NCBI GenBank assembly: GCA_045600985.1
Contig: JAZRYY010000037.1
Location: forward strand, 23,031 to 87,030
Reading direction: 5' to 3'
DNA: 64,000 nucleotides
Source: Paludibacteraceae bacterium
GTDB taxonomy: Bacteria > Bacteroidota > Bacteroidia > Bacteroidales > Paludibacteraceae
Below are positions 1 to 64,000 of this stretch, in pieces (within the stretch, counting starts at the first letter, position 1; every line of letters begins with the position of its first letter). Position numbers and translations under genes: made by a program. The notes below the pieces were generated by a model. It was not told where the DNA came from, did not search any database, and saw nothing but the letters and a program-made list of their open reading frames with translations.

Positions 1-87
1 TCCTACAAAATCGATGCTATCCTCCGCGTCTATGACGTAAAGGGTACGTATGGTGCAACGGTGGCTAAAGAAGTGGAACTTAACTAA
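1..87 (+). CDS. 3' end of an upstream gene (partial, 28 codons)
   Basis: Frame 1 is open from the window edge to TAA at 85-87. The tail RVYDVKGTYGATVAKEVELN resembles the last strand of a PKD/Ig-like domain. Confidence 0.3.
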   Translation, partial: SYKIDAILRVYDVKGTYGATVAKEVELN

Positions 88-106
88 TTAAGCAGATATC
101 AAAATT

Positions 107-1804
107 ATGAAATCAATCACAAAAATATTGTCAGTTTCTGTGCTGGCTGTGTTGATGACCGCTTGCTTCGACAATGTTCCTAAAGTGGAGCAACTTCCTT
201 CTGATGCGGTTAGTTTTGAATATAGAATCGTAGATGAAACCTACACGTTGGATTATTATGTAGACGCCAATATTCAGTTCACTTCTACTTCTGCCATGGC
301 AGGTAATGCCACTTGGGATTTTGGTGATGGCACCACCGCTACGGGTAATGAAGTGGTGAAATACTACGAAAAAGGCGGAACGTACAACGTGCGTCTCACT
401 ATTAGCGATGGTAGCAAAACGGAGTTCAGAGATCAACCTATTATGGTGTCTGAAATCAAACCTATCGTAGGCGTCAATCCTGTAGAGGGCGGCATTTGCG
501 AGGTGTTGACTTCTAAAGTGAATTTCAATATTGAGGTGCCTAACCCAAAGAATAAAGAGTTGGAATATCTTTGGATTTTCCCGGAAGGTACAACCGACGC
601 TGAGGGTAATCCAAAAGAAACCAGCACAGATCGCCTCCCTGGTGATGTAATCTTCGGCAACGTGGGTTCACAGCAGGTGCGTTTGCAGGTAAAGATGGCC
701 GGAGCGCCTCTTGAAGAAGCTACGCTTAATGTGCAGGTAGGTTTCAATGCACCTGTGCCAACTCTCTACTATGCTGTTAAGGGTGGCAACATTATGGCTT
801 ATAAGCTCATTCCTGCTGCTAATCTCCCGGAAGGTGTAAAGGTAATGCCTTTCGATCTCGGTGTTTCGTCTGGTCAACACGCTTTCAATCTCTGCTTTGC
901 CGATTCGTTGCTCCTCTTGTTGGATGCTGGTAAGCAGTTCAATTATGTCAACGATGAGAATGGCGTAATGGGTGATGGCAAGATCTCTGTTATTGCTCGC
1001 GATGGTAGCAAGGTTGAAACGATGATTACTAACGTAGGTGGACCAGCTTTTGATGACCCATTCTATGGCTATGTGGAAGGCAGCTACCTCTATTTCTCTA
1101 ATCGTGGTACTGGCGTACGTCGTATTGGATTGGATGAACGTAATAAGATCTACACCGCTACTGATTATCCTTGGTATTTCCAAAATGCTACCCTTGGCTA
1201 TTATAATAATGGTTGGAGCTATGGCTCTATCTTTGGCGGTGTCACCAAGATCAATGGCACTTGGTATGTAGGCAAAACTTATAATGGTACTGGCCTTTAT
1301 CGTTTCACGGATGCTGATATCCTTTCTTCTGCTACTGCTGGTGGCGAACCTGCTCCAGAAGCTGGTATTTGCCTCAACGGTATGTCTGTAAAGGCTGTCT
1401 CATACGATAAGAAATCAGGAGCTATTGCTTTTGCGCTTACCAATGAAGCAGGCATTTCTGGCCCATATTATTGCGCGACTATTGCTGATTTGGAAGGCAT
1501 TGGTTCCAGCAAGAAAAATGTGGCTAATTTCCGCATGAAGCACGAGAGTGGTCTCACTATTGAAACCATCACCGATGCTGGTCGTGGAGAAGGCTCTTCT
1601 GGTGAGTTCTGCGGTATCACGCAGTTCGCTATCGACGAATCTACCGGTCTTATCTACTTCGGCTATCGTGCTACGGGTAGCGCTTCCGATTGCAAGTCAG
1701 GCCTGATGTATTATGACCCAGCTGATCAGAAAGTGCACACCCTTTTCGAAGGTGTTGAGGTTTATGGCGCTTGTGTCAACCCAACCCCAAGCAAACTCTT
1801 CTAA
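107..1804 (+). CDS. PKD-domain surface lipoprotein
   Basis: Lipoprotein signal LAVLMTAC. PKD signature WDFGDGTTATG...GTYNVRLTISDG. Long ORF with only short antisense shadows. Confidence 0.7.
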   Translation: MKSITKILSVSVLAVLMTACFDNVPKVEQLPSDAVSFEYRIVDETYTLDYYVDANIQFTSTSAMAGNATWDFGDGTTATGNEVVKYYEKGGTYNVRLTISDGSKTEFRDQPIMVSEIKPIVGVNPVEGGICEVLTSKVNFNIEVPNPKNKELEYLWIFPEGTTDAEGNPKETSTDRLPGDVIFGNVGSQQVRLQVKMAGAPLEEATLNVQVGFNAPVPTLYYAVKGGNIMAYKLIPAANLPEGVKVMPFDLGVSSGQHAFNLCFADSLLLLLDAGKQFNYVNDENGVMGDGKISVIARDGSKVETMITNVGGPAFDDPFYGYVEGSYLYFSNRGTGVRRIGLDERNKIYTATDYPWYFQNATLGYYNNGWSYGSIFGGVTKINGTWYVGKTYNGTGLYRFTDADILSSATAGGEPAPEAGICLNGMSVKAVSYDKKSGAIAFALTNEAGISGPYYCATIADLEGIGSSKKNVANFRMKHESGLTIETITDAGRGEGSSGEFCGITQFAIDESTGLIYFGYRATGSASDCKSGLMYYDPADQKVHTLFEGVEVYGACVNPTPSKLF

Positions 1805-1831
1805 TCTAACAATAGAACTCTTCTATAACTG

Positions 1832-4321
1832 ATGAGGAAATTTTCATACATACTATTGGCACTCACGCTCGCCTTTACCCTCTCGCCGTTCGCCTCTTTG
1901 CAGGCCCAGCCAAAGAGAGAGTTCCGTGGCGCGTGGATTGCCACGGTGTGGGGCATCGATTGGCCTGCTACCTGGGGACAAACCTCCGCAACGGGCATAC
2001 AGCGGCAGAAGGATGAATTGGTAGCGTTGCTCACCAATATGCATAATGCCGGTATGAATGCTGCATATCTGCAGGTGCGTGGATTCTCGGATGCGATGTA
2101 TCATTCGCGCTTCCAGGAAGAGGCGTGGAGTTATATCCTCACCGGAACGCGAGGCGTTGATCCTGGCTATGATCCTTTGCAGTTGGCTATTACCACTGCC
2201 CATGGCTTGGGTATGGAATTGTACGCATGGGTGAACCCATATCGCTATGCCTCAAGTTCCACCAATTATGGCGATCTCCCTACTGATTATGCCCACACGC
2301 ATCCTGATTGGCTCATGCATGCTGAGGTGAAAGGTCAGTCTATTCTTAATCCGGGTATACCTGCCGTGCAAGAACGTGTAGCTGCTATTGCGGCTGATAT
2401 CACGCGAAACTATGATATTGATGGCGTTATTTTTGACGACTATTTCTATCAAGTCACGAAGACGGAGGAGGATTCGGCGCAGTATAATGCTTATAAACGT
2501 GCCACTCCTGCTCCTATGGCGTTGGCCGATTGGCGTCGTGCCAATGTCAATAAAATGGTGCAGATGGTGCGCGATTCCATCAAGGCTGTTAAGCCATGGG
2601 TGGAATTTACGATTGGACCTGCCGGCGTGGCTGCCACTTCTGCCAATGTGGCTGCCAGCCATGGCGTTACGCCTTGCCCGGTAGGAAACGATTGGCAGTA
2701 CTCGGGCATTTGTAGCGACCCTTTGGCTTGGTTCGAACAGGGTACAATTGATTATATGTCGCCTCAATGCTATTGGCCTATCGGGCATGCTACGAATGAT
2801 TTCGCCCAATTGTCACATTGGTGGCTTCAGGTCGCTAATCATTTCGGACGCCATTGCTATCCTTCCGTTTCGCAGTCGGGGCAAACCATTGCGCAGTATG
2901 CAGAGGAAGTGCGCTTGATTCGTCAATATGATATGGATGATGCGCCGGGCACGGTGGTCTACAACATAAGCACGGCTGTTGGCCAAAATATGGTATCTTA
3001 TCTCCCTGCCAATGTGTTCCAGCACCCATCTCTCCCGCCTGCTAAACCATGGACGGCTAATAAGGCAACGCGCGACCTTCGCGTCACGTCTATCACCAAG
3101 ATGAGTGCCAACACCCTCCATTGGCTCGAACCGGCAAGCAATCTCCGTTTCGCAGTCTATCAGGTGCCTACCGATAGCCTCAATACGCCTGGCATCTTCG
3201 CTAAGTCTGATTATCTCTTGGGTATTTCCTATACGAATCAGTACAAAGTGACTGATCGCACCGGCTTTACCTATGCCGTGGCGGTATTGGATCGATTTGA
3301 AAATGAATATCCGCCTGTGGTAATGGGGCAGGGTAGTCGCACGCTTACGGCACCTTCGCTCCTCTTCCCTTCTGATAATGGTATGCCATTGTTGCCTACC
3401 TATTTCTCTTGGAATAAAGTCACGAATGCGGATTCTTATTATTGGCAGGTGAGCGAAACGGCTTCGTTTGATAGTATTGCCTACCAGCACGAAACCACCG
3501 ATACCACCTTCTTCTCTGGCAAGATGTCATCCATGCAGCCGGATAAAACTTATTATTGGCGTGTAATGGCTCGTGGCTATAATGCAAGAGATGTCTATTC
3601 CAGCGTGCATTCGTTCCATAGCGGGTTCTTCCATTTGGTTGCTCCTGCCGATGGCGAAACGGATGTGGAACTTACGCCTGTTCTGGTAGCTGATAGTGTA
3701 CCTGCTCCTGCTGCGGTCTACACATTCCAAATCGCTACCAACGCAGATATGGCAGCTGGTCATACCGTCTATCGTCAGGATGTTGCTGTGCCACATGTGC
3801 AGGTGCCTGCCAACACTCTCACGGCTTCTACGGCCTACTACGTGCGCGTAAGCGTTAAATATGGTGAGATCACCACCACTTCTGCCATCTCTTCTTTCAA
3901 GACGATGACCCTTCCTACGCCTGTTCCTTCGCTCATTACGCCGCATGATGGCGATACGATTGTTGGAACCGAACTGCGCGTGGCTTGGGAAGAGCAGAAT
4001 GCGTTGGGCTTCCGTGCCGAATTGGCCACCGCTACTTCTTTTGCCGGACGTATCACCAAGATCAAGAGTACGGATGCTTTTGTCTACGAATGCACCTATA
4101 CGGATCTCAAGCCGGGCACGTATTATCTCCGCGTGAAAGCACTTTCCGAAAATGGATATACCGATCCAAGCGAGGTGCTCACGATTTATGTGGAAGAACC
4201 TACTGCTCTTGATAATCTTGAACTGGATGCGCACTCGTATAAAACCATCGAAAATGGTCAGGTTGTCATCATCCGAAACGGCAAAAAATATAATGCACTT
4301 GGGCAACTGCTTAATGATTAA
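1832..4321 (+). CDS. GHL10-type (YngK/DUF4015-like) glycoside-hydrolase-like protein with Ig/FN3-like repeats and C-terminal sorting tail
   Basis: Signal peptide. N-terminal REFRGAWIATVWGIDWP block typical of the glycosyl-hydrolase-like 10 family. Tail IENGQVVIIRNGKKYNALGQLL. Confidence 0.7.
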   Translation: MRKFSYILLALTLAFTLSPFASLQAQPKREFRGAWIATVWGIDWPATWGQTSATGIQRQKDELVALLTNMHNAGMNAAYLQVRGFSDAMYHSRFQEEAWSYILTGTRGVDPGYDPLQLAITTAHGLGMELYAWVNPYRYASSSTNYGDLPTDYAHTHPDWLMHAEVKGQSILNPGIPAVQERVAAIAADITRNYDIDGVIFDDYFYQVTKTEEDSAQYNAYKRATPAPMALADWRRANVNKMVQMVRDSIKAVKPWVEFTIGPAGVAATSANVAASHGVTPCPVGNDWQYSGICSDPLAWFEQGTIDYMSPQCYWPIGHATNDFAQLSHWWLQVANHFGRHCYPSVSQSGQTIAQYAEEVRLIRQYDMDDAPGTVVYNISTAVGQNMVSYLPANVFQHPSLPPAKPWTANKATRDLRVTSITKMSANTLHWLEPASNLRFAVYQVPTDSLNTPGIFAKSDYLLGISYTNQYKVTDRTGFTYAVAVLDRFENEYPPVVMGQGSRTLTAPSLLFPSDNGMPLLPTYFSWNKVTNADSYYWQVSETASFDSIAYQHETTDTTFFSGKMSSMQPDKTYYWRVMARGYNARDVYSSVHSFHSGFFHLVAPADGETDVELTPVLVADSVPAPAAVYTFQIATNADMAAGHTVYRQDVAVPHVQVPANTLTASTAYYVRVSVKYGEITTTSAISSFKTMTLPTPVPSLITPHDGDTIVGTELRVAWEEQNALGFRAELATATSFAGRITKIKSTDAFVYECTYTDLKPGTYYLRVKALSENGYTDPSEVLTIYVEEPTALDNLELDAHSYKTIENGQVVIIRNGKKYNALGQLLND

Positions 4322-4339
4322 ATAATATACGATGAAAAT

Positions 4340-5683
4340 ATGAAGAAATTTTTACTTTCTATTGTTGCCATCATGGCTTCTGCCATGGCGATGAATGCTG
4401 CTACCAATGCTACCGCTAAGGACACGTATAATTATCAGACGTACACCTCTGGCGAAAAGCAGTTCAAATTGGAAAACGTGTGGGTCTATGGCCGTAACTG
4501 GGACAATTTCGAAGCCAACAAACCTGGCGGTTTCAATATGTGCCGTGCCATGGGTGCGCAGGATGGTATCATGTATTTCCCTGATCGCCAAAACATGCAA
4601 ATCGTGCGTGTAGATGGCAAAACGGGTGCCTATCTTACCCCTGTGAAATTGGCAAGCAATATCTTCACCGAAGTCGTTACCGACGAATCTGGCAATGAGT
4701 CAACCGTTCCAACCAAGGCCGTTCTGCTCAATAACGACCTGAAGTTCGATAACGCCGGCCACATGCTCCTCGGCGTTTGTGCTACACCTGATTTCCCTAC
4801 CTATCAGGTTTGGAATGTAGATCCTAACACTGGCGAGGGCTATCTCGTGCTCCAAGATCGTCTTATCGATCACCTTCATGATGGCGTATTTACGGATACT
4901 GCACACTTGGCTGGTGGCCGTTTCGACTACTTTGGCGTATATGGCGATGTTACGGCTGATGCTATCATCATGTCATCTGAGCAGTTCACTATGAATGTTT
5001 ATAAGTGGACTATCCGCAGCGGTCAGGTCGTTTCTGTGGAAGATATCGATTGCAAGGTGGCTGAAGGTCTGCCATACTATATCTCAGGTGTTGTTGCCAC
5101 GGGAATTGGCCCTCAGGTTTTCCCTGTGGATGAAGAGTATTTCTATGTGGATGGCTTCAGCACTTTCCCAACCCTCTATGATATGGATGGCGAATTGGTG
5201 GGCGACCTCCAGATGAATGAACATGGCAACAAGGTGGTTATGGATGGCGACACCCTCACCCTTGAAACTGCTCATAACGGCTTGCAGGAGTTCCAGCTTG
5301 GTGGCGAGTATTTCCTCCTCATGGCTGCTAAGGGTACGGGCACGCCTTATTCTTCTTCGTTTGTGCTCTATAAGTTTGCTGATGCAGGCAAGGAAATGGA
5401 TTTCATGGAGCCTGTTTGGTGGTTCCCACATGATGGCCTGGGCGGCGGCTCTAACGAGGTTCGTACCGCTATGCCTTGCGTGGAAGTGGTGGATAATGTG
5501 GCAAATATCTATCTCTATTCGCAGGAGTCTGGTTTTGCACACTATACCCTCACTTGCAATGGTGGCACCGCGCTTGAAAACGTAGAGGAGAATATGCAAG
5601 TCACCAAGACCATTCGCAACAACCAATTGCTCATCCAAAAGAACGGTCAAATCTACAACGCGCTCGGCCTGCAAATTCGATAA
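4340..5683 (+). CDS. Secreted protein, paralog of the C-terminal ~420 aa of the 1469-aa protein, with sorting tail
   Basis: Signal peptide. Colinear identical blocks with the product of 5926-10335: DGIMYFPDRQNMQIVRV, PVKLASNIFTE, LLNNDLKFDNAGHMLLGVC, FDYFGVYGDVTADAIIM, FTMNVYKWTI. Tail NQLLIQKNGQIYNALGLQIR. Confidence 0.7.
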   Translation: MKKFLLSIVAIMASAMAMNAATNATAKDTYNYQTYTSGEKQFKLENVWVYGRNWDNFEANKPGGFNMCRAMGAQDGIMYFPDRQNMQIVRVDGKTGAYLTPVKLASNIFTEVVTDESGNESTVPTKAVLLNNDLKFDNAGHMLLGVCATPDFPTYQVWNVDPNTGEGYLVLQDRLIDHLHDGVFTDTAHLAGGRFDYFGVYGDVTADAIIMSSEQFTMNVYKWTIRSGQVVSVEDIDCKVAEGLPYYISGVVATGIGPQVFPVDEEYFYVDGFSTFPTLYDMDGELVGDLQMNEHGNKVVMDGDTLTLETAHNGLQEFQLGGEYFLLMAAKGTGTPYSSSFVLYKFADAGKEMDFMEPVWWFPHDGLGGGSNEVRTAMPCVEVVDNVANIYLYSQESGFAHYTLTCNGGTALENVEENMQVTKTIRNNQLLIQKNGQIYNALGLQIR

Positions 5684-5716
5684 GGTGTTGGAGCGGTGTT
5701 CCGTTGACTTAACGTA

Positions 5717-5749
5717 GACTCAACACAGACTCAACACGGACTCATCCCG
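5717..5749. repeat. Short tandem stutter repeat (unit gactcaacacr, about 3 copies)
   Basis: Reads gactcaacaca gactcaacacg gactcatcccg, in the intergenic region after the 447-aa gene. Confidence 0.8.
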
Positions 5750-5925
5750 CAAACCCCGATGAATACTGGGATTCCGAGCCGTTTATACTCAATTGTTTGA
5801 AAAAATACGTTTTAGAAATTTAACGTTCATATAAACAAATATTTTTATTTACTTAACGGAACAAATCAAAGAGGACGTGTCCTCATTGAAGAGGTTCTAA
5901 TCTATTAATCAAAACACAATCTATT

Positions 5926-8900
5926 ATGAAGAAAGTATTTTCTTTCTTGGCTGCTGCTTTTATGGCAGTTAGCATGTTTGCTGCTCCTTACACCATTACC
6001 TTTAAGGGTACAGGTGTTGTTGCAGGATCGGATGGTAGTGCTAAGTTGACTACTCTGGAGGCCATCGTTGCAGAAGGTGCCAGTTATTTGTCAGCTGTAG
6101 AGAACGCTACCCAGATTTACGAAGGTCGTAGCGTCGTTTATGGCGAAAGCGACACAGTTTCATTAGGCCTTAAGTTGGGCTCTTCAAGTGCTGCTGGCAC
6201 ACTTAAATTGGTGTTGGCAACTGCTACTGAAGTCGACTCAGTTGTTGTTCGTGCTGCTCTGTATGGAGACACCGAAGGACAGAATGGTTTCACGGTAAAT
6301 GGACAGCAGGTTACTCTTAGCGCTGGTAATAAGGTGCTTGAGAATAAAGCCGTAGTTCTTACGGGTTCTGTTGCTGCTATCGAAATCATCCAAACTACTG
6401 CTTCGAGGGGTCGTTTCTACATGCAGTCTGTTACCGTTTATCCTAAGGAAGGTGGTTCTACTACTCCTGCTGGTACTACCGTTATTACGGCTGAGAAACT
6501 TTGGAGCAATCCTATCGCTAACATGACTGCGGTTGCTGATGCTCGCCAAGGTTCTGGTTACAATGGTACCGTTTATGTGCAGGATAAGGGCGCTCACACC
6601 GTTTGGGCTTATGCTAAGACTGGTGATGCTGTTACCAAGACTGCTGTCGCTACCAGCGATCTCCTCGATGGTACTGCTATCGCTGTTGACGAGGCTGGTA
6701 ATATCATCGTTGAAGGTGTGTTCCCTAACACTCCTAGCCACCTCGCTGTTATAAAAGCTGGTGAAGACACTGTACGCAACTTCGAGCACGCTGGTCTCGG
6801 ACGTACCGACTTCATCTCTGCTACTGGTGATATCTTCTCCGCTGCTGGTGGTTATGTATATCTTTATAGTAATAGCGCTAAGGCTCAGGCTGTTCACTTC
6901 GTAAATGGTGCTATCGACTCTGTTGCTGTTATCGAAAGTATTGCTACTGCGGCTACGGGCGGTCAGGTTGTGTATGCTGGTACCCCAGAGTCTTATATTG
7001 CTCAAGTACGTGCATCTGCACTTCAGTTTGTAGGTCGCGACGCTGTTACTCTTCCTAACATCTACAACTCTAAGCTTGGTTTGGATGTATTCACTATCGC
7101 TGGTAAGGAAGTATATGCTTATAACGTTGGTACTGCTTATAATAGCTACTTCCAACTTTATAACGCTACCGATGATGCTCTCATTCCTGATATGGAAGGT
7201 GCTACCATGCTCTTCGGCGTTGACCCAACGAAGGCTCAATCTACTTCTTGCGCTAACTGGCTCCGCGCTACTGTAATCGACGAAAACAACGTTTACGTTC
7301 ATCAGTATTGCGGTTCTGATGGTGCTGCTCTCTGGAAGATTTCTGCCGTACAGGCTGCTATTGTTACTCTCGCTGCTAACGATGCTGCTATGGGTACTGT
7401 AGAAGGTGCTGGCAATAAGGCAATCAACTCTTCAGTTACTGTTACCGCTACTCCTGCTATTGGTCACAGCTTCGTAGCATGGAAGAATGGTGAAGAAACT
7501 GTTTCTACTGATGCTACTTACACCTTTACTGCTACCGATAACGTATCTCTCGTTGCTGTTTTCCAGGCTGAAGAGAATAAGACTCTTACCCTTGCTGTAA
7601 ATGACGCTGAGCTTGGTGCCATCACCTTGCCAGAGGGCGTTGTAATGGGTGAGAACTCTGTTGCTTATGGTACGGAGGTTGTACTTACCGCTGTTCCTGC
7701 TGAGGGCAAAACCTTTACTGGTTGGTATTTGGCTGATGGCGCTGCTTACTCTACCGAATACACCATTACTGTAAAGATGACTGAGGCCCTTTCGCTTGTA
7801 GCAAACTTCACCAGCATCGTTACTATCACTTACGAACTCAACGGTGGTGTAACTAACGATGAAGGTTGGATTTCAAAGGCTGACGTAATGCTCTCTATTC
7901 AAGAGGACTATAATGTAGCATACAATGCTACGTTGGCAGTTGTAAAAGAAGAGAATGGTGAGTTCTATTTCAATATCAACGGTGAATGGAAGACTGAGGC
8001 TGAAGCTGCCGGTTCCGACGCTTTGGTTGCTGGTTTCTTCCAGAATAAGACATGGTCTGCTGATCAGAAGTGTGCAAACCTCTTCTTGAATACTAAGAAG
8101 GATAAATATGCATGGTTGGTTGACCTGATTGATCATTTTGCACCTACCGCAAATGCAGCTCGTGGTACTGATTCTATCCATAATATGGCAATCGCTACTG
8201 CTGATGCATATTTCCGTGCAGATGTTTCTGGCTTCATGCTGTGCTCTCCAGCTACAGGTGCATATCCATACACTTGTGATTGGTCTGTTAATGGTACTCA
8301 TTCTGCTATTCTTCCTGTTTGGAAGCACGCTTTCGCTAATCCTACAGAAATCAAGGGCGAAGTTGTCTTGAATGCTCCTTACAAGGAAGGCTTCACCTTC
8401 GATGGTTGGTATGCTACTGCTGACTTCTCAGGCGAGAAGGTGCTCTCTGTAAATACCGCAACTACCGCTACCACACTCTACGCTAAGTGGATTGAATATA
8501 TCCCAACTATCGCTGAGGTTTGCGCATTGGAGAATAATGCAACCACCAAGGTTGACGGTACTGTAACGGCTGTTATCGGTTCTGAATTCTTTATCCAAGA
8601 CGCTACCGGTGGCGTAATGTGCTATCAGTCAAATCATGGTTTGGCTGTTGGCGAGGCTGTTCGTTTGCAAGGTACGAAGGTTATCTACGGTGGTGTTCCT
8701 GAGTTGAAGAATATCACGGTTCTTTCTCACGAGGCTGGTACGGCTATTATTCCTACTGTTGCAACCATCGCTCAACTCAAGGCTGCTCCTGCTACCTATA
8801 ATGGTAAGCTCGTTAAGCTCGTCGGTGTTAAGATCGATAGCTACAAGGTTGATAGCAAGAATAACTACACGATCGGCTTGACTGATGATATCAATAAGAT

Positions 8901-10335
8901 CAACATGTACAAGGTCACTCTTGATTCTGTTGCTTATCCTGTTGGCACGAAGCTCAGCGCTACTCTCGTTCTCAGCAGCTATATCAGTGGTCAAAATGAG
9001 ATGGATACAATCAATGCTAATAGCATCCAGCTCCGCGGTACCGCTGATGGTATTGAAGCTGTTGCTGCTGCTGGCCGTGATCCTTACACCTATACTACTT
9101 ATAAGGAAGGCGAGAACGAGTATAAGCTCGAAAACGCTTGGTTGTTCAGCCAGAAGCTTGACAACTTCGTTGAGAACATGCCTGCTGGCGACCAGATGGC
9201 ACGTGCTATGGGTGTTAAGGATGGCATCATGTACTTCCCAGATCGTCAGAACATGCAAATCGTTCGCGTAAATGGCGCTACTGGCAAGATGATGGAGCCT
9301 GTTAAGTTGGCTTCTAACATCTTCACCGAAACTCTCTACGCTGGCACCGATTCTGCTAAGACTGTTGCTACTCGTGCTACCCTCCTCAACAACGACCTTA
9401 AGTTCGATAACGCAGGTCATATGTTGCTCGGCGTTTGTACGACCTCTGGCACCCAGACCTTCCAGGTTTGGAATGTAAATGAGACTACGGGTGAAGGTAC
9501 TTGCGTGCTTTCTGATATTATTGTTGACCATAAGGCTGATTTGATCGATACCGCAAATGTAGCTAAGGCTCGTTTCGACTACTTCGGTGTGTATGGCGAC
9601 GTTACGGCTGACGCTATCATCATGACTTCCGACCAGTTCACTATGAACGTTTATAAGTGGACCATCAAGAATGGCGTGGTTACTGGCGTTGAGGATATCG
9701 ACTGCAAGGTGGCTGAAGGCGTTGACGCTTACATCGCTGGTGTAGTTGCTTCTGGTACTGGTCCTCAGGTATTCCCTGTTGACGAGGATTACTTCTACAT
9801 GGACGGCTGGAACACTATTCCTACTCTCTTCGATATGGATGGTGAACTCGCTGGTGATATGAAGTCTAACCCACTTGGCAACAACGTACCTATGGACGGC
9901 GACACCATCCAAATCGGTGTAGGCCACAATGGTATCTGCGAGTTCCAGGTTGCTGACGACTACTTCGTTGTAATGGCTGCTACCAACACTGCTGCTGCTG
10001 TTCCTTCTGCATTTGCTCTCTATAAGTATGCTGATGCTTCTAAGGACTTCGCTACCATGACTCCACTTTGGTTCTTCCCACAAGCTGGTATGGGTGGCGC
10101 TTCTAACGGTGTTCGTACCGCTGTGCCTTCTGTTGAAGTTAGCGGCAACGTGGCTAATATCTATGTTTACACTCAGATGAACGGTTACGGCCGCTATACT
10201 CTCACCTGCCCAGTGAAGACTGCTGTTGAGAATATCGCTACCGACGTTAAGGCTGAGAAGATCATTGAGAATGGTCAGGTTTACATCATCCGTAATGGTG
10301 TACGCTACTCTGTTCTCGGCGCTCGCGTAAAATAA
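5926..10335 (+). CDS. Giant cell-surface protein with Listeria-Bacteroides (InlB B-type) repeats, a C-terminal module shared with the 447-aa paralog, and sorting tail
   Basis: Signal peptide. Repeat signatures GHSFVAWKNGEE, GKTFTGWYLADG, GFTFDGWYATADFSGEKV...LYAKW. Tail ENGQVYIIRNGVRYSVLGARVK. Strong NNT-biased codon usage (GCT, GGT, GTT, ACT). Confidence 0.75.
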   Translation: MKKVFSFLAAAFMAVSMFAAPYTITFKGTGVVAGSDGSAKLTTLEAIVAEGASYLSAVENATQIYEGRSVVYGESDTVSLGLKLGSSSAAGTLKLVLATATEVDSVVVRAALYGDTEGQNGFTVNGQQVTLSAGNKVLENKAVVLTGSVAAIEIIQTTASRGRFYMQSVTVYPKEGGSTTPAGTTVITAEKLWSNPIANMTAVADARQGSGYNGTVYVQDKGAHTVWAYAKTGDAVTKTAVATSDLLDGTAIAVDEAGNIIVEGVFPNTPSHLAVIKAGEDTVRNFEHAGLGRTDFISATGDIFSAAGGYVYLYSNSAKAQAVHFVNGAIDSVAVIESIATAATGGQVVYAGTPESYIAQVRASALQFVGRDAVTLPNIYNSKLGLDVFTIAGKEVYAYNVGTAYNSYFQLYNATDDALIPDMEGATMLFGVDPTKAQSTSCANWLRATVIDENNVYVHQYCGSDGAALWKISAVQAAIVTLAANDAAMGTVEGAGNKAINSSVTVTATPAIGHSFVAWKNGEETVSTDATYTFTATDNVSLVAVFQAEENKTLTLAVNDAELGAITLPEGVVMGENSVAYGTEVVLTAVPAEGKTFTGWYLADGAAYSTEYTITVKMTEALSLVANFTSIVTITYELNGGVTNDEGWISKADVMLSIQEDYNVAYNATLAVVKEENGEFYFNINGEWKTEAEAAGSDALVAGFFQNKTWSADQKCANLFLNTKKDKYAWLVDLIDHFAPTANAARGTDSIHNMAIATADAYFRADVSGFMLCSPATGAYPYTCDWSVNGTHSAILPVWKHAFANPTEIKGEVVLNAPYKEGFTFDGWYATADFSGEKVLSVNTATTATTLYAKWIEYIPTIAEVCALENNATTKVDGTVTAVIGSEFFIQDATGGVMCYQSNHGLAVGEAVRLQGTKVIYGGVPELKNITVLSHEAGTAIIPTVATIAQLKAAPATYNGKLVKLVGVKIDSYKVDSKNNYTIGLTDDINKINMYKVTLDSVAYPVGTKLSATLVLSSYISGQNEMDTINANSIQLRGTADGIEAVAAAGRDPYTYTTYKEGENEYKLENAWLFSQKLDNFVENMPAGDQMARAMGVKDGIMYFPDRQNMQIVRVNGATGKMMEPVKLASNIFTETLYAGTDSAKTVATRATLLNNDLKFDNAGHMLLGVCTTSGTQTFQVWNVNETTGEGTCVLSDIIVDHKADLIDTANVAKARFDYFGVYGDVTADAIIMTSDQFTMNVYKWTIKNGVVTGVEDIDCKVAEGVDAYIAGVVASGTGPQVFPVDEDYFYMDGWNTIPTLFDMDGELAGDMKSNPLGNNVPMDGDTIQIGVGHNGICEFQVADDYFVVMAATNTAAAVPSAFALYKYADASKDFATMTPLWFFPQAGMGGASNGVRTAVPSVEVSGNVANIYVYTQMNGYGRYTLTCPVKTAVENIATDVKAEKIIENGQVYIIRNGVRYSVLGARVK

Positions 10336-10385
10336 ATCACTCTTGAGGTGGTAGCTTTCGGGCTACCATCTCTCCAATATCATGG

Positions 10386-10417
10386 GCAGCGGTTCTTCCG
10401 CAAGGCAGAACCGCTGC
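10386..10417 (+). terminator. Stem-loop after the 1469-aa gene (terminator-like, no clear T-run)
   Basis: gcagcggttct (10386-10396) pairs with agaaccgctgc (10407-10417). A second weaker hairpin ggtagc/gctacc lies at 10350-10366. Confidence 0.4.
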
Positions 10418-10463
10418 TCAATCGTATTAAACTTAACGGGAAATTGATCGAAATCCCCTTATC

Positions 10464-12791
10464 ATGAAACACATTTTTAGAATAGCATTTGTTGCATTCT
10501 CATTGCTCATTGCTCATTGCTCAATTATTCCTGTTTCCGCCATCAATCTTGAGGGCGTAGATTATCGTATCGATACCATTCAGGCTTTTCAGGCCGGACC
10601 TGGCACCGATTATTTGCAGTTGCGCATGCTTCGCAATGCTGCCAACGATGGAAGATTGGATGTGTATATCTTGCGAGCTGCCACGCAAAATCCTTATCTG
10701 CAGTTCGCACATGAATTGGGTACAGGAAAAGTAATCGGCACGGAACGCCCTACGGCAATTGCTGCTCGAAAAACCACACCTACCAATATCTATTTTGCAG
10801 GAACAAATGGTTCCTTCTTCGCTACCAGTGGCGACATTGGTAAGCCGTCAGGTCTCACCGTCTCTAAAGGTCAGATCTGCTCAAATGAAAGTTCGCAAAA
10901 ATCATATCCTGTTGCGGGCTTTGATGAAAATAAATTCGCAAAATTCGGTAATGCATGGAGCTTCACGGGACGCGTGTATCGCGGCACCGACACACTCTCT
11001 ATTGCACACGTCAATTATAAACGTAATGAGAACGAACTCGTTCTCTATAATCAATACAACGCGGCCTCCACACTCACCAATGCCTATGGCACGGAACTTC
11101 TTATCTCTCTTAAAGAAGGCTATGCATGGTCAACCAATGGCAAGGTAAAAGCCACTGTCATTCGCAAGGAAGTGAATATCGGCAATATGGCTATTCCTGC
11201 CGGTCAGGCCGTCCTTTCTGGGCACGGCACTTCGGCTGCCGCACTCAACACCTTCAACGAAGGCGAAGAAATAGAAATCTATCTATCTCTCAAGCTGGAT
11301 GGCACCAAATATAGTCTTTCTGAGGCTGCTTCCGGCTCGGGTGGTGGGCACTATCAAATAATCAGCAACGGCGTTGTTCGCGATCCTGACATCTGGGCAG
11401 AGCGCCATCCACGTACGGCTATGGGTGCTACGCAAAATGGCGATACCGCTATCTTCTGCGTAGTGGACGGGCGTGGTAGTTCAATTGGCTGCACTTGCAA
11501 AACCCTCGCCCAGATTATGCACTATTATGGCGCCTACAATGCCGTCAATTGGGATGGCGGTGGCAGTTCTTGCATGTATGTTCGTCATTTCGGCCAAATG
11601 AACACGGGCTCCGATGGTAGTGAACGAGCTTGCGGCAACTCCATGTTCGTCGTAGCGCAAGTGCCAACAGATGATCAAACCATTGCTTCTATCGCGCCAT
11701 ATTGGCCTAAATATAAGCTCCCTCGCTATGGTGCGTATGCTCCTAAATTCTTTGGATATAATCAGTATGGCGTACTCGTTGATCCTGATGTCCAGGGTGT
11801 TAAATTGTCATGTGCCGATGCTGTTGGCTATGTCATTAGCGATACGCTTTTCGTGGCAAGCGGAGCAAATGGAGGCGAATTGAAAGCTCAATTGGGTACT
11901 GCTGAAACCACGATTCAAATCCAGTTAATCCAATCTGCCAGCGTGCATTTCCGTCTTGATTCTGTGATGGTGAGTCACGATAAAACATATCAGGTGGAAG
12001 TGCAAAGCCGTATTGGCATCAGCACCCTGTCGGTCCTTCCTGAAGCCCTTACGTGGCAGTCTCTCGATCCTTCCGTTTGTGAAGTGTCAGAAGCTGGCGT
12101 TATTCAGGGCATCTCCAATGGCATCACCTCTATAGTTGGCTCGCTCGGCGAATTTTCAGATACTCTTCAGGTGCGTGTGGCACTTCCTCAAATGCGCGAC
12201 TCCATTTGGGATGAAGGTACTGCCAGCCGCTGGACCCTATCCGCATCTTCTGGATATAATCCTGCATGGCGAGTAGACGATGCTGGCGTGTTTGTGGATT
12301 TCTCTTATAAAACGGCCCGTGGCCCGTTCCTCACTATGACGCACGAGGCTGAACCCATCTTCGCATTACCCGATACCATTCGCATCCCTTTGAAAACGTC
12401 GGCACAAATAGCTAAAGTAACGCTCAGTATGCGTGCCAATAATTCGTCGGCTTCGCAGGCAATGCAGTTCTTTGTCGATGGTATGCCAAAAGACGAGTGG
12501 TGCGAAATGGTGGTGCCAGTCGCTCAGGAGTTCTCTTCTGATATGGCCATCTATCCGCTTTGGCTGGAATATATCAAATATTGGTTCGATACCAAAACCC
12601 CAGCTGCCGACCATTATGTGCAGTTCGGCGGAGTACATCTCATCTGTAATGAATTTCAGCTGTCTGGCCTTGAGGATATCACGACTCTTGAGCGAGACCT
12701 GAGCGAGACCTCAAAGCTCCTCCAGGATGGCCAGATCGTCATCATTCGAAATGGCCACACCTACAACGTGCTCGGTCAACACATCCAATAA
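10464..12791 (+). CDS. Phosphodiester glycosidase family (DUF2233/NAGPA-like) protein with Ig-like domain and sorting tail
   Basis: Signal peptide. AVNWDGGGSSCMY block characteristic of the family. Colinear similarity to the next gene. Tail QDGQIVIIRNGHTYNVLGQHIQ. Confidence 0.65.
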   Translation: MKHIFRIAFVAFSLLIAHCSIIPVSAINLEGVDYRIDTIQAFQAGPGTDYLQLRMLRNAANDGRLDVYILRAATQNPYLQFAHELGTGKVIGTERPTAIAARKTTPTNIYFAGTNGSFFATSGDIGKPSGLTVSKGQICSNESSQKSYPVAGFDENKFAKFGNAWSFTGRVYRGTDTLSIAHVNYKRNENELVLYNQYNAASTLTNAYGTELLISLKEGYAWSTNGKVKATVIRKEVNIGNMAIPAGQAVLSGHGTSAAALNTFNEGEEIEIYLSLKLDGTKYSLSEAASGSGGGHYQIISNGVVRDPDIWAERHPRTAMGATQNGDTAIFCVVDGRGSSIGCTCKTLAQIMHYYGAYNAVNWDGGGSSCMYVRHFGQMNTGSDGSERACGNSMFVVAQVPTDDQTIASIAPYWPKYKLPRYGAYAPKFFGYNQYGVLVDPDVQGVKLSCADAVGYVISDTLFVASGANGGELKAQLGTAETTIQIQLIQSASVHFRLDSVMVSHDKTYQVEVQSRIGISTLSVLPEALTWQSLDPSVCEVSEAGVIQGISNGITSIVGSLGEFSDTLQVRVALPQMRDSIWDEGTASRWTLSASSGYNPAWRVDDAGVFVDFSYKTARGPFLTMTHEAEPIFALPDTIRIPLKTSAQIAKVTLSMRANNSSASQAMQFFVDGMPKDEWCEMVVPVAQEFSSDMAIYPLWLEYIKYWFDTKTPAADHYVQFGGVHLICNEFQLSGLEDITTLERDLSETSKLLQDGQIVIIRNGHTYNVLGQHIQ
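12690..12711 (+). repeat. In-frame tandem repeat gagcgagacct x2 inside the CDS (peptide ERDLSETS)
   Basis: Two exact 11-bp units, in codon phase 1 of the 10464-12791 ORF, just upstream of the C-terminal tail. Confidence 0.85.
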
Positions 12792-12858
12792 TATACACAC
12801 CTATTAAGATAATATACACCTTATTTATATATAGGGAACATATACGCCTAAAAATATC

Positions 12859-15273
12859 ATGAAGAGATTAGTTCTTCCCATCTTAACCCTCCTCTTATCC
12901 GTAATCGTTCAGGCATCCACTATTGATATTAACGGTACTGCCTATCCGGTTGATACGCTCGCGTGCTATCAGGTTGGTCCTGGCACTACCTATACGCGCT
13001 TCAATGTTACGATTGGCTCTACTGCTCATCATTTGTATCTCTATACGGTAGACCTCACCAATCCATACATCAAGGTGGAAGAGGCACATGGAGATAAGTT
13101 GGGCAATACCAAACTCATGACCAAAATGTATCAGGACATGGATTCTGCGGGCCATCGTCCTATCGGTTCTGTCAACTGCAATTTCTGGGTGGTGGCTTCG
13201 CAGGCAGCTGTCGGTTCTGCATGGGAAGGTTGGTTGGGCCAATCGTTTGCCGGCACGGCGAAAGATGGATTCCTCGTTACGGAACCAATGGATTGGAATG
13301 AAGGACACGGCGATCGCGGCTACGTCATGATTGATGATCTCAATCGTGCTCTGATTCGCAATATGTACTTCAGCGGGCGTCTTATCAAAGGTTCACACTC
13401 TCGCAAGATTAAGGATGTGAATAGACCAAGTGTTACGCCATCCGCCAATGAGGTCTGTCTCTTCAATCGTCATATTGGCACCACGCGCGCTATTGCCGAC
13501 ACCGTGGAGGAATATATCTTTGAACCGGTCGCTGGTCAGGCTTGGAGCATCAACGACACCATGACCTGCGTCATCCGCTCAAAAAACACTACGGGACGAA
13601 CCACTCTTTCTGGCAATCAGGGTGCACTTCAATGTCGCGGCACGGGTAAAACATTCATGACCAATTATATCGCTGTGGGCGATACCTTCCAAATCAAATT
13701 GGGTATGTATTCCGCTCCATCATCTGCTTCTCGCAATGCGGGCGAACTCTCCAGTGCCGACTCTATTGCTCCGCACGTTCAGCAGATGGTAACGGGCAAT
13801 TGCCTCGTCATGGCTAATGGCGTACTCACGCATCGCAACACCAATGAGGGCTATAATAATCAGAATTATCCCCGCACCATGCTTGCCACGAATAATGATG
13901 GCACTCGCTTCTGGATGCTCGTCAGCGAAAAACCGGGCAACTTCACAGCAGAGATGTGCGGCATACTCAAGAATGATGGCGCCACTTGGGCTGCCGGTAT
14001 GGATGGTGGCGGTAGTGCGCAGTTCAATCTCTTTGGCTCTATTCTCAATCCAACCACGGAAGCAACGCCGCGTGCCGTAGCGAATGCCATGTTCCTGGTA
14101 AGTACAGCTCCGGATGATAATGTTGTTACCCGTTTGGAAAATAAAGCAAAAGGCGATATCACCATGCAGGCCTATACGGCTTTCGTGCCTTCCTTGCGCG
14201 CGTATAATCAATATGGAAATATAGTAGCAGATGGCTTCGAGTATACCATGTCGGTATCTCCTGCCACGCTTGGCTCTTTCAGCGAAGATGGCCGTACGTT
14301 TGTTGCTGGCGCTATGCCTGGTACGGGTGTTCTTTCCATCACAGCTGGTTCTGCTTCTTTGGATATCACGATCGCGGTAGAGAGTGGCGAATGGCAGATG
14401 CGACTCGATTCTGTAGTGGTGGATCATCGTCCGTACACGCTCGAAGTCCTCACCAAAGATGCGAATCCCTCTCCAGTTCCGGCTGATGTACTTACCTGGA
14501 CCTCTGCCGATGAGTCAATAGCCGTTGTGGAAGATGGGGTGGTGCGCGGTATACGGAATGGTCGCACGCTCCTCACTGGCACCATAGGAGAAAAACAACT
14601 CACCCAAATCGTTGACGTCCAAATCGCCAATGCTCCTGTGATGAATTGGGGATGGGACTCTTATTTCAAGATTACTGGAGTGGATGGCTCAAAAGGATTT
14701 AATCCCGAATGCCTCATGGCTCTTTGTGAATCAGTTGATCCAGATCGTGATATGGCGCTCATTATGAACTTTACGTATGCCACTACCCGTGCTGCGTATG
14801 TCAGCTTCCTCTTGGATGCGCAATCCTACGGCTTGCCCGATTCATTGGTAGTGCGTCTCTATCCAACTTTCTCAGTAAAGAATTTTAATGTATACGGCCA
14901 TGCCAATAATGATAGCAAGGAAACGATGATCACGTTGCCGGGCTGTGAGGAAAATAACTACTGTCGTTTGGCCGTCTCTCCTGCGCAATGGGGGGTAGAT
15001 GTAAGTGATCGTGCAATCTATCCTTTCCATATCACGGGCATCAAGTTGGTGATTGATAAGGCCACGGCTGGTGAACAGTCGGTTAGTCTTGCTAATCCGG
15101 AATGCATCTATGGTGCATGGCGCAAACCAGAAGATAACGATTTGGAAAACGTCTCGCCTCTCACCTCTGGCTCGCAAAACGGTCTTTCTCCTGTTAAAAC
15201 CCTCCGTCATGGTCAACTGATTATTCGGATTGGCGATAAGCAATACAATGCATTAGGGCAAATAATAAAATAA
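12859..15273 (+). CDS. Phosphodiester glycosidase family (DUF2233/NAGPA-like) paralog with sorting tail
   Basis: Signal peptide. AAGMDGGGSAQF block. N-terminal YQVGPGTTYTRF parallels FQAGPGTDYLQL in the previous gene. Tail RHGQLIIRIGDKQYNALGQIIK. Confidence 0.65.
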   Translation: MKRLVLPILTLLLSVIVQASTIDINGTAYPVDTLACYQVGPGTTYTRFNVTIGSTAHHLYLYTVDLTNPYIKVEEAHGDKLGNTKLMTKMYQDMDSAGHRPIGSVNCNFWVVASQAAVGSAWEGWLGQSFAGTAKDGFLVTEPMDWNEGHGDRGYVMIDDLNRALIRNMYFSGRLIKGSHSRKIKDVNRPSVTPSANEVCLFNRHIGTTRAIADTVEEYIFEPVAGQAWSINDTMTCVIRSKNTTGRTTLSGNQGALQCRGTGKTFMTNYIAVGDTFQIKLGMYSAPSSASRNAGELSSADSIAPHVQQMVTGNCLVMANGVLTHRNTNEGYNNQNYPRTMLATNNDGTRFWMLVSEKPGNFTAEMCGILKNDGATWAAGMDGGGSAQFNLFGSILNPTTEATPRAVANAMFLVSTAPDDNVVTRLENKAKGDITMQAYTAFVPSLRAYNQYGNIVADGFEYTMSVSPATLGSFSEDGRTFVAGAMPGTGVLSITAGSASLDITIAVESGEWQMRLDSVVVDHRPYTLEVLTKDANPSPVPADVLTWTSADESIAVVEDGVVRGIRNGRTLLTGTIGEKQLTQIVDVQIANAPVMNWGWDSYFKITGVDGSKGFNPECLMALCESVDPDRDMALIMNFTYATTRAAYVSFLLDAQSYGLPDSLVVRLYPTFSVKNFNVYGHANNDSKETMITLPGCEENNYCRLAVSPAQWGVDVSDRAIYPFHITGIKLVIDKATAGEQSVSLANPECIYGAWRKPEDNDLENVSPLTSGSQNGLSPVKTLRHGQLIIRIGDKQYNALGQIIK

Positions 15274-15279
15274 AATAGT

Positions 15280-18200
15280 ATGAAACACACAATCTCTTTA
15301 CTCGTGGCTGTAATGATGGTAGCTACCATGGCAGCCCAACCAATTCGAGTGTTGTCGAATCAGAAACTGGGCGAAGGTTTTTCTCCTCGTTTCTCAGCTG
15401 ATGGCACGACGATTGAGTATCTCGAAAGCGAAACAGAGCAGTATGCTGCAGTTGCAGATGCTGCACTTTCAGTATCAAATCAGGATCTTAAACTCTTGCT
15501 CATTCGCAATGGTCAAACCATTCAACTCACCCCTGCCGGTGATGTGGCTTATGTATGGTCAACCCTTTCTCCTGATCAGTCAAAGATTGTTTACACCACC
15601 AAGTTTGGTACGGCTGTCTGCGATTTGAATGGCCGTGAACTCATCAATCTGGGCCATCTTAATGCGCCACAATGGATGGGCAACGATCATATCGTAGGTA
15701 TGTATGAGGAAAGCGATGGCCACTACTATACGGCTGCGGCTATTGCTATCCGTTCTATTGATGGCACGCTTGATCAGGTACTTACGGATAAAGCCGAAAT
15801 GGGTATGTATCCTGCTGTACATGCGGCTACGGGTCGTATTGCTTACGAAACGCTCAATGGCGATATTCGTATGCTCCAAACCAACCTCACCGAGCAGCCT
15901 GTTCTGTCCACGTTGCCAATGCTGAAGAAAGCTCCTCAACGTGCTATTCGTCGCATGGCTTCTGCCACCGTTACTCCTGGCACGCTGCAGCCAAATCAGG
16001 TGCGTATTTATATCAATCCTGGTCATGGTGGCTACACGGGTAACGACCGCGGTATGTACATCTATCCATTTGAGCGCGGCTCTCGTGAGCAGTTCTGGGA
16101 GAGTAAATCCAATCTGCAGAAGGGACTTATCCTTCGTGATATCCTTCGTGATCTTGGCTATAATGTGCAAATGAGCCGTGCTGATGTGCCTGTTGAACCT
16201 CGCACCAATGCCAACTATTATACGGTTTCTACCGAGAATAACCCAGAGGAAGACGATCTCGATCTCTCTGTGATTGTGGCGCAGGCCAATACTTATGATG
16301 CACATTTCATGCTCTCTATCCATTCCAATGCCGGTGGCCCATCCAATTATGCGTTGATGCTCTATTCCGGTAAGGATGCCAATGATACGCATTCATATGC
16401 AGATTATAATTTGAAGGATAATGAAAGTCGTGCGGTCTCTACTCTTATAGGCCGCAATATCATGTCCAATCAAAATGCCACATGGGGTCCTCGTACCGAA
16501 CCTTGGGTGATTGGCGATAAGACGTTCGCTCGTACTATCATGGGATGGAGCAATGGCTATGGCGTACTTCGCTATTTGCGCGTTCCTGGCCTTATTTCTG
16601 AGGGTCGTATGCACGATTATTATCCAGAAACCTATCGTATGATGAATATGGATTATCAGCGCGATGAGGCTTGGGCATTCGCAAGAGCATTTAATGAGTA
16701 CTTCTGCAATTTGGAGTTTGATTACGGCGCTATTGCCGGACAGGTTCGCGATTGGTATAAGAACTGGGAATTTCCGGATATCGCCAAGCGTTCCGGCTCA
16801 CGCGATACGAAGCAGCCTATCATGGGCGCTATGGTGGAATTGCTCCAGAATGGCACGCCTGTTGATACCACTTATACCGATGATATTTATAATGGTGTAT
16901 TCTATTTCTGGAATCGTACTCCGGGTGAATATTCTGTTCGCGTAACGGCTGAACATTATTATCCAATGGAGAAGAACTATACGGTAGTTGCCAATCAGGT
17001 TTCATATAACGATTTCATGCTCAATCAAAAGCGTGAGACGCGTCCTGAAGTGGTATCTTATTTCCCACATCCTGCTGCGATCACGGATAGTGTGGACGTT
17101 GCTACCACCATCGCCTTGAGTTTCAATTGGGATATGTGGGAAGAAAAAACCACGCCTGCATTCTCTATCTCGCCAGCCGTGGCAGGTACTGTTACGTATG
17201 AGGATTCGCATCGCACCCTACGCTTCACGCCTGCACATGCATTTGAGAAAGGTACGGAGTATACCGTAACGTTAGCTGCTTCTGCTGCCCATCCGGATAC
17301 TACCTTCGCCAATACCATGGCAGCTGATTTCTCATTCAAGTTCCGCACCAAGAATCGTGATGCCATCCGCATCAAGATGCAATATCCGGAAGCTGATGCA
17401 GTTGATGTGCCTTTGAATCCTTCTTTCCTATTCATTCTTGATGAAGAAATCACGTCAACGTCTGCACGTAATGCCTTCACCCTTAAGGATGCTGCTGGCA
17501 ATACCGTTGCGCTCAATACGCGTTCAATGGCTTGCAATAAGTTGGCTTCGCCATTTGGTTCGATCACATTCGAAACTACCAATGCTTTGGCTGCCAACAC
17601 CACTTATACGCTTACCATGTCGAAGAATCTGCAGGATAAGATTGGCGTTTATCTCAATCAGGATGTAGCAATTTCCTTTACGACGCAGGCTGAAGAAGTC
17701 GTGACCTTGCCAATGGTGGATAAATTGGATACGTTGCAGTTCGTATTTGATGCTGATAAGTCTGTGTTCGTAAGCAATGGCTCTACTTTGAAGAATACCA
17801 ATAAGAAGTATTCTGGCACGGCTTCCAACGAATTATCGTATACGTTTGGCGAAGCAAGCAGCGATGCTGTGGCATATTTCTCTATGAAGAATCCTATGCT
17901 CGTTCAGGCTACGGCTAACGACACGGTGGGCATGTACGTCTTCTCTGATCTCTGCCAGAACGAGGTAGAACTTGTATGGAATTCAGAAGGCGACGTGAAG
18001 TATACTCCGCTCTGTACGCTTGATTATGGCGGCTGGAAATGGCAGACGGCAGATATGTCGGAATTGCCAGCTGGTGTTACCTACCAATTGATGGCTATCC
18101 GCGTAAAGCGTGGCACGTCCATCCTTTCGGGCTCAGGCAAGGTGTACATCAACGACCTTAGCTTCAAGGCTGGCATCATTACGGCAGTAGAAGATATTCA

Positions 18201-18297
18201 GATTGATACTCAGGCGAAGAAGATGATTGAAGATAATCAGGTAGTCATCATTCGCAATGGTATTCGCTATAATGCACTTGGCCAGGTAATTGAATAA
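15280..18297 (+). CDS. Multidomain N-acetylmuramoyl-L-alanine amidase (Amidase_3) with propeller-like N-terminus, Ig-like repeats and sorting tail
   Basis: IYINPGHGGYTGNDRG and LSIHSNAGG zinc-amidase motifs. Carboxypeptidase-regulatory-like segment GEYSVRVTAEHYYP. Tail EDNQVVIIRNGIRYNALGQVIE. Confidence 0.7.
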   Translation: MKHTISLLVAVMMVATMAAQPIRVLSNQKLGEGFSPRFSADGTTIEYLESETEQYAAVADAALSVSNQDLKLLLIRNGQTIQLTPAGDVAYVWSTLSPDQSKIVYTTKFGTAVCDLNGRELINLGHLNAPQWMGNDHIVGMYEESDGHYYTAAAIAIRSIDGTLDQVLTDKAEMGMYPAVHAATGRIAYETLNGDIRMLQTNLTEQPVLSTLPMLKKAPQRAIRRMASATVTPGTLQPNQVRIYINPGHGGYTGNDRGMYIYPFERGSREQFWESKSNLQKGLILRDILRDLGYNVQMSRADVPVEPRTNANYYTVSTENNPEEDDLDLSVIVAQANTYDAHFMLSIHSNAGGPSNYALMLYSGKDANDTHSYADYNLKDNESRAVSTLIGRNIMSNQNATWGPRTEPWVIGDKTFARTIMGWSNGYGVLRYLRVPGLISEGRMHDYYPETYRMMNMDYQRDEAWAFARAFNEYFCNLEFDYGAIAGQVRDWYKNWEFPDIAKRSGSRDTKQPIMGAMVELLQNGTPVDTTYTDDIYNGVFYFWNRTPGEYSVRVTAEHYYPMEKNYTVVANQVSYNDFMLNQKRETRPEVVSYFPHPAAITDSVDVATTIALSFNWDMWEEKTTPAFSISPAVAGTVTYEDSHRTLRFTPAHAFEKGTEYTVTLAASAAHPDTTFANTMAADFSFKFRTKNRDAIRIKMQYPEADAVDVPLNPSFLFILDEEITSTSARNAFTLKDAAGNTVALNTRSMACNKLASPFGSITFETTNALAANTTYTLTMSKNLQDKIGVYLNQDVAISFTTQAEEVVTLPMVDKLDTLQFVFDADKSVFVSNGSTLKNTNKKYSGTASNELSYTFGEASSDAVAYFSMKNPMLVQATANDTVGMYVFSDLCQNEVELVWNSEGDVKYTPLCTLDYGGWKWQTADMSELPAGVTYQLMAIRVKRGTSILSGSGKVYINDLSFKAGIITAVEDIQIDTQAKKMIEDNQVVIIRNGIRYNALGQVIE

Positions 18298-19475
18298 TGA
18301 AAAGATATTATCTGCTATTGGCTATTAGCTATGTGCTATCAGCCTTCTGCAATTCCACTATCGCATATGCCGACGATAAGCCGGCTATGCGATATGTGGA
18401 TGCGCTGAACTTCCGCATGATCAACCATGCCTATGAAGGCGAAACATGGTCGCCTTATACGCGTTTTCCCTCTTTTCTGCAGGATTCTGTTTCTGCTGAT
18501 TTGTGGGCGCGTGCCAAGAATTCGGCAGGCATAGGCATTCGTTTCCGCACCAATTCCACGCGAATAGGCGTGCGCTATAATCTCCATTCCAATTTCCATA
18601 TGGCACATATGGCCGATACGGGAATCAAAGGAACCGATCTATATATTCTTATGAGCGATACGGTGCCTGTCGGTAAATCTGGCAAACATGGCAAAAGTGG
18701 CAAGCAGGCATATAAAGTGGTGGAGAAATGGCAGTATGTGAACACCAATCGCCCTACCAAAGATTCCATTCAGCAGAAAATCTATGTGGAGAATATGGAT
18801 GGCAGCATGCATGAATGCATGATTTATCTGCCGCTCTATGATGGCATCAATTGGCTTGAGATTGGCGTGGATTCAGCCTCCGTATTGGAGCAACCGGCTG
18901 TGGATAATCCTCGCCACAATAAAGTAATCGTGGGCTATGGCACCAGCATTCTGCATGGCGGTTGTGCAAGCCGTACGGGCATGGTGGCCACGAGCATGAT
19001 GCAACGTGATTTAAATGTGGAGTTCGTGAATTGGGGAACGTCAGGCGAAGGCAAAATGGTGTATCCCGTGGCTCGTGCCATGACGGCCATTCCCAATGTG
19101 ATAGCCTACGTAATCGACCCTGTGCCTAACTGCACGCAGATGATGTGCGATACGCTCACCTATGATTTTATCAAAATTATCCGTGATGCACGTCCTGAAG
19201 TGCCAATCATCATGGTGGAAGGACCCATGTATCCGTATGCCAAGTGGGATTCGTTCTTCAAGAAATATCTGCCTGCCAAGAATGAGGCGTTCCGCAAAAA
19301 CTATGATCGCCTGAAGACAGAAGATCCCAAAAATCTCTACTATGTCACCTGTGAAGGTCTTACGGGATTGGACGAAGAGGGCACGGTGGATGGCATCCAC
19401 CTGACCGATTTGGGCTTCCGTGCGTATGCAGATAAATTGGAAACCGTTCTTCGCGAAATAATTAAGGATTTATAA
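18297..19475 (+). CDS. SGNH/GDSL-type hydrolase (esterase)
   Basis: Block I-like VGYGTSILHGGCASR and block V DGIHLTDLG. Signal peptide. The start overlaps the upstream stop (TAATG). Confidence 0.6.
   Translation: MKRYYLLLAISYVLSAFCNSTIAYADDKPAMRYVDALNFRMINHAYEGETWSPYTRFPSFLQDSVSADLWARAKNSAGIGIRFRTNSTRIGVRYNLHSNFHMAHMADTGIKGTDLYILMSDTVPVGKSGKHGKSGKQAYKVVEKWQYVNTNRPTKDSIQQKIYVENMDGSMHECMIYLPLYDGINWLEIGVDSASVLEQPAVDNPRHNKVIVGYGTSILHGGCASRTGMVATSMMQRDLNVEFVNWGTSGEGKMVYPVARAMTAIPNVIAYVIDPVPNCTQMMCDTLTYDFIKIIRDARPEVPIIMVEGPMYPYAKWDSFFKKYLPAKNEAFRKNYDRLKTEDPKNLYYVTCEGLTGLDEEGTVDGIHLTDLGFRAYADKLETVLREIIKDL
18672..18708 (+). repeat. In-frame stutter repeat (tggcaaa-type units) giving GKSGKHGKSGKQ
   Basis: Reads ggtaaatctggcaaacatggcaaaagtggcaagcag inside the SGNH hydrolase CDS. 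Confidence 0.6.
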
Positions 19476-19505
19476 AGAATTTTTGAACGTTCCGACGTCC
19501 CAAGA

Positions 19506-20618
19506 TTATTCAACCATTACGCCCAGTAGGGTATAGAGATGGCCAGCTTTTCTAATGAGGAGTTGGCCATTTTTGTATATCAGCTGGCCTTGCTCTTCTG
19601 CCTGCGCATTCTCCAGGCCGGCGCCGGGGTCTTTCTTGGCTGTATAGGCTGCGTACGCTGCACTGGCGTCAGGAATGCCATAGCCGATTTGGGCATTGGG
19701 CGTGGCATATGAAGAAGCCGTTTCTATCACCAATTGGCGCAGCTCAGCTGCCGTAAGATCGGGCATGGCCTGCCATAAGCACGCCATCATGCCGGCCACT
19801 TCCGGCGTGGAGAAAGAAGTGCCATTGCCATACATGAGCGCTCCAACGAATGTGCCGGTAGAGTCTTGCAGGGATGGATTGAAAATCACGGTGGATTGTC
19901 CCCAAGCCGATAATTCGGGTTTTTGTCGGCCGTCTTTTGATGGGCCCCAGGAGGAGAAAGAGGCGGGAATACTGTCTTTCGTTACGGCGCCGATGGTGAG
20001 AATATCCAAGGCGTCTGCAGGCGTGGTGATATAATGCCATGCGCTATTGCCTTCGTTGCCGGCTGAGGTGCATATAAGGCGATTATGCCGGGCAGTTTCT
20101 GTGGCAGCAAGGGCGCAGGGCGATGTGCCGTCCATATCTGCATAGGTATAGTTCTGTAGTGTATCGTCGAATTGATAGTAACCCAGCGAGAGAGTTATGA
20201 TGTCGGCTCCCAACGAGTCGGCCAGATGAAGTGCGCGCACAAGGCGATGTACCTCACGAATATCTTCTTTCGATGTCTCTTCCGAACGAATCAGAATATA
20301 GTTGGCATCCGGAGCTGTTCCTATCCATTGCGGATGGCTATAGAGCATCGTGCTCAGGCACATCGTGCCGTGCCTGTCGCCGGGGACTTCAAACATGCTC
20401 ATGGTGTCCAGGATAGCCGTGTTGCCCTTCAGATAATCTTCCCTCACGAGATCGTATTCGCCAATAATATGGTCTTGTGGAAACACGCTTGGATCGTTGG
20501 CACGAAAGAAGCCGCCATCAATAATGGCGATAGTGATGCCTTCTCCTCGAAAACCTGCTTCATGCAAAGGCCCGAGATTGAAAAGCTGCGATACGATGGT
20601 AAGAAACGTGAGGAACAT
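19506..20618 (-). CDS. S8 family (subtilisin-like) serine peptidase with sorting tail
   Basis: Catalytic triad contexts IAIIDGGF, DRHGTMCLS, GTSFSTPEVAGMMA. Tail KNGQLLIRKAGHLYTLLGVMVE. The N-terminus is unusually short with a weak signal peptide. Confidence 0.75.
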   Translation of the reverse strand: MFLTFLTIVSQLFNLGPLHEAGFRGEGITIAIIDGGFFRANDPSVFPQDHIIGEYDLVREDYLKGNTAILDTMSMFEVPGDRHGTMCLSTMLYSHPQWIGTAPDANYILIRSEETSKEDIREVHRLVRALHLADSLGADIITLSLGYYQFDDTLQNYTYADMDGTSPCALAATETARHNRLICTSAGNEGNSAWHYITTPADALDILTIGAVTKDSIPASFSSWGPSKDGRQKPELSAWGQSTVIFNPSLQDSTGTFVGALMYGNGTSFSTPEVAGMMACLWQAMPDLTAAELRQLVIETASSYATPNAQIGYGIPDASAAYAAYTAKKDPGAGLENAQAEEQGQLIYKNGQLLIRKAGHLYTLLGVMVE

Positions 20619-20688
20619 AATGTCAGGCTGTTGTTTGTATTATGGGGTGTTCCAATAATTGCGTTTTGAATGATTTTTAGAACGCCCC

Positions 20689-22122
20689 TTATCTCTTTTT
20701 CAGCAGAACAACGTTCTCCACGTGTTGGGTATGTGGGAACATGTCCACGGGTTGCACTTTCACAACCTGATAAGCGGCATCGAGCATGGCCAAATCGCGA
20801 GCCTGGGTGGCTGGATTGCAGCTGACGTACACGATTCGTTCCGGAGCAGCAAAGAGGATGGTGTCGATCACGTCTTCTGCCATTCCGGCGCGAGGAGGGT
20901 CGGTAATGATAATGTCAGGACGACCATATTTCTCTACGAAAGCCTGATTGAGCACTTTGCTCATGTCGCCTGCGAAGAAGAGCGTGTTGCTGAGTTTATT
21001 GAATGCGGCATTCAGTTTGGCATCCTCAATCGCTTCTGGCACATATTCAATACCAATCACCTGGCGTGCCTGCTTGGCCACAAATTGCGCAATCGTGCCC
21101 GTGCCGGTGTAGAGGTCATATACCAAAGGCTTTTCGTTTTTGCTTTCTTCCATGTCGCAGAAAGCAAATTCGCGGGCCACTTTGTAGAGCTCGTATGCCT
21201 GCTCGGTATTGGTTTGATAGAATGATTTGGGGCCAACCTTGAAATGGAGATCTTCCATCTCTTCGATGATATGGTCGTTGCCGAAATATACGTGAATATC
21301 GAGATCGCCAATCGTATCGTTGAATTTCTCGTTCAGCACCCAGATAAGAGCTGTTACTTCCGGAAATTCCTGATGCAATACCTTGAGCAAAGCATCGCGA
21401 TCGGATGGCCTGTCCTCTGCAAAAGAGAGGGTCAGCATAACCTCGTTTTTCAGATTATTGCGCAAGATTACGGAACGCAGGAAGCCTGTATGGCTGTGCT
21501 CATTGTAGAATGTGAGGCCGTGCGTTTTGGCGTAGTCGCGGATGAAATTGCGGATGCGATTATTGATAGGGTGCATCAAATGGCATTCCTCAATATCAAG
21601 CACTTTATCAAAGGCGCCCGTGGTGTGGAAGCCGATGCCATAGTCTTTATCTACCTTATCAATACCGCCAGCGGCGTTGATTACGTCCCAACTGAGCCAT
21701 TTCTTATCGGAGCAGGAGAATTCTAGCTTGTTGCGATATTCATATACGTTCTTTGAACCCAGAATAGGACTTATTTCCGGCAGTTCAATCTTGCCAATTC
21801 GGCGCAGATTATCTTCAATCTGCTGCTGCTTATATTTGAGTTGCTCCTCGTAGGGGAGAATCTGCCATTTGCAACCGCCGCACTCGCCATAGTGCTTGCA
21901 GCGTGCAGGAATACGCTTTTCCGACGGACGTACAATACGAACCGCCTCGCCTTCCATGTAGGAGTGCTTTTTCTTGCGTATCTGCAAATCAACCACGTCA
22001 CCCGGCACCACGTATGGCACGAAGCAGACGCAATCGTTGATGCGCGTCAAAGCTTTTCCTTCGGCTGCTACGCCGGTTATTTCAACAGCCTCAAAAAGAG
22101 GAAGATTTTTCTTTTTTCCCAT
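20689..22122 (-). CDS. rlmD: 23S rRNA (uracil-C5)-methyltransferase RlmD/RumA family
   Basis: N-terminal TRAM-like region, Cys cluster CKHYGECGGCKWQ, SAM motif DLYTGTGTIAQ, catalytic VSCNPATQARD. Confidence 0.85.
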   Translation of the reverse strand: MGKKKNLPLFEAVEITGVAAEGKALTRINDCVCFVPYVVPGDVVDLQIRKKKHSYMEGEAVRIVRPSEKRIPARCKHYGECGGCKWQILPYEEQLKYKQQQIEDNLRRIGKIELPEISPILGSKNVYEYRNKLEFSCSDKKWLSWDVINAAGGIDKVDKDYGIGFHTTGAFDKVLDIEECHLMHPINNRIRNFIRDYAKTHGLTFYNEHSHTGFLRSVILRNNLKNEVMLTLSFAEDRPSDRDALLKVLHQEFPEVTALIWVLNEKFNDTIGDLDIHVYFGNDHIIEEMEDLHFKVGPKSFYQTNTEQAYELYKVAREFAFCDMEESKNEKPLVYDLYTGTGTIAQFVAKQARQVIGIEYVPEAIEDAKLNAAFNKLSNTLFFAGDMSKVLNQAFVEKYGRPDIIITDPPRAGMAEDVIDTILFAAPERIVYVSCNPATQARDLAMLDAAYQVVKVQPVDMFPHTQHVENVVLLKKR

Positions 22123-22138
22123 TTCGTTAAAATAGAGT

Positions 22139-22161
22139 GAATCCTAAAAATAGTACATTTC
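22139..22161 (+). repeat. Copy of the AT-rich AATCYTAAAAA-GTACATTT motif
   Basis: gaatcctaaaaatagtacatttc resembles the copies at 27511, 27618, 42871(-) and 42975(-). Confidence 0.5.
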
Positions 22162-22179
22162 AGAAAGAATCAAAAATGA

Positions 22180-25104
22180 TTATTTCAGATAGTCAATAAT
22201 GGTTTGATAAAAGCCATCGAAATCGGTAAGTGATTCGAGGCAGAAACCGAAAATGAGTTGCTTGCAGTTGTCCTCATAGGCCACGCCGGCACCAACGCTG
22301 GAATCTGCGTAGCGGACGAATGTGCGAGCTTTATCGCCGGCAGGTTTGATGCCATTGGGACGTTCGCAAGGAATGATAGCCTCATTTGGCGTAGTTATCA
22401 ATTGGAGGTCAGTACGTGGCTTGAGCACCTGGATGCTGCCATTATGCGAAGCATAGTCGGCCGAGAAGGTGTAGTGGAGATATTTCTTCGTCCAAGCCTT
22501 GGCTTCCTTGCCGGCCATCTCTTCTCCGATGTATGAACCCGCCAGAAGCAGATTGCCGTGGTATTTCTCCAAAGCAGAGCGGAGATTCTGCGGGAAGCAG
22601 GTGTATTTCGTCTGCACCTTCTCCGTGCCAATCGTCATCTCTTTCTGCTTGCCAAGGATAACGTCCACGAATGTCCATCCATCGCCAATCTCGTCCAATG
22701 CCTCCACACTGGTGGATACATAGGAATAATTGGCTTTGGCGAGTGCGCGTCCGTGCAGAGCAGGGTAGTCGAACGTGTTGCCGATCGGGCTGATGTTGCG
22801 GCCATCATTATAGCTGGTGCCGAAGCCGCAGTTGTCGTCGCTCTGCCATTCCAAGGCGCGAGTGAATTCAAATTGTTCGCCAATATAGCTTACCTCGTGG
22901 CCATAGCCGATGCCGTAATGGTTGGGTTTGAAGCCGGCGAGCGTGGAATCTTTGCTCTCGAAATGTTCAGGGGCACTCACGCGAGTGAAACCGTTGATAA
23001 TCAACACCTTGCCGGCCTCATTGGAAGCTTTGCGGGCTGAGAGTACCTCGCTTGGGAATGATTGGCCACCATCATTCACGGCACATACTTTGAAATCGTA
23101 TTGCTTGTCGTTCTCGATCTTCATCGTACAAGTTGGACCTTTCACGAGTTTGCCATTATCCCAGTCGCTGTTCTCCACGCGAGTGTAAACCACATAGGCA
23201 GAAGGTGTGGCTGTTTCTTCCAGAGAATCCACGCGTGCCTGCCAACTCAGTTCCACCTGATTGCCTTCTCCAAATGCCAAGGCAAAATGGCTGACTGGCA
23301 ATGGTTGCACCACGTATGGCGTGCCATATTGCTCGTGGAGGAAGCGCAGCATGCCTTTATAGATCGCACGGCTCACAACGAAGCGGAAACTTGGATCCAG
23401 ACCATATTTCATGTCGGCAAAGTTCTGATGGCTGAGGAACTCGAGCAAAACGGTTGGCGTTTTGGGATTTCGTGATTCTGCATACGAAGAGTTATGCAAG
23501 CGTCGGCGAGTCCATTCCGGAGCAAACGTGGCACGCACGTCATTCACGAGTTGGGTTTGCATATAATCGGCGTAGTCGCGGTTGATGATGCGGCTTGCGC
23601 CACTTGGAAGATCTTTCTTCTTCTCGTCGTCGTAGTCGGTATAAATAATCAGCGTACCCACGATATCATTCCAAGGCGTGGTTCCGGCATCGGTGTGGAA
23701 AGCAAGGCCCAGTTCCAAAGGAATACCCAGGCCCGGACCTTCCGGATAGGCGGCACTACCGCCCATCACATAGTTCATCCAGCGTCCGCGAGCGGCATAA
23801 TCGTCGGTATAGTCGTTTTTGCCCTCGGTGTAGTTGTAAACGGAATCGGGAATGCCGGTGTATTGCATCCAATAGCGTGCACCTTCAATCCAGCGAGGCA
23901 CGCCACTCGTGAAGGAGAAATCGCGCACTTCGTCGCGGGTAGGGTATACCATCGGCTGTGCGTTTTGCTTATTCTTCTTGGCATTCTGGCTGCCATTCTC
24001 TTTGGCGGAAGGTACATTCTCCAAAAGATCTTTCTGCGCATAGCGGGCCACGCTGCCCATGCCGCCGCCAAAACGTACGGCGTCGCTGGTAATCACCTTG
24101 CCACTCTTTCCGCTGGTGAGTACTTCCACGTAGTTCTCGTCGGGGTTGGTGCCAAAATCAAAGGCATCCACGTATATCCACGTGCTGCCGCCCATCTGCT
24201 GGTTCACTTCGTATTCGGTACGAACACCCTTGTGCACGATGACATATCTGGCAGCATCGGTACTATTGTCAAGCGTCTTATAGCTGATGTATACACCATA
24301 ATGATCTGCTTTTGGGAGCGACGGCGTATAGCGAAGGGCGTTGCCTTTCTTGCATTCTGCATAGGCATAGCCGCCAAAGGTGAACGGATTCTCGCCTTCG
24401 TAGAGCAGGTTGTCTGGAATGGTTCCCCAACCTCCGTCCACTACTGTTACCCAGTCGGCACCTGTGGCTTCCGTATTGTCCACAATCACTTCTTCCGTTT
24501 GGCGATCACGCTCGCGGCACTGGATTACTATGGCTCCTGCGTTTTCCAGCATAGGCACGAGGAAAGGCATGGTGTAGGACGTAGTGTAAAGGTCCTCCAC
24601 GGTGGTGAACATTTTGGCACGTTGCCAAATCCAGCGCTGGTCGGCCTGATAGTAGTATAAACCATGGCTGCCGTATATGGCCAGATGTCTACCATCCAAA
24701 CCCTTCGGGGCAGCATAGGCTTGCGATACGTTCTTCACCAGTGGGTTCACTTCCGGCAATCGGTTCTTATTGCCCTTGCGTGGCTGATGGATGGACGTGA
24801 TCAAATCGCTGATTTCATAGCCATCAGAATAGATGCGCACGCGGCCATTGCTGCCAACGGCTGCTCTCGTGGCGTCGTATAGCGAATCTACCAATGCTGG
24901 CGATAAACTCAAATAGCTGAGCGTGGGATTGGTGTAAACATCAATCTTTCCTCCACTCACTTTCACTTGCGTCACTTTCACCGAACCCACCCATGCGTGA
25001 TGGCTGGTGATGGCAGTAAGGGTGTCTTGCAGGAGCACTTTGTCCACGGAATATGCTTGGAAGGCAATCAGTAGGAAAAGAAGGGAAGAAACCAATTTTT
25101 TCAT
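22180..25104 (-). CDS. Large secreted Amidase_3-like (MurNAc-LAA-like) / FN3-containing protein
   Basis: Start chosen at MKKLVSSLLFLLIAFQAYS (signal peptide). Block LGLAFHTDAG...VLLEFLSHQNFADMKYG...AIYKGMLRFL resembles the amidase_3 fold. FN3-like segment follows. The family name is uncertain. Confidence 0.5.
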   Translation of the reverse strand: MKKLVSSLLFLLIAFQAYSVDKVLLQDTLTAITSHHAWVGSVKVTQVKVSGGKIDVYTNPTLSYLSLSPALVDSLYDATRAAVGSNGRVRIYSDGYEISDLITSIHQPRKGNKNRLPEVNPLVKNVSQAYAAPKGLDGRHLAIYGSHGLYYYQADQRWIWQRAKMFTTVEDLYTTSYTMPFLVPMLENAGAIVIQCRERDRQTEEVIVDNTEATGADWVTVVDGGWGTIPDNLLYEGENPFTFGGYAYAECKKGNALRYTPSLPKADHYGVYISYKTLDNSTDAARYVIVHKGVRTEYEVNQQMGGSTWIYVDAFDFGTNPDENYVEVLTSGKSGKVITSDAVRFGGGMGSVARYAQKDLLENVPSAKENGSQNAKKNKQNAQPMVYPTRDEVRDFSFTSGVPRWIEGARYWMQYTGIPDSVYNYTEGKNDYTDDYAARGRWMNYVMGGSAAYPEGPGLGIPLELGLAFHTDAGTTPWNDIVGTLIIYTDYDDEKKKDLPSGASRIINRDYADYMQTQLVNDVRATFAPEWTRRRLHNSSYAESRNPKTPTVLLEFLSHQNFADMKYGLDPSFRFVVSRAIYKGMLRFLHEQYGTPYVVQPLPVSHFALAFGEGNQVELSWQARVDSLEETATPSAYVVYTRVENSDWDNGKLVKGPTCTMKIENDKQYDFKVCAVNDGGQSFPSEVLSARKASNEAGKVLIINGFTRVSAPEHFESKDSTLAGFKPNHYGIGYGHEVSYIGEQFEFTRALEWQSDDNCGFGTSYNDGRNISPIGNTFDYPALHGRALAKANYSYVSTSVEALDEIGDGWTFVDVILGKQKEMTIGTEKVQTKYTCFPQNLRSALEKYHGNLLLAGSYIGEEMAGKEAKAWTKKYLHYTFSADYASHNGSIQVLKPRTDLQLITTPNEAIIPCERPNGIKPAGDKARTFVRYADSSVGAGVAYEDNCKQLIFGFCLESLTDFDGFYQTIIDYLK

Positions 25105-25207
25105 ATCGCAATAGTTGTTAAAATCATAGAAATGAGGCCTATTTAGCCAAATTACGAGTGCAAAATTACTAAAATTCACGCGTATGCGCAAGAAAATAAG
25201 GAAAAAA

Positions 25208-25239
25208 TTTGCTTATTTCATATATTTGTAGTAACTTTG
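25208..25239 (+). promoter_or_regulatory. Bacteroidota-type promoter for cdd
   Basis: TTTG at 25208-25211 and TAACTTTG at 25232-25239, 20 nt apart, 36 nt upstream of the ATG. Confidence 0.6.
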
Positions 25240-25275
25240 CAAAATAATTTTGAATTTGCATAAGTATACGCACTT

Positions 25276-25770
25276 ATGAGGGATCTTGTCATCAATACCC
25301 GTGCAATCGCCTATAAAGAGGACGAATTGCCAGCTGAAATCCGCGCATTGGTGGAGGAGGCTAAACGCCAAACGAAGAAAAGTTATGCGCCGTATTCTCA
25401 TTTTTCTGTGGGAGCTGCGGCTCGCTTGAAGGATGGCACCATCGTAAAGGGAAGCAATCAGGAGAATGCGGCTTATCCAAGCGGTTTGTGTGCAGAACGC
25501 ACCACGCTTTTCCATGCGCATTCTCAGTATCCCGGCAATCCATGTGAAGCATTGGCCATCGCATGCTATACGGATGGCGCTTTCACGTTCGAACCGGGTT
25601 CACCATGCGGCTCTTGCCGTCAGGTAATGGTGGAGTTTGAGCACGTGGATAAGCAGAAAATGCAGGTGATTCTCTATGGCGCCAATGAAACGTTTGTATT
25701 CGAATCGGCTTCCGATTTGATGCCGTTCACGTTCGTGCCGGAATCTCTTCATAATGGCGTGCAAGGCTAA
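25276..25770 (+). CDS. cdd: Cytidine deaminase
   Basis: Zinc motifs CAERTTLF and PCGSCRQVM. 164 aa. Confidence 0.85.
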   Translation: MRDLVINTRAIAYKEDELPAEIRALVEEAKRQTKKSYAPYSHFSVGAAARLKDGTIVKGSNQENAAYPSGLCAERTTLFHAHSQYPGNPCEALAIACYTDGAFTFEPGSPCGSCRQVMVEFEHVDKQKMQVILYGANETFVFESASDLMPFTFVPESLHNGVQG

Positions 25771-25801
25771 GACCTGGCGACGTAATGGCTAATAAAAACA
25801 G

Positions 25802-27307
25802 GTGAGAATTTTTAAGAAAATAGATCTTTATCTGCTCAGGAATTTTCTTGGGCTGCTGCTCGCTACGTTCTTTATTTGCATTTTCATTCTGCTCATGCAG
25901 TTTGTTTGGATGCACGTGAAGGATCTGGTGGGCAAAGGTGTGGAAGTAAGCGTGCTGGCTGAATTCTTCATCTATGCCGTCGTAACGGTGGTGCCGTTGG
26001 CTCTGCCGCTGGCAATCCTGTTGGCCTCGCTGATCTCGTTTGGTAATCTGGGCGAGAAGTTCGAACTGACGGCCATGAAATCGGCAGGCGTCTCGCTTTT
26101 CCGCATCATGCGTCCGCTCACGCTCTGCGTGGGCATGATCTCCGTGGGAGCTTTTTTCTTTTCCAATAATGTGTTGCCCGTTTCGCAGGTGAAGCTCTGG
26201 GCACTGATTTTCTCCCTTCGCCAGAAATCACCGGAAATGGAAATTCCTGAGGGTGAGTTTTATGATGGCATTCCCGGATTTAATATCTATGTGCGCCATA
26301 AAGATCATAAAACCGGCATGCTCCAGGGCATGATGATCTATGATTACAGCGAAGGTTTTCAGAATGCCAAAGTGATGGTGGCTGATTCGGGAAAAGTGTT
26401 CTTCACGGAAGATAAGCACTATCTTATTTTGGCGCTTTATAGTGGCGAATCGTTTGAGAACATCGATCAGCAGCAACAACGTGCCACCAATTCCCGAGAT
26501 AAGGTACCTTATCGCCGCGAAACATTTGAGTCGAAGCAGATGCTGATTGATTTCTCTACGGAATTTGATCGCTATGATGAATCGGTACTGAATGATCAGC
26601 ATGTTTCCAAAGATGTGGTAAAACTGATTCAGTCGATTGATTCCGTGCAGGAGCTTTCCGATATACGTGGACGAGAGCAGAGCGTGAAGATGATTGATAG
26701 CAAATATATGGGTCGCGATTTCCGTCCGCAGCGGCAGATTGTGCCTATTGAGGAAGAAAAAGTGCAGGACTATCATATTGATTCGCTCTATGCCTCTTTA
26801 GCTGCAAAGAAAAAAGAGCAGGCGCTCCAGATAGCCATTGATAAAGCTCGCTCGCAGCAAGATCAGATGGAATATAACGCCATCATGCTGGATGAATATA
26901 ACCGCTATATCCGCAAGCATGAGGTGGAATTGTATCGCAAGTTTACGTTGGCATTCGCCTGCCTGGTGTTCTTCTTCATTGGAGCTCCATTGGGCGCCAT
27001 TATTCGCAAAGGTGGTTTGGGTGCGCCGGTGGTGATTTCGGTGGTGATGTTTATTATCTATTACATCATCGATAACACCGGCTATAAGATGGCTCGCGAG
27101 GCGTTGTGGCCTGCGTGGGCGGGCATGTGGCTCAGTTCGTTTGTGCTCTTGCCAATCGGCGTTTTTCTTACCTATAAAGCCGCTACCGATTCGGCACTCT
27201 TCAATCCGGAAGCATGGCTGAAGATGTGGGACGATCTGATGAAAAAACTCAAGCCGTACCTCCAGAAACTCCAGGAAAAAGCCATCCAAATGCGAAAAAA
27301 ATCATGA
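25802..27307 (+). CDS. LptF/LptG family (YjgP/YjgQ) permease
   Basis: N-terminus IFKKIDLYLLRNFLGLLLATFFI. Multiple TM segments at both ends with a central periplasmic domain. GTG start. Confidence 0.75.
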   Translation: MRIFKKIDLYLLRNFLGLLLATFFICIFILLMQFVWMHVKDLVGKGVEVSVLAEFFIYAVVTVVPLALPLAILLASLISFGNLGEKFELTAMKSAGVSLFRIMRPLTLCVGMISVGAFFFSNNVLPVSQVKLWALIFSLRQKSPEMEIPEGEFYDGIPGFNIYVRHKDHKTGMLQGMMIYDYSEGFQNAKVMVADSGKVFFTEDKHYLILALYSGESFENIDQQQQRATNSRDKVPYRRETFESKQMLIDFSTEFDRYDESVLNDQHVSKDVVKLIQSIDSVQELSDIRGREQSVKMIDSKYMGRDFRPQRQIVPIEEEKVQDYHIDSLYASLAAKKKEQALQIAIDKARSQQDQMEYNAIMLDEYNRYIRKHEVELYRKFTLAFACLVFFFIGAPLGAIIRKGGLGAPVVISVVMFIIYYIIDNTGYKMAREALWPAWAGMWLSSFVLLPIGVFLTYKAATDSALFNPEAWLKMWDDLMKKLKPYLQKLQEKAIQMRKKS

Positions 27308-27477
27308 TAAACGATAATTACTCGCATGGCGATCGTATCGCCTTTGCGGATTGGCTGAGAGGGGCAGCCTGCTTCCTCGTTATGCTGGTGCACGCCAGCG
27401 AGAATTTCTACGGAGCCGACGATTCGGGTTTGGCTGGCAATATGTCGATGCTTGCCAATGAAGTCATTCACGTCTAA
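27304..27477 (+). pseudogene. Truncated acyltransferase-3 family gene (N-terminal 57 codons only)
   Basis: ATGA overlap with the upstream stop. DRIAFADWLRGAACFLVMLVHASENFY matches the first TM/His region of acyltransferase family 3. The ORF stops after 57 codons and is followed by repeat/promoter DNA. Confidence 0.55.
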
Positions 27478-27510
27478 TTTGCGGTAATTTGCGTTTCAAA
27501 AACACCCCCT

Positions 27511-27536
27511 AAATCTTAAAAATCGTACATTTTTTG
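27511..27536 (+). repeat. AT-rich repeat AAATCTTAAAAATCGTACATTTTTTG
   Basis: First of a pair spaced about 106 bp apart. The same family occurs at 27618, 42871(-), 42975(-) and 22139. Confidence 0.7.
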
Positions 27537-27560
27537 CCCATTTCCCCACACGCAGGTGTT

Positions 27561-27593
27561 GATAAGTCCTAGATAAGTACCTGATAAGTCTCT
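27561..27593. repeat. Stutter repeat (gataagtMc units x3)
   Basis: Reads gataagtcct agataagtacct gataagtctc, between the two AT-rich repeats. Confidence 0.75.
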
Positions 27594-27617
27594 CATCGGT
27601 ATCTCAAAATCCTGCCC

Positions 27618-27640
27618 AATCTTAAAAAAAGTACATTTTT
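27618..27640 (+). repeat. AT-rich repeat AATCTTAAAAAAAGTACATTTTT
   Basis: Second member of the pair. It abuts a promoter-like CTTG...TACCTTTA module. Confidence 0.7.
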
Positions 27641-27672
27641 CTTGCACATTCCAAAAAAATGTAGTACCTTTA
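27641..27672 (+). promoter_or_regulatory. Promoter-like module with no downstream ORF (imperfect -7)
   Basis: cttgcacattccaaaaaaatgtagTACCTTTA is near-identical to the module at 27788-27820, but the -7 box ends in A rather than G. Confidence 0.4.
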
Positions 27673-27787
27673 CGCGGTCCCCTTGTTTAGGTAAGTATAA
27701 TTTTTTATTAAAATGACAAATTTATGCAAGCATAATTTGCATATTCTTAACCCACAAGGGGTACGATCGGCAGAAAAATACGATTTT

Positions 27788-27820
27788 TCTTGCACGTGCC
27801 AAAAAATTGTAGTACCTTTG
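27788..27820 (+). promoter_or_regulatory. Bacteroidota-type promoter for the DUF3784-like gene
   Basis: cttgcacgtgccaaaaaattgtagTACCTTTG, with the -7 TACCTTTG at 27813-27820. Confidence 0.55.
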
Positions 27821-27881
27821 CAGGCGTCATTGGCAAATGAAAGACACATTTTATTAGTAAAAAAACATTATACCATACCTT

Positions 27882-28187
27882 ATGAGTGATATTCCAGTTA
27901 TTCTTGTTTCCGCTATTTCGGTAATTTTGCTTATTTGTGCCATTGTGATTTTGATGGGGAAAGGTGATGGGCTGATAGCAGGCTATAATACCGCCAGCAA
28001 AGAGGAGAAGGAAAAGGCTATCATGCCGCGCCTGCGTATCGTGATTGCTTCCATCCTTGTGTGCGGCATTGGTTATATGATGCTTATGGTGCTCTATCCG
28101 GAGCAGACGACCATCTGGACGGTTGTGTTTGTGACAGTCGTTGTGGTGGGCTTGTTCTTTGCCAACACGTGGGCCAAAAAGAAATGA
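27882..28187 (+). CDS. Small membrane protein, DUF3784-like
   Basis: Two or three TM helices. GKGDGLIAGYNTASKEEKEK loop typical of DUF3784. Confidence 0.6.
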   Translation: MSDIPVILVSAISVILLICAIVILMGKGDGLIAGYNTASKEEKEKAIMPRLRIVIASILVCGIGYMMLMVLYPEQTTIWTVVFVTVVVVGLFFANTWAKKK

Positions 28188-28207
28188 GGTGAAAGGTCCC
28201 AAAAGAA

Positions 28208-28582
28208 ATGAGAAGTATGAAAAAATATCTCTGTGAGCACGTAGCTCTGGTGCTGTTGTTTTTTGCGATGATGCCACTCTCTTCAATGGCGCAGAATGTC
28301 TATTCTACCGACCATTCTTATCAGGCCGACGTAGAAGTGTACGTTGTCGACCATGAGTATCAGGCCGATTTACTGGTATATAAGGTCGACTACGAATATC
28401 AGGCCAAAGGAAATGAAGGCAAGTGGTATTTCGTGGAACATGAATACCAATCCGACGTGAATATCCACTTTGTAGATCACGAATACCAGGCCGACCTGAA
28501 TGTCTATTTCGTCAAGGAAGAATACAGGGCCGGTTGGAAAGATACATCAAAGAAGCACCTGCTTGACGGCAAAAAGAAATAA
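28208..28582 (+). CDS. Secreted repeat protein with five (D/E)HxYQ(A/S)D...V(Y/H)xV repeats
   Basis: Signal peptide ending SSMAQN. Repeats DHSYQADVEVYVV, DHEYQADLLVYKV, DYEYQAKG..WYFV, EHEYQSDVNIHFV, DHEYQADLNVYFV. Confidence 0.6.
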   Translation: MRSMKKYLCEHVALVLLFFAMMPLSSMAQNVYSTDHSYQADVEVYVVDHEYQADLLVYKVDYEYQAKGNEGKWYFVEHEYQSDVNIHFVDHEYQADLNVYFVKEEYRAGWKDTSKKHLLDGKKK

Positions 28583-28618
28583 TCTGCCAATATCAAAGCG
28601 AGAAGCAATTCCAATTCT

Positions 28619-29623
28619 TTATTTTCTGCGGAACTCGGCAAGAATGACGGCCGTGGCGATGGCGACGTTCAAAGATTCAACGCGAATCTTTGAACTGTTC
28701 AAAGGCTCTGCAGGTTTCCCTTCGACATGCTCAGGGCAGGCATCCGCAGCTGGAGTTGCTGGTTTCAGGGTTTCAGTTGGTTTCAGAGTTTCAGGGGATT
28801 GGAAGGATGGAATGAAGAGCGGGTGGGTGATGAGGGTGCGCACTTCGGGCGAGATACCGTTGCCTTCGTTGCCCATGATGATAATGCCGTTCTGCTTCTG
28901 AGGAATGGCCCCCGGAGTATACATGTTAACGCCATCGAGGAGCGTGCCATAGATGGGGAGAGGGTGCCTCTCTAACTCCCCTTGGGGGAGAGTGCTTTTG
29001 CAGAAAGTTGGGGAGGCGGCACGGGAGGCGGCGCAACCTCGTTGCTCGCCTATCCATTCTACGAGATTCACGTAGTGAAGACGAACGCGGGCGAGTGCTC
29101 CCATCGTGGCCTGCACCACCTTCGGGTTCCAGCAGTCGGCCGTGTCGTGCGAGCAAACGATATGGCGGATGCCAAACCAATCCGCTGTGCGAATAATCGT
29201 ACCCAGATTGCCGGGGTCCTGCACGCCGTCGAGAACGAGAACGAGCTCGTTTTGAGGATCGGGAAGAGTGGCTGTTGAGTCGCTCTTGTGTCGCTGGAAG
29301 ACCGCTATCATGCCTTGTGGCGTCCTCATGCTCGACATTTGTTCAATTTCCGTTTCCGTTGCTTCAAAGATGAGGTCTCGCTGAGGTCTCGCTGAAGTCT
29401 CGCTGAGGTCTCGCGCAACTGCTGCTATTGAGTCTACTATGGGTCTACTATGTGTCCACGTATCGTCCACGTTGGAAAAGACCAACATTTTGAGCGGGAA
29501 GTGCTCAATAAGTTCTTCGATACATTTGTGGCCTTCGGCTACAAAAACTCCCTCTGCGTCGCGCACCTTTTTTTGCTGCAGACTGCGGATATATTTGACC
29601 TGATTTTTGCTGATGTGTTGCAT
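28619..29623 (-). CDS. SpoU/TrmH family RNA 2'-O-methyltransferase carrying three in-frame low-complexity insertions
   Basis: LVLDGVQDPGNLGTIIRTADWFG, IIIMGNEGNGIS and ESLNVAIATAVILAEF motifs. At 334 aa it is longer than the usual roughly 240-270 aa. Confidence 0.8.
   Translation of the reverse strand: MQHISKNQVKYIRSLQQKKVRDAEGVFVAEGHKCIEELIEHFPLKMLVFSNVDDTWTHSRPIVDSIAAVARDLSETSARPQRDLIFEATETEIEQMSSMRTPQGMIAVFQRHKSDSTATLPDPQNELVLVLDGVQDPGNLGTIIRTADWFGIRHIVCSHDTADCWNPKVVQATMGALARVRLHYVNLVEWIGEQRGCAASRAASPTFCKSTLPQGELERHPLPIYGTLLDGVNMYTPGAIPQKQNGIIIMGNEGNGISPEVRTLITHPLFIPSFQSPETLKPTETLKPATPAADACPEHVEGKPAEPLNSSKIRVESLNVAIATAVILAEFRRK
28761..28796 (-). repeat. CTGAAAC-family stutter repeat inside the trmH-like CDS (peptide PETLKPTETLKP)
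   Basis: Plus strand reads ggtttcagggtttcagttggtttcagagtttcagg. Positions 28779-28795 are the exact reverse complement of 63676-63692. Confidence 0.85.
29011..29034 (-). repeat. Stutter repeat gggaggcggcRc x2 inside the trmH-like CDS
   Basis: Reads gggaggcggcac gggaggcggcgc. It lies in the segment encoding GCAASRAASP. Confidence 0.75.
29372..29415 (-). repeat. Tandem 11-bp repeat gaggtctcgct x4 inside the trmH-like CDS (peptide RDLSETSARPQRDL)
   Basis: Four consecutive 11-bp units with 1-nt variants. This is the reverse complement of the gagcgagacct family seen at 12690. Confidence 0.9.
29430..29473 (-). repeat. Two adjacent 11-bp stutter pairs (gtctactatgg x2, gtccacgtatc x2) inside the trmH-like CDS
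   Basis: Reads gagtctactatgggtctactatgtgtccacgtatcgtccacgtt. Confidence 0.8.
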
Positions 29624-29679
29624 AAATGATGAAAATATGCTGCAAAAGTACTAAAATATTTGCATATATGCAAAATAAA

Positions 29680-29711
29680 TTTGCGTATTTCAAAAAAAAG
29701 TAGTAATTTTG
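29680..29711 (+). promoter_or_regulatory. Bacteroidota-type promoter for the BamA-like gene
   Basis: TTTG at 29680-29683 and TAATTTTG at 29704-29711, within tttgcgtatttcaaaaaaaagtagtaattttg. Confidence 0.65.
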
Positions 29712-29725
29712 TGGCATGTTTTATT

Positions 29726-32011
29726 ATGCGTAAATGCGTCCGTATCATATTATTTGTAGCGATTGTGCTCATGGCGTCGGCCTGCAGCACCACGAAGTTT
29801 GTGCCAGAAGATAAATATCTGCTGAATAAAGCTCGTGTGCAAGTGACGGATCGCAAGGCTGTGAACGAGCGCCATCGCAAGCATGAGGAAGCGCTTGATG
29901 GGGATGCGTTGGCCGATAAGATGAGAGGTTATCTCCGCCAGAAGAACAATTCCGAGATTCTGGGTTTCTGGAAATTGCAGTTGCAGATTTATTCCACAGC
30001 GAGCCGTGACACCAGCAAGCAGCAGGCCAAGAATGCGATGAAGATGGGCGAGGCACCTGAGATTTTTAATCCGGAGCTGGCCGATATTTCCGTGCGCCAA
30101 ATCAAGCAGGGCATGCGCAATAGCGGCTATTATGACGCCACGGTGGATACTACGATGAAAGTGCGCAAGCGCAAATTGGCTTTGACGTACCACGTAACGG
30201 CCAATGAACCTTATATGATTTCTGAGTACAACGTGCATCTGCAGCAAAGCGATTTGCATCGTTTGGCTACGGAACATGGCGTCACTATTCATCCGGATAT
30301 GATCTTCGATAGCGAACTGCTGAACGCCGAACGTGAGCGAATCACGGCGGGTATGCGCCGTCGTGGGTACTACTATTTCGAGAAAGATCTGCTGCATTTC
30401 CGCGCGGATTCGGCCTTTGGCAATCACACCGTGAGAGTGGGATTGGAGTTGCCGTCCTACGTGCGAACGGCTCCTGATAGTATTCAGCAGCGTATTTTCA
30501 CCCGCTATAAGATTCGCCGCATTCATTATCTGACGGATTTTGATATGACGCAACGTCCCGATACGTCGGTCGTGTACGTGAAAGTGATTGACGGTTGCTC
30601 GTTTGCTCATGTGGGCAATCGTCTGCTTCGGGAAAAAGTGTTGATGCGCAATACGGCTTTTGCGCCGGGCGATTATTATAATGCTGCTCGCGTGGAGCGA
30701 ACCTATTCGGCTTTGACGGCTTTGGGCCCTGTGAAATATGTGGACATCAGTTTTGAGCAGGTGGGAGATGATGAACTGGATTGCTTTATCGTGCTTTCCC
30801 GCAGCAAACTAAATAGCGTGTCAGCCGAATTGGAGGGCACATATTCCGCAGGTGATTGGGGTATAGCTGCCGGAGTGGGGTATGCCAATAAGAATCTGTT
30901 CCGCGGCGCCGAAGAGCTCAGATTGAGCGGCTATGGTTCCTATGAGTGGCGTCAAAACGGCGGTCGTGCCATAGAAGCCAAAGCCGAAGCGTCGATCCAG
31001 TTTACGAATGCTCCCAAAGTGTCGGTGGGCTATAGATACCAGAACCGTCCGGACGAGTTTACGCGTACGGTGGCCAATGCTTCGCTTTCGTATACGCTTA
31101 GCCCATACGGACGACGCATGACGCACATCTTCAATTTTCTGGATATCTCATATGTGTATCTGCCATGGATAAGTGACGCTTTCCGCGATCGATTCCTGCA
31201 GCCAACCAATCTGCTTAAATCGTCGTACGAAGATCACTTCATCATGGATTGGTCGTATGCGGGCACGTATTCATCTTATTCACAACGCAATCCATACCGC
31301 AGTTATGGTACGTTTGGCTATCAGATAGAAACGGCAGGTAATGTGTTGTATGGCCTATCTCATCTGGCACATCTGCCCAAAGATGAGGATGGCGCGTATC
31401 GCATCTTCAATATCCGCTATGCCCAATACGTGAAGGCAGATTTCAATTTTGCCTACCACGAGATTTTTGCGAGGAACCATCGTCTGGTGTATCATGCAGC
31501 GTTGGGTGTGGCCATTCCATTTGGCAACGCGAATGCCATTCCTTTTGAAAAGCGTTATTTTGCCGGTGGTGCGAATAGCGTGCGCGGCTGGCAGGTGCGT
31601 TCGTTGGGTCCTGGCAGTTATCGCGGTGTGAGCGATCGTATCGACTACAACAGTCAGGTGGGCGATATCAAGCTCGATCTTAATCTGGAGTATCGCTGGC
31701 ACGTGATTTCCGTGCTGGAACTGGCGGCGTTCACAGATGCCGGCAACGTGTGGACTTTCAATGATTATCCGTCACAGCCGTACGGACAATTTAAGTTCAA
31801 CGAATTTTATAAGCAGATAGCCTGGTCGTATGGCGTGGGTGTGCGTTTGGATCTGTCGTTCTTTGTGTTCCGTGTGGATATGGGTGTGAAGCTCTACGAT
31901 CCTTCCTATCTCTATTCCGAAACGCCGGAGAAAGTGTGGCGAACGGCAAGCAATGGGCTGGGATGGAAGAACGATTTCACGTTCCATTTCGCCATTGGCT
32001 ACCCATTTTAA
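29726..32011 (+). CDS. BamA/TamA (Omp85, surface antigen D15) family outer-membrane protein
   Basis: Start placed after the promoter at MRKCVRIILFVAIVLMASAC. C-terminal beta-barrel region ends in FHFAIGYPF (terminal Phe beta-signal). FAGGANSVRGW motif present. Confidence 0.75.
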   Translation: MRKCVRIILFVAIVLMASACSTTKFVPEDKYLLNKARVQVTDRKAVNERHRKHEEALDGDALADKMRGYLRQKNNSEILGFWKLQLQIYSTASRDTSKQQAKNAMKMGEAPEIFNPELADISVRQIKQGMRNSGYYDATVDTTMKVRKRKLALTYHVTANEPYMISEYNVHLQQSDLHRLATEHGVTIHPDMIFDSELLNAERERITAGMRRRGYYYFEKDLLHFRADSAFGNHTVRVGLELPSYVRTAPDSIQQRIFTRYKIRRIHYLTDFDMTQRPDTSVVYVKVIDGCSFAHVGNRLLREKVLMRNTAFAPGDYYNAARVERTYSALTALGPVKYVDISFEQVGDDELDCFIVLSRSKLNSVSAELEGTYSAGDWGIAAGVGYANKNLFRGAEELRLSGYGSYEWRQNGGRAIEAKAEASIQFTNAPKVSVGYRYQNRPDEFTRTVANASLSYTLSPYGRRMTHIFNFLDISYVYLPWISDAFRDRFLQPTNLLKSSYEDHFIMDWSYAGTYSSYSQRNPYRSYGTFGYQIETAGNVLYGLSHLAHLPKDEDGAYRIFNIRYAQYVKADFNFAYHEIFARNHRLVYHAALGVAIPFGNANAIPFEKRYFAGGANSVRGWQVRSLGPGSYRGVSDRIDYNSQVGDIKLDLNLEYRWHVISVLELAAFTDAGNVWTFNDYPSQPYGQFKFNEFYKQIAWSYGVGVRLDLSFFVFRVDMGVKLYDPSYLYSETPEKVWRTASNGLGWKNDFTFHFAIGYPF

Positions 32012-32122
32012 CTCTTAATCTTTGAATCTTGTGCCCTTTTGTTCAGTTATGTATTTCGGTACACTCCTTCGCGGAAAGAGCACAATCTCCTAAAGATAAA
32101 GCAGTAATAAACAATAGACAGT

Positions 32123-32719
32123 ATGCTCAAACCATATATGATAAAAGGAGTAGCGGAAGCGGGCTGCGATGAGGCGGGACGTGGACCTTTAGCGGGAAGC
32201 GTATTTGCGGCGGCCGTTATTCTGCCGGCAAGCTTCAGAAACGAACTGCTGAACGATTCCAAGCAGCTTACTGAGAAGCAACGGTATGCTTTGCGCCCAA
32301 TCATAGAGCAAGAGGCAATAGCATGGGCGGTGGCAGAAGTGACGGCAGAAGAGATAGATCGCTATAATATTCTCCAATCGTCGATTCTCGGCATTCAACG
32401 GGCCTTGGCGCAGTTGAAGGTTAGGCCAGAACATATATTGGTGGATGGCAATAAATGGAAGCCCTATATCCCCGAAGGCGAACTGATGGCCATTCCAGCC
32501 GATACGGTGGTGCACGGGGACGCCACGTATATGTCGATTGCTGCGGCTTCCATTCTGGCCAAAACGTATCGCGACGATTATATGCTCCGCTTGCATGAGG
32601 AATTTCCACAGTACGGATGGGCAGAAAACAAAGGTTATCCCACGGCCAAACATTATGAGGCATTACGCCAGTTTGGCCCAACACCCTATCATAGAACTAC
32701 ATTTAATCTTAAAATATAA
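32123..32719 (+). CDS. rnhB: Ribonuclease HII
   Basis: [21 protein letters not shown] active-site block. 198 aa. Confidence 0.9.
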
Positions 32720-33537
32720 TGGATTTTACGCTAAACAAATATAAGCAGTTGCTTCGTGCGTTGCACAATGGCGGATACGAGTTCGTAACGATGGAAGAAC
32801 TGGTGAAGCGTGTGGGCAAAAACAATGCTCCCTCAGACAACCATAAACCCCTCGTTTGCCTGCGCCATGACGTGGATAAGCGTGCGAAAAACTCGCTTCG
32901 TATGGCCAAACTGGAGGCTAAATGGGGCATTCGTGCCACCTATTATTTCCGTGTAACGAAAGATTCCAACAAAGAGGACGTGATTCGCCATATTGCCGCC
33001 ATGGGGCATGAGATTGGTTATCACTACGAAGATATGGCCATCTGCCATGGCGATACGGCTAAGGCTTATGAACATTTCCAGCAATGGTTGGGCTATTTCC
33101 GCCAGTTCTATCCCGTTTCCACCATCTGCATGCATGGTGCTCCCACCTCGGCATATGATGGTCGCGATCTTTGGAAAACGTATGATTATAAGCAATTGGG
33201 CATCGTGTGCGAACCATATCTGGATCTGGATTACTCCAAATTGCTGTATCTGACAGATACGGGACGTCGATGGGACGGCTATAACGTATCGCTTCGCGAT
33301 AAGATACCGCATTATCAGGATCAATGGACGCGTGAAGGTCTTACGTTCCACGAAACGGACGAGCTGATCGATTTTGTGGAGATTCCTCATGGAGCCGGCG
33401 ATAAGCAGTATAATCTGCTGCTCACCACTCATCCTCAGCGATGGTCGAAGTATAGGCATGAATGGTTGAGGGAACTACTCTCTCAGAAGGTGAAGAACAT
33501 AATTAAGAGCTTGTTGGTACTTTTAAAAGGAAAATAA
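32719..33537 (+). CDS. Polysaccharide deacetylase-like (NodB-fold) protein
   Basis: LRHDVD and HEIGYHYE metal-site-like motifs. The start overlaps the rnhB stop (TAATG). Confidence 0.45.
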   Translation: MDFTLNKYKQLLRALHNGGYEFVTMEELVKRVGKNNAPSDNHKPLVCLRHDVDKRAKNSLRMAKLEAKWGIRATYYFRVTKDSNKEDVIRHIAAMGHEIGYHYEDMAICHGDTAKAYEHFQQWLGYFRQFYPVSTICMHGAPTSAYDGRDLWKTYDYKQLGIVCEPYLDLDYSKLLYLTDTGRRWDGYNVSLRDKIPHYQDQWTREGLTFHETDELIDFVEIPHGAGDKQYNLLLTTHPQRWSKYRHEWLRELLSQKVKNIIKSLLVLLKGK

Positions 33538-33541
33538 AGAT

Positions 33542-35332
33542 ATGACAGATTTTTTTAAATATATTCTTGCCACGGTGTGTGGCCTCGTATTATTTGGCAT
33601 TTTTGCCGTGATTAGTATGGTTGTTTCTCTCGGCTCGATGGTAGCGATGTCTGAACCTGCAGAGACTGTTTTGAAAAACCATTCCGTATATCGCCTCAAT
33701 CTGGAAGGGGTGGTGTCGGAACGTGAAGAAGTGGATGAGTTGGCTCAACTCGTGGCCCTGATGGGCAACGACGACGCGAATACCTACGGCTTGAACGACC
33801 TGCTCGCCAATATCGATCGTGCCGCACAGGACGACCATATTGATGGCATTTATCTGAAGGGCGGAAGCCTGAGTATGGGTATTGCCACGGCGGAGCAGAT
33901 TCGCCAAGCGCTTCTGGAGTTCAAGGAGTCGGGTAAGTTTATCGTGGCATATGCCGATAGTTATGGCCAGCTCAATTATTATCTCGCATCGGTGGCTGAT
34001 TATATCATGCTCAATCCGGAAGGTTCTGTGGCATGGAATGGCCTTTCTGCCAATATTTCTTTCTATACGCGTTTGCTGGAGAAAATCGGCATAGAGATGC
34101 AGGTGGTGAAAGTGGGTACGTTCAAATCAGCCGTTGAGCCTTTTATCCTGACGGAGATGTCGGACGCCAATCGCCTGCAGATGCAGACGTACGTGGATAA
34201 TATCTGGAGTAATCTGCTCACAGACGTGAGCCTTTCGCGCCATCTTTCCGTTGAGGAGCTCGATTCCCTGGCCGATGAATATATGGGAATCAAGCCGCAG
34301 GAGGAATATGTGGCCACCCAACTCGTGGATACGCTTTGCTTTCTGCAAGATGTGGAATCGGTGCTTACTGCGCTTACCGGCACCAGCGATTATCATCTGG
34401 TATCGCATAGCGATATGTGCAATTTGCCGGCACTCAAGAATAAATCCAAGCATACGATTGCCGTGGTGTATGCAGAAGGCGATATCGTGGATGAGTCAAC
34501 GGGCTATGGCAACACAGCCATGATCGTGGGCGACGATTACGTGGGGCTTTTTAATGAATTGGCCGACGATGATGATATAGAGGCTGTCGTTCTTCGCGTC
34601 AATTCCGGCGGCGGTTCAGCATACGCTTCTGAGCAGATGCACCATGCTATGCAGCTTCTCAAAGAGAAGAAACCGGTGGTGGTAACGATGGGCGATTATG
34701 CGGCGTCGGGCGGCTACTATATGTCGTGCGGAGCGGATTATATCTATGCTTTGCCAACCACGTTGACGGGTTCGATTGGTATCTTTGGTTTGATCCCCTC
34801 TTATGGCGCTTTGGCCAATAAGATAGGTGTGGATTATGATGGCGTAAAAACCAACCGCCTCTCTGATTTGGAAGTGAATGCAGCTACGAAGGGCATGAAT
34901 GCTGAGGAAAGGGCATTGCTGCAGGCAGAAATCAATCGTGGCTACGATCTCTTTACGCGCCGTTGTGCCGAAGGGCGTGGCGTTTCGCAGGATGAGATTA
35001 AGAAAATTGCCGAAGGTCGTGTTTGGACGGGCGATGACGCCTTGCGTCTTGGCCTCATCGACGATCTGGGAGGCATGCAGGATGCCATCGATAAGGCAGC
35101 AGAACTGGCCCAACTGGAGGATTATAAGACGGTTACGTATCCCGAACCAAAGGATTGGTTGACCTCCCTGCTGGAAGACGCGGCCAATCTGGATGAGGAT
35201 CGAGTGCAGGCGCATTTGCAGCAATGGATGGGCGCCGATGCGTATGCCACCTATCGCTATTTCTCGCAATATAGCAAGCGTGGCTGCACCCTGCACGCCA
35301 GAATGCCGTATACTGTTTCCGTAATTCAATAA
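33542..35332 (+). CDS. sppA: Signal peptide peptidase SppA, 67K type
   Basis: N-terminal TM segment. Duplicated ClpP-like halves. NSGGGSAYASEQ and GDYAASGGYYM motifs. Confidence 0.85.
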   Translation: MTDFFKYILATVCGLVLFGIFAVISMVVSLGSMVAMSEPAETVLKNHSVYRLNLEGVVSEREEVDELAQLVALMGNDDANTYGLNDLLANIDRAAQDDHIDGIYLKGGSLSMGIATAEQIRQALLEFKESGKFIVAYADSYGQLNYYLASVADYIMLNPEGSVAWNGLSANISFYTRLLEKIGIEMQVVKVGTFKSAVEPFILTEMSDANRLQMQTYVDNIWSNLLTDVSLSRHLSVEELDSLADEYMGIKPQEEYVATQLVDTLCFLQDVESVLTALTGTSDYHLVSHSDMCNLPALKNKSKHTIAVVYAEGDIVDESTGYGNTAMIVGDDYVGLFNELADDDDIEAVVLRVNSGGGSAYASEQMHHAMQLLKEKKPVVVTMGDYAASGGYYMSCGADYIYALPTTLTGSIGIFGLIPSYGALANKIGVDYDGVKTNRLSDLEVNAATKGMNAEERALLQAEINRGYDLFTRRCAEGRGVSQDEIKKIAEGRVWTGDDALRLGLIDDLGGMQDAIDKAAELAQLEDYKTVTYPEPKDWLTSLLEDAANLDEDRVQAHLQQWMGADAYATYRYFSQYSKRGCTLHARMPYTVSVIQ

Positions 35333-35339
35333 GCATCTG

Positions 35340-36338
35340 GTGGGAGTAATCAAACGCATATTATCTTGGCTGTTTGGCTTGGGCGTATGGGTGAGGAATC
35401 TGTTCTTTGATGAACACCTCTTCTATGTGTATAAGCCCTCGGTACCGACAATCTGCGTCGGCAATCTTGCTGTGGGCGGAACGGGCAAAACGCCCCATGT
35501 GGAATATATCATTTCGCTGCTCACTCAGGCAGGCTACCATGTGGCGGTACTCTCGCGGGGCTACAAACGCAAAACGAAAGGCTTTGTGCTGGCGGACGCC
35601 AACGCTACGGCAGATACGATAGGCGATGAGGCACGCCAGGTGCAGATGCGTTTCCCGGAAGTGACGGTGGCTGTTTGCGAAAACAGGCATCGTGGTATTC
35701 GAAATATCATGAAGTTGCGCCAGGATACGGATATCATTATTCTGGACGACGCTTTCCAGCATCGCAGGGTGCGTTGCGGATTGAATATTCTCCTCACGCC
35801 TTTCGATCGATTATATGTGCACGATAATTTGCTGCCGTATGGCCGTTTGCGTGAACCGGCTCATGGGGCGGTACGTGCTGATGTGATTGTCGTAACGAAA
35901 TGTCCGGAAGGCATGAAACCCATCGATCGTCGCGTGATTATGAATCATCTCCAGCCGGCACCTTTTCAGGAACTGACGTTCTCGCATATCGCTTATCATG
36001 CTGAGTTGCCTGAAAAACTATACCTCTTCTCGGGAATTGCGCAGCCGCAGTATCTCTTGTCTTATCTCGGCAATCGCGTGCAGGCGTCTCTCCTTTTCCC
36101 TGATCATCATGCTTACACATCGGCTGATATGGCGAAGGTGGCGGAGACATTCACGAATGATTATCCCATTTTCACCACGGCCAAGGATTACGTCAAACTA
36201 ATCGATAATAATCTGCTTGCCGATGATCTTCGTGCACGCATTCGGATGCTGCCAATCACGGTGGAATTTAAGGAGGATGCAGAAACGTTCAATCGTATCA
36301 TCTTGCGCTACGCAAAAGAGAATAAAAGAAGACCGTAG
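35340..36338 (+). CDS. lpxK: Tetraacyldisaccharide 4'-kinase
   Basis: VGNLAVGGTGKTPHVEYI P-loop and ILDDAFQH motif. GTG start. Confidence 0.85.
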   Translation: MGVIKRILSWLFGLGVWVRNLFFDEHLFYVYKPSVPTICVGNLAVGGTGKTPHVEYIISLLTQAGYHVAVLSRGYKRKTKGFVLADANATADTIGDEARQVQMRFPEVTVAVCENRHRGIRNIMKLRQDTDIIILDDAFQHRRVRCGLNILLTPFDRLYVHDNLLPYGRLREPAHGAVRADVIVVTKCPEGMKPIDRRVIMNHLQPAPFQELTFSHIAYHAELPEKLYLFSGIAQPQYLLSYLGNRVQASLLFPDHHAYTSADMAKVAETFTNDYPIFTTAKDYVKLIDNNLLADDLRARIRMLPITVEFKEDAETFNRIILRYAKENKRRP

Positions 36339-36339
36339 A

Positions 36340-36951
36340 ATGTCTGCCGACGTAAATATATTGCTTTGGATAAACAGCCATCATACGGATGTGCTGGATA
36401 CTCTTATGTGGTACGCCACAAAAAAAGAGATATGGCTTCCGCTATATCTCCTTCTGACTGGGGTGATGGTGAACCATTTCAAAGCAGCAACTACAGGCCT
36501 GAAATGGAAAGATATGGCCTTCCTCCTTCTGCCTGTTCTTGCCGTGGCGGCTGCGGCAGGTTTGGCCGATTTTATCTCCTCCGGCGTGCTCAAACCGCTT
36601 ATTGAGCGTCCTCGTCCTTCGCGGGATGAATCGCTTGCCGATGTCCTTCGCATTCTCCACGATTATCGCGGCGGGCATTATGGTTTTCCTTCATCGCATG
36701 CCGCCGATACGATGGCCGTGGCCACTTCTTTCCTTTTGCTGATAAAGCGCACACATATCCGTCCACTATGGCTGAATATATGGCGCTTCATCCTTCTGGT
36801 TTACGTGGTGCTGAACTGCTATAGCCGCATGTATTTGGGCGTGCATTACCCAACCGACATTGCGGTGGGGTTGCTTATTGGTGCACTCACGGGCTGGGGT
36901 ATGGCATTCAGTTATGAAAAGCTATCTGCCCATCTGCAACGTCCACAATAA
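36340..36951 (+). CDS. PAP2-family lipid phosphatase
   Basis: PAP2 motifs [28 protein letters not shown]. The ATG lies 1 nt after the lpxK stop. The longer track ORF from 36217 overlaps lpxK and was rejected. Confidence 0.75.
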
Positions 36952-38959
36952 CTGGCTTCTCTGCCGTCACTTTTCCGCTGATGATTTGCTTGCTGAGTTC
37001 GTTCAGCACCAATCGCTGTAAGGCTCGCTTCACGGGTCGTGCTCCGTATTGCGGATCGTATCCCTCATGCGCAATGAGGTGGATGGCATCGTTGGTGAAA
37101 TTGAGCGTTATTCCCTGCTCAAGCAGCATGGCGTGAACGCGAGAAACCTGCAGTTCTACCACTTCTCGGATGTGCTCTTCCGTCAGCTCGTCGAAATGAA
37201 TAATATCGTCGATACGATTCAGAAATTCCGGACGCACACTGGCTCGCAACTGCTCTTCCGTATAATTGGACGTCATGATGATGACGGTGTTTTTGAAATT
37301 GGTGGTGCGACCCTTATTATCGGTCAGTCGTCCGTCATCCAGTACCTGCAAAAGCACGTTGAATACATCGGGGTGCGCTTTCTCTATCTCATCAAAAAGA
37401 ACCACGGAATATGGCTTGCGGCGTATGGCCTCGGTGAGCTGTCCGCCTTCATCATAGCCCACGTATCCCGGAGGTGCACCAATCAGTCGGGTGGCAGAGA
37501 ACTTCTCCTGATATTCGCTCATGTCGTTACGCGTCATCATGTTCTCGTCGTCGAAAAGATAATCGGCCAGCGCCTTGGCCAGTTCCGTCTTTCCCACACC
37601 CGTCGTGCCGAGGAAAATGAATGAACCGATAGGCCGTTTGGGATCCTGCAATCCGGCACGCGAGCGACGTATGGCATCGCTGACAGCCTGAATGGCGTTG
37701 TCCTGACCAATCACGCGCTTATGCAGTTCTTCCTCCAGATGGAGCAGTTTGTTGCGCTCTGTTTGCTGCATTTTGCTTACGGGAATACCCGTCCATCGGC
37801 TTACCACTTCGGCAATATCGTCGGCATCCACTTCTTCCCGAACCAATGCCTCTCCACCCAGGTTATGGAGCGTTTCCTGTGCCATGCGAATCTTATCTTC
37901 GGCTTCCTGGATCTTGCTGTAGCGAATCTCTGCCACGCGTGCATAATCGCCCTCTCGCTCTGCCACTTCGGCCTTGTGTCGCAATTGCTCAATGCGCACT
38001 TTCTCATCCTGAATGGTGGCGATATAACCCTTTTCTTTATTCCATCGTTCGCGCATTACGCCGGCCTTCTCCTGCAGGTCTTTGATCTGCGAATCAAGTT
38101 GCTCCAGTTTCTGCTGATCGCCTTCTCGCCTGATGGCGGCACGCTCAATCTCCAATTGCTTGATCTGGCGCTCCAGATCATCCAGCTCTTCAGGTACGGA
38201 ATCTACTTCCAAACGCAGTTTGGCTGCGGCTTCATCCACAAGATCAATGGCCTTATCGGGCAGAAAACGATCGCTGATATAGCGGCTGGAAAGTTCGGCC
38301 GCTGCGATGAGCGCATTATCCTTGATGCGCACGTGATGATGGTTCTCGTAACGTTCTTTCAGTCCTCGCAGAATGGAAAGCGTGGCAGCTTCGTCCGGCT
38401 CGTCCACCATTACGATCTGGAAGCGTCGCTCCAGTGCCTTATCTTTCTCAAAATATTTCTGATACTCATTCAGGGTGGTGGCACCAATCGCTCTGAGTTC
38501 ACCTCGTGCCAGAGCCGGCTTCAGAATATTGGCGGCGTCCATCGCGCCCGACGACTGACCTGCTCCCACCAGCGTATGGATCTCATCAATAAACAGCACG
38601 ATTTCTCCTTCGCTGGCAATCACTTCATTGATCACGCCCTTCAGGCGCTCCTCAAATTCGCCCTGATATTTCGCGCCGGCAATCAGCGCACCCATATCCA
38701 GACTGTAAAGCAGTTTCTTCTTTAGATTTTCCGGCACGTCGCCTCGCACGATACGATGGGCCAAACCTTCGGCAATGGCTGTTTTGCCCACGCCCGGTTC
38801 GCCTATGAGAATAGGATTGTTTTTTGTTCGGCGGCTTAGGATTTGTAGTACTCTACGAATCTCTTCGTCACGGCCAATCACTGGGTCGAGTTTGCCGCTC
38901 TTTGCCCGCTCATTCAAATTGATGGCGAACTTTTCGAGATTTTCATTTTTTTCCTTCAT
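36908..38959 (-). CDS. clpB: ClpB-type AAA+ disaggregase lacking the N-terminal domain
   Basis: Begins at ...[44 protein letters not shown], equivalent to the start of NBD1. Two Walker A sites and a coiled-coil middle domain. 683 aa versus roughly 860 for full-length ClpB. Confidence 0.8.
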
Positions 38960-39097
38960 AGTGATAAAAATTTGGTTTTACCATAATTGGGCAAAATAAA
39001 TGCCAAACTATCAGGAGTGACAATTTGGCAGATTTTGGCAGAAACGCTCCTCGATGCCCCAATAATTGGTGGAAAACGATAAAAAAAACGAAAAATT

Positions 39098-39129
39098 CTT
39101 GCATATTCCCGAAAAAAGCAGTAATTTTG
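39098..39129 (+). promoter_or_regulatory. Bacteroidota-type promoter for the CotH gene
   Basis: cttgcatattcccgaaaaaagcagTAATTTTG, with the -7 at 39122-39129. Confidence 0.6.
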
Positions 39130-39148
39130 TAATCGTTTTTTACGTCCC

Positions 39149-41515
39149 ATGAAAAAACTTCTGGCCATATGCCTCTTCTGCGTATCCTGCGTGCTTTCCT
39201 TGGATGCGCAAATTGTGATTAACGAACTGATGCAATCGAATGTGGATTGCATCATGGATGAACTGAATCAGTTCCCGGATTCCTGGGTGGAATTATATAA
39301 TACGAGTGATGCGCCCGTGGCACTGAAGGAATGGAAGGTGGGTCTCACGGCCAATGTTGCTAATGCGGAGGATCTGCCCAACACCACCATCCCGGCGCAT
39401 GGCTATTATCTGGTGTATTGCGATAAAGAAGCGATGGGCAAGCATACGTCTTTCCGTCTCGAATCGGGCAATGGCTGCTCGTTCTATCTCTTCCATAATG
39501 GCGTGCAAGCAGATGCTGTCGTTAATCTGGGCAAACAGCCAGCTCCTAATATTGCCTACGGCCGTGCCACCGACGGCGGCTCTTCGTGGGGCTATATGCT
39601 CCAGCCTACACCTATGGCGGCCAATACGGGATGCACCACGCATGCCATTCTTCCTAACCCGGTTGTGGATACGCCGGGGCAGGTGTTCACATCTGGCAAT
39701 TCCATGACTGTGAGGCTCTCGCTGCCTGCATCTGCACCAGCCGACGCAATTATTCGCTATACCACCGATGGCACGGAACCAACCCTCACCAATGGCCTTA
39801 CCTTCAATCCGGCATACTCTCTGGTGATGAATAAAACCACGGTACTCCGCGCCAAAATCTTCTGCGAGGGCTATATTTCCCCTCGTGCGCTCACACACAC
39901 GTACATCTTCTTAAATCGCGCGATGAAGATGCCTGTCATCTCCATAGCCATCGATCCCACTTTTCTTACCGACCCCAAGAAGGGCATTTACGTGGATGGC
40001 ACCTATAGCAGCCAAAAAAAGAATTATGAGTACGATTGGTGGCGTCCCATCAATTTCGAACTTTTCGACGAACCATTGCATGCCAGCAAGCTCAATCAGG
40101 TGTGCAAGACGCGTGTGCAGGGTGGGGCTTCACGAGGTGCTGTCCTGAAATCGCTCATTATCGATTCCCATAAGCGTTTTGGCACGAAACGCCTCCAATA
40201 TGAGTTCTTCCCCGATCAGCGCCCCGGAGTAACCGATTATAAATCCATTATTCTCCGTAATTCTGGCAACGATTTCGATTATCTCTATATGCGCGATGGC
40301 ATCATGCAGCGCTCAATGGGTCAGTATGTGGATTTGGATTGGCAGGCTTGGCGTCCCGCTATCGTATTTATCAATGGAGTTTACAAGGGTATTCTCAATA
40401 TTCGGGAGCGCTCCACCAAGGATCTTATCTATACCCATTATGATGGCCTGGAGGATATCACCATGATCAAAAATATGGGCGAACTGCTGGAGGGTGATTG
40501 GAGACACTGGAATGATTTCAAAACGTTCTATGCTGGCTATGGCCATACCAGAGCGGAATATGAGCAGCAGCTGGATTGCATCGAGTACATCAATCTGATG
40601 ATCCTCAATCTCTTCTATAATAATCAGGATTTCCCGGGCAATAACATCGTTTATTGGCGTCCCAATCATGCCGCGCCGGGTTTGCCTGCACGGTGGAGAG
40701 TGGTGGCAAAAGATACGGATTTTGGCTTGGGGCTTTATGATCATCCGGCCAACTATGAAACGTTCCGCTGGTTCTATGATAATAGTTTCGACCCCGATCG
40801 CGCATGGGCTAATACGGCTGATGCCACGCGTCTCTTCCGTCGCGCGATGGATAATGTGGATTTGCAACGGGAATTCGTGGATCGTTCATGCATCTATATC
40901 GGCGATTTCCTCAATTATCAGGCGATCTGGCCGATGTGGGAACAAATGTATAATCAGATTAAGGATGAATGGCAATACCATCGTCCGCTCTATAACCAGT
41001 GGTGGCCCAATTATTCGCAGGAATTGAGCAAGGCAAAGAAATGGTTGCAGGACCGCCCTGCCTACTATCTATCTCAGCTCTCTCAGCAATATAATTTGGG
41101 CGCACTATGCACGGTCAGCGTGAATGCTCAATGCCCAAAAGAAACGGCAGATCAGCTCGATCTTGCCATCTGCGGAGTGCCCGTTTCCAAGGCCAGCTGG
41201 AGCGGTTCATTCTTTAAAAGCCACCAGCTGATACTCAACTGTTCGCCCAAGAACGGCAGTTCTTTATCCGTGGTGGGGTGGGAGGTCACGATTGATGGCA
41301 CCAAATGGCGCAGCACGGGCTCCAACTGCACGGTGGCTATTCCAAGTTCCTGCACCAGCGTAAGGGCTGAAGTGCTCACGGAAGGCACTACCGATCTGGA
41401 GCAAATGCCGGTGCAGCAACCCGTGGTGAAGCAGTATGAAAATGGCCAAATCGTGATCCTGCGAGATGGTAAAAAATATTCCGTATTGGGCCACGTAATC
41501 AGTCAAAATGAATAA
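39149..41515 (+). CDS. CotH kinase-family protein with lamin-tail domain and sorting tail
   Basis: LTD signature VINELMQSN...WVELYNTSDAPVALKEWKV. CotH core SIILRNSGNDFDYLYMRDG. Tail ENGQIVILRDGKKYSVLGHVI. Confidence 0.7.
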   Translation: MKKLLAICLFCVSCVLSLDAQIVINELMQSNVDCIMDELNQFPDSWVELYNTSDAPVALKEWKVGLTANVANAEDLPNTTIPAHGYYLVYCDKEAMGKHTSFRLESGNGCSFYLFHNGVQADAVVNLGKQPAPNIAYGRATDGGSSWGYMLQPTPMAANTGCTTHAILPNPVVDTPGQVFTSGNSMTVRLSLPASAPADAIIRYTTDGTEPTLTNGLTFNPAYSLVMNKTTVLRAKIFCEGYISPRALTHTYIFLNRAMKMPVISIAIDPTFLTDPKKGIYVDGTYSSQKKNYEYDWWRPINFELFDEPLHASKLNQVCKTRVQGGASRGAVLKSLIIDSHKRFGTKRLQYEFFPDQRPGVTDYKSIILRNSGNDFDYLYMRDGIMQRSMGQYVDLDWQAWRPAIVFINGVYKGILNIRERSTKDLIYTHYDGLEDITMIKNMGELLEGDWRHWNDFKTFYAGYGHTRAEYEQQLDCIEYINLMILNLFYNNQDFPGNNIVYWRPNHAAPGLPARWRVVAKDTDFGLGLYDHPANYETFRWFYDNSFDPDRAWANTADATRLFRRAMDNVDLQREFVDRSCIYIGDFLNYQAIWPMWEQMYNQIKDEWQYHRPLYNQWWPNYSQELSKAKKWLQDRPAYYLSQLSQQYNLGALCTVSVNAQCPKETADQLDLAICGVPVSKASWSGSFFKSHQLILNCSPKNGSSLSVVGWEVTIDGTKWRSTGSNCTVAIPSSCTSVRAEVLTEGTTDLEQMPVQQPVVKQYENGQIVILRDGKKYSVLGHVISQNE

Positions 41516-41525
41516 TGAATAAGAT

Positions 41526-42224
41526 ATGCGTAAACTCCTTTTAGTATCAACTCTTTTTCTGCTCGCCATCTCGGCTTCTGCCAAGAAAGATTCGCTTCGC
41601 GTCACAATCTTCGGCGATAGTTATTCCACCTTCGAAGGCTACCTCACGCCTGACACCAATGAGCCCTGGTATTGGGCAGAAACAACGGCTTGGCGCCAGA
41701 AAGATAATGATGTCACTCGTGTGGAGCAAACATGGTGGTGGCAAGTGATTGAGCGAATGGGCTATAAACTGGAGATGAACAATAGTTATAGCGGTTCCAC
41801 CGTCGGGTATTACGGCTATCAGAACGAGAATTATCAACCTCGTTCTTTCAATACCCGCGTAGAGAATCTGGGCGAACCGGACCTCATCCTCTCTTGCTGC
41901 ATTACTAATGATAGCTGGACGGGCGAGCTGTTGGGAAATTATAAGTATGCCAATTGGACAGAGAATGATATGTGGTATTTCCGCCCGGCAATGGCGCGCC
42001 TTTGCGCCACCCTTCGCCTCAATTATCCCAAGGCTAAAGTGCTCTTTATTCTCAATACGGAACTCAAACCGGAGTTCGTGGAATCCATGCTCGTGATTTG
42101 CAATCATTATGATTTCCCCGTTCTCCAGTTGCATGATATTGATAAACAGGTGGGCCACCCTTCGCAGGCCGGACATAAGGCTTTTGCCGACCAAGTGGTG
42201 GACTATCTCAGGAAAAATATGTAA
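41526..42224 (+). CDS. SGNH/GDSL hydrolase family protein
   Basis: Signal peptide. Block I VTIFGDSYSTFEGY. Block V-like DKQVGHPSQAGH. Confidence 0.65.
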   Translation: MRKLLLVSTLFLLAISASAKKDSLRVTIFGDSYSTFEGYLTPDTNEPWYWAETTAWRQKDNDVTRVEQTWWWQVIERMGYKLEMNNSYSGSTVGYYGYQNENYQPRSFNTRVENLGEPDLILSCCITNDSWTGELLGNYKYANWTENDMWYFRPAMARLCATLRLNYPKAKVLFILNTELKPEFVESMLVICNHYDFPVLQLHDIDKQVGHPSQAGHKAFADQVVDYLRKNM

Positions 42225-42240
42225 AATTATTGTCAATAAT

Positions 42241-42272
42241 GTTGCGTATCCCAAAAAAAAGTAGTAATTTTG
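42241..42272 (+). promoter_or_regulatory. Bacteroidota-type promoter for the Ala-rich lipoprotein gene
   Basis: gttgcgtatcccaaaaaaaagtagTAATTTTG, with the -7 at 42265-42272. Confidence 0.6.
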
Positions 42273-42323
42273 CATCCGTTTTGTGGAAAATACTTGTATG
42301 TGGATAATAAATTTACAAATAAT

Positions 42324-42872
42324 ATGAAGAAAATACTTTTCTCTCTCGCAGCTGTCGCACTTCTTGCAAGCTGCAGCCTTTTGAAAGGCACCTCTGCCAA
42401 TAACGCAGCTGCACCTGCTGCATCAACCACCGCTGACGCTGCTGCTGTCAGCACCACGCTCACGGCTGGTCAGGCTGCCGGCAATGCCCTCCATGCCCTC
42501 TATACGCAATACAAGGCGGATGGCAAATATGATTATAAGAATATCAATAATGCCATCAATGCCACGCTCCTTCTTGCCAACTGTGCTGATCTTCCAAAGA
42601 ATGTGAAGAATGCCGCTTATCTGAAGGAGTTCAGCCAGGGCCTGATTGCTTCATCGGCTGGATTGGTTACGCAGAGCAACGTGAATGCCGTCACCAATAA
42701 CCTCACCACCATCGCTACCGAATATGCGCAGGGTGTTGCTGAAAAGACGGCTGCAAGCGAAACGGCACAAAAAGCAGCTGCCACCACCAATACCGTGGCT
42801 GAAAAACTGGCCACAGCTGCTTCTACTGCCAATTCCATCAGCTCGCTTTTGAGCCTCTTTGGCAAGAAATAA
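42324..42872 (+). CDS. Ala-rich lipoprotein, function unknown
   Basis: Start placed after the promoter at MKKILFSLAAVALLASCS (lipobox). Helical Ala/Thr/Asn-rich body. Confidence 0.6.
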   Translation: MKKILFSLAAVALLASCSLLKGTSANNAAAPAASTTADAAAVSTTLTAGQAAGNALHALYTQYKADGKYDYKNINNAINATLLLANCADLPKNVKNAAYLKEFSQGLIASSAGLVTQSNVNAVTNNLTTIATEYAQGVAEKTAASETAQKAAATTNTVAEKLATAASTANSISSLLSLFGKK

Positions 42873-42894
42873 AAATGTATTTTTTTTAAGATTT
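42871..42894 (-). repeat. AT-rich repeat (reverse complement AAATCTTAAAAAAAATACATTTTT)
   Basis: Overlaps the lipoprotein stop codon. Pairs with the 42975-43000 copy at about 105 bp spacing. Confidence 0.7.
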
Positions 42895-42901
42895 GGGGCT
42901 G

Positions 42902-42950
42902 CACGAGTGTTCCACGAGAGTTGGACGAGAGTTGGACGAGACCTCGACGA
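42902..42950. repeat. Stutter repeat (gttggacgaga x2 plus cacgag variants, ending in cgagacctc)
   Basis: Reads cacgagtgttccacgagagttggacgagagttggacgagacctcgacg. Confidence 0.75.
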
Positions 42951-42974
42951 TATCTCAAACATCTCCAAAATCAC

Positions 42975-43000
42975 AAAAAACGTACTTTTTTTAAGATTTA
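42975..43000 (-). repeat. AT-rich repeat (reverse complement TAAATCTTAAAAAAAGTACGTTTTTT)
   Basis: Same family as 27511-27536. Confidence 0.7.
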
Positions 43001-43072
43001 CGCCTTTTTCAAGGTCTTCCAAAAATTGTTTTTTGAAGACCCTTTAAGCAGGAATATAATTAAATCAACAAT

Positions 43073-44833
43073 ATGTATAGATCCGTAACATGTGGCGAGC
43101 TTCGTCTCGCAGATGCCGGCAAAATGGTGACCCTCGCAGGTTGGGTGCAGCGCATCCGCCGTATGGGTGGTATGGTTTTTGTTGACCTACGTGACCGTTA
43201 TGGCATCACCCAACTTTCTTTCAATCAGGAAGTAAACGCAGGCCTCTGCGATCAGGCTGAGAAACTTGGTCGTGAATACGTGCTGCAGGTAACTGGTAAA
43301 GTGGTGGAGCGTTATTCCAAGAATGCCCAACTACCTACCGGCGAAATAGAGATTGAGGTGGCTGAAATGAATATCCTCAACGCGGCCGTCACGCCTCCTT
43401 TCACTATCGAGGACGAAACCGATGGCGGTGATGATCTCCGCATGAAGTATCGTTATCTCGATCTCCGCCGTTCATGCGTGCGCAAGAATCTGGAACTTCG
43501 CCATAAGATGGCGTTTGAGGTACGTCGCTATTTGGATGAACAGGGCTTCCTGGAGGTGGAAACGCCTGTTTTAGTAAACTCTACGCCAGAGGGAGCACGA
43601 GATTTTGTGGTACCTTCACGTATGAATCCGGGGCAGTTCTACGCACTTCCTCAGTCGCCTCAGATCCTGAAGCAATTGCTGATGGTGTCTGGCTTTGATC
43701 GCTACTTCCAGATTGTGAAGTGCTTCCGTGATGAGGACCTCCGTGCCGACCGTCAGCCTGAGTTCACGCAGATCGACTGTGAGATGTCGTTCGTGGAGCA
43801 GGAGGATGTGCTTCAGATGTTTGAGGGCATGAGCCGTCATCTTTTCAAGGCAATCATGAATATCGATTTGCCTGCTCTTCCTCGTATGACCTGGCATGAT
43901 GCCATGAAATATTATGGTTCTGATAAACCTGACACCCGCTTCGATATGAAGTTTGTGGAGCTTCACGATATCTTCCATAAGGCACCTGGTTTCAGCGTAT
44001 TCGATGGCGCTAATTATATTGGCGGAATCTGCGCTAAGGGTCAGGCTGTATATACGCGCAAGCAGTTGGATGCACTTACCGATTTCGTGAAGAAACCGCA
44101 GATTGGTGCCAAGGGTCTCGTGTATGCACGCGTAGAGGCAGACGGCAACGTGAAATCATCCGTGGATAAGTTCTATAATCAGGAATTGCTGCAAGAGATC
44201 AAGACTGCCATGGGTGCAGAAGTTGGTGATCTTATCCTCATCCTCTCTGGCGAAGATGCCATGAAGACACGCAAGCAGCTCTGCGAGCTCCGTCTTGAGA
44301 TGGGCAAGCAGATGGGATTACGCGATCCAAAGAAGTTCTCTTGCCTCTGGGTGATCGATTTCCCAATGTACGAGTGGAGCGACGAGGAGCAGCGCCTTAT
44401 GGCTATGCACCATCCATTCACCTCTCCAAAGCCTGAAGATATTCCTTTGCTCGACACCGATCCTGCATCTGTTCGTGCCAACGCATATGATATGGTGATC
44501 AATGGTGTAGAAGTGGGTGGCGGTTCTATCCGTATCCACGATGCCGTTCTCCAGCAGAAAGTGTTTGAGATTCTGGGCTTCACGCCTGAGCAGGCACAAA
44601 CGAAGTTCGGCTTCTTGATGAACGCCTTCAAATATGGTGCACCACCTCACGGCGGTTTGGCTTACGGTTTGGATCGTTTCGTCAGCCTCTTCGCTGGCTT
44701 GGATTCCATCCGCGATTGCATCGCCTTCCCGAAGAATAATCAGGGTCGCGACGTTATGCTCGGCGCACCAGGTCTCTTGGATGACGCACAGCTCGACGAA
44801 CTCCAATTGCAGCTCGATCTCAAGGAGAAATAA
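43073..44833 (+). CDS. aspS: Aspartate--tRNA ligase
   Basis: OB-fold N-terminus, class II motifs [18 protein letters not shown] and GGGSIRIH. 586 aa. Confidence 0.9.
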
Positions 44834-44841
44834 ACAAACAA

Positions 44842-44876
44842 ACAGCCCGGCACAACCTGTGCCGGGCTGTTATTTT
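44842..44876 (+). terminator. Rho-independent terminator of aspS
   Basis: 12-bp stem acagcccggcac / gtgccgggctgt, loop aacct, followed by tatttt. Confidence 0.75.
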
Positions 44877-44885
44877 GAATAGTTT

Positions 44886-44930
44886 ACACTATACACTATA
44901 CACTATAAACTTTAACCCTTTAAACTCTTA
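44886..44930. repeat. Stutter repeat (acactat x3, then aacttta/aaccctt/aaactct variants)
   Basis: Reads acactatacactatacactataaactttaaccctttaaactctta. It runs into the 3' end of the convergent FTR-like gene. Confidence 0.75.
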
Positions 44931-45126
44931 CATACAGTGTGCAGCAGCATTTCTCATGCAATCGATAATTGCTGCAGGGGCAGTGCTTATCTTCGGCATC
45001 GTTCACGCATGGGCAGTCGCCATTGCAGCGGTTGATACCCTTGATAATGCCATTCACTACTTTCTCGTTGGGGTTTAGTTGCCAACCTGGGCGAATGTTC
45101 GCCTTCACGTATTCAAGATCTACCAT
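44920..45126 (-). CDS. Ferredoxin-thioredoxin reductase catalytic-subunit-like small Cys-rich protein
   Basis: CPC...CPC...CCC pattern: GDCPCVNDAEDKHCPCSNYRLHEKCCCTLY. Confidence 0.6.
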   Translation of the reverse strand: MVDLEYVKANIRPGWQLNPNEKVVNGIIKGINRCNGDCPCVNDAEDKHCPCSNYRLHEKCCCTLYVRV

Positions 45127-45144
45127 ATCTGTTCGTTTTTTTTC

Positions 45145-46512
45145 TTATTTTCTTCTTGCCCATGCAGGCGTATTATCCATCTCATCTTCGTAGTCGTCGT
45201 CGAGATCAAACGTGAAGGTGAAGTCTGGGTCACGAGGCTGCGCCGGCTCAGCTGCAGGTTCTGCAGCAACTTCGTCTGAAGCGGTTTCCTCTGCTGTTGC
45301 TTCTTCTTCCGTCTCCTCAGTCGTCTCCTCCAAAGACTCTTCTTCCAAAGTCCCCGTGGCAGGTTCGCTCATGGTTGCAGTCTCCTCTTCTGCAGGAGCG
45401 GCAGTTGCCTCTGGCTGTGTTTGCGCAGGTTTCTGGCCGTAAAAATTCTCTAGAGCTTCGTCCACGGTAGGATGCTCTGTCGTTGGTTTTGGTTCGGGCA
45501 CTGGCGCCTGAGTGGCTGCCTCGCATTCCGTCAAACCCGGGATATTGCTAACGCTATAGCCGGTGGCAATCACGGTGACGCGTACTTCATCGCCGAGCGA
45601 ATCATCGTAGCTGGCACCCCATTTCACTTCCACGTCGTCGCCCACCTTATCAATAAACTCATTGATCTGATCGAGCTCTTTCATGCGAATGGCATTCTCT
45701 TGCGAGCAATAGAATGTGAGCAGGATGCGGCTTGCGCCTCGCACGTCGTTCATATTCACCAGCGGTGAATTGAGGGCCTCATCAATGGCTTTGGTGATAC
45801 GACACTCTTCGTCGGCTGATTTGCCCACGTTCATGATCGCCATGCCGCCATCTTTGAGGGTGTTGAATACATCCTGGAAGTCGGTATTGATATAGCCCGG
45901 CACCGTGATGATCTCGGCAATGGCTTTGGCGGCATTGGAAACCACCTGATCCGATTTATCGAAAGCGTTGGGCAGGTCGAAATCGGGATAGATGATGCGC
46001 AGGTTCTCATTGTTGATCACGAGAATGGCGTCCACGTGCTTGGCCAGCTTGGCTACGCCCGTAAGTGCCTTGCGCTGCTGCTTCTTGCCCTCAAAGGCGA
46101 ATGGAATGGTTACGATCGCCACGGTGAGAATACCCAGTTCTTGGGCCACTTCTGCCACTACGGGCGAAGCTCCCGTACCCGTACCTCCACCCATGCCGGC
46201 CGTGATAAACAGCATCTCGGTGCCATCGTCCAGTGCTTCGCGAATCTGCTCGCGACTCTCGTTGGCAAATTCTTCCGCCTTCTCAGGACGTCCGCCTGCT
46301 CCCAAACCTGCACCCAACTGCAGCTTATTCACGATAGGGGATTTTACGAGCGCCTGGCGATCGGTGTTGCAAACCAGGAAACTCACATCCTGCACGCCTT
46401 CGCGATAAAGATAATTCACGGCGTTGCAGCCACCGCCGCCTACGCCCATCACTTTGATAATGCTTTGTTCGCCTGGGTTTACCTCAATTGAGTTAATCAA
46501 TTCGTCTTCCAT
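45145..46512 (-). CDS. ftsZ: Cell division GTPase FtsZ
   Basis: IKVMGVGGGGCNAVN and GMGGGTGTGASPV tubulin motifs. Long acidic C-terminal linker. Start taken at MEDELI, because the track start at 46569 overlaps ftsA. Confidence 0.9.
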   Translation of the reverse strand: MEDELINSIEVNPGEQSIIKVMGVGGGGCNAVNYLYREGVQDVSFLVCNTDRQALVKSPIVNKLQLGAGLGAGGRPEKAEEFANESREQIREALDDGTEMLFITAGMGGGTGTGASPVVAEVAQELGILTVAIVTIPFAFEGKKQQRKALTGVAKLAKHVDAILVINNENLRIIYPDFDLPNAFDKSDQVVSNAAKAIAEIITVPGYINTDFQDVFNTLKDGGMAIMNVGKSADEECRITKAIDEALNSPLVNMNDVRGASRILLTFYCSQENAIRMKELDQINEFIDKVGDDVEVKWGASYDDSLGDEVRVTVIATGYSVSNIPGLTECEAATQAPVPEPKPTTEHPTVDEALENFYGQKPAQTQPEATAAPAEEETATMSEPATGTLEEESLEETTEETEEEATAEETASDEVAAEPAAEPAQPRDPDFTFTFDLDDDYEDEMDNTPAWARRK

Positions 46513-46543
46513 ATATGGTGTGTCGTTAAATTTCAAGTATGTG

Positions 46544-47881
46544 TTAAAAACCCTCTTCCTGTCCATCAAACAAACCAGCTACCCGCTCCAGGAAACTGGT
46601 TTTCTTATCTTTCATCACTTTCACGCCCGGGATAGGCTGATTGGGATAACGTCTGCGATATTTGGCGCCGAGTAGCAGGGCTCCCACGGTGGCCGAATAT
46701 TCGGGGGCGAAATATTGCTCAGGTGTATCCTGGGTCAGCCAGTCGGCATGTGATCCGTATTCCACGGGCAGACTGGTATGCTGCTGCACGTAGTTGATGA
46801 TGTCGCGCATCTTGCACGCACCGCCCGTGAGGTACACCTTGCTGATCTCGCCTTCAAATTGCTTCAGTTCGCCGAAGATGGGGGCCATAATCTCGTCCAG
46901 GCGCGATACGATGATCTCGGATAGGAAATCCGTACGAATCACTACGGGTTCGTCCTCCGCCTTGAGCGGACGGATACGAATGGCTTTCACGTCCTCTTTC
47001 TTCTCGTAGGCGCTGCCGAATTTGAGTTTCAGTTTCTCTGCGTTCTCCATGGAGATGCCCTGCATCTGAATATCCATCGTGATGTTCCTGCCGCCTTGTG
47101 GCCACACTTTGCAGGTGAGGAATCGTCCGGCTTTGAAAACGGAGATGGTGGTGGTGTCGGCACCCATATCGATGATGGCTACACCCAGCAGTTCGTCGTT
47201 CTCATTGGCGAGTGCTTCCAATTGTGCGATAGGACGGGCAAAGATGGCCTCCTGCGATTTGCCGGCGCGATCAAACGAACCATTCGTGCGCTCCATCATC
47301 TCCTGCACCGCATAGAAGGTGGAGTATTGGCCCAGCACCTCCTGCCGTGCGATCATGCCCAGAACAGGTTCTTCTTCCAGCACCTCATCATCCACGCGAA
47401 AACTCTCCACGCGCACGTCGATTGCGCTCAGCGGTTTGACATCGGCCTTTGTCTTCGCTTTCTCTTGGGTGTATTTCTCTATCTTGGCAAAACATTCCTT
47501 GCGCATGTTGTCCAACAGCGGCTTGGAGATGGCGGTAGATGAACCCATGGCGCGTCGCGACGTGAGCGTGGCGCAGCGCATCGTCTTGCCGCCCAGCACG
47601 GCGAATGCCGTGGGCATGCTTTCCATACCGATGCGGTTGCCCAGCAGCAACATCGATTCGCGAATCATATAACTGGCCTCGGAGGTATTATCGATAATAC
47701 CCTTCTTCATGCAGCGATACTTGGTGTTTTCGTCTGCTCCCAGGATGCGCAGTTGGGAATAATCGCATGTAGGGTCGGTCACTTCCGCGGCCATCAGCTT
47801 GAAGCTGGAGCCGCCCAGATCGATAGCCACCAATGGCAGGCTGTCTGTTGTGAGTGTTTCTTTCTTCTTTGAAAAAGCCAT
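46544..47881 (-). CDS. ftsA: Cell division protein FtsA
   Basis: Actin-like ATPase blocks VAIDLGGSSFK, IDMGADTTTISVF and YLTGGACKMRD. Positioned between ftsQ and ftsZ. Confidence 0.85.
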   Translation of the reverse strand: MAFSKKKETLTTDSLPLVAIDLGGSSFKLMAAEVTDPTCDYSQLRILGADENTKYRCMKKGIIDNTSEASYMIRESMLLLGNRIGMESMPTAFAVLGGKTMRCATLTSRRAMGSSTAISKPLLDNMRKECFAKIEKYTQEKAKTKADVKPLSAIDVRVESFRVDDEVLEEEPVLGMIARQEVLGQYSTFYAVQEMMERTNGSFDRAGKSQEAIFARPIAQLEALANENDELLGVAIIDMGADTTTISVFKAGRFLTCKVWPQGGRNITMDIQMQGISMENAEKLKLKFGSAYEKKEDVKAIRIRPLKAEDEPVVIRTDFLSEIIVSRLDEIMAPIFGELKQFEGEISKVYLTGGACKMRDIINYVQQHTSLPVEYGSHADWLTQDTPEQYFAPEYSATVGALLLGAKYRRRYPNQPIPGVKVMKDKKTSFLERVAGLFDGQEEGF

Positions 47882-47885
47882 AATT

Positions 47886-48614
47886 TTATCTGCATACGAT
47901 TTGCCCGCGGTAGCGCAGGTCGATTTCTTTATAATCTTTCCATCCTATCTTGGAGAATCCGTCCTGATAGAGCGATTTGAGCTTACGCAGTTTCTGCTTG
48001 TATCCGTCCAGCGATCCCAGCAGAATAACGCCTGTTCCCACGCGGGGCACCAGTTCGATATAGCCGGGGTGTACCACGTTGATCTGATCCACCTGGGCCG
48101 ACCAAAATCCATCCCCTTCCAGCCATTCCACGAAATCGTAGAGCTCTTCCTGCGCCATGCGTTGGGTCACGCGTCCGGTGATGATGGGCACGTCGGAGGC
48201 CGTGGTGGAACGCACCTGCATGATGCGTCGGTCGGTGTCCACGAAGTAGTTCTCTCCGCCCAGCACGCGAAGTTGAGGCACGCGTTGCGTCAATTGGAGC
48301 TTCACGTCGCCGCCCGTGGTGGCATAGCAGGATGCCGTGCGGATCATCGGGTGCTGCAGGGCCTGATCTTCAATCTGCTGGCAGCGCCGGGTGTTGAGCG
48401 GTTCGCCCTCCGGGTTCAGTCCCGATCGCAGGATGAACTGCCGTATTTCTCCAGTTTCCACAAACTGTCGTTTGTCGTGGTCGGTGATCTCTATCACCAG
48501 TTGCTTGCAAGTCGGTTCGAGTCGCCGCTCTTTGTGGTAGATGAGGCTGAACGTCAGATAGCCAAGCAGGATGCTGGCGCTGATGCCCACTACCAGTTTT
48601 TTCCAAAGTTCCAT
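47886..48614 (-). CDS. ftsQ: Cell division protein FtsQ/DivIB-like
   Basis: Single N-terminal TM helix followed by a POTRA-like region. Positioned between murC and ftsA. Confidence 0.65.
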   Translation of the reverse strand: MELWKKLVVGISASILLGYLTFSLIYHKERRLEPTCKQLVIEITDHDKRQFVETGEIRQFILRSGLNPEGEPLNTRRCQQIEDQALQHPMIRTASCYATTGGDVKLQLTQRVPQLRVLGGENYFVDTDRRIMQVRSTTASDVPIITGRVTQRMAQEELYDFVEWLEGDGFWSAQVDQINVVHPGYIELVPRVGTGVILLGSLDGYKQKLRKLKSLYQDGFSKIGWKDYKEIDLRYRGQIVCR

Positions 48615-48643
48615 CGTTAAAGTTAGTGTTAATGGTTAATATA

Positions 48644-50119
48644 TCAAATATTTTCTATCGTAGCTTTTATCTCTGGCAGGAGTCGGTCAATATCACCGGC
48701 ACCGAGTGTCAGTACAGCCACCGGATATTTGGCTGTTTCCACGATTTTCTTCACCTTATCGCAGAGCTCTTCTTTTTGGCAGAGTAGCTTGTATTTTACG
48801 TTAAGATTCTCTAGGATGAGTCCTGACGTAACGCCCTCAATCGGCTCTTCGCGAGCGGGATAAATCGGCAGCAGGAGCACGGTATCCAGGAGCGATAGCG
48901 CGTCGGCAAACTCCTTATAGAAATCGCGCGTGCGACTATAGAGATGCGGTTGGAAGATACCCACGAGCTTACGAGTGGAGTAGAGGCGCTTGATGGATTG
49001 CACCGATTGGCGCAGCTCTTCCGGATGGTGCGCATAATCATCGATGAGCACGGCTCGCTCATTCTTCGAAAGGATATTAAAGCGACGTACAGTTCCCGCG
49101 AAGCTCTGCATACCCAGAAAGAGCTCCTTCTCGCTCACACCATTGAGCCATGCGATGGCCATCGCGGCCACGGCATTCTCGATGTTCACCCATACAGGCA
49201 CGCCCAACTGCACTTTCTCAATCGTCATTTGCTTGGCATGGAAATCGAAATAGATCTGCTCGTTTCGAACCACGATATGGCTGGCATAAAAATCCGGCAA
49301 TTTTTCGCTGTCAGTATGGTTGGCGAGCTTGTCGACTCCATCGTTTTCGTCCACCACCCCATACGTATATTCCTTCACGCCTTTCTGTAGTTGCGATGCC
49401 AGTGTGATACCTTTCTTCCTCAGAAGTATGCCGCCCGGCTCAATCAGCGAAGTGAACTTGGTGAAACTCTCGCGATAGGCCTCCACGGTGCCGTATATAT
49501 CGAGGTGATCGGGATCGGTGCTGGTGACTACGGCCATCGTGGGCTGCAGCTCATGAAAACTGCGATCAAATTCATCGGCTTCCACCACCACCAGATTGCT
49601 CTCCGGCTGCACGAGCAGATTGCTGCCGTAGTTCTTGCTGATGCCGCCTAAAAAGGCGTTGGTGCCAATCTCTGATTGATAGAGCAGATGTGCGAGCATC
49701 GTGGAAGTTGTCGTCTTGCCATGCGTACCGGCCACGCAGAGCGCTTTCATATGGCGCTGCTTGGTGATATCGCCTAGCGCGCGTGCACGTTTATGAATAA
49801 TGAACCCCCCGGCAATGAAATGCTGATAGATGGGGCTGTCTTCCGGCACGGCTGGCGTACGAACCACCAACGTCAGTTTCGCATTATCAAATGCCTCGGG
49901 AATCGTGCGCACATCATCCTCATAGGAGATCGTGATCCCCAAGCGTTCCAACTCTTTTGTCAGCGCTGATGGCGTGCGATCATAGCCCGCCACGGGAAAC
50001 CCCTTCGTTACGTAGTATCTCGCCAAAGCTGACATGCCAATGCCACCTATCCCCAAAAAATAAATCGCCGAATACCATCCCGACGGCTGCTCTTTCTGTA
50101 TGTTTGTTTCCTCTTGCAT
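48644..50119 (-). CDS. murC: UDP-N-acetylmuramate--L-alanine ligase
   Basis: FLGIGGIGMSALA and VAGTHGKTTTSTM motifs. Mur ligase C-terminal domain. Confidence 0.9.
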   Translation of the reverse strand: MQEETNIQKEQPSGWYSAIYFLGIGGIGMSALARYYVTKGFPVAGYDRTPSALTKELERLGITISYEDDVRTIPEAFDNAKLTLVVRTPAVPEDSPIYQHFIAGGFIIHKRARALGDITKQRHMKALCVAGTHGKTTTSTMLAHLLYQSEIGTNAFLGGISKNYGSNLLVQPESNLVVVEADEFDRSFHELQPTMAVVTSTDPDHLDIYGTVEAYRESFTKFTSLIEPGGILLRKKGITLASQLQKGVKEYTYGVVDENDGVDKLANHTDSEKLPDFYASHIVVRNEQIYFDFHAKQMTIEKVQLGVPVWVNIENAVAAMAIAWLNGVSEKELFLGMQSFAGTVRRFNILSKNERAVLIDDYAHHPEELRQSVQSIKRLYSTRKLVGIFQPHLYSRTRDFYKEFADALSLLDTVLLLPIYPAREEPIEGVTSGLILENLNVKYKLLCQKEELCDKVKKIVETAKYPVAVLTLGAGDIDRLLPEIKATIENI

Positions 50120-50221
50120 AAATGATAACCCAATAGGCCATAAAAACGGACTACAAAATTACTCATTTTTTTTGAATTATGCAAGTCTTTTTAAGACTTA
50201 TTGTGAAAAAATCATAAAATT

Positions 50222-50253
50222 CTTGCGTATTTCAAAAAAATATAGTATCTTTG
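50222..50253 (+). promoter_or_regulatory. Bacteroidota-type promoter for glyQS
   Basis: cttgcgtatttcaaaaaaatatagTATCTTTG, with the -7 at 50246-50253. Confidence 0.6.
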
Positions 50254-50309
50254 CACGCAATTTATCATTATGCACGCAATTTATTAATAGTTATCAAAAA
50301 ATATAAGGT

Positions 50310-51860
50310 ATGGCAACTCAGGAAGAAACATTCAAAAAGATTGTGGCGCACTGCAAGGAATACGGTTTCGTATTCCCTTCTTCAGAAATCTACGACGGCC
50401 TCGGAGCTGTGTATGATTACGGACAGAATGGTGTGGAACTCAAAAATAACATCAAGCGTTATTGGTGGGATTCAATGACCCTCCTCCATGAGAATATTGT
50501 GGGTATCGATGCGGCTATTTTCATGCACCCTACCACATGGAAGGCTTCGGGCCACGTGGATGCGTTCAATGATCCTCTCATTGATAACCGCGATTCCAAA
50601 AAGCGCTATCGCGCCGACGTCCTCATCGAGGAGCAGCTCGCCAAATATGAGGAGAAAATGAATAAGGAAGTGGAGAAGGCTAAGAAGAAATTCGGAGAAG
50701 CCTTCGATGAGGCACAGTTCCGCTCCACCAACCCTCGCGTACTCGAGAATCAGGCCAAATGGGATGCGCTCCATAAGCGCTATAGCGATGCCATGAATGC
50801 CATGGATCTGGACGAACTCAAGCAGATAATCGTGGATGAGGAAATCGTTTGCCCTATTTCTGGCACACGCAATTGGACCGATGTACGTCAGTTCAATCTC
50901 ATGTTCTCCACCGAGATGGGCTCTACGGCAGATGGTGCTATGAAGATTTATCTCCGTCCGGAAACGGCACAGGGTATTTTCGTGAACTATCTCAATGTGC
51001 AGAAAACAGGCCGCATGAAGATTCCTTTCGGTATTGCGCAGATTGGTAAGGCTTTCCGTAATGAGATCGTGGCTCGTCAGTTCGTCTTCCGTATGCGTGA
51101 GTTCGAGCAGATGGAGATGCAGTTCTTTATCAAACCGGGAACTGAACTCGATTGGTTTGAACATTGGAAGCAGTTCCGCCTGAAGTGGCATAAGGCACTT
51201 GGTCTGGGTGATGAGAAATATCGCTATCATGATCATGAGAAACTGGCTCACTATGCCAATGCCGCTACGGATATCGAGTTCCAGATGCCGTTCGGATTCA
51301 AGGAGGTGGAGGGCATCCATTCTCGTACGAATTTCGATCTCTCTCAGCATGCGCAATATTCGGGTAAGAAGATTGAATATTTCGATCCTGAACTCAATCA
51401 AAGCTACACCCCATACGTGATTGAAACCTCTATCGGCGTGGATCGTATGTTCCTTTCTATTATGTGCGCAGCGTATAAGGAAGAGGCGCTAGAGGGCGGC
51501 GACACCCGCGTGGTGCTTAGTCTCCCTGCTGTGCTCGCTCCGGTGAAGGCTTGCGTGATGCCGCTTGTGAAGAAGGATGGTCTGCCAGAGAAGGCTCGCG
51601 AGATCCAGGACATGCTCAAGTTCGATTTCAAAACCAATTATGATGAGAAGGATTCCATCGGTAAGCGTTATCGTCGTCAGGACGCAATTGGTACGCCTTT
51701 CTGTATCACCGTGGATCATGATACGCTCACGGATGGTTGCGTAACGGTTCGTTATCGCGATACGATGACGCAGGATCGCATCCGCATTGAGGATCTTCAT
51801 GCACTTTTGCAAAAAGCCTGCGATATGAAGCAGCTCTATCGAAAGTTGATGGAAAAATAA
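50310..51860 (+). CDS. glyQS: Glycine--tRNA ligase (dimeric class II type)
   Basis: N-terminal FKKIVAHCKEYGFVFPSSEIYDGLG, class II motifs, anticodon-binding C-terminus. 516 aa. Confidence 0.9.
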   Translation: MATQEETFKKIVAHCKEYGFVFPSSEIYDGLGAVYDYGQNGVELKNNIKRYWWDSMTLLHENIVGIDAAIFMHPTTWKASGHVDAFNDPLIDNRDSKKRYRADVLIEEQLAKYEEKMNKEVEKAKKKFGEAFDEAQFRSTNPRVLENQAKWDALHKRYSDAMNAMDLDELKQIIVDEEIVCPISGTRNWTDVRQFNLMFSTEMGSTADGAMKIYLRPETAQGIFVNYLNVQKTGRMKIPFGIAQIGKAFRNEIVARQFVFRMREFEQMEMQFFIKPGTELDWFEHWKQFRLKWHKALGLGDEKYRYHDHEKLAHYANAATDIEFQMPFGFKEVEGIHSRTNFDLSQHAQYSGKKIEYFDPELNQSYTPYVIETSIGVDRMFLSIMCAAYKEEALEGGDTRVVLSLPAVLAPVKACVMPLVKKDGLPEKAREIQDMLKFDFKTNYDEKDSIGKRYRRQDAIGTPFCITVDHDTLTDGCVTVRYRDTMTQDRIRIEDLHALLQKACDMKQLYRKLMEK

Positions 51861-51887
51861 AACGCACACAGCTGCTTTGTTCCAGTC

Positions 51888-52022
51888 TTGGTCAAGCCAC
51901 ACAATAGCGACACTTGAACGACACCTGAACGACACTTGAGCCACTCAAGAGAGACACCTGAACGACTCAAAAGCTTCTCAAGTCGCAAGTCCCGCTCAGG
52001 TGGCTTGACCAACATTTTTTTT
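51888..52022 (+). terminator. Terminator-like hairpin after glyQS with a ~99-nt stutter-repeat loop
   Basis: 13-bp arms ttggtcaagccac (51888-51900) and gtggcttgaccaa (52000-52012), followed by 8 T (52015-52022). The loop contains acttgaacgac / acctgaacgac / acctgaacgac-type units. Confidence 0.5.
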
Positions 52023-52105
52023 GCTAGTTTTTGCTATCTTGACATGCTAAAATACTACAAAAATGCATAAAATTACACTTTTTTTGCATTTTTCTTCTGA
52101 AATAT

Positions 52106-52136
52106 TTGGTCATATCAAAAAAAAGTAGTAATTTTG
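52106..52136 (+). promoter_or_regulatory. Bacteroidota-type promoter for tRNA-Asp
   Basis: TTTG at 52106-52109 and TAATTTTG at 52129-52136, within tttggtcatatcaaaaaaaagtagtaattttg. Confidence 0.65.
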
Positions 52137-52178
52137 CACCCGCTTTCGAGAAAGAACTACTTCTCGTAGCTGAAAAAA

Positions 52179-52252
52179 GGTGCGGTAGTTCAGTTGGTTA
52201 GAATATCGGCCTGTCACGCCGGAGGTCGCGGGTTCGAGTCCCGTCCGCACCG
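52179..52252 (+). tRNA. tRNA-Asp (anticodon GTC)
   Basis: Hand-folded cloverleaf. Acceptor GGTGCGG/CCGCACC, D-arm GTTC..GAAT, anticodon stem TCGGC/GCCGG with loop CTGTCAC, T-arm GCGGG TTCGAGT CCCGT, discriminator G. CCA is not encoded. Confidence 0.85.
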
Positions 52253-52305
52253 CAAAAGCATTGAGCATCGGCTCGATGCTTTTTTGCGTTTAGTGCAGGG
52301 CTCTG
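52221..52305 (+). repeat. Direct repeat copy 1 (tRNA-Asp 3' half plus terminator plus 20 bp)
   Basis: 85 bp repeated almost exactly at 52366-52452. Confidence 0.9.
52257..52286 (+). terminator. Terminator after tRNA-Asp
   Basis: agcattgagc / gctcgatgct stem (one G-T pair), loop atcg, then ttttt. Confidence 0.7.
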
Positions 52306-52365
52306 TTCCCGCGTACGCCGATTGATCGTTCGAACGAAGTGAGATAAGAATATCCTTTATATAAC

Positions 52366-52452
52366 GGAGGTCGCGGGTTCGAGTCCCGTCCGCACCGCAA
52401 AAAGCATTGAGCATCGGCTCGATGCTTTTTTTGCGTTTAGTGCAGGGCTCTG
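52366..52452 (+). repeat. Direct repeat copy 2, containing a 3' tRNA-Asp fragment (52366-52397) and a second terminator
   Basis: ggaggtcgcgggttcgagtcccgtccgcaccg plus the terminator hairpin and tttagtgcagggctctg. It differs from copy 1 only by extra A/T in the homopolymer runs. Confidence 0.9.
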
Positions 52453-52673
52453 ATCTCGCGTTATTCCCGATTTAACGATTTGGCGGTTTTACTATGCCTC
52501 GGTATCTCTCCAGAATATCGCCTGCAAACTCTATGCCTAATCCGTGGAACTTTTCCGTACCCACTTCTCTTTCTTGATTACATAAAAGCTTTGGTGAGAA
52601 ACACAAAAAAATGCATTCAAACATGTAAAAACACAAAAAAAGTCCGCTTTTTCCATAGAAAATGCCTCGAAAA

Positions 52674-52705
52674 TTTGGTGATTTCAAAAAAAAGTTGTAT
52701 CTTTG
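52674..52705 (+). promoter_or_regulatory. Bacteroidota-type promoter for upxY, with a ~95-nt leader
   Basis: TTTG at 52674-52677 and TATCTTTG at 52698-52705. Confidence 0.6.
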
Positions 52706-52803
52706 CGCGATTTATTGGGCGTATTTTGCCCGCGCACGTCCTCCTGCCCGCATGTGACAGGGGGAAAAACGTCGTACCTATACGTTTAAAATTTCCTAAT
52801 AGT

Positions 52804-53343
52804 ATGCCAGCAAATTCATCCCAAATATGGTGGGCGGTTTACACCCAGCCTTGTCACGAGAAGCGCGTTGCGCAGTCGCTCGCTGCCGCCGGTGAGGAGG
52901 TCTTTGTGGCAACCCGCAAGGAGATTCATCAGTGGTCCGACCGCAAGAAGGAGGTCGAGGTGCTCCTCATTCCTCACGTCATTTTCCTCCGTGCCACAAA
53001 AGAGCATCGTGAGGAACTTATTCGAACCAATCCTCGCTTAGTTGGCGTGATGAGAGAGGCTGTTTCTCGCACCCCTATCGTCATTCCTGATAGCCAGATG
53101 CAAACTTTCATCACTGCCGTTCTATCGTCCTCTACCGAACTCAAGTTCGTGTCAAAGGACGATCCACAATACACAGCCGTCAGTTTCAACCCCGGAGATG
53201 AAATCACTATCTTACGTGGCAAATTCAAAGGAACCAAGGGTTATATCATCAACGCCCAAAATGTCAACCGTTTTGTTGTTCGGGTGGGTTCCCTTGGTCT
53301 TCTAATTTTACCATGTGTTGATGTTGAACTCGTAGAAAGTTAA
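52804..53343 (+). CDS. UpxY-family (NusG-like) transcription antiterminator
   Basis: WWAVYTQPCHEKRVAQSL NGN-type N-terminus and KOW-like GDEITILRGKFKGTKGYI. Start placed downstream of the promoter. Confidence 0.75.
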   Translation: MPANSSQIWWAVYTQPCHEKRVAQSLAAAGEEVFVATRKEIHQWSDRKKEVEVLLIPHVIFLRATKEHREELIRTNPRLVGVMREAVSRTPIVIPDSQMQTFITAVLSSSTELKFVSKDDPQYTAVSFNPGDEITILRGKFKGTKGYIINAQNVNRFVVRVGSLGLLILPCVDVELVES

Positions 53344-53362
53344 TTAATCGCTTATCAACTGT

Positions 53363-54283
53363 ATGCAACTTCGCTATTTGCTCTTCCTTTTTGTCACGTT
53401 GTTTCTCGTCGCTTCTTGCCGGAACAGAGTTGAAGAGTTAACCGATACTACCTCTCTCACCATCCGCATCTGCGAGGAGACCACCACTCCCAAGTCGGTC
53501 TATCCGCTCCAGCTCACGGTCTCTACCGAGACGGGCGTCACGTGTCATGACGAGCGCATCACTTCCCCGGGGGCAACGGCCTTCATGACCCTTCCGACTT
53601 GGGCACGCTACCATATTGTGGCCCGTTCTTCGGTCGGCTATTCGGCTTTCTGCGAGTACCTCCTTCGCGACCAACCCGCAACCCTCGTGCTCATGCTTTC
53701 GGCCGATCCCGCCCCCTCTACAGGCGACACTATCCATATCAATCTGGATGATCCCAATACACCTCCCACCGCATCCGAGGACTCGCTTCTCACGCCAGAC
53801 GTCATCCGCATAGATTCGCTCCCAAGTCCATGCAGCCTTTGGCGCGACCATCTCGTGGCGTTCATAGATTCGCTCTCGCCTAACGTCTCTGAACTCACGC
53901 TCCTCTCGCTCTACGATTGGGGCGACCTGCCCTCGGCTAACCACACCTCTCGTCCGGATGAGGCCCTCAGCATAGTTTCCAACTACACCGAACTCGAGCT
54001 CAACTCCGGTTGGCGCATCCCCACCACCGATCAGGCCAAACGTCTTCGCGACACCTATGGCAGCAACCTGCCTGCTCACGACAGCATCAATGCGCTCCTC
54101 CGTTCGATAGAAGCTTCCGAGATAGTGCTCAAGATCGGCAACGACAATGCTCGTTACCTCTGCGATGAAGGCCTCCGGTCCTTCTCCTTCGTCTCCGGCA
54201 CCAGCATCTCCGCTGCCGGCACCAAGGCCACCAACTACCGCCTCCGCCTCATCCGCACCCTCCGAGTTACAACGAAACAGTAA
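53363..54283 (+). CDS. Lipoprotein, function unknown (C-terminal GWRIPT motif as in DUF1566/FISUMP-type domains)
   Basis: Lipobox LFLVASC. SGWRIPTTDQAKRL motif. GC-rich relative to neighbours. Confidence 0.5.
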   Translation: MQLRYLLFLFVTLFLVASCRNRVEELTDTTSLTIRICEETTTPKSVYPLQLTVSTETGVTCHDERITSPGATAFMTLPTWARYHIVARSSVGYSAFCEYLLRDQPATLVLMLSADPAPSTGDTIHINLDDPNTPPTASEDSLLTPDVIRIDSLPSPCSLWRDHLVAFIDSLSPNVSELTLLSLYDWGDLPSANHTSRPDEALSIVSNYTELELNSGWRIPTTDQAKRLRDTYGSNLPAHDSINALLRSIEASEIVLKIGNDNARYLCDEGLRSFSFVSGTSISAAGTKATNYRLRLIRTLRVTTKQ

Positions 54284-54295
54284 AATTTAAAAATT

Positions 54296-54748
54296 ATGTC
54301 CGATATAGAAATCCAGCAACAAATGGACGCCATGCGTGCCTTGGATGAGCCCATGCCTCAGGTTGGCATCTTCTGGTACGATCCCAACGACCGCATTTTC
54401 TTCGGTGTCCGCAAGCAGGAACTCACTCCCAAACAGGTGGAGGAAGCAGCCGACAAAGGTCTGCCCTTCATCAACTACCCCCACCTCCATCGTCAGGTGT
54501 GGGCAAAGGAATACTTCCGTGCGCAAGCCACAGGCGAACCCACCAAGTTCATGGGTGACTACACCCAGGTACCAAGAGGTCGTGTCGCTTGGAATATCAA
54601 CAAGTTCATCGTCTTTGTAGGCCAATGGGCCAAACCCATCGAAGCCGAGCTCTCCGAGATGATCGAGAAAGAATTCGCTCTCCCATACTTCGAATTCGTC
54701 TATGACATCCATTGGGACCTTGGTCACGGCTGGTCAGGCGATTTATAA
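54296..54748 (+). CDS. Hypothetical cytoplasmic protein (150 aa)
   Basis: Clean ORF with coding-like composition. No motif recognised. Confidence 0.5.
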   Translation: MSDIEIQQQMDAMRALDEPMPQVGIFWYDPNDRIFFGVRKQELTPKQVEEAADKGLPFINYPHLHRQVWAKEYFRAQATGEPTKFMGDYTQVPRGRVAWNINKFIVFVGQWAKPIEAELSEMIEKEFALPYFEFVYDIHWDLGHGWSGDL

Positions 54749-54779
54749 TATTAGTTCTAACCCTCAAAACTCCATCAAT

Positions 54780-55668
54780 ATGAATCGTCTCGCTTATCTA
54801 TTCGCTTGCCTCATACTTCTCGCATTCGCTTCTTGCCAAAGAAACGGAGAACCCACGGGCGAAGTGGCCGCCACTCTCAATCTGTCCTCCAACGAGAATG
54901 CGGTTTGGCGCAACAATACCACTCGTGCCGCAGCTGCCGAACCAGCCACCATGGATATCTATTATGTCCTCGATGCCAACGGCATCTGTCAGACGGCTGC
55001 CAAAGTGGATCATGCCACTCCCGCCACAGCCGACAAACTCCTTGCTTTCGGTGATTATAGTGTCTTCTGCATCACCAATGCTGATCCCATCCGGACTCCC
55101 ATATTCGGCTTCGATGATCGGTACAGACTTCACCGACCAGCCCATGGTGCTCAACACCCTCACTGATGTCAGCTTCGGCCAGCAGCCGCTTACCATCCTA
55201 GCCTCCCAAACCAATTACGACATCAATGTGCCCGTCAACCATATCCTCGCGCAACTCTCACTCACTATCTCCAGCGTACCCGAGGACATCACATCCATAG
55301 CCGTTACCCTCACCAATGTCTCCAAGACCTTCACCCTCGATGGTACCTTTGCTGAGGACGGCACCACCCAAACGCTCTACCTCCAATCGGCCACATCTGC
55401 CAATGCCGATGGCACCTACGACTGGACCCTTCCCGAGTCCCTCATCTATCCGTGTCCCACAGGCGCAACTGCTACGGTCCTCACTATTGTAGCCACCGAC
55501 ACTAACGGCAATGCCACCACATACACCTCCTCCACTACCACCGTGTGCTCCTCAAGCACCCGTACCAATCTCGCCACCACCTGGCGCACCCTTGCCGACC
55601 ACCTCTCCTACGACTACACCGAGAACCCTTGGACTACCACCATCCAGCAAGGCTCCTTCGATATGTGA
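54780..55668 (+). pseudogene. Mfa2/FimB-like fimbrial lipoprotein gene split by a +1 frame change near 55105-55125
   Basis: The N-terminal lipoprotein part (MNRLAYLFACLILLAFASC...) in frame 0 stops at 55166. Sensible sequence continues in frame +1 from TDFTDQPMVLNTLTDVSFG to 55668. The family call is tentative. Confidence 0.5.
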
Positions 55669-55891
55669 TGTGCTGGGTTGTTGTAAAGTCAAGGAGTTGA
55701 TTATAATTTGTGCGACTGCAGTTATTTAAATTTTCTGCTTAAAACTTTAATTAGCAAAACCCTTGTTTAAGTTTTTGCTCCAAAATTTAAATAAGCTTCC
55801 TACTTATATTAAAAATATTATGCAAAATTTAAATTCTGGAACATATAAAGACCAAGGATACATTATACAAACATAATTCATTAATTTGAAA

Positions 55892-56137
55892 ATGGAGAAG
55901 AGATCATTATTAGAACTAGAGCAGATTGTTGATGGCGCAACTGACGCTATTGAATACAAACTGGTTGTAGCCTCTTTAATATCAATGATAGGTAAGTTTT
56001 CATTCGATAGTAAGTACGATTTAATCAATGTATTGCGCAGCCTCGTTTGTGAGTTTAACTACGAAATGAAGATTGATGTTGCTCGCAGAAAATGCAAAAG
56101 TTGCAATAACTGCAGTTTCGATGGCTCTTCAATATAA
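55892..56137 (+). CDS. Small hypothetical protein (81 aa from the ATG) with C-terminal CxxCxxC
   Basis: First ORF of the low-GC operon. KCKSCNNCSF at the C-terminus. The track start at 55886 is TTG. Confidence 0.4.
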   Translation: MEKRSLLELEQIVDGATDAIEYKLVVASLISMIGKFSFDSKYDLINVLRSLVCEFNYEMKIDVARRKCKSCNNCSFDGSSI

Positions 56138-56162
56138 TTAAAGACCTTAAAAACAATGTCTT

Positions 56163-56963
56163 ATGAACGATAGCATTTTTGTTTATATAATAGTTACACT
56201 ACTATCAGGAGTAGTTGGTGCTTTTATTGGTACTTATTTCGGAGCCATCTTCTCTGCACGAAGACAAGAGAAGTGCCTGAGAGAAGTACGGAAGATGGCA
56301 TTAAAGGCCATAAACATCTTCAAGAGCTACGCTCATGGAGGTAAGACTTTTGCCGAGACAGCAGATCAGTTCAATAATTCAATGAGCATCTCGGAGAAAA
56401 GAACAGTAATTGTTGCATTACATAAACTTGGTATCCCTGTTCAGGTCTTGTCTAATGAGACCTTCAATATATCAAAAGTTACATTTGCTTGTCAAATAAT
56501 TGATAAGGAAGAGTTGGATGCCATTGCAAGACAAATAGAATCGGGGCATTGTGATACACTATTTCACAGCGATCCGGAGAAGTATTTTGACGATAATATT
56601 CGTCAGAAGTCCTTACGATCTGTTGCAAGACGTTGGGTTCTGGAAGTTCTTGTCAACAGCAACATAAGTGAAGATCGCCAAATAGTCACATATCCCAAGG
56701 ATTGGTTCAACGCTTTTACATTAGGCGAGAGATATGCTCTTTGCGTGATGAAAGAAAGAATCTCTACGGAAGAGTATTTCAATTCTAATGCTCAAATTGA
56801 TAGCAAGAAAATCGCAGACCTTCTCCGCGACATAGATTGTGGTCTCTGGGACAACTGCTTGTATTGGGACTATACGAACTACCGAAGTGTCGTCAGCGCA
56901 ATGAGTCTCAATGCAACAGTAGAAGGGATGATTCATAACTCCTCAAATAGCGCACCGGAATAA
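56163..56963 (+). CDS. Hypothetical protein with a single N-terminal TM helix (266 aa)
   Basis: IFVYIIVTLLSGVVGAFIGTYFGAIF followed by a soluble domain. It lies 25 nt after the previous ORF and 12 nt before the next. Confidence 0.55.
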   Translation: MNDSIFVYIIVTLLSGVVGAFIGTYFGAIFSARRQEKCLREVRKMALKAINIFKSYAHGGKTFAETADQFNNSMSISEKRTVIVALHKLGIPVQVLSNETFNISKVTFACQIIDKEELDAIARQIESGHCDTLFHSDPEKYFDDNIRQKSLRSVARRWVLEVLVNSNISEDRQIVTYPKDWFNAFTLGERYALCVMKERISTEEYFNSNAQIDSKKIADLLRDIDCGLWDNCLYWDYTNYRSVVSAMSLNATVEGMIHNSSNSAPE

Positions 56964-56975
56964 TAGATAGAACTT

Positions 56976-59084
56976 ATGACAACAAATATATTACATTTAT
57001 CAATTAACGATCTATTGCTGGATCCTAACAATTATCGTTTTATTGATGCAGATCATTATGTCCATACCAGTGAAGAACGATATGCTGACGAAAAAGTACA
57101 ATCAAATACATATCGACTTGTTACAGGAAAAAATAATGATGGTATATTGGATCTTATTAGCAGTTTTAAAGCGAATGGATTCATCAATGATGGTGAAATT
57201 CAGGTTAGGAAACATGAACTGTCAGGCAAGTATCTCGTAATAGAAGGAAACAGACGAGTTTCTACCCTTTTGTATTTCCGTAGGATGTTGAAGGATGGAT
57301 ATGCTTTTGATAAAATTGGTGATGCCGATTTGAGCGATATCATCGTTAAAGAAATAAAAGACATTGATCAGCTTTCCTATAAAATTGCTATGGGATTGCA
57401 GCATGTAGCAGGAAAAAAGAAATGGAATCCTATTAATCAGGCACAACTTCTGTATGATCTCATTTATGAAAATAACGTACCAGAGGATGAAGTGTGTGCT
57501 TCTCTTGGTTTGTCAAAGCAGGCTGTGCGTAAAAGCATACGTACTTTATTTCTGATTAAAGCATATCGTCAAAGTGATTTTGGTGATCAAATGCAAAGTG
57601 CAAAGTACTCCTTCTTTGAGGAAGCTATAAAGAATCCTCAGATGCGTGATTGGTTAGGATGGAATGACGACAGTAAAAAATGTGAAAATTCATTGAATCA
57701 AGAACGCTTCTTTACATGGATTTCCAATACGACAGATGAATATGGTAATACCATATCCGCAATAATAGAGAAAAGTGTGGATGTGCGACGACTTACCTCA
57801 ATTATTACCAACGAGGCAGCATTAAGACATATGGAAGAAGTCCATTCCTTTGAAGATGCTTACACATATACTGCAAATGATAACAAAGCTGCTGTTCAAT
57901 ATGCATTAAACAGGTTGGAAACCACTCTTCCTACATTAATAGCTAATAGTGTTTATTTGTCCAAAAATGAACAAGATCAATTAAGGAGACTTGTTGCAGC
58001 ATTAAAACCAGTCGTTGATGCAGATGAGATACGTTTGGGCGTTTTCTCCTCTATTAGTGTCTTTAACGAACTGACATGTCATTTTTCAGAAGTAAAGATA
58101 CATAGATTCAGAGGAATTAGCGAAATGGCACTGTCCACGCTATCAGATGTGAACCTTTTTGTCGGTGAAAATAATTGCGGTAAAACAAGTTTGCTGGAAG
58201 CAATTTACATGCTGACACAACAGAACAATATCAAACGCTATCTTGAGATGGAACAATTGAGATCTAAGAATCAAGGTAGCATTCATACAGACTGGTTAGT
58301 TAATTATGTTGCAAAATCTTTTGATATAGAGGGTACATTCAATGGATATCGATGTAGTGTAAACTTTTCATGCAAACCTTCAGAAAGTAAAAAACTTGAT
58401 AAGAATAACTACATTACGACTCTATCATCAACTTCTTCAATTGATATGCCTGATGGCGTATTTAAGTCATACCTGCATCTTTACAATAATAAGCAGCCTG
58501 TTCTCAATTACGATAGAATCGCAAACTTGTGCCCGAGTGCATTATCTTCCTCTTATCGAAGAGACTTCAATGCATTTATAACGGCTCATCGTATTGCCGT
58601 GGAAAAAGGTGTAATGCCAGAAATCATAGATTTTCTTGTAAAGCATGTTGACCCTGCCATTCAAAATATTCAACTCACGGGGGAAGATGGCTCGAATCGT
58701 TTTGTAGTCACTACTCGTAATAATTCGATTGGGCAGGATTTGACTAAGTTCGGAGAAGGACTGCAGCGAGTATTTGAGATTTCTCTTTATATTGCAGCAT
58801 GTGCAAATGGTTGCTTATTTGTGGATGAGATAGATTCTGCAATTCATAAAAAACTGCTTCCTAATTTTATAAGGCAAGTCGTGACACTTTGTAATCGTTT
58901 TAATGTTCAGCTCTTTGTAACCACGCACAGCAAAGAATGTATAGACATTTTCGCTAATGCGGGACTTGGTACACAATTGTCAGCATATAGATTACGTCCT
59001 CTTGGTAACGATTGCACCATAAATTATACAGATGGTGAGAATCTGAAAGAAATGATTGACATGTTTAATGTAGATATACGATAA
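56976..59084 (+). CDS. ParB/Srx-like N-terminal domain + HTH + ABC/OLD-type (AAA_15/AAA_21-like) ATPase fusion
   Basis: LSINDLLLDPNNYRF and YLVIEGNRRVSTL (ParB-box-like). HTH-like EDEVCASLGLSKQAVRKSIRTL. Walker A GENNCGKTSLLEAI (397-410), signature-like FGEGLQR, Walker B CLFVDEIDSAIH, H-loop LFVTTHSKE. Confidence 0.7.
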   Translation: MTTNILHLSINDLLLDPNNYRFIDADHYVHTSEERYADEKVQSNTYRLVTGKNNDGILDLISSFKANGFINDGEIQVRKHELSGKYLVIEGNRRVSTLLYFRRMLKDGYAFDKIGDADLSDIIVKEIKDIDQLSYKIAMGLQHVAGKKKWNPINQAQLLYDLIYENNVPEDEVCASLGLSKQAVRKSIRTLFLIKAYRQSDFGDQMQSAKYSFFEEAIKNPQMRDWLGWNDDSKKCENSLNQERFFTWISNTTDEYGNTISAIIEKSVDVRRLTSIITNEAALRHMEEVHSFEDAYTYTANDNKAAVQYALNRLETTLPTLIANSVYLSKNEQDQLRRLVAALKPVVDADEIRLGVFSSISVFNELTCHFSEVKIHRFRGISEMALSTLSDVNLFVGENNCGKTSLLEAIYMLTQQNNIKRYLEMEQLRSKNQGSIHTDWLVNYVAKSFDIEGTFNGYRCSVNFSCKPSESKKLDKNNYITTLSSTSSIDMPDGVFKSYLHLYNNKQPVLNYDRIANLCPSALSSSYRRDFNAFITAHRIAVEKGVMPEIIDFLVKHVDPAIQNIQLTGEDGSNRFVVTTRNNSIGQDLTKFGEGLQRVFEISLYIAACANGCLFVDEIDSAIHKKLLPNFIRQVVTLCNRFNVQLFVTTHSKECIDIFANAGLGTQLSAYRLRPLGNDCTINYTDGENLKEMIDMFNVDIR

Positions 59085-59085
59085 A

Positions 59086-59898
59086 ATGGTAGTAAAGATT
59101 CTTTTAGTTGAAGGAAGACATGATGCTGCCTTTATCGGCCGTATCTTAAAAGCCAATGGTTATGAAGATAGCAAATTGACAATCGGTGAATATCCTGAGT
59201 TTATCAAAGGCTATCTTACGAAGTTCTTTGAAGGAGCGCATATAGAGGATTCTACAATCAAGAACGTGGTTTCTAACTTATTCCTTCCTTCTTCATCACT
59301 TTCAGTATCGTCGGATCCTAATCAAATGTTGATTATTTTCCCCATGGGCGGTGATGCACAAAAAGACAGAAGAAGAGAACTTATTAGAAAGCTGTACAAA
59401 ATATTTAGCAACCCAATGTTTCAGGATGGAAAAGACTCACTTAAGATTATCTATAATCTTGATGCCGATGAACATGGTATTGCATTTCGAGAGCAGCAGG
59501 TTAATGAGGAATTACATGAGATAACAGATTCATCTATTCCTGAAATACATAATACATCTTGGACTCCATTTTGCGGAATTCAATGGGGATTATATGTGTT
59601 TGCTGATCCAACCACAGGAAAAGGGAAACTGGAGAATTTAGTACTGCCCCTTATTGAAGATAATAAAGAGGACCTAAAGTCATTAGTTGATAATTTTGTT
59701 TTCGAGCGTCCCAAAATGAATTATTGGAACACAAAATACAAACAGTACGATGAAGAGAAAGCCCGTATTAGTATGATGTGCCAAATGGAAATTTCGGGAG
59801 CTGCAAATACCACATTGCTCGTCAAAACAGGTCTAATTGATGATAGAAAACTTCAGACAGGTATTTATAAAGCAATAGTTGACTATATAACTTCATGA
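59086..59898 (+). CDS. Toprim-like protein (DUF3226/DUF4435/DUF4276-like)
   Basis: Starts 1 nt after the ATPase stop. KILLVEGRHDAAFI (Glu9) and IIYNLDADEHG (Asp126-x-Asp128) fit the E...DxD Toprim pattern. 270 aa. Confidence 0.55.
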   Translation: MVVKILLVEGRHDAAFIGRILKANGYEDSKLTIGEYPEFIKGYLTKFFEGAHIEDSTIKNVVSNLFLPSSSLSVSSDPNQMLIIFPMGGDAQKDRRRELIRKLYKIFSNPMFQDGKDSLKIIYNLDADEHGIAFREQQVNEELHEITDSSIPEIHNTSWTPFCGIQWGLYVFADPTTGKGKLENLVLPLIEDNKEDLKSLVDNFVFERPKMNYWNTKYKQYDEEKARISMMCQMEISGAANTTLLVKTGLIDDRKLQTGIYKAIVDYITS

Positions 59899-60348
59899 TT
59901 GATTATTTGTGTGTTTATTTACCCTAGTTCTTCATCTTGACTCAAGTTTTGAGAATATGATCGAACCATCCATCTAAAATATTCTTCAAATGCTTGATAC
60001 ACGTCCCTTGATACTGCAAGGAACCGCTTACGAGTCCTTCGGTCGTAAAATTTGCCCCATTCTACTTAACCAGTTTATAACAGTGTGTCACACAGTGGAT
60101 TATGTGTGCTCAAATTCATGATGGCAATTCCATTTGGGACCGATTTGGGACTATGAAGGAAAAGGGTGTGGCGTAGGTGTGAGGGACATCTTGACATTAC
60201 TCAGAAGACCCTCCCTGTTGCCGAAAGCATCAAATCGTCGAAAAGAATTAAAATCAGGTAAGAACTCTCTCACAAGGAATAAACCATTTCGGTGGCGTCA
60301 ACGATTTGGTCTCTACCCATATCTTTTCGTTGACCTCACTGATATGAT

Positions 60349-60648
60349 CGTTTCGTCATCGTTACCTTATTTTGTAAAGTCGCTCACCCGTCCCTTGAAT
60401 GGGATGTAAAATCGTTATCGTAGCAAAGCGTATCGTCATCGTCATCGTACGAAGTGGTACACCCGTCCCCCGTCGCGTGCATTCCGATGCTGTGCTATTG
60501 GAGGTGAGGACTTGCTTTTGGGACCTGCTTTGATGATCCGTTGAATGGAGATTTGGATTATATAACAATGAACGCGTATAAGTAAGATCAACTCAATAAG
60601 TCATCGTTATCGCCATCGTCTTCGTACGAAGCAAACACCCGTCCCCCG
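60349..60648. repeat. Three related segments (catcgt-type hexamer stutter followed by CACCCGTCCC) in a 1.2-kb non-coding stretch
   Basis: Copies at 60349-60395, 60411-60471 and 60599-60648. The last two share tcgtacgaag..acacccgtccccc. Confidence 0.65.
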
Positions 60649-61046
60649 AATATTCTTGGAGTATCTCCACGTTTTTGTCCGCTCGTCATCCTCAAAGAGG
60701 TGACGCTTTCATAGCGTAAGCGGAGAAAGAACCCTTCACAACCCCCGTAAGGGCTCCTCAAACAATTCATAACCCCAAATAGAGAACAATAAAACAAAAC
60801 GATATGTTAATACCTAATGTAAACCTGACCGGTAAGACCTCGGCTGGTGATGCTTAGGTGAAACCGCCCTCCACACCCTATTGCCTATCAGCAACAGAGT
60901 GTTCCGGGCTAAACAGAGAACAATACGCCAGAGTCTTCCCATCGCCTGCCTTGAGCCAGTCGAAGGGGTCAGACACAGGCTCAAAAATATAATCCACGAA
61001 AATTCGCGGATCATTCACGGACATTCGCGTTAAGGAAAAACAACCC

Positions 61047-61085
61047 CTCGAACCGTTCAAACATTTCGAACCATTCGAACACATT
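61047..61085. repeat. Stutter repeat (ttcgaacc-type units) upstream of the fnlB-like gene
   Basis: Reads ctcgaaccgttcaaacatttcgaaccattcgaacacatt. Confidence 0.7.
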
Positions 61086-61117
61086 ATAGAATATAATAGA
61101 AAAAAATAATTAACAAT

Positions 61118-62365
61118 ATGCATATACTCGTAACCGGTGCGAAAGGTTTCGTAGGAAAGAACCTCTGCGCACAACTCAACAACATCAAAGAAGGCAAGGC
61201 TAAATGCTATGGCGACCTCGTAGTAGAGGATGTCTATCAGTACGATATCGACTCTACGCCAGAGCAACTTGATGAATACTGCCAAAAGGCTGATTTCGTT
61301 TTCAACCTCGCTGGTGTCAACCGTCCTCAAAACCAGGAGGAATTTATGCAGGGCAATTTCGGCTTCGCTTCTACGCTGCTTGATACCCTCAAGAAACACC
61401 ACAACACTTGTCCGGTGATGTTGTCCAGTTCTATCCAGGCCACGCTTGCCGGCCGTTTCGGCACGTCTGAATATGGCAAGAGCAAGAAGGCAGGTGAGGA
61501 ACTTTTCTTCGATTATAGCAAAGAAACGGGCGCTAAGGTACTCGTATATCGATTCCCTAATCTTTATGGCAAGTGGTGTCGTCCTAACTACAACTCGGCT
61601 GTGGCTACGTTCTGCAATAATATCGCCAACGACCTGCCTATCACGGTCAACGACCCAACCGTAGATATGGAACTTCTCTATATCGACGACCTCGTTGAGG
61701 AAATGATCTGTGCACTCAAAGGCGAGGAACACTATTGCACTTTCGATGGTGTCAATGCCATACCACTTGAAACCTCTGAAACTTTGGAACTTGAAACTAA
61801 AGGCGAACATGCGTACGCCTACTGTCCCATCACCCATCACGTCAAGTTGGGCGAGATTGTGGACCTCCTCAATCAGTTTGCCGAGATGCCAAAGACCCTC
61901 ATGATTCCTGAGATCCCTGCCGATTCGTTCGCAAAACGCCTCTATAGCACTTTCCTCAGTTATCTACCTAAAGAGAAAGCCATCTTCGATCTTAAGATGA
62001 ACGTAGATCCACGCGGTAGCTTTACGGAATTGGTTCATACCCTCAATTGCGGTCAGGTCAGCATCAACATCTCCAAGCCGGGCATTACCAAGGGCCAGCA
62101 TTGGCACCACACCAAATGGGAGCAGTTCATCGTCGTTTCCGGCCATGGTCTCATCCAACTCCGCAACGAGAATGATCCTAATGGCGAGATTCTTAATTAT
62201 GAAGTCTATGGCGATAAGATTCAGTCCGTCCTCATGCTCCCTGGCTACACTCACAATATCATCAATCTGAGCGATACTGAAGATTTAGTCACAGTCATGT
62301 ACTGCAACGAGATCTTTAACCCCAATCGCCCGGACACTTACTTCGATCCCGTGGAGCCAAAGTAG
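61118..62365 (+). CDS. fnlB: CapF/WbjC(FnlB)-like bifunctional SDR + cupin enzyme of UDP-L-FucNAc-type sugar synthesis
   Basis: ILVTGAKGFVGKNL, LAGVNRP, LSSSIQA, FPNLYGKWCRPNYNSAVATFC, with a C-terminal cupin-like half. This closely parallels the CapF layout. Confidence 0.7.
   Translation: MHILVTGAKGFVGKNLCAQLNNIKEGKAKCYGDLVVEDVYQYDIDSTPEQLDEYCQKADFVFNLAGVNRPQNQEEFMQGNFGFASTLLDTLKKHHNTCPVMLSSSIQATLAGRFGTSEYGKSKKAGEELFFDYSKETGAKVLVYRFPNLYGKWCRPNYNSAVATFCNNIANDLPITVNDPTVDMELLYIDDLVEEMICALKGEEHYCTFDGVNAIPLETSETLELETKGEHAYAYCPITHHVKLGEIVDLLNQFAEMPKTLMIPEIPADSFAKRLYSTFLSYLPKEKAIFDLKMNVDPRGSFTELVHTLNCGQVSINISKPGITKGQHWHHTKWEQFIVVSGHGLIQLRNENDPNGEILNYEVYGDKIQSVLMLPGYTHNIINLSDTEDLVTVMYCNEIFNPNRPDTYFDPVEPK
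61766..61797 (+). repeat. CTGAAAC-family stutter repeat in frame in the fnlB-like gene (peptide LETSETLELET)
   Basis: Reads cttgaaacctctgaaactttggaacttgaaac, in codon phase 1 of the ORF, in the linker between the SDR and cupin halves. Confidence 0.8.
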
Positions 62366-62393
62366 TTTCAAGTTTCATGTTCCAAGATTCAAG
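62366..62393 (-). repeat. Inverted copy of the TTGAATC/TGAAAC repeat family, left flank of the four-helix-bundle gene
   Basis: Plus strand reads tttcaagtttcatgttccaagattcaag. The reverse complement is cttgaatcttggaacatgaaacttgaaa. Confidence 0.65.
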
Positions 62394-62395
62394 AT

Positions 62396-62797
62396 ATGGC
62401 AAAAGCAGAAAAGTTTGAAGATTTGGTAATCTTCCAGAAAGCACGTGAACTTTGTAAAGAAGTTTATCGTGTGACAAATCAAGAACCGTGGAAATACGAT
62501 ACACGATTTGTACAGCAAATCCATGCAGCTGTTGGCAGCATTATGGATAATATTGCTGAAGGTTACGAACGTGATGGCAACAAGGAGTTCAAGAACTTCC
62601 TATATATTGCCAAAGGATCATGTGGTGAGGTTCGCTCTCAGATAATTCGAGCTTCTGATGTTGGTTTTATAGATTCAGAAACATCAACGAAGTTATATAA
62701 TGATTGTATAGCTCTCAACAAGAGCATTGCAGCCTTTATCAAGAGTCTTCGTGTGGGCGGAATTTCCGGTATCAAGTACATGGAACCTGAATCCTGA
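62396..62797 (+). CDS. Four-helix-bundle protein (23S rRNA intervening-sequence protein family)
   Basis: FEDLVIFQKARELCKEVYRVT..., DNIAEGYER, AKGSCGEVRSQ signature blocks. The last codons (MEPES) are supplied by the flanking repeat. Confidence 0.8.
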   Translation: MAKAEKFEDLVIFQKARELCKEVYRVTNQEPWKYDTRFVQQIHAAVGSIMDNIAEGYERDGNKEFKNFLYIAKGSCGEVRSQIIRASDVGFIDSETSTKLYNDCIALNKSIAAFIKSLRVGGISGIKYMEPES

Positions 62798-62849
62798 AAC
62801 CACCTGAATCCTGAAACCACCTGAATCCAGAAACTTGAATCCTGAAACC
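62785..62849 (+). repeat. 17-bp tandem repeat acctgaatcctgaaacc, about 3.8 copies
   Basis: Exact units at 62785-62801 and 62802-62818, variant acctgaatccagaaact at 62819-62835, partial tgaatcctgaaacc at 62836-62849. Confidence 0.9.
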
Positions 62850-62904
62850 AAAGAATATCGAAAGTATAACAAATAATATAAACATATAATAAACAAACGT
62901 TCTT

Positions 62905-63999
62905 ATGAGTATTTTCAAAGACAAAGTCCTCATGATTACCGGTGGTACCGGTTCATTTGGTAATGCAGTTCTCAACCGTTTCCTGAAGACCGACATTGCA
63001 GAGATCCGCATCTTCTCTCGTGACGAGAAGAAGCAGGACGATATGCGTCACCTCTATCAGGTAACCATGCCCGAGGTAGCCAACAAAATCAAGTTCTACA
63101 TCGGTGATGTTCGCGACCTCCAGTCTTGCCGCAACGCAATGCCTGGTGTTGACTACATCTTCCATGCAGCAGCCCTCAAGCAGGTGCCTTCTTGCGAGTT
63201 CTTCCCTATGGAAGCCGTTCGCACCAATGTCATTGGTACCGACAATGTCCTCACCGCTGCTATCGAGGCCAAGGTGGGCGCTGTTATCTGCCTTTCAACC
63301 GATAAGGCTGCCTATCCTATCAACGCCATGGGTATCACCAAGGCTATCGAGGAGAAGATTGCAGTAGCAAAGAGTCGTTACTCAGGTGATACCAAGATCT
63401 GTTGCACCCGTTATGGCAACGTGATGTGCTCTCGTGGCTCCGTTATCCCTCTGTGGATTGACCAGATTCGCAACGGTAATCCTATCACCATCACCGAACC
63501 AAAGATGACACGCTTCATCATGTCGCTTGAAGAAGCCGTTGACCTCGTTCTCTTCGCTTTCGAGCATGGTCAGAATGGTGATATCCTCGTCCAGAAAGCT
63601 CCTGCCTGCACCATCCAAACTCAGGCAGAGGCTGTAATCGATCTCTTCAAGCATCAGTTCGCACAGAACTTGAATCCTGAAACTCTGAAACCTGAAACCT
63701 CAGAACCCGAAATTCGTGTCATTGGCATCCGTCACGGTGAGAAGCTCTACGAGACCCTCCTCACCAACGAAGAGTGTGCCAAAGCCGAGGATATGGGCAA
63801 CTTCTATCGCGTTCCTGCTGACAACCGTGGCTTGAACTACGATAAGTACTTCAAGGAAGGTGACGAAAAGCGTAACACCCTCACCGAGTTCAACTCCGAC
63901 AATACCACCCGTCTCAACCTCGAAGAGACCAAGTCCAAGATTGCCGCACTCGAGTATATCCAGAATGAGCTCAAAGGTATCGAAAATATAGCTAAGTAA
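62905..63999 (+). CDS. fnlA: FnlA/CapE/WbjB-like UDP-GlcNAc 4,6-dehydratase/5-epimerase
   Basis: KVLMITGGTGSFGNAVLNRFL, IRIFSRDEKKQDDMR, YIGDVRD, HAAALKQVPSCEF. 364 aa including a repeat-derived insert. Confidence 0.8.
   Translation: MSIFKDKVLMITGGTGSFGNAVLNRFLKTDIAEIRIFSRDEKKQDDMRHLYQVTMPEVANKIKFYIGDVRDLQSCRNAMPGVDYIFHAAALKQVPSCEFFPMEAVRTNVIGTDNVLTAAIEAKVGAVICLSTDKAAYPINAMGITKAIEEKIAVAKSRYSGDTKICCTRYGNVMCSRGSVIPLWIDQIRNGNPITITEPKMTRFIMSLEEAVDLVLFAFEHGQNGDILVQKAPACTIQTQAEAVIDLFKHQFAQNLNPETLKPETSEPEIRVIGIRHGEKLYETLLTNEECAKAEDMGNFYRVPADNRGLNYDKYFKEGDEKRNTLTEFNSDNTTRLNLEETKSKIAALEYIQNELKGIENIAK
63664..63712 (+). repeat. CTGAAAC-family stutter repeat in frame in the fnlA-like gene (peptide QNLNPETLKPETSEPEI)
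   Basis: Reads cagaacttgaatcctgaaactctgaaacctgaaacctcagaacccgaaatt, in codon phase 1. Positions 63676-63692 are identical to the reverse complement of 28779-28795. Confidence 0.85.
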
Positions 64000-64000
64000 T

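Follow-up and report, generated by a model that had tools for sequence, protein, structure and literature searches.

Inverted tandem-repeat arrays bracket a four-helix-bundle gene in a Bacteroidota capsule locus and accompany many of its homologues

Results

The cassette and its repeats

In the 64-kb window considered here (the whole stretch of DNA that was analysed, from a Paludibacteraceae bacterium), a CapF-like and a CapE-like gene are separated by a spacer of 539 bp that holds a small cassette in the same orientation as both. It extends over positions 62364-62850 of the forward strand, about 487 bp, and comprises a left arm, an ORF and a right arm, in the order four degenerate AGTTTCA-type heptamers, a 133-codon S23p ORF and about eight heptamers of the CTGAAWC type, the reverse complement of the former. 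Related repeats lie in frame in three genes of the window (TRF, Tandem Repeats Finder):

62364-62393, reverse strand: left arm, 4.3 degenerate heptamers, period 7 (TRF)
62396-62797, forward strand: S23p/four-helix-bundle ORF, 133 codons (PF05635, TIGR02436)
62785-62850, forward strand: right arm, period 17, 4.1 copies, consensus ACCTGAATCCTGAAACC (TRF score 97)
61766-61797, forward strand: solo array in the CapF/FnlB-like gene (61118-62365), encoding LETSETLELET in its interdomain loop, a region unaligned to the CapF structure 2zkl
63667-63712, forward strand: solo array NLNPETLKPETSEPE, CapE/FnlA-like gene (62905-63999), in a loop that is 13-15 aa shorter in 4j2o and 3vvb, TRF period 7
28761-28796, reverse strand: solo array PETLKPTETLKP in the SpoU/TrmH-like gene (28619-29623), within a 38-aa insertion that immediately precedes the ESLNV motif, TRF period 8/18, an insertion relative to 2i6d

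The left-arm units read AGTTTCA on the forward strand and CTTGAAT, CTTGGAA, CATGAAA and CTTGAAA on the reverse strand; the arm starts by overlapping the last base of the CapF-like stop-codon region and ends 2 nt 5' of the ATG. At its other end the ORF closes within the right array, as ...atg gaa cct gaa tcc TGA, its final codons E-P-E-S and its TGA stop being array-encoded. The right arm amounts to about four copies of the 17-mer, that is, about eight CCTGAAW heptamers with CCA spacers, and TGA is present in all three of its frames. The ORF, the inverted left flank and the right array supplying the last codons and the stop had been described in the initial annotation, and all were recovered where it had placed them. 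The similarity it saw in the left flank also holds on formal alignment: complementarity to the right array has a Smith-Waterman score of 12.0, a value reached by none of 1000 shuffles and by 3 of 3935 other 32-nt segments of the window (p < 0.001). Clusters of YTGAAWC occupy five places only in the 64 kb, at 28762-28796 (reverse), 61767-61797 (forward), 62365-62393 (reverse), 62787-62848 (forward) and 63670-63698 (forward), while 8 copies of CCTGAAAC are present where 1.6 are expected, a count matched by 0 of 100 shuffles. There is one four-helix-bundle gene only in the window.

Compared with another locus, L080, the cassette is delimited exactly, similarity starting precisely at the left-arm start (62364) and stopping precisely at the right-arm end (62850); it also forms a discrete similarity block in L206. 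The window and L080 differ in right-arm copy number by 17 bp, 3' of the stop codon.

The encoded protein

The ORF matches PF05635 (E=1.6e-31, 109.1 bits for a cut-off of 33.8), its only Pfam match, and TIGR02436 (E=3.6e-31, 107.6 bits for a cut-off of 24), and phmmer relates it to PDB 2gsc (E=4.6e-9). An AF2 monomer model (pLDDT 89.1) has four helices and a disordered tail at residues 121-133; Foldseek places it at TM 0.90 to 2gsc (Xcc0516), 0.87 to 2rld (BT_0352) and 0.80-0.85 to Avd (4dwl/8ub7), which shows, as far as the predicted structure goes, the Xcc0516/BT_0352/Avd fold. To our knowledge the four-helix bundle has no catalytic activity. Judging from substitution ratios, purifying selection on the ORF is strong, with dN/dS of 0.11 against L080 and a median of 0.05 across comparisons (about 0.05-0.1). 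Exact-sequence look-ups of the window's four-helix-bundle and CapF proteins gave no match, and a scan of viral contigs found no close relatives. A CapF (P0121) and a TrmH (P0241), each 100% identical to that of the window, both lie on one 116-kb NCBI contig.

Arrays around homologous genes

That other four-helix-bundle genes should carry inverted flanks, as the initial annotation led one to expect, is borne out by a comparison with some 80 other genomes, which covered 83 homologous genes of Bacteroidota and 250 control ORFs. In 59 of the 83 (71%), the gene's own upstream flank is complementary to its own downstream flank, with scores above every shuffle; 32 (39%) match in direct orientation and 74 (89%) in either orientation, while matching flanks were seen for 10 of the 250 controls (4%) and in 44 of 300 cross-locus flank pairs. 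These tests are alignment-based, a strict tandem-ness threshold under-counting degenerate arrays; an exact 6-mer test finds matching flanks in 46 of 75 genes against a null of 8%. TRF detects an upstream array in 62 of 75 genes, ending a median of 10.5 nt before the ATG, and a downstream array in 65 of 75, with a median start 3 nt beyond the stop codon; in 31 genes it starts no later than the stop. The repeat unit varies by lineage (GTTTCAG, GTTTAAG, GTTCAAA, GTTTGAT, GGTTAA, GTTGCAG, CGTTTTCGTT and others) with both sides matched. The array-bracketed unit is widespread and discrete, the arrays abutting the ORF and the repeat co-varying on both sides. A second cargo family, GxxExxY/PF13366, has the same kind of flanks. 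No description of this general association of gene and array flanks was found in the open-access literature.

The genes are co-oriented with both neighbours in 56 of 75 cases, and therefore probably ride on the transcript of the host operon. Inverted arrays are also biased in polarity, the G-rich arm coming first in two separate counts (30 to 3, and 50 to 15).

In the minimum-free-energy fold of either strand the arms are paired (z = -3.7 for the sense strand, -5.1 for the antisense strand), so that a closing stem around the ORF is predicted on both. A signature of a sense-RNA stem, G.U exceeding A.C among arm mismatches, was sought and is absent: sense-strand mismatches comprise 76 G.U and 112 A.C, alongside 1826 Watson-Crick pairs, and G.U is not preferred. 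If there is a bias, it is towards the antisense or bottom strand, on which the duplex is the stabler in 38 loci against 18. In view of both observations selection for a sense-RNA stem is not claimed, and arm complementarity could be maintained at the DNA level. Between 60.9 and 64 kb there is no Rfam match at E<=1, and no rRNA lies nearby.

Solo arrays

The in-frame copies reported in the initial annotation for three genes are genuine, each being an insertion relative to solved homologues, as is the 17-mer common to the TrmH-like and FnlA-like copies: CCTGAAACTCTGAAACC occurs exactly at 28779-28795 (reverse strand) and 63676-63692 (forward strand), 33 kb apart, with 0 occurrences expected. The CapF loop array is missing in most homologues (402-404 aa), has variants in P0122 and L206, and lies in a loop that is an insertion hot spot; the CapE loop array is missing in orthologues of 86-87% identity (L081, L206), and the TrmH array in all 33 aligned orthologues. 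Many different low-complexity inserts occupy the loops of CapF and TrmH orthologues. Spacing within the in-frame arrays is irregular (7/8/10 nt), and in-frame TGA is avoided.

Arrays are plentiful away from the gene. In the window TRF finds 15 arrays, the majority unrelated to the cassette, and there is at least a second array family, of 11-mers, with no cognate gene in the 64 kb; over all fetched loci the density is 6.9 arrays per 10 kb. Contigs with CTGAAAC arrays range from 30 to 67% GC, and most of these arrays have neither a four-helix-bundle nor a GxxExxY gene nearby. Inverted array pairs are ORF-less in 108 of 256 cases, and some enclose ordinary genes such as rplF. The solo copies had been read either as footprints of the cassette or as independently spreading units. 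Excision footprints are rejected, the copies being in one orientation, in frame, lineage-specific and far commoner than cassettes; independent spread fits better, with 7 of 120 metagenomic CTGAAAC arrays adjoining a four-helix-bundle gene.

Movement and replacement of cassettes

In 111 ORF pairs of at least 75% identity that have no flanking genes in common, the arrays are still similar (Smith-Waterman score of about 20, for a background of about 8), and boundaries of similarity blocks coincide with array ends. At the site between an Epimerase_2 gene and CapE, L206 and L081 hold unrelated cassettes, with flanking genes 89-96% identical; in L083, L084 and L030, cassettes lie at other capsule junctions or are absent. 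The initial annotation had proposed a look for strains lacking the cassette: some related capsule loci are without it, some have it elsewhere, and in others its place is taken by an unrelated cassette. These comparisons show arrays travelling with the ORF into unrelated contexts, and cassettes turning over at intergenic sites.

All three relatives found have the cassette lineage of the window itself upstream of a CapE-like gene, and no transposition event was caught for this lineage; because this position is conserved, local rearrangement explains the differences as well as transposition does. The argument that the window and L080 by themselves prove transposition is weakened in the same manner, since in L206 the lineage again lies upstream of CapE, and local gene loss or allele exchange at the arms accounts for the differences. 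In this lineage, cassettes are also present at two junctions at which capsule loci have undergone rearrangement. No recombinase, target-site duplication or mobility intermediate was found; a weak CCAAAG repeat marks the two outer edges of the window's cassette, and L080 lacks one. Evidence for mobility comes from array co-travel, block boundaries and the turnover between L206 and L081.

Discussion

A proposed miniature element with pairing arms

Our preferred reading is that the cassette is one copy of a widespread miniature element with arms that are usually reverse complements, and we put its probability, including the proposals that follow, at roughly 0.55. The two arms would pair and close a long stem around the ORF; in the capsule operon this stem, formed in polycistronic RNA or in single-stranded DNA, would be the terminal inverted repeat of the element. 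Intervening sequences (IVS) of rRNA would represent one landing site of a general element, the ORF-bearing IVS of 23S rRNA, whose stem is cut by RNase III, having the same design. Tandem heptamers would make pairing tolerant of register, and a TGA in every frame would ensure termination of the ORF. The encoded protein, perhaps a nucleic-acid-binding toroid by analogy with Avd, would most likely have the element's own structured nucleic acid as its target. Solo in-frame arrays may have arisen by independent expansion or insertion of this repeat family at surface loops that permit it, where only the orientation encoding hydrophilic P/E/T/L/K would be tolerated. The initial annotation had considered a mobile or recombinogenic cassette, a view now supported by the flanks, their covariation, co-travel, turnover and the predicted stem. 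Against the explanation stand the same-orientation flanks (39%), the abundance of gene-less arrays, the missing G.U signature, the fixed place upstream of CapE in this cassette's own lineage and the failure to find a recombinase, a target-site duplication or an intermediate.

Comparison with known systems

ORF-bearing 23S rRNA IVS, as in Coxiella burnetii, Leptospira and Brucella, are the nearest relatives known to us and have the same protein family, stem-closing termini, heptamers 5' of the ATG and a length of about 430-490 nt. That of Coxiella has a 28-bp terminal stem and three to four tandem heptamers (GACAGAT) before the S23p ATG, in a copy number that varies between strains, and the first repeat is an RNase III cleavage site (PMC4990558). 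The initial annotation's link to the intervening sequences of rRNA is upheld. Unlike an IVS, the cassette lies in a protein-operon spacer and not in helix 25 or 45 of 23S rRNA, its arms are almost wholly tandem repeats, and its ORF is under purifying selection whereas that of Coxiella is reported as decaying. The Avd protein of diversity-generating retroelements (DGR) has the same fold and Pfam family context, although sequence identity is only 8-10%, and it adjoins structured template-flanking RNA in the DGR ribonucleoprotein (bioRxiv 10.1101/2023.10.23.563531). Membership of a DGR is rejected: there is no reverse transcriptase (RVT) domain in the 11 ORFs scanned (50.3-64 kb), and no template/variable repeat pair (of about 100 bp) in 52-64 kb, where direct repeats of at least 30 nt are duplicated tRNA-region segments near 52.2 kb.

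Tandem 7-8-nt units, intergenic as well as intragenic, are also found in Geobacter and, as STRR heptamers, in heterocystous cyanobacteria, but these are other taxa, and the reports in question link no S23p or GxxExxY genes to the repeats, which they read as regulator binding sites. The class 3 unit of Geobacter metallireducens, TTCTGAA/TCCTGAA, resembles that of the cassette; the hepta- and octanucleotide arrays of this species are often paired on opposite strands, about 100 bp apart (PMC2700814). As in an IS element or MITE, inverted arms delimit a similarity block, the cassette itself being devoid of a transposase in a Pfam scan; unlike in an integron gene cassette, with its single attC at the 3' end, repeats are on both sides. 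A CRISPR array, in which unique spacers alternate with repeats of 23-50 nt, is excluded, since the 7-nt units run head to tail without spacers. Rickettsia palindromic elements, of 100-150 nt, are likewise short repetitive inserts tolerated in frame at the surface of conserved enzymes, while the solo arrays are tandem heptamers.

Alternative explanations

RAYT proteins are Y1 HUH transposases, and REPs are imperfect palindromes of about 20-35 nt. The cassette resembles such systems (REPINs) in having a gene between inverted copies of a dispersed repeat, abundant ORF-less inverted pairs and lineage-specific repeats, and one may suppose that its small protein (the four-helix bundle, or the PD-(D/E)XK GxxExxY in sister cassettes) makes and disperses the arrays, the gene sitting between its own cognate repeats, with ORF-less and solo arrays as non-autonomous progeny. 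The strong conservation of the ORF, the nuclease fold of one cargo family and the ORF-less pairs are in keeping with this; moreover, the remainder of a cassette's own locus has arrays of its unit at about 7 times their density in other genomes (10.2 vs 1.45 per 100 kb), and the three solos of the window have the cassette's unit, two of them with the exact common 17-mer. Yet the cassette ORF is a four-helix bundle with no catalysis known to us, and not a Y1 HUH protein, its repeats are tandem 7-mers, CTGAAAC arrays mostly have neither gene family nearby, and the 11-mer family of the window is without a cognate gene in the 64 kb; we regard this account as unlikely. Recognition by a protein is an easier explanation of the G-rich-arm-first bias than a plain hairpin, and the arrays might be cis-regulatory binding sites, operator-like or of IHF/HU type, and not element termini, controlling either the gene of the cassette or the capsule gene 3' of it, in the way that the paired opposite-strand heptanucleotide sites of G. 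metallireducens are understood (PMC2700814). Units differ widely, however, between closely related cassettes, arrays move with the ORF, and positions 3' of stop codons or in coding loops are poor places for operators; regulation by bound proteins appears quite improbable.

Coincidence would have slippage, common in the clade, making stutter repeats in any permissive spacer, four-helix-bundle genes merely residing in long spacers. The 15 mostly unrelated arrays of the window, the varied loop inserts and the general density of arrays fit such a process, which leaves unexplained the reverse-complement sides (71% vs 4%), the co-travel of units and the similarity blocks that end at arrays; the flank-match and co-travel tests largely refute it, and we hold it very unlikely. 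Least probable of all is a host-beneficial RNA element, in which the arm hairpin would serve the capsule operon as mRNA stabiliser, processing site or attenuator and the ORF would be incidental: the cassette does lie in a co-directional operon beginning with a UpxY/NusG-like gene and has a stable predicted stem, but strong purifying selection on the ORF, close capsule loci without a cassette at the junction and the presence of the same cassettes in many unrelated operons speak against it.

Significance

Together, the S23p/four-helix-bundle and GxxExxY families are among the commonest unexplained small genes of Bacteroidota and other phyla, and occur inside CRISPR, restriction and capsule operons (PMC3936711). 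With three results the scattered gene becomes a defined element, whose arms, ORF and junctions can be tested: these genes ride in a conserved inverted-repeat box, the box travels and is exchanged whole, and its design is also that of the IVS. How rRNA intervening sequences arose has been a standing question since about 1990. Annotation is concerned as well, since the arrays lengthen ORFs, resemble CRISPR repeats and put low-complexity loops into housekeeping enzymes. A bolder proposal, possible but doubtful, is that of a distinct class of mobile elements, in which an Avd-like toroid or a GxxExxY PD-(D/E)XK nuclease would act on its own arms and so generate short tandem arrays and spread them throughout the genome. 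If true, one process would lie behind the ORF-bearing rRNA IVS, the ORF-less heptamer hairpins of many phyla and the loop insertions, with the paired repeats of Geobacter included and, possibly, the cyanobacterial STRRs.

The cassette in its capsule locus

Direct reading of 61500-64000, the ORF list and Tandem Repeats Finder agree with all the coordinates of the initial annotation, which had described a repeat-bracketed gene of the four-helix-bundle (S23p) family, the only one in the window:

61118-62365, CapF/FnlB-like gene, left neighbour
62364-62393, left flank, 4.3 degenerate heptamers preceding the ORF
62396-62797, four-helix-bundle ORF, 133 codons
62785-62850, right flank, 4.1 copies of the 17-mer ACCTGAATCCTGAAACC
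62905-63999, CapE/FnlA-like gene, right neighbour

The final codons and the TGA stop of the ORF lie inside the right array. The left flank is the weakest element of the cassette, but on formal alignment it is significantly complementary to the right array (Smith-Waterman score of 12.0, reached by 0 of 1000 shuffles and 3 of 3935 other windows). Clusters of YTGAAWC occur in five places only of the 64 kb: both flanks, 61767-61797, 63670-63698 and 28762-28796. CCTGAAAC is found 8 times in the window against 1.6 expected, while the TrmH-like and CapE-like genes have in common an exact 17-mer, for which the expectation is zero.

The ORF product is a clear member of PF05635/TIGR02436 by profile match, with a sequence match to Xcc0516 (2gsc). 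Its AlphaFold model (pLDDT 89) comprises four helices and a disordered tail encoded by the repeat; Foldseek ranks Xcc0516, BT_0352 and then Avd, a protein of diversity-generating retroelements (TM 0.80-0.90). Avd sits on structured RNA in the retroelement ribonucleoprotein (bioRxiv 10.1101/2023.10.23.563531). The cassette itself is not a diversity-generating retroelement, with no reverse transcriptase and no template/variable repeat pair nearby. Close ORF pairs have a median dN/dS of 0.05 (0.11 for the window against its relative L080), and the protein therefore matters; by contrast, the ORF of the Coxiella 23S rRNA intervening sequence (IVS) is reported to be decaying (PMC4990558). Both neighbours are co-oriented with the four-helix-bundle gene in 56 of 75 cases, and 30 nt separate the upstream stop codon from the ORF in the window; expression is likely to proceed by co-transcription with the host operon.

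The CapF-like and CapE-like genes belong to a capsule locus opening with a UpxY/NusG-like gene at 52480, directly upstream of which lies a tandem duplication of about 146 bp (52220-52461) including a tRNA-like 3' segment (GGTTCGAGTCCC...). Inserted in the same locus, 56976-59898 encodes a 702-aa protein with AAA_15/AAA_21 ATPase matches at residues 369-656, followed by a DUF3226 protein. This pair may be a defence or toxin-type module, and comparable pairs of an ATPase and a small ORF are present in the related loci L080 (1241-3036) and L083 (800-2427). The 1.2 kb upstream of the CapF-like gene (59898-61118) has no convincing ORF and ends with further short arrays of TCGAACC/ATTCACGGAC units (61002-61108).

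Flanking arrays across the family

Scanning one genome per species gave 79 loci with relatives at 32-82% identity, most of them from Bacteroidales of the rumen and gut and some from Algoriphagus, Gaoshiqia or Sinomicrobium. Nearly every homologue has short tandem arrays on both sides. As a rule, reading the downstream array on the opposite strand gives the upstream one, and the repeat unit varies by lineage (gtttcag/ctgaaac, gtttaag/cttaaac, gttcaaa/tttgaac, gtttgat/atcaaac, ggttaa/ttaacc, gttgcag/ctgcaac, aacgaaaacg/cgttttcgtt). When the upstream flank of each gene was compared with its own reverse-complemented downstream flank, the match exceeded every shuffle in 59 of 83 genes; same-strand matches did so in 32, and one or the other in 74. 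Control values were 10 of 250 for ORFs of the same loci and 44 of 300 for mismatched loci, and an exact 6-mer variant of the test gave 46 of 75 against a null of 8%. Flanks of this kind are thus a property of other four-helix-bundle genes as well, as the cassette idea had anticipated. Their placement is tight, with a median of 10.5 nt from the end of the upstream array to the ATG and of 3 nt from the stop to the downstream array, which starts at or before the stop codon in 31 of 75 genes. Because of this, homologues have C-termini such as ...NLKPES, ...KHLEP or ...KFQDPSSKFQE..EPET.

Arrays without the gene and a second cargo family

An unbiased metagenome scan for (CCTGAAA)3C retrieved at least 120 contigs with a GC content of 30-67%. 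Among the 120 matches listed, a four-helix-bundle gene lay no more than 700 bp from the array in only seven, and a nearby gene of the GxxExxY family in none; an inverted partner lay within 400 bp, typically 6-160 nt away, for 33 of the 83 usable arrays of these matches. Of the 256 inverted array pairs in all fetched DNA, 108 lack an ORF, 75 flank four-helix-bundle genes and 2 flank GxxExxY genes; among the remaining 71 are pairs around rplF, a ParE toxin gene and an AAA ATPase gene. Since arrays often occur without the gene, they are the broader phenomenon, with the small ORFs as their frequent, specific residents. In the metagenomic contig L158 (7190-9300), one spacer after another of a ribosomal-protein operon contains heptamer arrays, which hence bracket rplF and show that arrays are able to colonise essential operons.

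GxxExxY genes (PF13366/TIGR04256) have array flanks like those of four-helix-bundle genes in most of the nine cases seen, often inverted (e.g. cattaat...attaatg). They make up a second cargo family of this architecture. Boxed GxxExxY/PDDEXK_3 genes are found in these comparison loci:

L081, 5292-5792
L013, 3112-3483
L036, 2378-2785 and 6758-7108
L007, 6510-6881
L170, 10494-10892

Solo in-frame arrays

The initial annotation had suggested that in-frame copies away from the cassette might be its footprints. This was not borne out: compared with solved structures, the three solo arrays (in the CapF-like, CapE-like and TrmH-like genes) are each a loop insertion, all carry CTGAAAC on the sense strand, and CapE orthologues at 86-87% identity are without the 15-residue insert. 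Within each, the copies are irregularly spaced and avoid in-frame TGA, an orientation and spacing that suggest selection for loops that are hydrophilic and free of stops. In CapF the interdomain loop is a hot spot of insertion, and homologues carry low-complexity inserts of many kinds there; in one homologue (P0227) the loop holds a whole DUF559/PF04480 endonuclease domain, and in the CapF of L206 (440-1756) an 18-aa insert is nested within the LETSE..TLELET array. The TrmH-like protein (28619-29623, minus strand) is 334 aa long, where most orthologues have 238-245 aa, and its PETLKP array is absent from all 33 aligned TrmH sequences. This SpoU/TrmH-like methyltransferase carries three lineage-specific insertions, with 38 aa placed directly before the ESLNV motif in the SPOUT knot region.

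Elsewhere in its locus, the unit of a cassette recurs in arrays at about 7-fold enrichment, so units are genome-specific. The window also has a second tandem family, of 11-bp units (GCGAGACCTCA-like and CGACACTTGAA-like), all in a single orientation (29371-29414, 29266-29295, 29432-29456, 12689-12711, 5716-5744, 42902-42979, 51897-51982). Some lie in frame, in the TrmH-like gene and close to the C-terminal end of ORF 10464-12791, and others in several intergenic spacers; no cognate small gene was found in the 64-kb window.

Movement and turnover

Between the window and L080, where the ORF is 94% identical, similarity runs from the first heptamer to the last, L080 having one 17-bp unit fewer, and the same block structure is seen in L012, L015 and L024. 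In 111 ORF pairs (at least 75% identity) without a homologous flanking gene within 2.2 kb, the arrays are still alike (Smith-Waterman about 20, background about 8). Turnover is clearest at the junction between Epimerase_2 and CapE, where flanking genes are 89% and 96% identical between two loci: L206 has a cassette of the window lineage (87% identical, gtttcaag/cctgaaac), and in L081 the place is taken by a truncated four-helix-bundle gene that is unrelated (about 25% identical as judged by eye) and has ggtttaa/ttaaacc arrays. Alignment of the two loci is lost directly past the stop codon of the upstream gene and about 30 nt ahead of the ATG of CapE. Other relatives have a cassette between CapF and Epimerase_2 (L083), upstream of CapF (L030) or not at all (L084/85). 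The CapE-CapF spacer of L083 (3780-4000) is filled by ORF-less inverted arrays (gtttgaaa/gttcaaaa ... ctttaac/tttcaac), which may represent a vehicle without its cargo or else a cassette that has decayed.

The comparison of the window with L080 as proof of transposition has to be tempered, as the cassette stays upstream of CapE in the lineage of the window. The window has lost Epimerase_2 at the left arm, and at the right arm L080 differs in its CapE allele; these differences are rearrangements at the arms, not proven transposition.

Stem, strand and polarity

A long stem, as first suspected from the flanks, is predicted on both strands: in minimum free energy folds of 62350-62865 the arms pair with z = -3.7 (sense) and z = -5.1 (antisense, stem of about 29 bp). 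Over inverted-type cassettes the arms are 82% Watson-Crick. Sense-strand mismatches show no G.U bias (76 G.U against 112 A.C) and by duplex energy the antisense strand comes out ahead in 38 loci and the sense strand in 18 (p = 7e-4); therefore, no claim is made of selection for a sense-RNA helix. Complementarity may instead be maintained at the DNA level, through conversion of one arm by the other or through template switching, or its role may lie on the opposite strand. A strong polarity marks the inverted arrays as well: the G-rich arm (GTTTCAG) precedes the C-rich one (CTGAAAC) by 30 to 3 in the metagenomic CTGAAAC arrays (L086-L205), and among arrays that flank four-helix-bundle and GxxExxY genes G-rich-first order prevails by 50 to 15. 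Such an order is not expected of a plain hairpin.

Relation to known systems

The Coxiella IVS has a 28-bp terminal stem, is cleaved by RNase III, and carries three to four tandem heptamers ahead of the S23p ATG, with a strain-variable copy number (PMC4990558). In Geobacter metallireducens, tandem hepta- and octanucleotide repeats that come in pairs on opposite strands, both intergenic and intragenic, were interpreted as regulator sites (PMC2700814), and 23S_rRNA_IVP genes have been noted within cas operons (PMC3936711). In the open-access literature, we found no description of inverted tandem arrays that, as a general rule, enclose S23p or GxxExxY genes and move with them. Family-wide flanks, arrays travelling with the ORF and turnover at the Epimerase_2-CapE junction support the cassette idea, and we hold with high confidence that the element in the window is an S23p cassette of the IVS type that lies outside rRNA and belongs to a widespread design in which arrays bracket the gene. 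With moderate confidence, the arms would form a stem, the four-helix-bundle protein would act on the structured nucleic acid of its own element, and the cassette would have some route of mobility.
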